A stretch of DNA of 32,658 bases, taken from positions 1 to 32,658 of the forward strand of contig JBDRCO010000126.1 in assembly GCA_043821645.1 (NCBI GenBank), given 5' to 3'. Both the position numbers and the translations under genes were made by a program. Position 1 is the first letter of the stretch; each line of letters starts with the position of its first letter. The stretch comes from Pseudomonadota bacterium. Lineage in GTDB: Bacteria > Myxococcota > JACRCW01 > JAFGSX01. Below are positions 1 to 32,658 of the stretch, in pieces. Under the pieces are notes generated by a model, which made no database searches, had not been told where the DNA came from, and saw only the letters and a program-made list of their open reading frames with translations.

Positions 1-145
1 GATGGGGTTGGGAACGCGAGAAGGTCAGTGCCAGAAAAACGAAGATCCCTGCGCCAGCGATGAGCAGGATGATCGCCTTGTAGGTCCAGCTCCCGTGCCC
101 TGTCACGTCCGCTCCGTCGTCGAAGGGTTCGACTTCTGTCCCCAC
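1..145 (-). CDS. Partial CDS running off the left edge; N-terminal membrane anchor, product unknown
   Basis: Minus-strand frame from GTG at 145 (alternative GTG at 106 with GGAG upstream) reads VGTEVEPFDDGADVTGHGSWTYKAIILLIAGAGIFVFLALTFSRSQPH and stays open to the edge; one clear hydrophobic helix. Not in the ORF track. Confidence 0.55.
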   Translation of the reverse strand, partial: MGTEVEPFDDGADVTGHGSWTYKAIILLIAGAGIFVFLALTFSRSQPH

Positions 146-618
146 GGTGCAAGCTACCCTTCCACACCGGCGATCGCAACGAGATCACTTTGGTTCCGGC
201 GCCCCGGCGATGCAGGCGCCAGGCCCGGGGTGGTCGACGATCAGGATCCAGGCGCCCGGCTACGATCTTGGGGAATCGCACCCGCCGTCACGGATCCGGT
301 CACCAGACGCGCATTCCACCGCGACCATGGCCTGGCATCCCTCTTTGACGTCGAGCGTCGTGCTGCGGCAGGTACGGTCCGGTGGCGGTTTTCGATTGCC
401 ACAGGTCGTTGGCGAGATCATGATTCAGCGCTGCCTGTACCGGTTTTTCACTGTGCCGCTGCCACGTCGAGACGCTGGGCCTCCAGATCTGAAACAGCAG
501 ACATCCTCGCATAGGGCAGACCACGGTTCGCGCAGCGAATCGAGTTGCGCGCGCTGAGTAGTATCGAGGTGGCACCCGTCGTCGAACACACGCGGTTGCC
601 GGAAAAAGGGAACGTGCC

Positions 619-2337
619 GTGAGTCGTTTTGAAGAGATGACCATTCACCCCAAGATCTTGAAGGCCCTCGCCGATCTTGGTTTTACCGAGCCGACCCCGA
701 TCCAGGACCAGGTCATCCCGCTGCTTCTCGAGGCGCCCCGCGACCTCGTGGGGCAGGCGCAGACCGGCACCGGAAAGACCGCTGCCTTTGGCATCCCGCT
801 GCTGCAGCACACCGAGGTCACGAGGCGGGCACCTCAGGCCCTGGTCATCTGCCCGACCCGCGAGCTGTGTGTTCAGGTCGCCAGCGACCTGCGGCTGCTT
901 GGAAAGTATCTCGCGGTCACGGTGCTGGATGTGTACGGCGGAGCCAACATCGTGCCGCAGATCCGCGCCCTCGAGCGCGGCGTGCACATCATCGTCGCGA
1001 CGCCCGGACGTTTGCACGATCTCATCCGACGCCAGAAGGTCGACATCCGGAACGTTCGCATGCTCGTCCTGGATGAGGCCGACGAGATGCTCAACATGGG
1101 CTTCCAGGAGGACCTCGACGCGATCCTGGCGCACACCCCGGACGACAAGCACAGCCTGATGTTCTCGGCCACCATGCCGCGCGAGGTGGCGAACATCGCC
1201 AAGAAATACATGCGCGAGCCGCACCGGGTGACCATAGGCCAGGCCAACGCCGCCGCCGACAACGTGCGCCACCTTTACTACATGGTGCACGCGCGCGACC
1301 GCTACCTGGCCCTCAGGCGTGTGGCCGACTTCAATCCAGGACTGTACGGCCTGGTGTTCTGCCGGACCCGGGAAGAGACCCGGGAGGTGGCCGAGCAACT
1401 CATCCAGGACGGCTACAACGCCGACTCCCTGCACGGCGACCTGTCCCAGGCGCAGCGCGATCTGGCCATGAACAAGTTCCGTCGGCGCAACCTGCACCTG
1501 CTGGTGGCCACCGACGTGGCGGCGCGAGGTCTCGACGTCAGTGACCTCACCCACGTCATCAACTACAACCTGCCCGATGAACTCTCGGTCTACACCCACC
1601 GCATCGGCCGCACCGGCCGTGCGGGCAAGGCCGGGATCGCCATCACCCTGATTCACCTGCGCGAGCAGCACAAGATCCGCGAGCTCGAGCGGCGCCTCAG
1701 GGTGAAGTTCGAGAAGCGCGCCCTGCCCACGGGCCGGCAGGTCTGCGAGAAGCAGCTGCTGCACTTCATCGACAAGCTGCATCAGGTCACGGTCGAGCAC
1801 GAACAGATCGCACCCTTCTTGCCGGCCATCCGCGAGAAGCTGGCGGGCCTCGATCGCGAGGAGCTGATCCAGCATTCCGTGGCGCTGGAGTTCAATCGCT
1901 TCCTGGCGTCGTACCAGTCTGCCCGCGACCTGAATGTGATCGAACAGGAAGCACCCAGGGAGCGGGGGAATCCTCGTGGCGCAACTGGGAACCCCCGGGG
2001 AGCGGGCGGCCACCCCGACGGAGACCGGCGCTTCGTGCGCTTCATGCTCAACGTGGGCAAGGCCCAGGGAATGACCCCTTCTCGGCTCATCGGCATGATC
2101 AATGACGCCACCCAGATGCGTCAGATCCGCATCGGTCGCATCGAGATGCAGAAGGCCAGGACCCGCTTCGAGGCGGATGGCCGCTACGCCGAGACCATCC
2201 TGTCGGTGTTCCAGGGGATGCAGGTCGCTGGCAAGAAGGTGAACGTCGAGGTCGACACGGCTGCGGGACCACCGCCAGGTCGATCACCGCAAGGGCGACC
2301 GCCGCAAGGGCGGCCGCCGCGACGGGGCCAGGCCTAG
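619..2337 (+). CDS. deaD: DEAD-box RNA helicase (DeaD/CsdA type) with C-terminal DbpA-like RNA-binding domain
   Basis: Q motif GFTEPTPIQ, AQTGTGKT, PTREL, TPGRL, DEAD, SAT, ATDVAARGLD, HRIGRTGRAG; C-terminal RFMLNVGK...IGRIEM domain; GTG start. Confidence 0.93.
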   Translation: MSRFEEMTIHPKILKALADLGFTEPTPIQDQVIPLLLEAPRDLVGQAQTGTGKTAAFGIPLLQHTEVTRRAPQALVICPTRELCVQVASDLRLLGKYLAVTVLDVYGGANIVPQIRALERGVHIIVATPGRLHDLIRRQKVDIRNVRMLVLDEADEMLNMGFQEDLDAILAHTPDDKHSLMFSATMPREVANIAKKYMREPHRVTIGQANAAADNVRHLYYMVHARDRYLALRRVADFNPGLYGLVFCRTREETREVAEQLIQDGYNADSLHGDLSQAQRDLAMNKFRRRNLHLLVATDVAARGLDVSDLTHVINYNLPDELSVYTHRIGRTGRAGKAGIAITLIHLREQHKIRELERRLRVKFEKRALPTGRQVCEKQLLHFIDKLHQVTVEHEQIAPFLPAIREKLAGLDREELIQHSVALEFNRFLASYQSARDLNVIEQEAPRERGNPRGATGNPRGAGGHPDGDRRFVRFMLNVGKAQGMTPSRLIGMINDATQMRQIRIGRIEMQKARTRFEADGRYAETILSVFQGMQVAGKKVNVEVDTAAGPPPGRSPQGRPPQGRPPRRGQA

Positions 2338-2349
2338 GGAGGTCCCTCG

Positions 2350-2841
2350 ATGTCCCGCATCGACAAGCACAGGGTGCTGGCGCAGATCCAGGACCAGCTC
2401 GCAGGTCGGCTCGATGCCGCCATCCAGCAGCAAAAGAGTGCCCAGAGTGGCGCGTTCCACGATGAGAACAAGCCCGAGGGTTCGAAAGACACCCGCCTGA
2501 TCGAGGCCTCGTACCTAGCGCGCGGGCTGGCGCAGCGGGTGGCCGAGCTGCAGGCGGACCTCGGGGTCTTCTCGAGCCTGAAGCCGCGCGACTTTGACGA
2601 GGGCGATCCCGTTGCTCTCGGTGCCTTGTTGAGTCTGGAGGACGAAGAGGGCGAGACCGTCCACTACGTGCTGGCACCGGCGGAAGGTGGTTTGGTGGTC
2701 GAGGTCGACGCAAAGCAGTTCAAGGTCATCACGCCGAAGTCTCCGCTGGGCCGCGCTGTTCTGGGCAGACGGCTAGGCGAGGACATTGTCTTTGACAGTC
2801 CACAGGGACGAAAGGAACTCTGCCTCGTTGCCCTGTCCTGA
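2350..2841 (+). CDS. GreA/GreB-family transcription elongation factor-like protein
   Basis: N-terminal coiled coil with DTRLIEASYLARG; C-terminal Gre-type VITPKSPLGRAVLGRRLGE; GGGAGG RBS; 12 bp after deaD. Confidence 0.85.
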   Translation: MSRIDKHRVLAQIQDQLAGRLDAAIQQQKSAQSGAFHDENKPEGSKDTRLIEASYLARGLAQRVAELQADLGVFSSLKPRDFDEGDPVALGALLSLEDEEGETVHYVLAPAEGGLVVEVDAKQFKVITPKSPLGRAVLGRRLGEDIVFDSPQGRKELCLVALS

Positions 2842-2910
2842 ACGCGGCAAGGCGGGTGGCTGGGTCCAGGATCCTGCCCTGCGATCGAGGCACAGGCAGG
2901 CGAGGGCGAT

Positions 2911-3957
2911 TCAGCCGGGCAGGCCCAGGTAGGGATAGCTCTGGTTCTCGGCACGGTAGCTGGACCCGTACATGAACTCGCCGGGGATCACGGGATTGCG
3001 CGCCCCTGGCTGCGACAGCATGCCCCAGGCCGCGTCGAGCACGCGCCCGTCCTGGAGCTCGACCCAGCTGTGGCCGGCGGTGCGGCCCGGTCCCATGGAC
3101 ACCGCGCCCTGGGCGAAGCGGCAGGGGATGCCGAGCTTCTCGAGCACCAGGGTGGCGAGCAGGGCCTTCTGGATGCAGTAGCCCTCGCCCTTGTCGAGGT
3201 ACTTCTCGAAAGGCACCACCGGAAAAGACTGGCCCGCATCGAGGGGCGCGTTGCCCACGGCCTGGCTTGCAGCGTCGTTGAAGCGCTGCCAGGTATCGGG
3301 GCCGACCTGGATGTCCTTGTCCCAGTCGAACTCGGCGCGCCCGTCGTTGTAGCGGCTGCCCGCGGTCCAGCGGATCACCTGGTTCACGTTGTCACGCAGC
3401 CAGGCGATGGCGGCCTCGGGCTCGGGGCCGTCCGCACCCTGAGGCATGCGCGCGATGATCTTGTCGAGCCAGCGGTCCAGGGGCGTGCCCGGGCGCTTGT
3501 CCACGCCGATGAAGCAGCGGGTCAGGCCGCCGTCACCGATGACGCAACGGCTGGGCAGGATCTGGTCGTGTGTCTTGGCGTTGAGATCGAGCACCTGCCC
3601 CGGGAACTCCGTCGTGGGCAGGGGCACGAACACGGTGCGCGCGATGTGCGAGGGCACCACCCGCGGGTCGTCGTAGCGGTGCACGGTGTTGACGCCCAGC
3701 TTGACCTCGCGCGGCAGCTGCGGCTGCACCGCGTCGCCCACGCTGCGCACGCCGATGGGGTTGTAGCTCGGGCCACCGGCGCCCGCGGTTCCCGTCGACG
3801 AGGGCGATGTGTTCGCGGTGCTCACCGTGGTGCCAATGTAGTTGTCGGCGACCGCGCTGCGCGTGGTCGTGCCGCTTCTGGCGACGGTGGGCTGGCTGCT
3901 GTCCGTCGACAGGGGCGTGCGCAGGACAGTCGGGCGGGTGCGGATGGGGTCGGGCAT
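2911..3957 (-). CDS. Transglutaminase-like (EDR1/CTR1 peptidase-like) Cys-His-Asp domain protein with disordered N-terminus, 348 aa
   Basis: GYCIQKALL...LGIPCRFAQG...GHSWVEL...VLDAAW triad pattern; start moved to ATG 3957 (MPDPIRT) because of the GAGG RBS. Confidence 0.75.
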   Translation of the reverse strand: MPDPIRTRPTVLRTPLSTDSSQPTVARSGTTTRSAVADNYIGTTVSTANTSPSSTGTAGAGGPSYNPIGVRSVGDAVQPQLPREVKLGVNTVHRYDDPRVVPSHIARTVFVPLPTTEFPGQVLDLNAKTHDQILPSRCVIGDGGLTRCFIGVDKRPGTPLDRWLDKIIARMPQGADGPEPEAAIAWLRDNVNQVIRWTAGSRYNDGRAEFDWDKDIQVGPDTWQRFNDAASQAVGNAPLDAGQSFPVVPFEKYLDKGEGYCIQKALLATLVLEKLGIPCRFAQGAVSMGPGRTAGHSWVELQDGRVLDAAWGMLSQPGARNPVIPGEFMYGSSYRAENQSYPYLGLPG

Positions 3958-4134
3958 GGTCGGGCCTCGTGTGGTGCGTGCGGCACAGGGTCCGCACTCG
4001 GAGCAACCTCCTGATTCATACCTTCCCCCGGGCGCTCCGTACAGCCGCCGAGTGGTCTTGACGCGCTGCGATATCCACGGGAGATACCCAGCCTGTCTCC
4101 CGTCATGCACTCGACAACAGGGCGGCCAATTTCT

Positions 4135-4168
4135 GGCCCATTACAATAGAAGGACATTGTTATGGGCC
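4135..4168. promoter_or_regulatory. AT-rich imperfect inverted repeat between divergent genes; candidate operator/promoter
   Basis: GGCCCATTACAAT-agaaggac-ATTGTTATGGGCC: 13-bp arms, one mismatch, 8-nt spacer; left arm contains TACAAT (4142-4147). Confidence 0.5.
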
Positions 4169-4235
4169 GGCCATCTTGCTGGCTGGGGGGGGTTGTGGTC
4201 CGGACCGCGTTCGCGCGAGTCCGGCAAGGGGCGCC

Positions 4236-7200
4236 ATGGCCATCTCACAAGCACAGCGCACGCAGGTTCTGACCTCGGCCAACAGCTGGGCGCGCAGCCA
4301 GGGCTTCGGCTCGGCCAGCGAGGTGCCCTTTCACAAGGCGGCCGAGCTCATACAGGCGGTCTCCAGCGAGACCAAGATCTCGGCGGCCAAGGTGCGCGAC
4401 GCGCTGCTCGAAGAGGCGAGCGCGGCCAACGAGGTGTCCGCAGGCAACCTGGACGCGCTGGGTGGTCCCGCGGGCTATCGCGGCACCGCGGATCACACCC
4501 CCCTGCGCAGCGACGCGGGTGTGCGCCCCATGGCCGCGCTCATGGACGCGAAGAGCATTCGAACGGCCGGGACCAGCGTCGACGACAGCCCCTCGGTGGT
4601 CGAGCTCAGTCGCTTCAACACCACGTTCAAGCAGTGCGCCGACGACTTCGAGGCCACCCGCGTGGTGGTCACCCGCCAGGCCAGCACAAAGACCCTGCAC
4701 GAGCTCGCCGAGGCCAGTGGCAAGCTGCTCAAGCTCTTTGGCCAGCTCGACGGTTCGCGCAACGACAAGCAGGTCAAGGAGGAGATCCTCAAGCTCTACG
4801 ACAACCTGCTGTCGGACACGGCGCGTCGCAAGGGCGTGTTTCTGACCAAGAGCACGGACAGCAACCCCATCTCGAGCTTCGTCCTGGACAAGAAGGACGA
4901 GGGGCCGCACCTGCCCGATGCCGTCAACGCCCGCCGTGGCGACAGCGTGATCGGCTCGGGCTCCAGCCTCGGCGTCGATGCCCAGACCGGCCGCACCTTC
5001 GTTCTCGACTACCAGGGCGAGGTGACCGAGGTCGCCACCGTCGCCGAGTTCGTGCAGCGGCGCGAGGAGCAGTTCGCCCTGGAGCACCAGGCCGAGGTGG
5101 TGGCCAGCGATCCCAAGGCGCTTGAGGAGCTGCGTTCGATCAGCGACAAGGGCCTGGCGCGCCTGGGCGGTGAGGTCGAGTACGTGTCCCTGGTCGAGGA
5201 CGACAAGAACGAGCTGACCCGGGTCTACCCCACCAAGTGGCACCGCGAGAAGGGCAGTCTGATCTCTCGCCGCATCGTCAGCGAGGGGCCCTTCGCGGGT
5301 ATCTTCCTCGACGACCTGGTGCACGAGCTGACCCGGCGCCAGGGCAGTGGCACGCACTTCGATCCGAAGAAGGGCCAGCTGCCCACCACGCCGAGGAACG
5401 GCGAGCCCTTCGTCACCACCACCACGGTACGGGAGCGCGGTGAGAAGCGGAGCAAGCTGTTCATCAAGATCCCGGACAACCGCGAGTGGACCGAGGCGCG
5501 GCGCTCGCTGCGTCGCCTCAGCGAGCTCGAGCCCAGCGTCAAGTACCGCGAGGGTAGCGGCAACACGACCTTCGTCTTCGCCCCCGAGCAATACAAGCTG
5601 GTGCGCGACATCGTGGGCCAGATGGTCGTCAACGGTCCGGCGACCACGATGCTCGAGGAGCACTTCGCCGAGCTGACCCGGGTCGAGATGGCCTCGTCGG
5701 ACAAGAGCCTGGGCCAGCACACGGCTGCGGCCATCGGTGGCTTCAGGGGCGAGGTCAAGGGCCCCGACGGCAAGGCGCGCACGTTTGACTTGTCGTACTG
5801 GCAAAAGAAGTCCCTGGCCTGGCTCGAGGCCCGCGATCACAAGGGTGTCATCGCCCTCGACACAGGCATGGGCAAGACCTTGGTCGCCGTTGGTATGATG
5901 CGCGAGCTGCAGAAGAACGAGGGCGTCACCAAGCCCTTCCTGGTGGTGGGGCCGCCGGGCCTGGGCGGCAACATGGAGACCGAGATCCGCAAGTTCTGCG
6001 AGCCGGCGGTGGCCGAGGAGCTGTGCAAGAAGCTCGTGGTCATGGATTACAGGGAGTTTTCGTGGGCCTGTCGCAAGGGCGAGCACGAGGGCAAACCCTT
6101 CGCGGCGGACAAGTTCGGTGCGGTGTTTTTTGACGAGGCGCAGTGGATCAAGAATCGCAACTCCGTCGGCGGCAAGGCCGCCCTGGCTTTTAAGCACCCG
6201 CACAAGGTGGTGCTGACCAAGTCGGTGATGAAGGACAGCGTCGACGATGTGTTCACCCTGTCCTGCATCGCCAACAACATCGACCTCAACGACCGTACCG
6301 AGGGCAAGGAGCAGCGCTACCTGATGCGCAAGTTCCGCAACCTGTACACCAACGTGGTGGGTGGGCGCTGCGTCGGGGTCAAGGAGGCGGTGGAGCTGGC
6401 TCCCGGCGACTTCGTCGACCCGAAGCACAACATGCACGCCTTCATCAAGCAGAACTTCTTGCACGCGGACAAGCGCATCGACGACGTCAAGCTGCCGCGC
6501 TTTCAGCTGTCGACCGAGGCCCTGGCCATGCCGCCCAAGATGGAGGAGGAGTACCGCGCCACCACCGCCAAGATCACCAAGCTCATGCGTGGCATGGTGT
6601 CGCTGTACCGCGACCAGGGCGTCAGCCGCGAGTACATCGACGACAAGGGGCGCACCCGGCGCGAGATCAACCCCCTGGCCAAGAACAAGAAGATCGCCGA
6701 AGTGTTCGGCCGTGACCTGCACAAGCTGATCACCGAGATCAACACCCTGAGCAACAACCGCGCCAAGCTGGACCGCGCTGCCGAGCTGGTGTTCAAGCAC
6801 CTCGAGGCCAGCTCGTCGTCGCGAACCGTGCTGTTCAGCGACTCGGCGGAGTACGTGCTGCAAAGCGCGCAGCGCCTGAGCGAGAAGGTCCCGGGCAAGG
6901 TGCACGCCGCTTGCCTGGCCAAGGAGATCCGGCTTTTTCAGAATGGCAAGGAGCTCAAGGCGTTCCAGGGCCACACGCTGCCCTTCAAGCCCACCGAATA
7001 TACCGACGACAGCGGCCGGACCTATGACAAGGACACCTGGCACAAGTTCGTGCTCGACAAGGTCATCGCGCCGTCGACCGAGGTCGCCAGCGCCAGCATG
7101 TTCGGCCCCGTGTACCAGGAAGGCCAGAACATGCAGTGGGCGGACGTCGGCATTCACCTCGACCGCGACACCTGGAGCCGCCAGAACACCGAGCAGCGCG

Positions 7201-7493
7201 AGGGCCGCCTGTGGCGCAAGGGCCAGAAGCAGCCCGTGCACTTCTACAACCTGGACTGGACCTACAAGCACCCCCAGGACGAGCTGGACCGCAGCCTCGA
7301 CGAGGTGCGCGGCATGTACGAGAAGGTCAGCGGGCAGATCTTTCACGACATCATCGTGGTGCCGCAGAAGATGGAGCTGGGCGAGGAATGGGCGGGCACG
7401 CGCGAGAGCAGCGACCTCAGGCTCGACGCCAGCGTGCTCGAGTTCGCCCTGGATCCCTCGATCAAGAACGCGGCCGAGCGCGGCGGCTTCTGA
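4236..7493 (+). CDS. Divergent SNF2/SWI2-family (SF2) ATPase with long unknown N-terminal region, 1085 aa
   Basis: Motif I ALDTGMGKT, Ia LVVGPPGLGGNMETEIRKF, II DEAQ, III-like VLTKS, IV TVLFSD, V EGQNMQ, VI QREGRLWRKGQ; ATG 4236 with AAGGGG RBS; strong GC3 codon bias. Confidence 0.85.
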   Translation: MAISQAQRTQVLTSANSWARSQGFGSASEVPFHKAAELIQAVSSETKISAAKVRDALLEEASAANEVSAGNLDALGGPAGYRGTADHTPLRSDAGVRPMAALMDAKSIRTAGTSVDDSPSVVELSRFNTTFKQCADDFEATRVVVTRQASTKTLHELAEASGKLLKLFGQLDGSRNDKQVKEEILKLYDNLLSDTARRKGVFLTKSTDSNPISSFVLDKKDEGPHLPDAVNARRGDSVIGSGSSLGVDAQTGRTFVLDYQGEVTEVATVAEFVQRREEQFALEHQAEVVASDPKALEELRSISDKGLARLGGEVEYVSLVEDDKNELTRVYPTKWHREKGSLISRRIVSEGPFAGIFLDDLVHELTRRQGSGTHFDPKKGQLPTTPRNGEPFVTTTTVRERGEKRSKLFIKIPDNREWTEARRSLRRLSELEPSVKYREGSGNTTFVFAPEQYKLVRDIVGQMVVNGPATTMLEEHFAELTRVEMASSDKSLGQHTAAAIGGFRGEVKGPDGKARTFDLSYWQKKSLAWLEARDHKGVIALDTGMGKTLVAVGMMRELQKNEGVTKPFLVVGPPGLGGNMETEIRKFCEPAVAEELCKKLVVMDYREFSWACRKGEHEGKPFAADKFGAVFFDEAQWIKNRNSVGGKAALAFKHPHKVVLTKSVMKDSVDDVFTLSCIANNIDLNDRTEGKEQRYLMRKFRNLYTNVVGGRCVGVKEAVELAPGDFVDPKHNMHAFIKQNFLHADKRIDDVKLPRFQLSTEALAMPPKMEEEYRATTAKITKLMRGMVSLYRDQGVSREYIDDKGRTRREINPLAKNKKIAEVFGRDLHKLITEINTLSNNRAKLDRAAELVFKHLEASSSSRTVLFSDSAEYVLQSAQRLSEKVPGKVHAACLAKEIRLFQNGKELKAFQGHTLPFKPTEYTDDSGRTYDKDTWHKFVLDKVIAPSTEVASASMFGPVYQEGQNMQWADVGIHLDRDTWSRQNTEQREGRLWRKGQKQPVHFYNLDWTYKHPQDELDRSLDEVRGMYEKVSGQIFHDIIVVPQKMELGEEWAGTRESSDLRLDASVLEFALDPSIKNAAERGGF

Positions 7494-7756
7494 TGAGCGC
7501 CACCGATCCGCAGACCCTGGACGAGTGGCAGGCCTACATCGCCGCCCTCGACGACACCGCGCTGGTCGAGCAGGCGCGCGCGGCCAACAGCACGAGCTTC
7601 GTGCAGCAGCTGCAGGACGAGGGCAAGGCGCCGCACGAGATTCACGGGGTGCTGGTGCTGTTCGCGCACCGTTTCAAGGACGTGGGCCTGCGCCCGCCCG
7701 GCGATGGTTACTGCGACCTGCTCGAGCTGATGAACCAGTCGCTCCCCGAACCTTGA
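7493..7756 (+). CDS. Small hypothetical protein (87 aa), translationally coupled to the SNF2-like gene
   Basis: TGATG stop/start overlap at 7491-7495; MSATDPQTLDEWQAYIAAL...; acidic, helical-looking, with host-like codon usage. Confidence 0.8.
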   Translation: MSATDPQTLDEWQAYIAALDDTALVEQARAANSTSFVQQLQDEGKAPHEIHGVLVLFAHRFKDVGLRPPGDGYCDLLELMNQSLPEP

Positions 7757-7848
7757 TGCACCCTGCGACGACGACGTGACTCCGGGACTGCCTGTCGGTT
7801 GACAGGGGTCTGGCCCGCGCTATCTCGTGCGGCCGACCTGGAGGTCTC

Positions 7849-8286
7849 ATGCAGCCCACACACCTCAACTTTCTCGCGGTCATCGTCGCTGCCGTGGTCA
7901 ACATGGCCATAGGCTTCGCCTGGTTCTCGCCCCTGCTGTTCAGCAAGCTGTGGCAGCAGATCATGGAGGTCGACCCGGCGGACACCGCGCGCAACGAGGC
8001 GGCCAAGAAGGGCATGGGGCCACTCTTTGGCCTGGTCTTCGTCGGGGCTTTTCTGACCTCGTACATGATGGCCAGGCTGCTGGGGTGGATGGAGCAGGAT
8101 ACCTGGCTGGGTGGCATGCGCGTGGGCTTCTACCTGTGGATAGGTCTGATCATGCCCGTGACCTTTCAGTTCGCGGTGTTCAGCGGCAAGCCCATGGGCC
8201 TGCGCATGAAGATGTTCGTGGTGCAGGCCAGCCACTACTTGGTGGTCTTCGTCGCCACCGGAGCCCTGCTCGGCGCCTGGCACTGA
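7849..8286 (+). CDS. DUF1761-family membrane protein
   Basis: LNFLAVIVAAVVNMAIGFAWFSPLLFSKLW signature; four hydrophobic segments; GGAGG RBS. Confidence 0.85.
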   Translation: MQPTHLNFLAVIVAAVVNMAIGFAWFSPLLFSKLWQQIMEVDPADTARNEAAKKGMGPLFGLVFVGAFLTSYMMARLLGWMEQDTWLGGMRVGFYLWIGLIMPVTFQFAVFSGKPMGLRMKMFVVQASHYLVVFVATGALLGAWH

Positions 8287-8396
8287 ACTTCGGCATCGAT
8301 CAGCTGCGGAGCCCAGCGGAAATCCCAGGCTTTCCCAGCCTGAACTCGCGATTCACCCTCCGGTACCTAGGTCTGGCACCATCGCTGCGGCATGAC

Positions 8397-8630
8397 TCAG
8401 TAGCACATGGCGCCGACCACCTCGGGCGCGTCCTCGACAGGCATGCTGGCCATGCGCAGGTCGTCCTCTTTGGACTGCAGGGGTTGCTCCTGCCGGACCA
8501 GCAGCGAGGGCAATCCGCACAGGCTGAGGCCGCAGGACAGACAGGTGCTGGACAGTGGAATGCAGAGCTGGCAGCCGGCGAAGAACAGGACCTGCATGAG
8601 CAGCGCAGCGACGAGAAGCTTGGTTTTCAT
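8397..8630 (-). CDS. Small Cys-rich putative lipoprotein (77 aa)
   Basis: MKTKLLVAALLMQVLFFAGC signal peptide with lipobox; AGGGAG RBS; upstream extended -10; ends ...GAMCY. Confidence 0.7.
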   Translation of the reverse strand: MKTKLLVAALLMQVLFFAGCQLCIPLSSTCLSCGLSLCGLPSLLVRQEQPLQSKEDDLRMASMPVEDAPEVVGAMCY

Positions 8631-8658
8631 GGTGCTCCCTCGGGCTCGGTGTGGGCAC

Positions 8659-8667
8659 ATTGTAGCA
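8659..8667 (-). promoter_or_regulatory. Extended -10 promoter element TGCTACAAT for the small lipoprotein gene
   Basis: Matches TGnTAnnnT 28 bp upstream of ATG 8630, leaving room for the RBS. Confidence 0.5.
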
Positions 8668-8828
8668 GGCCCCGCCGGGGGATGCCGAACTCTTGTTGGC
8701 AGAAGGTCCGTGGACGGCAAGGGTGGTTCCGGCGCTCCTGGGGGAGCCTCTGCACCGGGGCCCGGTAGAGGTCGCGCATCGAGGCCTCGAAGTTGCGAAT
8801 CTGGGTCAGGGTCTGCAGCATGGCGGCC

Positions 8829-10187
8829 TCAGCTCGTCGCTCGGTTTGTACTGGTGAGGGCGGGCCCGACCGCCACCGTGGCGAGGGCGAAAGGGGGGGG
8901 AGGTTCCGCGGCGCTCTCCTTTTCGTCCTCCTCCCGCCTCAACACTAGACGCTGCACGATCCAGAGCAGGGGAGGCACGGCCAGGGCCAGGGTCATGGCG
9001 ATCCATCCCACGCGATCCATGCCGCCCAGGACGCCAGCGTCGAGTTCGACCAGGATGCGCGCGGAGAGGAAGGCGCCACCCGCAGCCGCGGCGTGTTGCA
9101 CTGCTGAGGCCAGGGACATGAAGCGCGCACGCTCGTGCGACAGCGGCACACGAGAAGACAGGGTGTTGTAGGCCACTGCGCGAAAGGCCGTCGCTGTCAT
9201 CAGCCCGATGAAGATGACGTAGGCCGACAGGCCCGCGGGGACGTTCACGAAGCCGATGTAGATCACGCCGACGGTGAGAACGGTCGACACCGAACCCACC
9301 AGGAAGGCGCCCACCCTGTCGACAGCAGGGCCCGACAAGCGCATGGCCAGGTAGTTGACGATGCCGCCTGCCAGATACAGCAGGCCCAGGCGCTCGCGGG
9401 GAAAGCCCAGGTTGCCCTGCACGTAGGCGGCGATGTTGGGTACCAGGCTGAACATACTGGTCATGAGCGTGGCGCCCATGATGAGAGAGAACACGACGCT
9501 GCGCCGCCCGAGCAGATCACCGAACACGCTCCACGTCGACACTCTGGCCCTGCCTGTGTTCAGGTGTCCGCGCAGGGGAGGCAGCCACCAGCGCGCGACC
9601 ACCGCTGCCAAGGCCGCGAGGACCGCCACCGCCACGAAGCTGAAGCGCCAGCCGCCCAGCCTGGCCAGCTCGAGTCCAGCTGGCACACCGAGCACCGAGG
9701 CCAGGGAAAAGGAACTCATGACCGTGCCCATGGCGCGGCCACGGCGCGCTGGAGGCACGGCGTCGGCGATGATGGACAGGGACAGCGCGGTGGCTGGTCC
9801 TCCGAACAGGCCGGCCACGATGCGCGCCGCCACGAGGGAGGTCAGACCCTGGGCGAACGCGCCGGACAGGGTGCCAAGGACCAGGCCGACGAGGGAGATG
9901 GCCAGGGCGCTGCGCCGATCAAAGCGATCCAGGAAGAAGGCGCCGGCGATGCCTGCCACGGCGGCCGCAGCAGTGTAGCTGCCGCCGATGAAGCCGAGGT
10001 GGGACAGGGGCACGCCAAGGTCGCGGGAGAAGTCTGGCCCCAAGGGCATGACCATCATGAAGTCGAGGATGTTGACGAATTGCACCGCGGCCACGGTGAG
10101 CACGATGGCACGCTCGGCCCGCGTCAGGCGGCCGCCAGCGGGATCTCCACGCTTCCGGGTCGGGCCACGTTCTTGGGGTGCGTCCAT
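8829..10187 (-). CDS. MFS transporter (drug/metabolite efflux type)
   Basis: About 12 TM segments; QFVNILDFMMVMPLGP; motif A-like GAFFLDRFDRR; ARIVAGLFGG; RRGRAMG; ATG 10187 with GGAG RBS. Confidence 0.92.
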   Translation of the reverse strand: MDAPQERGPTRKRGDPAGGRLTRAERAIVLTVAAVQFVNILDFMMVMPLGPDFSRDLGVPLSHLGFIGGSYTAAAAVAGIAGAFFLDRFDRRSALAISLVGLVLGTLSGAFAQGLTSLVAARIVAGLFGGPATALSLSIIADAVPPARRGRAMGTVMSSFSLASVLGVPAGLELARLGGWRFSFVAVAVLAALAAVVARWWLPPLRGHLNTGRARVSTWSVFGDLLGRRSVVFSLIMGATLMTSMFSLVPNIAAYVQGNLGFPRERLGLLYLAGGIVNYLAMRLSGPAVDRVGAFLVGSVSTVLTVGVIYIGFVNVPAGLSAYVIFIGLMTATAFRAVAYNTLSSRVPLSHERARFMSLASAVQHAAAAGGAFLSARILVELDAGVLGGMDRVGWIAMTLALAVPPLLWIVQRLVLRREEDEKESAAEPPPPFALATVAVGPALTSTNRATS

Positions 10188-10445
10188 GCCTTGGCTCCGG
10201 CGGGCGCCGGAAGTCGCCGCGCCGCTGGCCACTAGATAACTCCTCGCCCGCGGCTGACAACCGCGACGGGCAGACCCCGCGGGGCTGGCGTGGGCCAGCC
10301 GGGTGGCCCGGAGCGCGAAAGGGGAAAGCTGACAGATACCTATCCCAGGCTCCTCACATCACGAGATCTGCAGACGGAGAGCGGGAATCGGCCCAGGTGA
10401 TGAACGCAGGTCGAGACCGCGGGCGCTGTGGTTCTCTGAGGGACT

Positions 10446-11861
10446 TCAAGCGCGACGTCGACGCCTGTGCAGGACGAGCAGCGCCAGCATCGCGACGGCG
10501 GACCCTCTCCCCTGGGTGCCCTGACAGGCACAGCCCTCCTCATCGGGAGGGAGACCCGCGTAGTCGGCCGTGTCCGGGATGGGCACGTCCCGGGCGCCTC
10601 CGTCGGTGCCGCTCCTGTCCGTACCGCCCGCGTCACCGGGCGTCCAGCCATCCGGTGCAACGGGGATGTCTGGTGTGACCCCGCCGTCCTGGCGCGGAGC
10701 CGCGGTGGCGCACCGCAACGTGTTCTCGTCGCCACGGCAGGCCAGGCCCATGCAGTCCATGGGACTCAGGCACGGGGCGTTGTTGGGGTTGGGTCCCGGC
10801 GCCACGCACACACCCGCGCCGTAGTCGAGGTCGATGCAGCGCATCGGGCTCTGGCAGTGGGCGTCGAGCATGCACAGGCGCTGGCAGCGATAGCGGCCAT
10901 CGAAGGCGAACAGGCAGAAGTCGTTGGCGCCACCTCCACAGTCCGCGTCTTCGAGACAGTCGCGACCTGGTACGCAGGTGCCCGTGCCACTGACGTCCTT
11001 GCACAGGTCCCCACCCGGGCAGTCCGAGGCGCCGACGTTGCAGGTCCGCGTGCACACGCCCGGATCTCGACCGTTGCCGGTCCAGGGGTCGCGCAGGCAG
11101 GAGTCACTCTGGCAGTGAGAATCGTTGAGGCACTCGGCGCCATATCCCGCGAGCCCCTGCTGGCAGGTGTTGCTCTGGCAGGTCAGGCGCAGGTGGCTGC
11201 CACCAAAATGCTCGACCAGCAGAGGGCAGTCCTGGTCGTTCTGGCAGCTCAGGCCGCTGGACGCCACCTGGCGCACGCCACGCACATCGTCGTCGGCAAG
11301 CGCCCGCCGGAAGGTCGTGCCACTGCGCGCCCCGGTATACATCACGTGGTGGGCATCGAAGGCGTGCCACAGCCCGAGCAGGTGACCCAGTTCGTGGGTG
11401 ACGACGGAGCGAATGTCGATCCCAGCGGGATTGCCGTCCACGGACCACGGACCGTCGGTGCCGTTGAGCAGAATGTCCACGTCGACAAAGCGACCACCCG
11501 CAACGTGGGGCAAGGTGGTGCCAAGGGCGGTGTCGGCGCCCGCGGGCCAGTTTTGCTCGAGAAAGGTCACCCGGTTGACGCCATCGTCGCCGTAGCTGCG
11601 CGACGACGAGGTGGCGCCCTCGCTCAGTGTGAATCCTGTGGGTAGGGAGGCCTGCCAGGTGGCCAGGGCTGCGCGCATGGCGGCCAGATCGCTGCCGTCC
11701 CCGAGGTCGGCGCTGCCATCTTGCTGCAGCGAGATCTCGACGTTGGTGGCGCTCCAGCGCACCGCGTCCTGGCGGTTGGGGTCCCGAAAAGCCGTGAAAC
11801 CCGAGAACGCCAGGGCGGCACCGATCACGAGGGCTGTCCTGCACGCCACACGCCTTTTCAT
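10446..11861 (-). CDS. Matrixin-family (M10) zinc metalloprotease with Cys-rich repeats and MYXO-CTERM-like sorting tail
   Basis: Signal peptide; DVDILLN; HELGHLLGLWH; Met-turn VMY; repeated CxxDxxC units; D/G-rich linker; GCAC...AVAMLALLVLHRRRRRA C-terminus; ATGA overlap with the upstream gene. Confidence 0.9.
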   Translation of the reverse strand: MKRRVACRTALVIGAALAFSGFTAFRDPNRQDAVRWSATNVEISLQQDGSADLGDGSDLAAMRAALATWQASLPTGFTLSEGATSSSRSYGDDGVNRVTFLEQNWPAGADTALGTTLPHVAGGRFVDVDILLNGTDGPWSVDGNPAGIDIRSVVTHELGHLLGLWHAFDAHHVMYTGARSGTTFRRALADDDVRGVRQVASSGLSCQNDQDCPLLVEHFGGSHLRLTCQSNTCQQGLAGYGAECLNDSHCQSDSCLRDPWTGNGRDPGVCTRTCNVGASDCPGGDLCKDVSGTGTCVPGRDCLEDADCGGGANDFCLFAFDGRYRCQRLCMLDAHCQSPMRCIDLDYGAGVCVAPGPNPNNAPCLSPMDCMGLACRGDENTLRCATAAPRQDGGVTPDIPVAPDGWTPGDAGGTDRSGTDGGARDVPIPDTADYAGLPPDEEGCACQGTQGRGSAVAMLALLVLHRRRRRA

Positions 11862-12418
11862 GGAGCACCCCGCAGCTGGCGGCGCAGCTCGGCCAGCGAC
11901 AGGTGGCGCACCATCGGCGCCTGCAGGGAGCGGCCATCCCATAGCATGGCCGTGGGCGCCCAGCGCAGACGGTCACCGTCGATGACGTGCAGGGCCCCCT
12001 GGCTCATCCCCGTGACATGGTACTCGCCCGGGCGTTCGGGATTGTGGAGCAAGAAGAGCACCGCCTCCTCGTCGACAAAGAGCTCAGCGCTGCCCACCAC
12101 GGGCATGGCGTGGTCCTCGATCTGCCCACCGAGTTGCATCACCTCCAGGCCAGATGCGGCCTCCCCTTGCAGCACCTCGAGCACTTCGACCTGGCTCACG
12201 GTGACGATCACGTTGCGGCGCCACTCGCAGCGCTGATGTCGCACGCGCACGCGCACCACTGCGACGCTGCGTGCTGCAAGTTCCGGGATCGATAAAGCCT
12301 TGAGGGTCGTCGCACTTGCCGGCACGACTTCAAGCAGGAACAGCGCGACAAGGATGCCGACACCGATCCCAAAGTGTCCATGTTTCGCGCGGTTACTCGA
12401 CGGAGTTGATGTGATCAT
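11858..12418 (-). CDS. Secreted hypothetical protein coupled to the matrixin
   Basis: Signal peptide ending PASA; TTLKALSIPELAARSVAVVRVRV...QLGG...EEAVLFL...GMSQG beta-rich domain; its stop overlaps the matrixin ATG. Start uncertain. Confidence 0.8.
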   Translation of the reverse strand: MITSTPSSNRAKHGHFGIGVGILVALFLLEVVPASATTLKALSIPELAARSVAVVRVRVRHQRCEWRRNVIVTVSQVEVLEVLQGEAASGLEVMQLGGQIEDHAMPVVGSAELFVDEEAVLFLLHNPERPGEYHVTGMSQGALHVIDGDRLRWAPTAMLWDGRSLQAPMVRHLSLAELRRQLRGAP

Positions 12419-12488
12419 GTCTTGACCTCGACCCGCCCCGCATCGAGAAAAAAGTTTGTAAGTATTGCGCAAGGTTCTGATCGTGGCC

Positions 12489-12517
12489 TTGACACCGATC
12501 GCCACCCTCTCTAGCTT
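12489..12517 (+). promoter_or_regulatory. Sigma70-type promoter for the HEAT-repeat/pseudokinase genes
   Basis: TTGACA (12489-12494), exactly 17 nt, then TAGCTT (12512-12517), in a lower-GC intergenic region. Confidence 0.6.
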
Positions 12518-12581
12518 CGGTTTCCGTTTTTCGACGACACCTGAATTCTATTGCCAAATGGCGCCCGCGTTGGGGAGGCTC

Positions 12582-13349
12582 GTGGCGACGATCATCGCTT
12601 TTCCTGAGCTGGCGGTCCAGGACGCGTTCGACCTGGAGCTCGCCTTCCTGGATGGCTGCCTGCCTGTCAGCCACGCGACCCGTCGTGAGGTCGTCGATGG
12701 TGCACTGGCCCAGGCCTTCGACGCCGACCTGCCTATCGATCAGCGCCTCGACCTGGCCGGATACCTGGCGCTGGCCCATGGATCGCACTTTCTCAACACA
12801 CGCGTGATGCCGCTTCTCGCAGCCGAGGAGGGGGCCGATCGTCAGGTGGCCGCCCTGGCTCTGGGCTACCGAGGCAATCTCTCCGCCGTGTTCGCGCTGG
12901 TGGCCCTGCTCGATGACGAGGATGTCGACGTGCAGCGCACCGCGGTGGTGGCGCTGGCGGGGATTCGAGACCACCGCGTGCTGTCCTTTCTTCTCGGTGT
13001 GCTGGACCGGGATGACGCCCTGGTGACGACGGTTCTGTCGGCCCTGCGGCTGTTTCCCCTGGCCCAGACGGAACCCGTGTATCGACGCTACCTCACGAGC
13101 GATCATGCCGATGTCAGCCTGCTGGCTCTGGGCGCCTACCTGTCCTTGGACGCACCGGACGCGGTGTCTGTGGCCCGGCGCTTTCTCGACCACGGTGATC
13201 GTCGTCATCGCTGCCTGGCCCTGACCATCCTCGAGCACCATGGACAGCGGCGCGAGCTCGAACTCGTATTGCCTCTCCGCCGCGATTCCGATCCCCGGGT
13301 GCGTCACCTCGTCGACGAGCTGATCCCGCGTCTGCGCGACCGCCACTGA
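12582..13349 (+). CDS. HEAT-repeat protein
   Basis: Repeated units such as LVALLDDEDVDVQRTAVVALAGI and LRRDSDPRVRH; GTG 12582 follows GGGGAGG and lies downstream of the promoter (alternative ATG 12558). Confidence 0.8.
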   Translation: MATIIAFPELAVQDAFDLELAFLDGCLPVSHATRREVVDGALAQAFDADLPIDQRLDLAGYLALAHGSHFLNTRVMPLLAAEEGADRQVAALALGYRGNLSAVFALVALLDDEDVDVQRTAVVALAGIRDHRVLSFLLGVLDRDDALVTTVLSALRLFPLAQTEPVYRRYLTSDHADVSLLALGAYLSLDAPDAVSVARRFLDHGDRRHRCLALTILEHHGQRRELELVLPLRRDSDPRVRHLVDELIPRLRDRH

Positions 13350-13418
13350 TCGCCCCCCCCGTCGTCACGACGCTCACTTTTGATTGCCGCGACGTCCTGG
13401 CTGGGGCAGCATGGGCAG

Positions 13419-15851
13419 ATGGGCGGCAAGCATGGCACGAGCGACGAGGTCACCGCCCGGCAGGAGCGCCTGTTCGCAGGTTACCATCTGCTCAATCGCG
13501 TCAGCATCTCGGACCATGCGGAGCTGTATCGCGCCCGGCAACCCTCTCTGGCCGAGGGCAAGCGCTTTCTGGTCAAGCGTTTCCGCAACAAGGATGGCGC
13601 GTTCAGCCAGGCCCTGTCACGCCGCTGCAGCAAGCTGCGTAGCCTGAGCCATCCCTTGATCCCTGCCGTTCTGGACCACGGGAATGCCCATGGTTACCCC
13701 TACATGGCGCGTCGCTACGTGCGCGGCATCTCCCTGAACAGGGTCGTACGCCAGCTGGCGCAGCGCGGTCTCGCGTTGCCCCTGGAGCAACTGATGACCG
13801 TGGTGGTGCGGGTGCTGGACGCGGTCGAGGTGGCGCATGTGGCGTCCACGGCGGACGGCATCACCACCTTGACCCACGGTGACCTGTCTCCCTCCCATAT
13901 CCTCCTTCGACTGGATGGCACACCGCTGGTGATTGGCTTCGAGTCCCCGCGCGGCGAAGAACCCCATGTGCCGGCCCGTCCTCAACTCGACATCTCCGTG
14001 CCCTCCGCGATCCTGTACAGCCACCTGCGCACCACCCACCTGGTGGCGACACAGGAAGATGACACCGTGTCGGAGCGGCGGCGGCGCCTGATCGACAGCG
14101 TGCAGCCCATCGTCCGCCGCGGCCTGGGTCTGGATCCCAAGCGCGCCTTTCGCAGCCCGCGCGATCTGGCCGACGCCTTGCGCGGGTGTCTGGACTACTC
14201 GGGCTTCACCAGCGAGCCCGCCGACCTGGTGCCGACCCTGGAGGCTCTGGTCGACGTCACCCAGTCCGGTGACACGAGCGGTCTGCGGCCCTTGCCCCTG
14301 CAGCAGCGGCGGACCAACAGTGCGCCGCTGTCCCCGGCCATCGACGTCGGGCTGTCGGAAGACGCACCACTAACCCGCTCGCCTCTTGACGAGGTGAGCG
14401 TCCCCCGCCGCCCGGCTGCGCCGGCCCCCGTGGACTTTGGGGAGCCTGTGCCGCAGCCTCCACGGGCGCATCCCTTGCCCGCTTTCGAGTGGATGGACGG
14501 CGACGAGGCTCTCGCCGAGGAAACCGCGCGCGCGATCAGCGAGTCTTTCTCGGACATCCTCGACCCCTTCGATGACGTGTCTGCGGAGTTCGAATTCACG
14601 GACATCTCCAATCCATTCGGCTTCGAGGCGTCGACGGATCAGGCGGCTCTGGCCGCGGCGCGGTCGCAGTCGACTCAGCGCATCGGAAATGTCCTGGCCG
14701 AGCTGGGTTTCGTCAGCTATCGCGATGTGCGCCAGGCACTGGATCGCCAGGGTCGAGGGGTGCGGCTGGGGGAGGCGCTGGTCCGGCAGGGTTCGATCAC
14801 CGAGCTGCAGCTGGTGCAGGCCCTGGGTGTGCTCCACGACCTGCCCGTCCTGTCCGATGCCCAGGTTTCGGAGCTGGTGCCGGATGCCGTGGCGGTTGCT
14901 GCTCTTCCTGCAACCTTCGTGGCCGCGCACCGAATTGTTCCTCTCGCCGTCGACGCAGCGTCGAGTGTTGCCCAGGTCCTCATGGTCGATCCCACGGATC
15001 GCGAGGCCATGGTCGAGGCTCGCGTCCTTCTCGAGGTGCAGTGCCTGCAGTCGAAGCTCGCAACCCGCGATGCCACGGATGCGTTGATTGCTCGCCTGTA
15101 TCCGTCGGGGTTGCGCAGCGAGATCTCCGTGGTCAAGGCCACCGTCCTGCTGGTCGATCCTGACGAGGGACGGCGGCGGGGCTGCGCCAATCACCTGCGC
15201 GGGGAACGCTTCGTGGTCGATGACGTCGCCACCACGGCGCGCGCGCGACGTGTGCTGGACGCGGCGGTGCCCGCAGCGGTGATCGTGTGTGTGCCGGATT
15301 CCGACGACGGTCTGGCCTTGCTCCGCGATTTTCGCGCTCGCGCCAGCGCCGCAGGCGCCTATGCGGCACTGGCTGGCAACCTGGAGCACATCTCCTATGA
15401 CCAGGCGGAGGCCATCGGAGCGGACCTGGTGCCACTGCCGCTGCGGGTCGAGTACGTCTCGGCCAAGATCCGCCGGACCCTCGCTTCCCGCGAGGAGGAA
15501 TCCAGGCCACGCCCGCCCGAGGAGGGTATCCGGGGCCACCTCGCGGACATGAACCTGCTGGAGTTGGTGCAGACCCTGCGTCTGGGTCGCCGGAGCGCGA
15601 CGATCACGATCGATACCCTGCTCGGGCAGGGCGTGGTGGTGATGCGGGACGGGAACATCGTGGACGCGCACTATGCCGGGCTCACAGGAGACAAGGCCTT
15701 CGTCAGCCAGGCCATGGTGAGCGAGGGCTTCTTCGTCGTCATATACCGCATCGCCGAGGACATTCACCGCACCGTCTTCGCCTCGACCGAGAGCCTGCTC
15801 ATCGAGGCGGCGCGGCAGACCTGGTTCCGGGACGACGAACCGGCCAGCTAG
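13419..15851 (+). CDS. Multidomain signalling protein: degenerate Ser/Thr kinase - Pro/acidic linker - MshEN - degenerate receiver - DUF4388
   Basis: FLVKRF, LSHPLIPAVLDHG, HGDLSPSHILL; RIGNVLAELGFV...RLGEALVRQGSIT; VLLVDPD receiver start; GHLADMNLLELVQTL...GNIVDA...ESLLIEA DUF4388 pattern. Start approximate. Confidence 0.82.
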   Translation: MGGKHGTSDEVTARQERLFAGYHLLNRVSISDHAELYRARQPSLAEGKRFLVKRFRNKDGAFSQALSRRCSKLRSLSHPLIPAVLDHGNAHGYPYMARRYVRGISLNRVVRQLAQRGLALPLEQLMTVVVRVLDAVEVAHVASTADGITTLTHGDLSPSHILLRLDGTPLVIGFESPRGEEPHVPARPQLDISVPSAILYSHLRTTHLVATQEDDTVSERRRRLIDSVQPIVRRGLGLDPKRAFRSPRDLADALRGCLDYSGFTSEPADLVPTLEALVDVTQSGDTSGLRPLPLQQRRTNSAPLSPAIDVGLSEDAPLTRSPLDEVSVPRRPAAPAPVDFGEPVPQPPRAHPLPAFEWMDGDEALAEETARAISESFSDILDPFDDVSAEFEFTDISNPFGFEASTDQAALAAARSQSTQRIGNVLAELGFVSYRDVRQALDRQGRGVRLGEALVRQGSITELQLVQALGVLHDLPVLSDAQVSELVPDAVAVAALPATFVAAHRIVPLAVDAASSVAQVLMVDPTDREAMVEARVLLEVQCLQSKLATRDATDALIARLYPSGLRSEISVVKATVLLVDPDEGRRRGCANHLRGERFVVDDVATTARARRVLDAAVPAAVIVCVPDSDDGLALLRDFRARASAAGAYAALAGNLEHISYDQAEAIGADLVPLPLRVEYVSAKIRRTLASREEESRPRPPEEGIRGHLADMNLLELVQTLRLGRRSATITIDTLLGQGVVVMRDGNIVDAHYAGLTGDKAFVSQAMVSEGFFVVIYRIAEDIHRTVFASTESLLIEAARQTWFRDDEPAS

Positions 15852-15932
15852 GCGCGGTCCACCGCGGCAGAAGAGCCGGGAGGTCTCGCGCAATCAGCGG
15901 CGCAGGAGCGGCGGCCGCGTGCAGGTGCCAGC

Positions 15933-17261
15933 ATGGCGGACATCCACATCGCGAACCTCGACGGCGTGCTGCTCCCGGGCGGAAACTGGCTGCGCGACGC
16001 GCACATCATCATCTCTGGAACGCGCTTGCGCTCCATCGACACACGGGCTCCGGAGCCCAGCGAGTCCGCCACAACTCTCGATGGCCGTGGCTGCATTGCC
16101 GTTCCTGGGCTGTACAACGCGCACTGTCATGCTGCCATGACCCTCGTACGAGGCTGGGCCGAGGACCTTCCTTTTGACCGCTGGCTCAACGAGAAAATCT
16201 GGATCGCGGAGTCGGCCTTGACCGAGGAGGATGTGTACTGGGGCGCCGCCCTGGCAGCCTGCGAGATGGTGCGCGCCGGTGTGGTGGGCTTCGCGGATCA
16301 CTATTTCTGGATGAACCAGGTCGCGCGGGTCGTCGAGGAGAGTGGGCTGCGCGCCCTGCTCGCGTGGTGCCACTTTGGACTTGGCCCCGAGAGAGAGGTA
16401 GGCGGCACCTCCCTGGACGACCTCGCGGACTTTGCCCGGCGCTGGCATGGTGCCGCAAACGGCCGCGTGCGCGTCGCCATGGGGCCGCATTCTCCCTACA
16501 TGTGCCCGCCCGCGATGCTGCGCCGCCTGGTGGACCTGGCGCAGGATCTCGGAATCGGCATGCACCTGCATCTTGCCGAGAGTGCTCAGCAGGTGCGGGT
16601 TTCCCTCGACAAGCACGGCCGGAGCCCGGTGGCGCACGTCGAGGCCCAGGGCGTGTTCGATGTACCCTGCCTGGCTGCCCACTGCATTGCCGTGGACGAC
16701 GCCGATGTGGCGATCCTGGCACGACGAGGCGTGTCGGTCGCGCACACACCCAAGACCTACATGAAGCTCGCCATGGGCACGACGCCGGTGATGCGCTTGC
16801 TCGACGCCGGGGTGCGGCTTGCCCTGGGCAGCGACGGACCGGGTTCCAACAGCGACCTCAACCTGCTCGAGATCTTGCGCCTGGTTGGTCTGCAGCAGAA
16901 GCACCTCGCAGGCGATGCCTCCTGCCTGCCGGTGCAGCAGATATTGAACATGGCGAGCGCTGCGGGTGCTGCGGCTCTCGGCTTCGAGGGAGCGGTTGGT
17001 CTGTCCCTGGGCGCGCCTGCTGACCTGGTCCTGGTCGAGACACGCGGCCCTCACTGGTATCCGCGGCACGACCTGCTGGCTGGCCTGGTCTACACCTCGC
17101 ATCCGTCCGACGTTCGGGACGTGATCGTCGATGGCCGCATCCTGATGCGAGACCGCCAGCTGCTGACACTGGACGAGGACAGGATCCGTCACGAGGCCGA
17201 ACGACGCGCCTTTCGCATGGTGGGGACGGACATGGCACGCGTCCGCGAGTACCAGGGGTGA
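15933..17261 (+). CDS. mtaD: Amidohydrolase, 5'-methylthioadenosine/S-adenosylhomocysteine deaminase family
   Basis: PGLYNAHCH, MTLVRGWAEDLPFDRWLNEKIW, PHSPY, HLHLAES, AAHC, LGSDG, ADLVL. Confidence 0.82.
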   Translation: MADIHIANLDGVLLPGGNWLRDAHIIISGTRLRSIDTRAPEPSESATTLDGRGCIAVPGLYNAHCHAAMTLVRGWAEDLPFDRWLNEKIWIAESALTEEDVYWGAALAACEMVRAGVVGFADHYFWMNQVARVVEESGLRALLAWCHFGLGPEREVGGTSLDDLADFARRWHGAANGRVRVAMGPHSPYMCPPAMLRRLVDLAQDLGIGMHLHLAESAQQVRVSLDKHGRSPVAHVEAQGVFDVPCLAAHCIAVDDADVAILARRGVSVAHTPKTYMKLAMGTTPVMRLLDAGVRLALGSDGPGSNSDLNLLEILRLVGLQQKHLAGDASCLPVQQILNMASAAGAAALGFEGAVGLSLGAPADLVLVETRGPHWYPRHDLLAGLVYTSHPSDVRDVIVDGRILMRDRQLLTLDEDRIRHEAERRAFRMVGTDMARVREYQG

Positions 17262-17382
17262 GTCAGACCCATCGCTCCGGGAACACCACCGGCGAGGCCC
17301 GGTCGCCAGCCATCGTCCCGACGTGGCTGCCTTGCCCAAAGCAAGGGGGTGGAGGATAAGGGATGAAGGACAGGGAGTGCGC

Positions 17383-18906
17383 GTGACCAGGATCCGACCT
17401 CGAACCCATCTGCCAGATCCGGGCAGGATCGAGCGCGGCGGGCAGACCGAGCGCACGGACATACCGTCGACCCAGCACGAACCCCCGGCGGACACCGGGT
17501 CCCTCTCCATGGCCCGGGACGAGGACCTGCACAAGCTACTGGCAACCTCGAGCGCTGGGCTGCCCCCGGTGACGGCGGAAAGAATTCCTGGTCGTTCACC
17601 CCTCGCCACCCGCCTGCGCTCAGGAGATTCCCAGCTGTTCCGGGCACAGCAGCTCGTGGCCAAAGCGCTGCGCACCGGCACCCACACCCGCAAGGGCCAG
17701 GGACCCGAGGCCAGCGAACGCGTGCTCTCGCCCGCCCAGCGTGCGCGCATCGAGACGATCCTTGAACAGGCCTCGCCCGAGACGGCCCGCATCCTGATGG
17801 CGGACCTGGCGAACATCGACGGTCCTGCGGCGGACCTCGGGCGCGCTCTCTACCTCAAGGCCGCTGCCGCCCGGAGCCCGGCGCTGCTCGGCGCGGACCT
17901 GGAGGTCCGACAGGCCGCCCTCGCGACCCTCGCGGCCTTTGCGTCGCGCGTGGATGGCATGGCACGAGCTCCGCTGCTCGCCTGCACGTCCGTTCTCGAC
18001 CTGGACAGCCGCCGCTCGACCAGTGTCTTCGATCCCCTGGCCTGGGACGAGAAGAGGGGCGTGGTACACCGCCGTGGCGACGGAGATATCCGCGCAGACA
18101 ACGATGGGTTGTTTCAGCGCTTCATGGGCAGCTGCGGCACCACGACCTTGCAGATGGCACTGTGTGAGGAGGACCCGGTGCGTGCCCTGGTTGTGAACGA
18201 CGCTGGATTGCACGCGGCGGGTGTCGACGACGTGGTGGGGCGCTTCCAGGCCGAGGTGTTGCGGGAGTATGGCTCCGCTGCCCTTGGTCGGCGTGCCAAC
18301 TTCAACCTGGCGCGCCTCCGCAACGCCCTGGCGCGACTGCGACAGCGTGGGGAGTTGACCACTGGTAGCTCGCGCGCCCTTCGTGACCACGTCGAGAGAG
18401 GGGCGCCGCTGGGAGCCCGTGCACAGAGCGCGTTGCAGGCCCTTCGAACCTGGCTCGCGGGATTTCCGACGGACGCCGAGCTCGCCGAGATCCGCGCCGA
18501 TCCTCTCAAGGGCAGCGAGGGTCTCGAGATCGATGCTTTCGACGCCATGCTCGCGCGCTACCTGGGACCGGTCACCGGCTGCGTGTACGACACAGTGAGT
18601 CTGAGTGACGGTCTGGCCAGTGCACTGGGGGAGCAGGCGCTGGATCGTGCCGAGGCGGTCCTGCGCCGGGGCCTCGACGTGCCCTTCGGCATCGACGAGC
18701 CCGGTCACTACATGTTCATGAGCGCCGTGCGACGTCGCGCTGGTGAGCGGGAGTTCCTGATCAGCGATCCCTGGGGAGGGACCAGCAACTGGATCTGCGA
18801 ACGCGATCTGATCTCAGGCCGCTTCATCGAGACCCCCCTGGACCTCGCCTCCAGCGGTGGTGGTGGTGGCGTGGACTGCCTGTCTCTGGCCCGGAATCCG
18901 GCATGA
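17383..18906 (+). CDS. Hypothetical protein with papain/C39-like cysteine-peptidase-fold motifs, 507 aa
   Basis: FQRFMGSCG (Q six residues before C), PGHYMFM, LISDPWGG; GTG 17383 with GGGAG RBS; disordered N-terminus. Confidence 0.7.
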   Translation: MTRIRPRTHLPDPGRIERGGQTERTDIPSTQHEPPADTGSLSMARDEDLHKLLATSSAGLPPVTAERIPGRSPLATRLRSGDSQLFRAQQLVAKALRTGTHTRKGQGPEASERVLSPAQRARIETILEQASPETARILMADLANIDGPAADLGRALYLKAAAARSPALLGADLEVRQAALATLAAFASRVDGMARAPLLACTSVLDLDSRRSTSVFDPLAWDEKRGVVHRRGDGDIRADNDGLFQRFMGSCGTTTLQMALCEEDPVRALVVNDAGLHAAGVDDVVGRFQAEVLREYGSAALGRRANFNLARLRNALARLRQRGELTTGSSRALRDHVERGAPLGARAQSALQALRTWLAGFPTDAELAEIRADPLKGSEGLEIDAFDAMLARYLGPVTGCVYDTVSLSDGLASALGEQALDRAEAVLRRGLDVPFGIDEPGHYMFMSAVRRRAGEREFLISDPWGGTSNWICERDLISGRFIETPLDLASSGGGGGVDCLSLARNPA

Positions 18907-19226
18907 GTGGGCTCAACCTGGCGCAGGTCGAGCGCGTCGTCGAGCTGGCTCACAGCCTGGCCCGGCCTCCTGCAGAGCTCGATGCGGTCCTTCTCGATGT
19001 CGCGCGCCTGCGCGATGAGGTGGATCGCATGGCCCTGATCTCGACGGACGCCCTCGGCACAGAAGAACCGCTGGGCGCGCTCCGTCAGGCCTTGCGGCAG
19101 GCAGGTCTGGGTGAGCTCGACAATCCAGCGGCTGACCTGCGAGAGATCCGCGACAGCCTCGCGCGCTTGCACGCCACCCTGACCACCATCGCGGTGACCC
19201 GGCACCCCAGAAGCCCGCACGCGTGA
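18903..19226 (+). CDS. Small helical hypothetical protein (107 aa)
   Basis: ATGA overlap with the upstream gene and GTGA overlap with the downstream gene; amphipathic Leu-rich helices. Confidence 0.75.
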   Translation: MSGLNLAQVERVVELAHSLARPPAELDAVLLDVARLRDEVDRMALISTDALGTEEPLGALRQALRQAGLGELDNPAADLREIRDSLARLHATLTTIAVTRHPRSPHA

Positions 19227-20566
19227 GAGACGATCCACACCACCTGCGGCGGGAGATCGCGCAGCGCCTGTTCGCCGCGACCCGCGCCCTTCCGACTTCA
19301 GCAACCTCGCGCATCGGGCGGACTGCCCTCGCTGCACTCCGCAGCGGCCACTACGTGTGGAGCCACGGCCCGAGCAAGAACCAGGCAGACGAAACCCAGG
19401 AAGAGTTCGACGTGGAGGCCCTCGCGGAGCTGGTGATGTCCATCGGTCAGCTCAAGGGCGTGGCCATGAAGATGGGGCAGATCCTGAGCTACATCGATGT
19501 GGCTGTTCCCGACTCTCTGCGCCAGGCCTTTGCGGCCCTGCAGGACCACGCGCCACCCATGACCGAAGTCCAGGTGCGCACGATCCTGAGTCAAGAGCTG
19601 GGTTCCAGGGCGGCCGAGGTTCTGGCGGGACTCGATCCCCAGCCACTCGCGGCGGCATCGATAGGGCAGGTGCACCGCGTCGTGCTGGGCGACGGCACCG
19701 AGCTGGCCATCAAGGTTCAGTACCCCGAGATCGAGCACGCCATTCGCAGCGACTTCAAGGCCGCGGCCGTGGGAACGCAGCTGCCCTCGCTGCTGCTACC
19801 AGGAGTGAACATCCAGGGTTTCGTGGCGGAGGCCAGGGCGCGTTTCCTCGAGGAATGCGACTACGTGCACGAGGCCCAGGCGCAGCAGGAGTTCGGGGTG
19901 CTTTTCGCGGACCACGACCTGCTCGTGGTACCCGCGATCTTTCCGGAGCTCTGCACGCGCCGGGTGCTGGCCAGCGCGCTGGTCCGGGGTCAGCACTTCG
20001 ACGCCTTTCTTGCCAGCGATCCTTCGCCTGAGCTGCGGGATCGCATCGGAGTTGCCCTGTTCGATTTTTACCTGGGCACCCTGTTCAAAAACGGCCTCTA
20101 CAACTGCGATCCGCATCCAGGAAACTACCTGTTCCTCGACGACAATAGGGTCGCGATGCTCGATTACGGCTGTACCCGGCGCTTCGATCCATCCTTTGTT
20201 CGCAAGATGGCGGCCCTGACCCGTGCCGTGCAGGAGGACGGTCGAGAAGCCCTGCACGCGGCGCTGGTGGACCTGGGCATCGTGCGGGCCAAGAAGCGCT
20301 ACGACGAGGCCACCGTGCGCCGACTGCTCCGCGCCTTCTTCGGGCCCATGCTCCATGATCGCACCGCGGCCATCGCCCTCGACGAGGTGCGAAGCATGCG
20401 CCAGGTCGTCGATGCCAAGCGGCAGATGCTCAAGCTGTCGCTCCCCGCCGAGTTCCTCTTCCTGTTCCGTATTCGCTTCGGCTTGATGTCGGTGCTGGCA
20501 CGGCTGGGTGCGCGCGCCAACTGGTACCAGCTCGAGCGTCAGGCCATCGAGGCATCGAGCGCTTGA
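19223..20566 (+). CDS. ABC1/UbiB/AarF-family atypical kinase
   Basis: LKGVAMKMGQ (KxGQ), AAASIGQVH, AIKVQYP, DPHPGN, LDYG. Confidence 0.93.
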   Translation: MRDDPHHLRREIAQRLFAATRALPTSATSRIGRTALAALRSGHYVWSHGPSKNQADETQEEFDVEALAELVMSIGQLKGVAMKMGQILSYIDVAVPDSLRQAFAALQDHAPPMTEVQVRTILSQELGSRAAEVLAGLDPQPLAAASIGQVHRVVLGDGTELAIKVQYPEIEHAIRSDFKAAAVGTQLPSLLLPGVNIQGFVAEARARFLEECDYVHEAQAQQEFGVLFADHDLLVVPAIFPELCTRRVLASALVRGQHFDAFLASDPSPELRDRIGVALFDFYLGTLFKNGLYNCDPHPGNYLFLDDNRVAMLDYGCTRRFDPSFVRKMAALTRAVQEDGREALHAALVDLGIVRAKKRYDEATVRRLLRAFFGPMLHDRTAAIALDEVRSMRQVVDAKRQMLKLSLPAEFLFLFRIRFGLMSVLARLGARANWYQLERQAIEASSA

Positions 20567-20675
20567 CCCTCGAATCCGGGATCCCGTTGCACCACGAGTT
20601 CAGCGAGGCAGGTCGGCGAGCTCGTCGGTCCAGGAACGCTGCGCCACACCCGGAGGACACCTCTCCCGCGCCACG

Positions 20676-21923
20676 TCAGGTCTCGTCGTCGTCGAGCTGG
20701 CGCCGGATGAAATTGGGCAGCGCGAAGGCGGCGGTGTGGATCTGTGCGTTGTAGTACTGGCACTGGGCCGCGATGTGCTCCGCGGCGTCTTCGTCGAAGC
20801 ACTCGACCTCGAGCGTGAAGTCGCTGGCGAGGGCAAACACCCATTGCCCGCCGGGATAGGTGGGTACCGTCGACAGATAGGGCCGGACGTCGCCGAACAC
20901 CTGCCGCAGGGTGCTGAACATGTTTCGCTGCTCATCGACCTGCAACCAGGGAGAGAGTCCCTGCGCCGCGAAAAGCCCGCCCGGTCGGAGCAGGTTTCGA
21001 CATCCCAGGTAGAAGGGCTTGCTGTACAGCACGCGACCCGGACCCAGGGGGTCGGTGGCGTCGACCAGGATGACGTCGTACTTCTGCGCAGAGTCTCGAA
21101 CGTGAACCATGCCATCGAGGTGGTGGATGTGGACCCGGGGGTCGCCGAGAGTGCGCGCGATGCGCGGGAGGTGCGTCCGGGACAGCTGCACGACCAGGGG
21201 ATCCAGCTCCACCAGATCCACGGCCTCGACATCGTGGTGCTTGAGCACCTCGCGGACGAGGCCACCGTCGCCACCTCCGATCACCAGCACGTGGGTCGGT
21301 GCCCCGTGAAGGAGCAAGGGCACGTGTCCCAGCATCTCGTGGTAGGCGAACTCGTCGCGCTCGGTGACGTTGACCACGCCGTCTAGCACCAGGGTGCGCC
21401 CCCACACCGGGTTGCGCAAGACGCGGATGTCCTGGAATCGGCTGCGCTGATGCGCGATTTGCTCGTCGACGGCATAGGAGAAGCCGAGCAGCAGTTCATG
21501 CGCGGCGGCCGGGTTGCGATGATACTCCGTGAACCATCGGACCTTGAGTGCCAATGGCTCGGTCTCCGCATCGAGATTGCCCGTTCCTCTGTCGTGCCTG
21601 GCCTGCACCACTTCCCGCGAGTCGAGGCGACGCTGGAGCACCGAAGCCGCGCGATCCACGTCGACCTCATCGTCACCCGTGAACAGGTCCACCGCCGCAA
21701 ACGCCGTCTCCGGACTCGTGTGAACGCTCAGGTGTGCATTGGAGGCCAGCACGATGCCTCGTATGCCAGCCGGCTCCATGGGGCCAAAGTGATGGTGCAG
21801 CGGTATCGCGCCGCTGCTGCGCATGGCTTCCAGTGCCGCGCTGCAGACCGTTTCCGAGTCGTTCAGGGGCCGCGGGTCACAGCCATGCAGATCGAGGACG
21901 GTATGTGTTCCACAAGCAGCCAT
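20676..21923 (-). CDS. speE: Fusion of degenerate S-adenosylmethionine decarboxylase (SpeD/SpeH-like) domain and polyamine aminopropyltransferase
   Basis: N-terminal GTHTVLDLHGC...HLSVHTSPE...AAVDLFT...RG; C-terminal FQDI, LVLDG, ERDEFAYHEM, VLVIGGGDGG, VELD, DATDP, PTYPGG; ATG 21923 with GGAGG RBS. Confidence 0.9.
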   Translation of the reverse strand: MAACGTHTVLDLHGCDPRPLNDSETVCSAALEAMRSSGAIPLHHHFGPMEPAGIRGIVLASNAHLSVHTSPETAFAAVDLFTGDDEVDVDRAASVLQRRLDSREVVQARHDRGTGNLDAETEPLALKVRWFTEYHRNPAAAHELLLGFSYAVDEQIAHQRSRFQDIRVLRNPVWGRTLVLDGVVNVTERDEFAYHEMLGHVPLLLHGAPTHVLVIGGGDGGLVREVLKHHDVEAVDLVELDPLVVQLSRTHLPRIARTLGDPRVHIHHLDGMVHVRDSAQKYDVILVDATDPLGPGRVLYSKPFYLGCRNLLRPGGLFAAQGLSPWLQVDEQRNMFSTLRQVFGDVRPYLSTVPTYPGGQWVFALASDFTLEVECFDEDAAEHIAAQCQYYNAQIHTAAFALPNFIRRQLDDDET

Positions 21924-22123
21924 CTCGTGTCCCTCCATGACGGGCAAGGCCACGCAGCGCTCGGGCACATGCTGTGCCCGGGACGCATACCGTGATCATG
22001 ATCTCTTGCCATGTGGATAGCAGAGACGTCCCGCCGTGACCAGTCGCAGGGCGCCGCAACTCTCCCGGTGCCGTCGCGAGCCAGCGTGCCCAGGTACAAG
22101 ATCGAAGCGATATGAGATGGGGG

Positions 22124-23230
22124 CTAGCCGCGGTGGGTGGGATCTCCGGGCACGAAGGCTGTGAGTTCATCGGCGCCAGGGACGGCGTCCTCGCCGGCCA
22201 GTTCGTACCAGCCCATGCGGTGTGACCGGACCAATAACTCACGATGGAAACGAAGACCGCCCCGGCGCAGTACCTCGAGGACCGCGCTGGCCCCGGCAGC
22301 GGTGCTGATCACACGCTGTGAGCCATCGGGGTCCTCGAATCGCACGGCCGTGTAGAGCTCGCGCGGGACCCGGACCTCGCCGCGAAAGTGCAGCGGGCCG
22401 CGACCGCAGGAGAAGCTCCAGCCATCTTCTCGCGCATCCTGACCGGTGTTGGACAGGTCCGAGACGATGCGCGGGAAGAAGTACGTGCGGTGCCGGTAGG
22501 TCACGCGCACGGAGCTGAGCCAGGGTGAGGGTTGGCCATTCAGCCAGTCCTGGACCTGAAATGCTTCGAGCCGGCAGTGCGGTCTATCCTCGAAGCTGTC
22601 GACGTGGCAAGCCATCCAGCGCCGCGGGGAACGCCGGCCCCACTGGTGCTGCTGCTGGGCCAGCGCGCCGCGCACATCGAGGACGCGCCCAGCGACGACG
22701 ATCTGTCCCCAGGTCGGCACAGCCTCGTTGGGGATGAGCATTTTGGAGGGCAGCCAGTCCACCTCGTACAGAGGCTCCCACAGCAAGGGACGCGCGGACA
22801 CGCGTCGCGGTTCCCAGCGCAGGTTCCAGCGCAAGGCTCCGTCGCTGATCATGCCCACCGCTCCAGCTTGGGTCAGCTCGCAGCCGCCAACTCGAACCCA
22901 GAAGCGGCGTCGACTGAAATCAAGCGAGGACAGGGCTTCGTGCTGCACGAACGAATGATGCTTTCCGGTCCGCAGATCATAAAACACGGCGACCACACGC
23001 AATCGTGGGGCGATGCGCGCCCGGGCTGCGAGACGGATCTCGTGCCGGATCCACAGGGCCGCCTGGTGTTCGGGCAAAGCCACCTTGACCAGGTAGGTCT
23101 CGAAGTGATCGCGGGTGCTGCCGTCCCAGCGAAACAGATTGTCGCGCTCGGACGAGGTGAGGCTGAGCCGGGGCCGCCAGCGTCTGTCCAAAAGTCCCTC
23201 GAGATGTGAACTCAGAGCCAGCGCTTCCAT
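22124..23230 (-). CDS. Hypothetical protein, probable tocopherol-cyclase/AttH-like beta-fold
   Basis: NLFRWDG...AALWIRH, LRWNLRW, QHQWGRRSPRRW, FEDPDG: Trp/aromatic-rich pattern reminiscent of that family. Function not established. Confidence 0.55.
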   Translation of the reverse strand: MEALALSSHLEGLLDRRWRPRLSLTSSERDNLFRWDGSTRDHFETYLVKVALPEHQAALWIRHEIRLAARARIAPRLRVVAVFYDLRTGKHHSFVQHEALSSLDFSRRRFWVRVGGCELTQAGAVGMISDGALRWNLRWEPRRVSARPLLWEPLYEVDWLPSKMLIPNEAVPTWGQIVVAGRVLDVRGALAQQQHQWGRRSPRRWMACHVDSFEDRPHCRLEAFQVQDWLNGQPSPWLSSVRVTYRHRTYFFPRIVSDLSNTGQDAREDGWSFSCGRGPLHFRGEVRVPRELYTAVRFEDPDGSQRVISTAAGASAVLEVLRRGGLRFHRELLVRSHRMGWYELAGEDAVPGADELTAFVPGDPTHRG

Positions 23231-23236
23231 GGGGTC

Positions 23237-23245
23237 ACGCTAGCA
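23237..23245 (-). promoter_or_regulatory. Extended -10 TGCTAGCGT positioned for a leaderless transcript
   Basis: Only 6 nt (GACCCC) separate it from ATG 23230; no Shine-Dalgarno. Confidence 0.4.
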
Positions 23246-23332
23246 CAGCTGCCGACGTCACGACACAAGGGACCCGCCGCGAGGTCCGAGTCAGCTTGCG
23301 CGTGGTCTGCACTCACGCAAAGATGGCAACGC

Positions 23333-23415
23333 GCCGGGATGGCGGAATGGTAGACGCCGGGGACTTAAAATCCCTTGTCCTCACGGGCGTGCGGGTTCGA
23401 GTCCCGCTCCCGGCA
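23333..23415 (+). tRNA. tRNA-Leu (anticodon TAA); CCA not encoded
   Basis: Acceptor stem GCCGGGA/TCCCGGC plus discriminator A; D-arm GGCGGAATGGTAGACGC; anticodon loop CTTAAAA; long variable arm; T-loop GTTCGAGTC. Confidence 0.97.
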
Positions 23416-23568
23416 CTTCCGGCTCGTGCCCTGGGAGCCATTCTCAGGGCGCGAAGGTGATGCGACGACGACCCAGGACTCACGAGAGCAAGGGGGAGTC
23501 TCCACCGAAGGTAGGCGCACCTCGCGCTCGCGCACGTGGAGGACACGCCAGGGACGCGGAGAGGCTGG

Positions 23569-24279
23569 ATGACACAAGCTCCCGATGCCACGACGCGAGG
23601 GCTCCTGGACAGGCGTGGGCGCCGCGGCCTGGTCCTCGGCGCGCTCACGCTGCTCACGCTGATCGGACTTCTGTTCTGGGCGGCTGGGCGCGTCGACTGG
23701 ATCCGCGGCTGGGCGGCGGTGGGGGCTTTCGTGGCCGGGCACCTCGCCAATCGCCTCACCTTGCTGCGCCGTCATCCCGAACTGCTCAACCGCCGCGGGC
23801 AGAGAGTACCCCGTGGAACCAAGTCGTGGGACCGCCGGCTGATGGCCGTGGCCTTGCCCATGCCCTTTCTCATACCTGTGGTCGCCGGTCTGGATGCAGG
23901 TCGCCATGGCCACGAGCTGGGCTGGTCCTGGTACGTGGCAGGTGCTGTGCCCTTCGTGCTCGGTGTCATCCTTGGCATCGCAGCCATGGTGCACAACGCG
24001 CACTTCGAAAAAACGGTGCGACTGCAGGAGGGCCACCACGTCGTCGACAGCGGCCCCTATTCCCGGGTTCGCCACCCCGGGTACGTGGCCAGTGCACTGG
24101 TTTTTGGCGCGGCGCCACTGCTGCTGGGCTCGGCCCTGGCGCTGATCCCCGCGGGCCTGTTTGTCGCTCTGTTTGTGTTGCGCACGGCGCGCGAGGACCG
24201 CACCCTGCGCAGCGAGCTCGAGGGCTACCAGGCCTACGCACAACGCGTGCGCTGGAGGCTGGTTCCTGGTCTATGGTGA
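23569..24279 (+). CDS. Isoprenylcysteine carboxylmethyltransferase (ICMT/PEMT)-family membrane methyltransferase
   Basis: HHVVDSGPYSRVRHPGY, RTAREDRTL...GYQAY...WRLVPGLW; several TM helices; GGAGAGG RBS. Confidence 0.9.
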   Translation: MTQAPDATTRGLLDRRGRRGLVLGALTLLTLIGLLFWAAGRVDWIRGWAAVGAFVAGHLANRLTLLRRHPELLNRRGQRVPRGTKSWDRRLMAVALPMPFLIPVVAGLDAGRHGHELGWSWYVAGAVPFVLGVILGIAAMVHNAHFEKTVRLQEGHHVVDSGPYSRVRHPGYVASALVFGAAPLLLGSALALIPAGLFVALFVLRTAREDRTLRSELEGYQAYAQRVRWRLVPGLW

Positions 24280-24292
24280 CGACCTAAAAAAA

Positions 24293-24916
24293 TCAGCCAG
24301 GTGACCGTGTCTCGTCGAGAGTACGCAGGCCCTGCTGCCTGTCCCAGAGCATTTCAGGGACCGCGGACCTGGTGCAAACCCAGCGCGCCAGCACGAACAG
24401 CAGATCGCTCAACCTGTTGAGGACCTTGATCGCCGCGGGATTGACCTGTGCCTGTGCAGCCAGGGCCACCGCCAGGCGCTCGGCACGCCGGCATACCGTC
24501 CGCGCGTGGTGCAGCTCCGCATTGAGCATCGATCCACCTGGAAGCACGAACTCGCGCAGCGGCGCGAGGTCCTTCTGGCAGTGATCGATCAGGCGCTCCA
24601 GGGCCACCACGTCGCCGTCGTCCGCAACGATCTGCTGCGGCCAGTGCTTGTCGACGGGTGTGGCCAGATCTGCCCCCAGGTTGAAGAGGTCGTTCTGGAC
24701 CGCGACCAGCCAGCGTTCCAGGGCCTGCCTCGCCTCTGCAGGGAGGGCATTATCCCGGCGAGCCTCCTCGCGAGCGCGCCCGACCAGGGTGTTCAGCTCG
24801 TCGACCGTGCCGTAGCAGTCGAGCCGCGGATCGTTTTTGCCGACCCGCGAGCCATCGGACAGGGCGGTGGTGCCACCGTCACCGGTGCGCGTGTAGACCT
24901 TGGAAATGCGGGTCAT
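24293..24916 (-). CDS. pduO: ATP:cob(I)alamin adenosyltransferase, PduO type
   Basis: KVYTRTGDGGTT, YGTVDELN, QNDLFNLGADLA, FVLPGG, ARTVCRRAER, NRLSDLLFVLAR. Confidence 0.93.
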   Translation of the reverse strand: MTRISKVYTRTGDGGTTALSDGSRVGKNDPRLDCYGTVDELNTLVGRAREEARRDNALPAEARQALERWLVAVQNDLFNLGADLATPVDKHWPQQIVADDGDVVALERLIDHCQKDLAPLREFVLPGGSMLNAELHHARTVCRRAERLAVALAAQAQVNPAAIKVLNRLSDLLFVLARWVCTRSAVPEMLWDRQQGLRTLDETRSPG

Positions 24917-24988
24917 GGCTCACCTCGCGTCGTCGGGGACACCGGGACGATCTCACGATGTCTTCAGGAACCGTGCAAGCGCCGTGGT

Positions 24989-26299
24989 TCAGAACTCGAG
25001 CGCAGCCTTGTTGCCGGTGCGCGCCGCGCCGCCCTTGAGGGCATCCAGGAAGCGCGAGCGCAGGCTGTCCGAGAGCAAGGCCTGCTTGACCGGCGGCAGC
25101 CGCAGCACGGCCCCCACGAAGCCACGCAGGAACTGGTGGGTGACGCGCGTGGGATCGTCGAAGAGCTGATTCTGCAGGGTACCGGCCTCCAGACACTGCA
25201 GGATCACGCGCTCGAAGGTGGTGGCCGGCGGGATCACGCGCTGAGGTCTCGCATGCAGGCGCATGGACCCGGTGGGGCAGCGCTGGGCGCACACGCCGCA
25301 GCCAATACACAGCTCCTCATCGACCACCGGAGTGAAGCGCTTCTTGTCGACGGGTGTGGCCAGTCGTTCCAGGCGGATGGCGTGGATGGGACAGGCCTTC
25401 TTGCAGTGCCCGCAGCCATCGCAGCTCGCGTCGTCGCTGCGCGCGAGATAGCTCGAGGTCACCACCGTGTGGGCAAAGCCGTGCTTGCTGATGCCCAGCA
25501 GAACGTTGCAGCAACAGCCGCAGCAGTTGCAGATGTAGCCCACGCCGCGCTGAACATTGTCCGCGTTGAAGACCAACCCCTTTTCCCGCGAGTCGGCCAG
25601 TTCCTCGAGCATCTCCTGCTTCGTCACGGAGCGCGCGAAGCCGCGCCGGATCAGAAACTCGGCGCCGGTGCCCATGGACATGCACTTCCCCAGGGGGTGA
25701 TCGCAGGCCTTGTCGCCCGTATGGTGCTTTTCGTGGCGGCACGAGCAGATGCCGATGGCGTGCTGGCTGTGGCCGTCGACGATGGCCGAGGCCTTGTCGT
25801 AGTCGAGCACCTCGACATGTTCATCGGGGAACAGGGTCCCCTCGTGCGGAAGCGTGCGCATGAGCTGCAGTTGCTGGCCGTCTGCGAGATTGGCGCGCCA
25901 GGTTGCGCCGCTGCCCAGGTAGTCCTTGAACAACTTGGCCATGCGCGCCGAGTCCACGCCGGCATCGGTCCGCATCATGGTGAACTCGAAGATCCCGATC
26001 GCCATCGGCGAGGGCAGGTAGCGCAGCTTGCCGCCGACCAGCACGTCCATGACCAGGCCCTTGTGGCACAGGCTCTCGAGCACGCGCTCCAGGTGGCGGG
26101 GCTCCAGACCGGTGGTGCGCTGCAGCCGGCCCAGGGTCGACAGGCCATAGGGCATGCGCAACACGAGGTCGGCCTCCTCCTCGCTGTAGAGCGCGGTCAA
26201 GATCTCGTGCAGCGTCTCGTTGTAGGGGGCGCGCAGGGTCAGAGCATCGATCTTGGAACCGAGCTGCCGGTACAGGTCCTTGCCGACCAGGTGACCCAT
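24989..26299 (-). CDS. 4Fe-4S dicluster domain protein
   Basis: CSCRH, CNCCGCCC, CDGCGHCKKACP and CIGCGVCAQRCP; ATG 26299 with AGGAGG RBS. Confidence 0.9.
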   Translation of the reverse strand: MGHLVGKDLYRQLGSKIDALTLRAPYNETLHEILTALYSEEEADLVLRMPYGLSTLGRLQRTTGLEPRHLERVLESLCHKGLVMDVLVGGKLRYLPSPMAIGIFEFTMMRTDAGVDSARMAKLFKDYLGSGATWRANLADGQQLQLMRTLPHEGTLFPDEHVEVLDYDKASAIVDGHSQHAIGICSCRHEKHHTGDKACDHPLGKCMSMGTGAEFLIRRGFARSVTKQEMLEELADSREKGLVFNADNVQRGVGYICNCCGCCCNVLLGISKHGFAHTVVTSSYLARSDDASCDGCGHCKKACPIHAIRLERLATPVDKKRFTPVVDEELCIGCGVCAQRCPTGSMRLHARPQRVIPPATTFERVILQCLEAGTLQNQLFDDPTRVTHQFLRGFVGAVLRLPPVKQALLSDSLRSRFLDALKGGAARTGNKAALEF

Positions 26300-26359
26300 G
26301 GTGACCTCCTCGGCGCACTTTAGCGCGGCAGGAGGTGCTGGCGCATCCTGCACCGGGAG

Positions 26360-27055
26360 TCAGGGTCGATGCGCACCGAAACGTTGCTCGTAGGCATGGG
26401 CGATGACGGCTGCCGATCCCAGAATGTCCAGGTACTGGGTGTCCAGGATGATGTCGTAGCTGCGGATGTCCTCGACATCGATCCCGAACCTCTGCTTGTG
26501 AAAGGCCGCTCGCTCGGTGTCGGTACTGGTGACGCGTCGCCGCGCCTCGATGGGGTCCAGGTCGGCGACCAGAGCCAGCCGGCGCACGCGCTCCTCGACC
26601 GGTGCGGTGGTGCGCACGGCCAGGGCATGACTGCGCGGAACCAGATGGACACAACCGTGGCCCACCATGACACAGCTACCGTGTTGCCACAGGGCGGCCA
26701 CCACCCGGCCCAGGCCGGACATGTAGTCGCTGTGATCAAAGCCGCTCTCCCGGAAGATGGAGGTGAGGTAGTCGTCGACGATACCCTGGGCCCGCTCGTC
26801 CAGGGTCTCGACCGTGGCCAGCTGGACACGCGCATGGGAGGCGATGTGCTCGAGGATCTCGCGATCGTAGACGGGGATCGAGAGCTGGCGACCCACCTGC
26901 AAGGCGATGGCCACGCCGTAGGACCCCAGGGCATGCGAGAACACGATCGCGGTGGGTGGCTCGGCCGGAGGCTCGTTCGTGTGTGGTCGGGACCGGCTCT
27001 CTGCCCTCCAGCGTGCGATCTGCTCCTCGACGATGCCCTGGATGTTGCGCGCCAT
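26360..27055 (-). CDS. Cytidylate kinase-like family protein
   Basis: IVFSHALGSYGVAIA P-loop-like segment, YDREIL, VMVGHG, APVEERVRR, DTERAAF, YDIILDT; GGAGGG RBS. Confidence 0.85.
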   Translation of the reverse strand: MARNIQGIVEEQIARWRAESRSRPHTNEPPAEPPTAIVFSHALGSYGVAIALQVGRQLSIPVYDREILEHIASHARVQLATVETLDERAQGIVDDYLTSIFRESGFDHSDYMSGLGRVVAALWQHGSCVMVGHGCVHLVPRSHALAVRTTAPVEERVRRLALVADLDPIEARRRVTSTDTERAAFHKQRFGIDVEDIRSYDIILDTQYLDILGSAAVIAHAYEQRFGAHRP

Positions 27056-27331
27056 GTTCTTCCCCCTCCGGGCCACAGAGGCCCATCGAGCACCAGCCTG
27101 CCTGGCCTGACATGGGCACGCCATCGAAGACCTTGCCAATCTCCGGTCACAAAAAGAACGACCTGCGGCCCCCGCGGAGGTGGGTCGACAGCGAGGGTCC
27201 GGGAGATGAACCGCGGTGCGTCATCGGACTGACCTCCGAGGGCAACCTGCGCTAGGGTGGGCCTGCCGGGGAATCGGCCAGTGAACCGAGGGCAGGGATC
27301 GACGCGCTCCCTGAAGTCGCGAGGTGGGGCC

Positions 27332-27571
27332 ATGGGCAAGAAGAAGAACCGGAAGGCCAGCCCTTCACCGTCGGCGGGATCGGGCAAGGCCGCGCGCTCC
27401 GGCGGTGGTTTGATGGCCATGCGCAGAGGCATCAAGGGTGCCGTCGGGGTGAAGGACAAGGACAAAGGTAAGCCCAGGACCGTGTTCAGCCGGGTCGTGG
27501 ACATCGTGTTCTGGGTGCTCACCGTGGCCGTGGTGGGCTTCGTCCTCTACTCGCGGTTTGCCCGGCGCTGA
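27332..27571 (+). CDS. Small basic protein with a C-terminal TM helix (79 aa)
   Basis: GAGGTGG RBS; Lys/Arg-rich N-terminus; IVFWVLTVAVVGFVLY helix; GC3 bias. Confidence 0.7.
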   Translation: MGKKKNRKASPSPSAGSGKAARSGGGLMAMRRGIKGAVGVKDKDKGKPRTVFSRVVDIVFWVLTVAVVGFVLYSRFARR

Positions 27572-27590
27572 GGCGTGCAGGACCGCAGTC

Positions 27591-27599
27591 TGGTACAAT
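27591..27599 (+). promoter_or_regulatory. Extended -10 TGGTACAAT positioned for a leaderless transcript
   Basis: 7 nt (CTCTTTC) before ATG 27607; no Shine-Dalgarno. Confidence 0.55.
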
Positions 27600-27606
27600 C
27601 TCTTTC

Positions 27607-28896
27607 ATGTTGTACAGGCTGGCCCTACTGCTGCTCGTGCTGTCGACTGGATGCTTCAGGAGCGGCTTCGAGCGGGAGGTCGCCAGACCTACCTTTGACC
27701 ACACCTGGACCGTGAACGTGGTCGAGGACCGCGCCGCTGATGCCACGGACCTGCCGTCGCCTCTGGACCCGACCAACGACCGCTCAAGCCTGTCCTTGCG
27801 GGAGGCCTTGGTCCTGGCCTCGGCGAGCCCGGGTACGGATCGCATCCATTTCGATCCGGAGCTTTTTCATGCCGATTCGCCCGCTCACACCACCCTGACA
27901 GGTGGGCTGCCGGGCCTGCGCGACCGGGGCATCTTCGTCGATGGCACCGGCGCCGGGCTGGTGCTGCATGGCGATGGACTGACCGGGCCCTGCCTGGAGG
28001 TCCTGGCCAACGATGTGAGAATCACGCACCTCACGCTGACGGGCTGCGGCGATCCTGCCCTGCGCATCTCCGGGGCGGCGCGGGTCGAGCTGGCAGCACT
28101 GAGGATCCTGGAGACTGCGGGGCGCGGCCTCGAAGCCGTGGACACCTCGGAGTTGCAGGTGGACGGCCTGGACGTCGCAGACAGCGCCGATTCGGGATTG
28201 GTGCTCGAGGGCGTGCACGGCGCGACACTCACCCGTGTCCACGTCGACAGGAGTGGTCTGTCAGCGATCCAGATCCTGGCGAGCCAGGGCGTGGTGCTGC
28301 GAGAGGGCAGTATCTCCGTCACCGGCGACGATGCGTTACTGGTGCAGGCGTCGACCGAGGTCCTCATCGACAGGGTGCAGGTCGTGCTCGACGTCAAGGA
28401 TGCTTTTCACGGGATTCACCTGGACCAGGTCCGGCACAGCGTGGTGCAGGACTGCTTCGTCGATCCGGGCAGCGCGTGGATGATCGTGCTCAGTGATGCG
28501 TCCGACAACCGCATCCTGCGCAACCTCATCGATGGGGGAGACAGTGGCATCGTGCTCGAGGGAGACAGCGACCGCAATTTGATCCTCCAGAACATCATCA
28601 CGGGCTGTGTCTACGACGGCGTGTATCTGCACGGCGGCGCCGACGAGAACATCATCGCGCACACCTCGGTGCACGCCTGTAGCTCGGGCGTCGTGGGCGG
28701 GCTCGATACCAGCCAGGTCGCCAACAACCTGCATTCAAGCGATGCCTTCGTCGATCCCGCGGCCTACGACTTTCGCCTGGTGGCGGGCAGCCCTGCCATC
28801 GATGCCGGCGAGGACCTTGGCTATGACCTGGTCCTGGGCTCGGAAACTCGGTTTCTGGGCCTGGCTCCTGATCTCGGCGCTGTCGAGAGCTTCTGA
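27607..28896 (+). CDS. Lipoprotein with right-handed parallel beta-helix repeats
   Basis: Lipobox LSTGC; CSLREA-like LSLREAL; repeated GLxL/GIxL..NxI rungs; C-terminal DFRLVAGSPAIDAG...APDLGAVE. Confidence 0.88.
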   Translation: MLYRLALLLLVLSTGCFRSGFEREVARPTFDHTWTVNVVEDRAADATDLPSPLDPTNDRSSLSLREALVLASASPGTDRIHFDPELFHADSPAHTTLTGGLPGLRDRGIFVDGTGAGLVLHGDGLTGPCLEVLANDVRITHLTLTGCGDPALRISGAARVELAALRILETAGRGLEAVDTSELQVDGLDVADSADSGLVLEGVHGATLTRVHVDRSGLSAIQILASQGVVLREGSISVTGDDALLVQASTEVLIDRVQVVLDVKDAFHGIHLDQVRHSVVQDCFVDPGSAWMIVLSDASDNRILRNLIDGGDSGIVLEGDSDRNLILQNIITGCVYDGVYLHGGADENIIAHTSVHACSSGVVGGLDTSQVANNLHSSDAFVDPAAYDFRLVAGSPAIDAGEDLGYDLVLGSETRFLGLAPDLGAVESF

Positions 28897-29013
28897 GCGC
28901 GCGGACCCGCATCCCGTTTGTTGTTCACACCGTGGGCGATGGAGTGGACTGCGTCGGCAGTTGGCGGCAACGCTTGCACTGCTGGTAGGATGTTCACGAC
29001 GAGGCGCGGCACC

Positions 29014-29805
29014 GTGAGCACGGCAATCCCCATATTCTTGCTCCTTGTGCTGACCCAGGGCGGCCAGCAGGACGTGCCTCAGGACACGGTTCACGTGGTG
29101 ATGAACCAGGCCAAGAAGGCCGAGGCCGACTTCGAGATCGAGCGCGCCCTGGAGCTGTGGCTGGCCGTGATCGCGGACGACTCGATCACCGACGGCGAGC
29201 GCTTCGAGGCCAACCTGCGTGCCGGGCACCTGGCGCGGACCCTCGAGCGCGATGCCCAGGCGCGCATGCACTACCTGTACGTGCTGCGGCGCAGTCCAAC
29301 CTTTCAGCTCCCCGTCGAGACCGGACCAAAGCTGCGAGGCTTCTTCGAGCTGGTCCGCCAAGAGGTGGTCCGCGAGCCACCCCCGGGGGCCGCCGCCCCG
29401 ACCGAGACCGAGCCTGGGCACGACGCCGAGCAGGGGCCCGTGGACGAGCCGCCGGAGCCCCCGCCTGTCGAGGAGGCTGATGAGCCCCCTCCACCCCCCA
29501 CGCCACCTGATGACGGCCAGGACGCGCCACCAGACTGGGCAGTGGCAGTTGGCCTGGCAAGTGCGGGGCTGGGGGTGGCCATCCTGATCAGCGGTGCGGT
29601 GGTCGGCTCGATCGCGCTGACGGAGGACTCCATCGCGCGCTACGCGACGGAGAGCGAAGAGCGTGAGGCACACGAACAGACTCGAAATGTGTGGCTGCTG
29701 AGCACGGCGGCCCTGCTTGGAGTCGGCACCGTCATACTGGTCGCCGGAGTTGGCACCGCAGCCTGGGGCCTGTCCGAGAACCGCGAAGGTTCGTCTGCGC
29801 GTTGA
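29014..29805 (+). CDS. Hypothetical exported/membrane protein: TPR-like helices, Pro-rich linker, two C-terminal hydrophobic segments
   Basis: GTG 29014 with GAGG upstream and extended -10 TGGTAGGAT at 28983-28991 (alternative ATG 28990); PPEPPP...PPPPPTPP linker. Confidence 0.75.
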   Translation: MSTAIPIFLLLVLTQGGQQDVPQDTVHVVMNQAKKAEADFEIERALELWLAVIADDSITDGERFEANLRAGHLARTLERDAQARMHYLYVLRRSPTFQLPVETGPKLRGFFELVRQEVVREPPPGAAAPTETEPGHDAEQGPVDEPPEPPPVEEADEPPPPPTPPDDGQDAPPDWAVAVGLASAGLGVAILISGAVVGSIALTEDSIARYATESEEREAHEQTRNVWLLSTAALLGVGTVILVAGVGTAAWGLSENREGSSAR

Positions 29806-29847
29806 ACCCTCGCAACAGCGCGGGGCTCGACGTGGCGGCCCGCGGAC

Positions 29848-30834
29848 TCAGGCCCCTTCGCGGGCGCGCTCGAGCTGTTCGGCCAGATCACTGAGCTGGG
29901 TTTGCCAGTAGCGCTCGCTTCCGAAATCGGGAAAGGCGCGCTCGAACGCCGGATCGTGTCGGCGACTGGCGATCCAGCCGGCGTAGCGCAGGTAGCGCAG
30001 CCCGCGCAGGATCTCGATCAGACCCAAGGTCTCCCGCGGGAAGCTGCGAAACTCCTGGTATCCCTCGACCATGGCGTCGACCTCGTCGGGGCAATCTGCG
30101 ACGCGCGCGGGGAGCAGCAGCCAGAAGTCCTGCACCGCTGGAGCCAGAGCGCAGTCGTCGAAGTCGAGAAAGAACCAGCCGTCGCGACCGGCGAGCAGGT
30201 TGCCGCGGTGGCAGTCGGCATGGACCACCGAGAGCGGCACATCCTTGTAGCGCAGGGAGGCCAGCTCGATGAAGGCACGAGCGGTCGTCTCGTAGCGCGT
30301 TCGCAGGGCCCCTTCGAGGCTCCCCAGCTCGAGCACGAGCGCCAGGCTCTGGGAACCGTAGGTCACGGGCGACAGCTCCGGGCGGTGCAGCAGGTTCAGG
30401 GAGGCGGCGACGTTGTGAATGCGTGCGAGAAGGCGGCCCATGCGACGGTAATCGTCGCTGTTGAGCTCGTCGACCGCCCGGCCGCCCACCCGCGGGAACA
30501 GGGCGAAGTGGATGCTATCGGGGGTCTGCTCGAGGGTCGATCCGGTGGGTAGCATCAGCGGGGCGCAGGTCGGGACCTCGGCCTGGTCCAGGGCCGTGAG
30601 CACGCTGTGCTCGTCGAGGATCGTGGCCCTCGACCAGCGGCCAGGTCGATAGAACTTGGCCACCAGGCGCTGCCTGTCCTCGAGCTCGACCTCGTACACG
30701 CGGTTCTCGAGACTGTTGAGGGCGTAGCACAGCCCGGTAGTGGGTTGCCCCGCCCGCTCCACGGCGTCGAGCACGCGATCCGGCGTGAGTGAGAAGAAAG
30801 AACCGGAGGGGTCCACCACAGTCTTCTCTGGCAT
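29848..30834 (-). CDS. srkA: Stress-response Ser/Thr kinase SrkA/RdoA (YihE) family
   Basis: ALNSLENRVY, VAKFYRPGRWS, HADCHRGN, DFDDC, PAVQDFW, WIASRRHDPAFERAFP; AAAGGAG RBS. Confidence 0.92.
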   Translation of the reverse strand: MPEKTVVDPSGSFFSLTPDRVLDAVERAGQPTTGLCYALNSLENRVYEVELEDRQRLVAKFYRPGRWSRATILDEHSVLTALDQAEVPTCAPLMLPTGSTLEQTPDSIHFALFPRVGGRAVDELNSDDYRRMGRLLARIHNVAASLNLLHRPELSPVTYGSQSLALVLELGSLEGALRTRYETTARAFIELASLRYKDVPLSVVHADCHRGNLLAGRDGWFFLDFDDCALAPAVQDFWLLLPARVADCPDEVDAMVEGYQEFRSFPRETLGLIEILRGLRYLRYAGWIASRRHDPAFERAFPDFGSERYWQTQLSDLAEQLERAREGA

Positions 30835-30951
30835 GGCTCTCCTTTGCCCCCGTGCTGGCGCACAGGAGCCGAGTGCTCGCATCATGCGGTGCGGGCCAGG
30901 TGGGGTCCAGAGCTGTACGCGCGGCGCGAGGAGGGGACCGGAGCGAGACGT

Positions 30952-32637
30952 CTACGGATTGTACGAGGTGTCGTCCGCGGGCCCGAAGGTGTTGCGGCTC
31001 TGCCAGGTGCAGTCGCAACTGCTCGAGGCCTGCGAGGCTGAGCCACGGCAGGTCAGGTCACCGACGATCCACACCAGGCTCGCATCGGGGTTGCTGGTGG
31101 GCACGTCCACGGTCTGGTTGCTGCCGTCGGGCAGGGTCAAGAAGACCTTGGCCAGCGAGGTCTCGATGCCGGGGCTGCCACTGTAGTTGTGAATCGCGTA
31201 GCGGTAGGTGCCCGCTAGGCACATGGCCAGCGTGACGATCTCGGGTCCGAAGCTCGTGGTGTCGTCGGTGTCCAGCACCGCCCAGGGAGGCGCCGCGAGA
31301 GCTCCCGGGGAGCTGTAGTAGACGTGGAAGCGATCAGTGCAGCCGCTGTCCGAGGGATCGCAAGGACCCGTGAAGTGGCTGTCGAGGTCCGAGGGCTGCT
31401 CGCTCCAGCTCAGCACGGCCTGGAACTTGGGGGTGCTCACGATGAGCGGATCCGGCACCTGGTAGCAGGCCGCATCGCCACACTGGGCAGTGGCCGCTGG
31501 CGCGGTGACCTGCACCGGGCCGGCCACACCACCCGAGAAGAATGCGCTGAGAGAAACCGTGGACGCGCGCTTGACCTCGAGGCACAGACAACCGTCGTCA
31601 CCGGTGGTGCCGCTCGAGTCACCGTTGTAGTCGTAGCCCGAGGCGTAGACGCTGACGCCCGCGGCGATGGAACCATCCTGATTGTGCACGCACACGCGCA
31701 CGCAGGTGGTCTCGAGGACCTGATCCGCGTTCCACCAGGACAGGTGGCTGATGTTCACGCTGTCGCAGACGCCGTCGGCGCAGCCGCCGAGGCTGCCTTC
31801 CTCCACCCAGGCCCCCGTGGTCTCGTTGAAGGACCACAGAGGGATGCTGTCCGGGGCGCCCGAGGTCACGGGGATGACGATCTGGGCGTTCTGGCCTGCC
31901 GCGAGATTGACGAGCTGTCCGCTCGCGTCCGTGACCTCGATGCCGAGTGCGCCGAAGCTCTCGAGCATGCCCCCGTCGCTGGTCTCGAAGCCACCCGGGA
32001 AGGCCGTGCGCGCCGCCTCGCTGGACGGATCGAGGACGGCCAGGCTCACCGTGACCGGCCCGGTCGCAGCGAGGGCTCCAGCCGGAAAGGTGACGCTGGC
32101 GGAGCCGGAGGTCACGGTCCCACCTGTGGCGGCATCGAAGCTGTCGCTGGCGCTAAAGGCGAGCAGGGCGATGCGCACGAAGGTCGCCTCACCGCGCCGC
32201 GGGATCACCTTGACGCCGCCCCGGGCGTAATCGGGCGCCGAGGCCAGCAAGGTCACGCGCTGATCCGGTGTGACGTCGGAGATGGTGAAATAGCCCTGCT
32301 CGTTGGCGTCGTAGGTCTGCGCGCCCACCTGCACCCGGGCGCCGTCGATGGAGGAGCCATACAGGGCGTCGACCACCTGGCCGATGAGGGAGGCACCACG
32401 CGGCGGGTCCGCGATGCAGTCGAGACCGTCCGCGCTGAAGCCACTGGCGCAGTTGCAGCTCGCGACATCACCGCTGGCCTGACAACTGCCGTGGCCCGAG
32501 CACGTCACGCCTTCACAGAGATCCGTGCCCGGCGTTGGGCCAAACAGATCGAGCAAGGGTCCGCAACCCGACAGGGTGAAGACGCCAAGTAGTGCCACGA
32601 ATCCCGCCCATGACTGCCATTCCCGTGAGACCTTCAT
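30952..32637 (-). CDS. Surface lipoprotein: EGF-like domain, carboxypeptidase-regulatory-like domain, central beta domain with HLS motif, C-terminal YfaP/DUF2135-like domain
   Basis: Lipobox LSGC; CEGVTCSGHGSC...CNCASGF...C; GQVVD...IDGARV...DANEQGYF; LESFG; SHLSWWNAD; LSW...DLDSH...LDTDDTTSFGPE; GGAG RBS. Confidence 0.85.
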   Translation of the reverse strand: MKVSREWQSWAGFVALLGVFTLSGCGPLLDLFGPTPGTDLCEGVTCSGHGSCQASGDVASCNCASGFSADGLDCIADPPRGASLIGQVVDALYGSSIDGARVQVGAQTYDANEQGYFTISDVTPDQRVTLLASAPDYARGGVKVIPRRGEATFVRIALLAFSASDSFDAATGGTVTSGSASVTFPAGALAATGPVTVSLAVLDPSSEAARTAFPGGFETSDGGMLESFGALGIEVTDASGQLVNLAAGQNAQIVIPVTSGAPDSIPLWSFNETTGAWVEEGSLGGCADGVCDSVNISHLSWWNADQVLETTCVRVCVHNQDGSIAAGVSVYASGYDYNGDSSGTTGDDGCLCLEVKRASTVSLSAFFSGGVAGPVQVTAPAATAQCGDAACYQVPDPLIVSTPKFQAVLSWSEQPSDLDSHFTGPCDPSDSGCTDRFHVYYSSPGALAAPPWAVLDTDDTTSFGPEIVTLAMCLAGTYRYAIHNYSGSPGIETSLAKVFLTLPDGSNQTVDVPTSNPDASLVWIVGDLTCRGSASQASSSCDCTWQSRNTFGPADDTSYNP

Positions 32638-32658
32638 GTGTTCACTCCCAGGCCACTG

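Follow-up and report, generated by a model that had tools for sequence, protein, structure and literature searches.

In bacteria, fusions are known in which a class 1b AdoMetDC, a linker and an aminopropyltransferase follow each other in a single ORF, the arrangement also found here. Examples come from Ca. Pelagibacter (PMC11107197) and from a delta-proteobacterium and Ca. Krumholzibacteria (PMC12803844). In both papers the AdoMetDC domain is reported as functional in all fusions tested, whereas Ala63 and Gly83 are present here. PMC12803844 also describes the N-domain of animal spermine synthase as a bacterial class 1b AdoMetDC in origin, now devoid of decarboxylase function, and the enzyme as a descendant of a bacterial fusion. 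Human SMS (3c6k) and our protein both join a dead AdoMetDC-derived N-domain to a transferase, a likeness of architecture only: the human N-domain, described in that text as needed for dimerisation, has lost its sequence similarity, which here is clear (E 5e-16 to 1tlu). SpeD-SpeDC tandems, reported from Victivallis vadensis, other Lentisphaerota and Desulfobacterales in PMC10407285, also contain a persisting degraded domain that has lost key residues of its active site and cannot self-cleave; there the partner is a SpeD domain and the degraded form occurs in many genomes, while here it is a transferase and the form is known from one lineage. Finally, the trypanosomatid prozyme, as described in PMC5201418 and PMC6221367, is a dead AdoMetDC paralogue that coexists with an active one, as here. 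It is a class 2 eukaryotic protein, conserved across trypanosomatids, that activates the enzyme, whereas our dead copy is not conserved and a heterodimer is only weakly predicted. No bacterial fusion in a "dead but still recognisable" state was found in the literature searched.

The gene lies in a window of 32,658 nt (the whole stretch of DNA that was analysed), on the minus strand at 20676-21923, and encodes a 415-aa protein (P0001) in a frame without a stop. Features of the locus are as follows.

23333..23416, plus strand: tRNA-Leu(TAA), a landmark conserved at this locus, also found beside the neighbour-gene orthologue in L117 and G001
22124..23230, minus strand: upstream neighbour, 368 aa, with a predicted tocopherol-cyclase-like fold (atlas TM 0.81 to PF14249 clusters)
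21931..21936, minus strand: GGAGGG resembling a Shine-Dalgarno sequence, 7 nt upstream of the ATG (21923)
20676..21923, minus strand: CDS of the fusion P0001, ATG at 21923-21921, stop codon at 20676-20678, three-domain architecture in Pfam
21585..21905, minus strand: class 1b AdoMetDC-like domain, residues 7-113, judged catalytically dead from its residues (PF02675, 80.6 bits; gapless against 1tlu and 1tmi)
21759..21761, minus strand: codon R55 in place of Ser55, GVSG reading G53-I-R55-G in the alignment
21735..21740, minus strand: codons N62-A63 in place of E62-S63, the self-cleavage and pyruvoyl site, which is ES in 110 of 110 other fusions
21714..21722, minus strand: codons H68-T69-S70, HTWPE reading H68-T-S70-P-E in the alignment, with His68 kept and Trp70 replaced by Ser
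21672..21677, minus strand: codons G83-D84 where FTCG has its catalytic Cys (C83-G84), aligned as F81-T-G83-D84
21537..21584, minus strand: linker, residues 114-129, containing a candidate internal start TTG
21552..21554, minus strand: candidate internal start TTG (L124), GGAG 9 nt upstream, proposed from the nucleotide sequence only
21360..21536, minus strand: spermidine synthase N-terminal (tetramerisation) domain Spermine_synt_N, residues 130-188 (Pfam PF17284, 43.7 bits)
20820..21353, minus strand: aminopropyltransferase catalytic domain Spermine_synth, residues 191-368, intact (PF01564, 193.3 bits)

The start codon aligns with the start of the family and is preceded by a good SD. A single reading frame holds both domains, as in bifunctional fusions. 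The AdoMetDC-like domain covers profile positions 1-107 of 107 in Pfam AdoMet_dc (E 1.3e-22), so the description of an intact frame and a full-length domain in the sequence-only reading was borne out. The same allele was recovered in contigs of run X1 and of two other studies. A contig of 2546 nt from run X1 covers 20390-22935 with 2 differences, contigs from study X2 cover 21572-21766 (1 difference) and 21755-22167 (0 differences), and a contig from study X3 covers 21739-21896 (0 differences). The dead-domain observation is confirmed, and chance and assembly error are excluded. Comparison of the contigs gave 6 SNPs in the fusion gene, none of them listed in the N-domain and too few for pN/pS.

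Homology to class 1b AdoMetDC extends across the entire N-domain (PF02675, TIGR03330 and 1tlu). Residues 2-114 align without gaps to residues 2-114 of the Thermotoga maritima enzyme (PDB 1tlu, E 5.1e-16), so that the numbering of the two proteins corresponds one to one. The motifs NAH, FTGD, GIRG and HTSPE, first noticed by eye, were reproduced by the translation and by this alignment; N62-A63-H64 is encoded by AAT GCA CAC at 21740-21732. PMC10407285 calls S63, H68 and C83 essential and describes S-to-A mutants that lose processing; T. maritima AdoMetDC carrying S63A was deposited as a proenzyme (1tmi). Here the pyruvoyl-forming Ser is replaced by Ala63 and Cys83 by Gly83, while His68 is kept, as is Glu72. 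Because residue 63 is Ala, the domain should be unable to form the pyruvoyl group. Judged by these residues, the N-domain is catalytically dead, neither self-cleavage nor pyruvoyl formation being expected, which agrees with the earlier proposal that it should not decarboxylate AdoMet. Of the two activities of a bifunctional fusion, the decarboxylase would therefore be missing, as it lacks both the catalytic Ser and the catalytic Cys. Altogether 13 of 36 family-conserved columns are changed in the N-domain, the radical changes being located at residues 55, 62, 63, 70, 83 and 84.

The transferase half is intact. None of the 51 C-domain columns conserved in at least 90% of the family is changed, and the NCBIfam cut-offs are exceeded for both NF002010 (323.8 bits, cut-off 260) and TIGR00417 (292.8 bits, cut-off 249.55). 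Together with the tetramerisation domain PF17284, these equivalog scores and conserved residues are those of a SpeE-type enzyme, and the gene product would be a working SpeE-type aminopropyltransferase, most likely a spermidine synthase. The match to E. coli SpeE (3o4f) reaches 235.5 bits, against 40.3 bits over residues 149-253 (105 residues) for human 3c6k, and the transferase is thus not of the spermine synthase lineage. The parallel with animal spermine synthase drawn in the sequence-only reading, a dead AdoMetDC-like N-domain ahead of an aminopropyltransferase, therefore stands as an independent parallel and not as a relationship to the animal line.

The rest of the polyamine pathway is encoded elsewhere in the genome. 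A search for a stand-alone, active-looking SpeD had been suggested, and one was found on contig C76 with ESH, HTWPE and FTCG all present (TIGR03330, 146.3 bits). The other genome of the family has an orthologue with 69% identity, which indicates that this SpeD is a resident gene. The pyruvoyl arginine decarboxylase gene pdaD and an agmatinase gene adjoin each other on contig C65. The resident SpeD, pdaD and agmatinase complete the pathway, with no need for the fused domain. The stand-alone SpeD was also considered as a neofunctionalised arginine decarboxylase, which is less likely, as pdaD adjoins agmatinase.

A FastTree phylogeny of 42 C-domains places the protein within a clade of AdoMetDC-transferase fusions (support 0.999), with 44-50% identity to Desulfobacterota-type members. 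Its sister is P0009 (support 0.96), and P0012 and P0013 belong to the same clade (support 0.999). The AdoMetDC-like domain is entirely absent from P0009, P0012 and P0013, which indicates that the transferase works without it. P0012 is a positional orthologue, with the same tRNA-Leu and synteny of the neighbour gene in the metagenome contig L117, the only informative one among 4 loci returned by a metagenome scan with P0012 as query. There, an orthologue of the upstream neighbour (51% identity) also lies upstream of P0012. The neighbour itself has no match in Pfam or NCBIfam, and the Rfam search returned nothing besides the tRNA. In a promoter and terminator scan of 20400-22300 no promoter-like site was detected; the single terminator-like site lies inside the neighbour gene.

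The dead AdoMetDC-transferase fusion is seen in one lineage only. All of the other fused N-domains examined (110/110) keep Ser and Cys, and the best 150 representatives include 11 other proteins of at least 350 aa, none of them dead. Among 5.8 billion protein clusters no match exceeds 50% identity, and the scan of the genome collection gave nothing above 49% identity to the fusion; in that scan true fusions were found at 5 of 80 loci, most "full-length" matches being adjacent, separate speD and speE genes. A homologue search with residues 1-125 alone returned only the protein itself. The best non-self matches of the dead domain are SpeD-SpeDC tandems, whose second domains lack Ser or Cys. No fusion orthologue was found in the family's one other genome, in the two others of the class or among 40 relatives.

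Constraint on the N-domain is relaxed. On the terminal branch it has a length of 1.56 against 0.54 for the C-domain (ratio 2.9; 16 other sequences, 0.26-0.99). A pairwise likelihood model of extant sequences was fitted, in which distance is the site rate multiplied by t1 plus a uniform part, t2. For the dead domain t2 was 0.68-0.88 (5 pairs), and 0.48-0.72 with 6 active-site columns masked, compared with 0 for the C-domain, 0-0.05 for pairs of active N-domains (n=7) and 0.09-0.37 for the stand-alone SpeD of this genome. Among the 32 slowest sites the dead domain shows 15 differences, the mean of the clade members being 1.2. Its GC contrast between codon positions is flattened (71.9/50.0/72.8 at positions 1/2/3, against 66.7/41.5/81.3 in its own SpeD), and its GC3 of 72.8 lies below all but 1 of 1148 114-codon windows. 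As proof of non-translation the low GC3 was rejected: the first-114-codon windows of other genes span 71.9-89.5. There are no indels across the 113 codons. Replacements outside the active site have a mean BLOSUM62 of +0.17 (24 changes), against -0.48 for a null of single-nucleotide neighbours (p 0.04), and those at slow sites +0.50 (p 0.02); they are as conservative as those of active homologues. These conservative replacements indicate that the N-domain evolved as a folded protein, and they are compatible with a retained structural role too. Neutrality along the whole of the long branch would leave the domain unrecognisable, suggesting either that its death is recent or that some constraint persists. 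Simple decay had been set against retention in the sequence-only reading, to be recognised by close homologues that keep ESH and FTC and by neutral evolution of this copy. The homologues do keep them (110/110), and neutrality holds in part: the ratio of 2.9, the near-uniform changes and the flattened GC agree with it, but the conservative replacements do not.

On balance we favour, with a modest degree of confidence, a redundant domain under relaxed constraint, held in frame by the need to translate through it into the transferase. Decarboxylated AdoMet would be supplied by the stand-alone SpeD, and putrescine by pdaD and agmatinase. The fused decarboxylase would then have become redundant, and this redundancy may have caused the loss of catalytic and substrate-site residues. 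The domain would still be translated, since the transferase is presumably read from the upstream ATG, and such read-through would remove frameshifts and stops and keep the domain foldable. It would have no function of its own, and in the sister lineages it appears already to have been deleted. That the domain remains an active decarboxylase, using unusual chemistry on AdoMet or some other substrate, is hardly credible: the domain does exceed the TIGR03330 cut-off (81.0 bits against 75.65) and retains His68 and Glu72, but the only known pyruvoyl-forming site has no Ser, Cys83 is gone, AdoMetDC-derived arginine and ornithine decarboxylases are expected to keep S63, H68 and C83 according to PMC10407285, and the corresponding S63A protein of T. 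maritima is a proenzyme in 1tmi. It is also rather unlikely that the N-domain is untranslated, or rarely translated, and that the transferase starts internally, the upstream 370 nt being a decaying leader that by chance stays open at the high GC content of the genome. Initiation at L124 would produce an enzyme of canonical SpeE length, P0009 and P0012 begin at comparable positions, the GC3 is exceptionally low and long spurious open frames are frequent in the window; the GTG codons V105 and V106, further candidate starts inside the N-domain, precede L124. Nevertheless, the 113 codons carry neither frameshift nor indel despite heavy substitution, the conservative replacements are not expected of untranslated DNA, and a strong SD stands ahead of the upstream ATG.

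Less probable than decay of a redundant domain, at roughly one chance in three at best, is that the dead domain has been kept for a non-catalytic job, as a dimerisation or scaffold module or as a prozyme-like partner of the stand-alone SpeD. The full-length, gapless domain with start codon and SD in place, the conservative character of the replacements outside the active site (the radical ones being those six listed above) and the active paralogue in the same genome all agree with such a job, as does an Atlas model of the whole fusion protein with a mean pLDDT of 0.86. Precedents exist in the N-domain of human spermine synthase, essential for dimer formation according to PMC12803844, and in the trypanosome prozyme (PMC5201418). 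Against retention as a module, which the sequence-only reading had proposed and which our data do not favour, stand the confinement to one lineage (0/110 other fusions and 0 of the 11 other long proteins being dead), the three clade members without the domain, including the positional orthologue, the relaxation that reaches beyond the active site (masked t2 and slow sites), the flattened codon-position GC contrast and the fact that SpeE-type enzymes have an oligomerisation domain of their own, here PF17284. A more specific form, in which dead domain and stand-alone SpeD make a heterodimer tethered to the aminopropyltransferase that channels decarboxylated AdoMet or tunes SpeD, is improbable. 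Such a heterodimer of the N-domain with its own SpeD is weakly predicted: the modelled complex scored 0.60 against 0.30 for the best control, possibly through memory of solved class 1b homodimers. In calibration 116 of 157 solved complexes passed the mark, as did 2 of 215 mismatches, and scores of 0.60 or lower were given by 18 of those 157 together with both mismatches that passed. At least 87% of contacts agreed between runs, and the pLDDT of the partner was at least 78. Thus the earlier idea of a prozyme-like partner keeps the coexistence of dead and active paralogues within one genome and gains this weak complex score; conservation of the dead copy across related lineages, as in a prozyme, was not observed among the 110 fusions, the 40 relatives and the positional orthologue. 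If true, the tethered heterodimer would be a bacterial counterpart to the trypanosome prozyme as well as to the first step towards animal spermine synthase.

Ordinary decay of a fused domain is the most likely account of this gene. Since the domain passes the NCBIfam cut-off for AdoMetDC, annotation pipelines would label the protein as bifunctional. According to PMC12803844, animal spermine synthase probably descends from a bacterial fusion whose dead decarboxylase half was re-used for dimerisation. Our gene represents such a fusion in a dead but recognisable state, with the transferase intact and the decarboxylase encoded elsewhere, and its sister genes show the alternative outcome, deletion. 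The system is therefore a natural starting point for distinguishing a dead domain trapped in frame from one that is gaining a structural role.

The studied gene is an ATG-started open frame of 415 codons with GGAGGG 7 nt 5' of its start, and no other polyamine gene was found within the window. Its domains and the neighbouring features are listed below.

20676-21923, reverse strand: AdoMetDC-aminopropyltransferase fusion
residues 7-113 of the fusion: AdoMet_dc (Pfam, 80.6 bits, E 1.3e-22, 107 of 107 profile positions)
residues 130-188: Spermine_synt_N (Pfam)
residues 191-368: Spermine_synth (Pfam, 193.3 bits)
22124-23230, reverse strand: 368-aa neighbour without a Pfam or NCBIfam match
23333-23416, forward strand: tRNA-Leu
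13380-15851, forward strand: DUF4388/MshEN protein

The N-domain aligns without gaps to T. maritima AdoMetDC (1tlu; 2-114 on 2-114, E 5.1e-16), so T. maritima numbering can be applied directly. This and the complete profile match confirm the full-length domain, in an intact frame and fused to a transferase, that the sequence-only reading had described. The altered motifs it had listed are also present: N62-A63-H64, H68-T-S70-P-E, F81-T-G83-D84 and G53-I-R55-G. The top PDB match is 1tmi, which departs from 1tlu by an Ala at 63, like the fusion. According to PMC10407285, S63 forms the pyruvoyl group, H68 and C83 are likewise essential, and Ser-to-Ala mutants of a SpeD fusion lose processing and activity. 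The N-domain would be unable to make its cofactor because Ser63 is missing, and it is almost certainly catalytically dead; judged from A63 for S63 and G83 for C83, the earlier statement that it should not decarboxylate AdoMet holds.

In an alignment of 62 fusions, 13 of the 36 N-part columns conserved at ≥90% are altered, and none of the 51 such columns of the C-part. There are six radical N-domain changes at or adjoining the active site (S55R, E62N, S63A, W70S, C83G, G84D) and seven hydrophobic-for-hydrophobic ones (L4C, T40I, F49M, V54I, V57I, I60A, Y75F). The fusion exceeds the cut-offs of NF002010 (323.8 bits, cut-off 260) and TIGR00417 (292.8 bits, cut-off 249.55), and the C-terminal part is a regular SpeE-type aminopropyltransferase.

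The same-frame N-domain is present in 111 of 200 relatives (106 among the top 120 database hits, 5 among 80 genomic loci), a set that may include mutual duplicates. Ser, His and Cys occupy the three catalytic positions in 110 of these; the sole exception is the window's protein, and none of the 110 other fusions shares its loss of Ser63 and Cys83. A HMMER search with residues 1-125 against 1.84 billion representatives gave 2292 matches at E ≤0.001. Among the 150 best of these, degenerate domains are mainly the second domain of SpeD-SpeD tandems, and the 11 other proteins of at least 350 aa all keep Ser and Cys. No homologue above 50% identity to the fusion was found in a collection of 5.8 billion clusters, and a search with the N-domain only matched nothing besides the studied protein. 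Its closest relatives, at 48-50% identity, are fusions in metagenome bins of Desulfobacterota type; neither the family's one other genome nor the two further genomes of the class yielded an orthologue. Three other fused or adjacent AdoMetDC-transferase forms in the phylum have intact motifs. Small genomes of the same phylum (G033, on contig C71, locus L030; also G018, G009 and G040) carry AdoMetDC-transferase fusions with frames of up to ~376 aa and the motifs ISESH, HTFPE and YTCS, a length resembling that of the spermine-synthase-type fusions tested in PMC12803844.

The dead allele is real and persistent. Contigs from the likely source run span the whole gene with 2 differences, and the dead-motif region was recovered in contigs of two other studies with 0-1 differences. 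Six differences are listed in the gene, four synonymous plus G344D and D411A, none in the N-domain, a number too small for a test. Among the runs listed with this stretch, none was an RNA run.

Active AdoMetDC-transferase fusions of bacteria are well documented (PMC11107197 and PMC12803844). The fusions tested there had a functional decarboxylase, whereas that of the window's fusion is almost certainly dead. Full-text literature searches returned no bacterial fusion of this kind whose decarboxylase was dead; such a fusion is seen here in one lineage. Degraded SpeD domains are known in bacterial SpeD-SpeDC tandems (PMC10407285). Outside transferase fusions, dead class 1b SpeD domains are apparently not rare, because the stand-alone homologue P0264 (116 aa) has GAH in place of the Ser motif and YDHN in place of the Cys motif, and P0121-P0126 include several SpeD-SpeD tandems with a degenerate second domain (in P0121 the first as well). 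The proposed parallel with animal spermine synthase, whose N-domain is a dead descendant of a bacterial AdoMetDC-transferase fusion (PMC12803844), stands only in part: both carry a dead AdoMetDC-like N-domain on a transferase, but the transferase of the fusion lies outside the animal line. It scores 235.5 bits against SpeE of E. coli (3o4f) and only 40.3 bits, over ~105 residues, against the human spermine synthase (3c6k).

Since the closest relatives are too distant for dN/dS, four indirect tests of selection were used. Identity of the fusion to members of its clade is 37-41% in the N-domain versus 48-57% in the C-domain (ratio 0.67-0.79), while among the clade's members it is the N-domain that is conserved better (66% versus 57%, mean ratio 1.15). 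On a fixed tree, the fusion's terminal branch has a length of 1.56 in the N-domain and 0.54 in the C-domain (ratio 2.9; 0.26-0.99 in 16 other sequences). A site-pattern fit was then made between pairs of extant sequences, with pairwise distance = site rate x t1 + t2, t2 being the part uniform over sites and site rates coming from 61 active fusions. The figures are approximate, as the exchange matrix was BLOSUM62-derived and pairs sharing a protein are non-independent.

Site-pattern fit (gain, twice the log-likelihood gain on adding t2)
C-domain, 5 pairs: t2 = 0; rate-aware model ahead by 44-48 log units
active N-domains, 7 control pairs: t2 = 0-0.05; rate-aware model ahead
dead domain, 5 pairs: t2 = 0.68-0.88; uniform model ahead by 6-19 log units; gain 23-40
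dead domain, 6 active-site columns masked: t2 = 0.48-0.72; gain 11-26
stand-alone SpeD of the same genome: t2 = 0.09-0.37; gain 0.6-8.8

Among the 32 slowest sites, 15 in the dead domain carry a residue other than the clade majority's; the corresponding figure averages 1.2 for clade members and is 5 for a Bacteroidota fusion and 9 for the stand-alone SpeD, which is much more distant. By codon position (1/2/3), the GC content of the dead domain is 71.9/50.0/72.8, compared with 66.7/41.5/81.3 for the stand-alone SpeD and 73.2/38.7/84.7 for the C-domain, and the dead domain lacks Lys and Tyr. A GC3 as low occurs in just one of 1148 114-codon windows from 16 genes, but as a signal of relaxation this is suggestive only, because first-114-codon windows of other genes span 71.9-89.5. 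Replacements remain mild: 24 changes at well-defined columns outside the six active-site ones have a mean BLOSUM62 of +0.17 versus -0.48 for random single-nucleotide neighbours (p 0.04), 16 changes at slow sites average +0.50 (p 0.02), and four active homologues give values similar to those of the dead domain. The Atlas whole-protein model of the fusion has a mean pLDDT of 0.86. Old constraints thus appear largely gone across the domain, beyond the catalytic residues, and it seems to be still evolving as a translated, foldable protein. Full neutrality along the whole long branch would have erased recognisability, which suggests that the domain died late along it or that some weaker and more even constraint persists.

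In the C-domain tree the fusion is sister to P0009 (support 0.96), and P0012 and P0013 belong to the same fusion clade (support 0.999; deeper nodes inside it are unsupported). These three transferases are 313-320 aa long, lack the AdoMetDC domain and score above the SpeE cut-offs. The metagenome contig carrying P0012 has tRNA-Leu(TAA), a 51% identical orthologue of the 368-aa gene, ~180 nt and P0012, matching the order in the window (tRNA-Leu, 368-aa gene, ~200 nt, fusion), so the transferase of this lineage can exist without the N-domain. Another genome, G001, retains both the tRNA and the neighbour gene; a PLD-like gene comes next, and there is no transferase. As the block varies in this way, genes may be gained or lost at the locus beside tRNA-Leu(TAA). 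The 368-aa gene adjoins this tRNA in three lineages and precedes an aminopropyltransferase in two of them; out of 401 genomes of the phylum, 105 have a homologue of it. In the Atlas, its model (pTM 0.83) resembles tocopherol-cyclase-like clusters at TM 0.81, and nothing evident ties it to polyamines in function.

Elsewhere in the source assembly (7.07 Mb, 94.7% complete), the following polyamine genes were found.

C76: stand-alone speD, ~123 codons (TIGR03330, 146.3 bits), the second AdoMet_dc match of the genome
C65: pyruvoyl arginine decarboxylase pdaD (PF01862, 194.8 bits; TIGR00286 above cut-off)
C65, directly after pdaD: agmatinase (TIGR01230, 233.8 bits)
C55:1-1634 (L004), cut by the contig end: membrane-anchored, PRK03612-type polyamine aminopropyltransferase (NF002956, 639.4 bits)

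The genome search suggested by the sequence-only reading thus yielded one stand-alone speD, with all motifs kept (GVSG, ESH, HTWPE, FTCG). It looks like a resident gene, since the family's only other genome carries a 69% identical orthologue and those in the class and phylum are at 47-54%. On C76 (L001, 20-1255) a PEGA-repeat-like protein lies 5' of speD, which is convergent with dnaK. The pdaD-agmatinase pair (C65:72643-74089; L116, L114) forms a compact putrescine operon; pdaD is known mostly from archaea. None of the three PF02784 matches in the genome reaches the cut-off for a biosynthetic SpeA-type arginine decarboxylase. According to a remark in PMC12803844, fusions of membrane proteins with transferase-like domains in bacteria proved not to take part in making spermidine. 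By gene content, the route arginine to agmatine to putrescine to spermidine is complete using the stand-alone SpeD, and the fused decarboxylase would therefore be redundant.

The reading that we favour, by a modest degree of belief, is that the transferase half works, that SpeD on C76 would supply its decarboxylated AdoMet, and that the fused decarboxylase would be a redundant relic under relaxed constraint, staying in frame as the transferase is read through it. Retention of the dead domain as a structural, regulatory or prozyme-like module, as first proposed, seems a less probable rival, the relaxed constraint across the domain favouring a relic. On its side, a predicted complex between residues 1-120 and the stand-alone SpeD scored 0.60 (best control 0.30; contact agreement ≥87% between runs, partner pLDDT ≥78) and hints faintly at a heterodimer. 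Of 157 solved complexes, 116 attain the mark it passed, as do 2 of 215 mismatches, and scores up to 0.60 take in just 18 of the 157, plus both passing mismatches. As class 1b homodimers have been solved, the pass may be the predictor's memory of those structures, and the predicted pairing shifts the odds of the readings little. It is improbable that the N-domain goes untranslated as a leader, the transferase starting internally at TTG L124 or GTG V105/V106; such codons are available, and the replacements are those of a protein apparently still translated. Residual activity, in a full-length domain lacking the pyruvoyl-forming Ser, is very improbable indeed.

For a relic kept in this manner, the intact frame would be no evidence of N-domain function: if the upstream ATG is used, a frameshift or stop in the dead domain kills the transferase, and selection removes such changes. 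The conservative replacements can be explained likewise, as a misfolding N-terminal passenger would harm the transferase too. The gene would be freed of the domain only by an in-frame deletion or a new internal start, and the domain-less relatives look like that.
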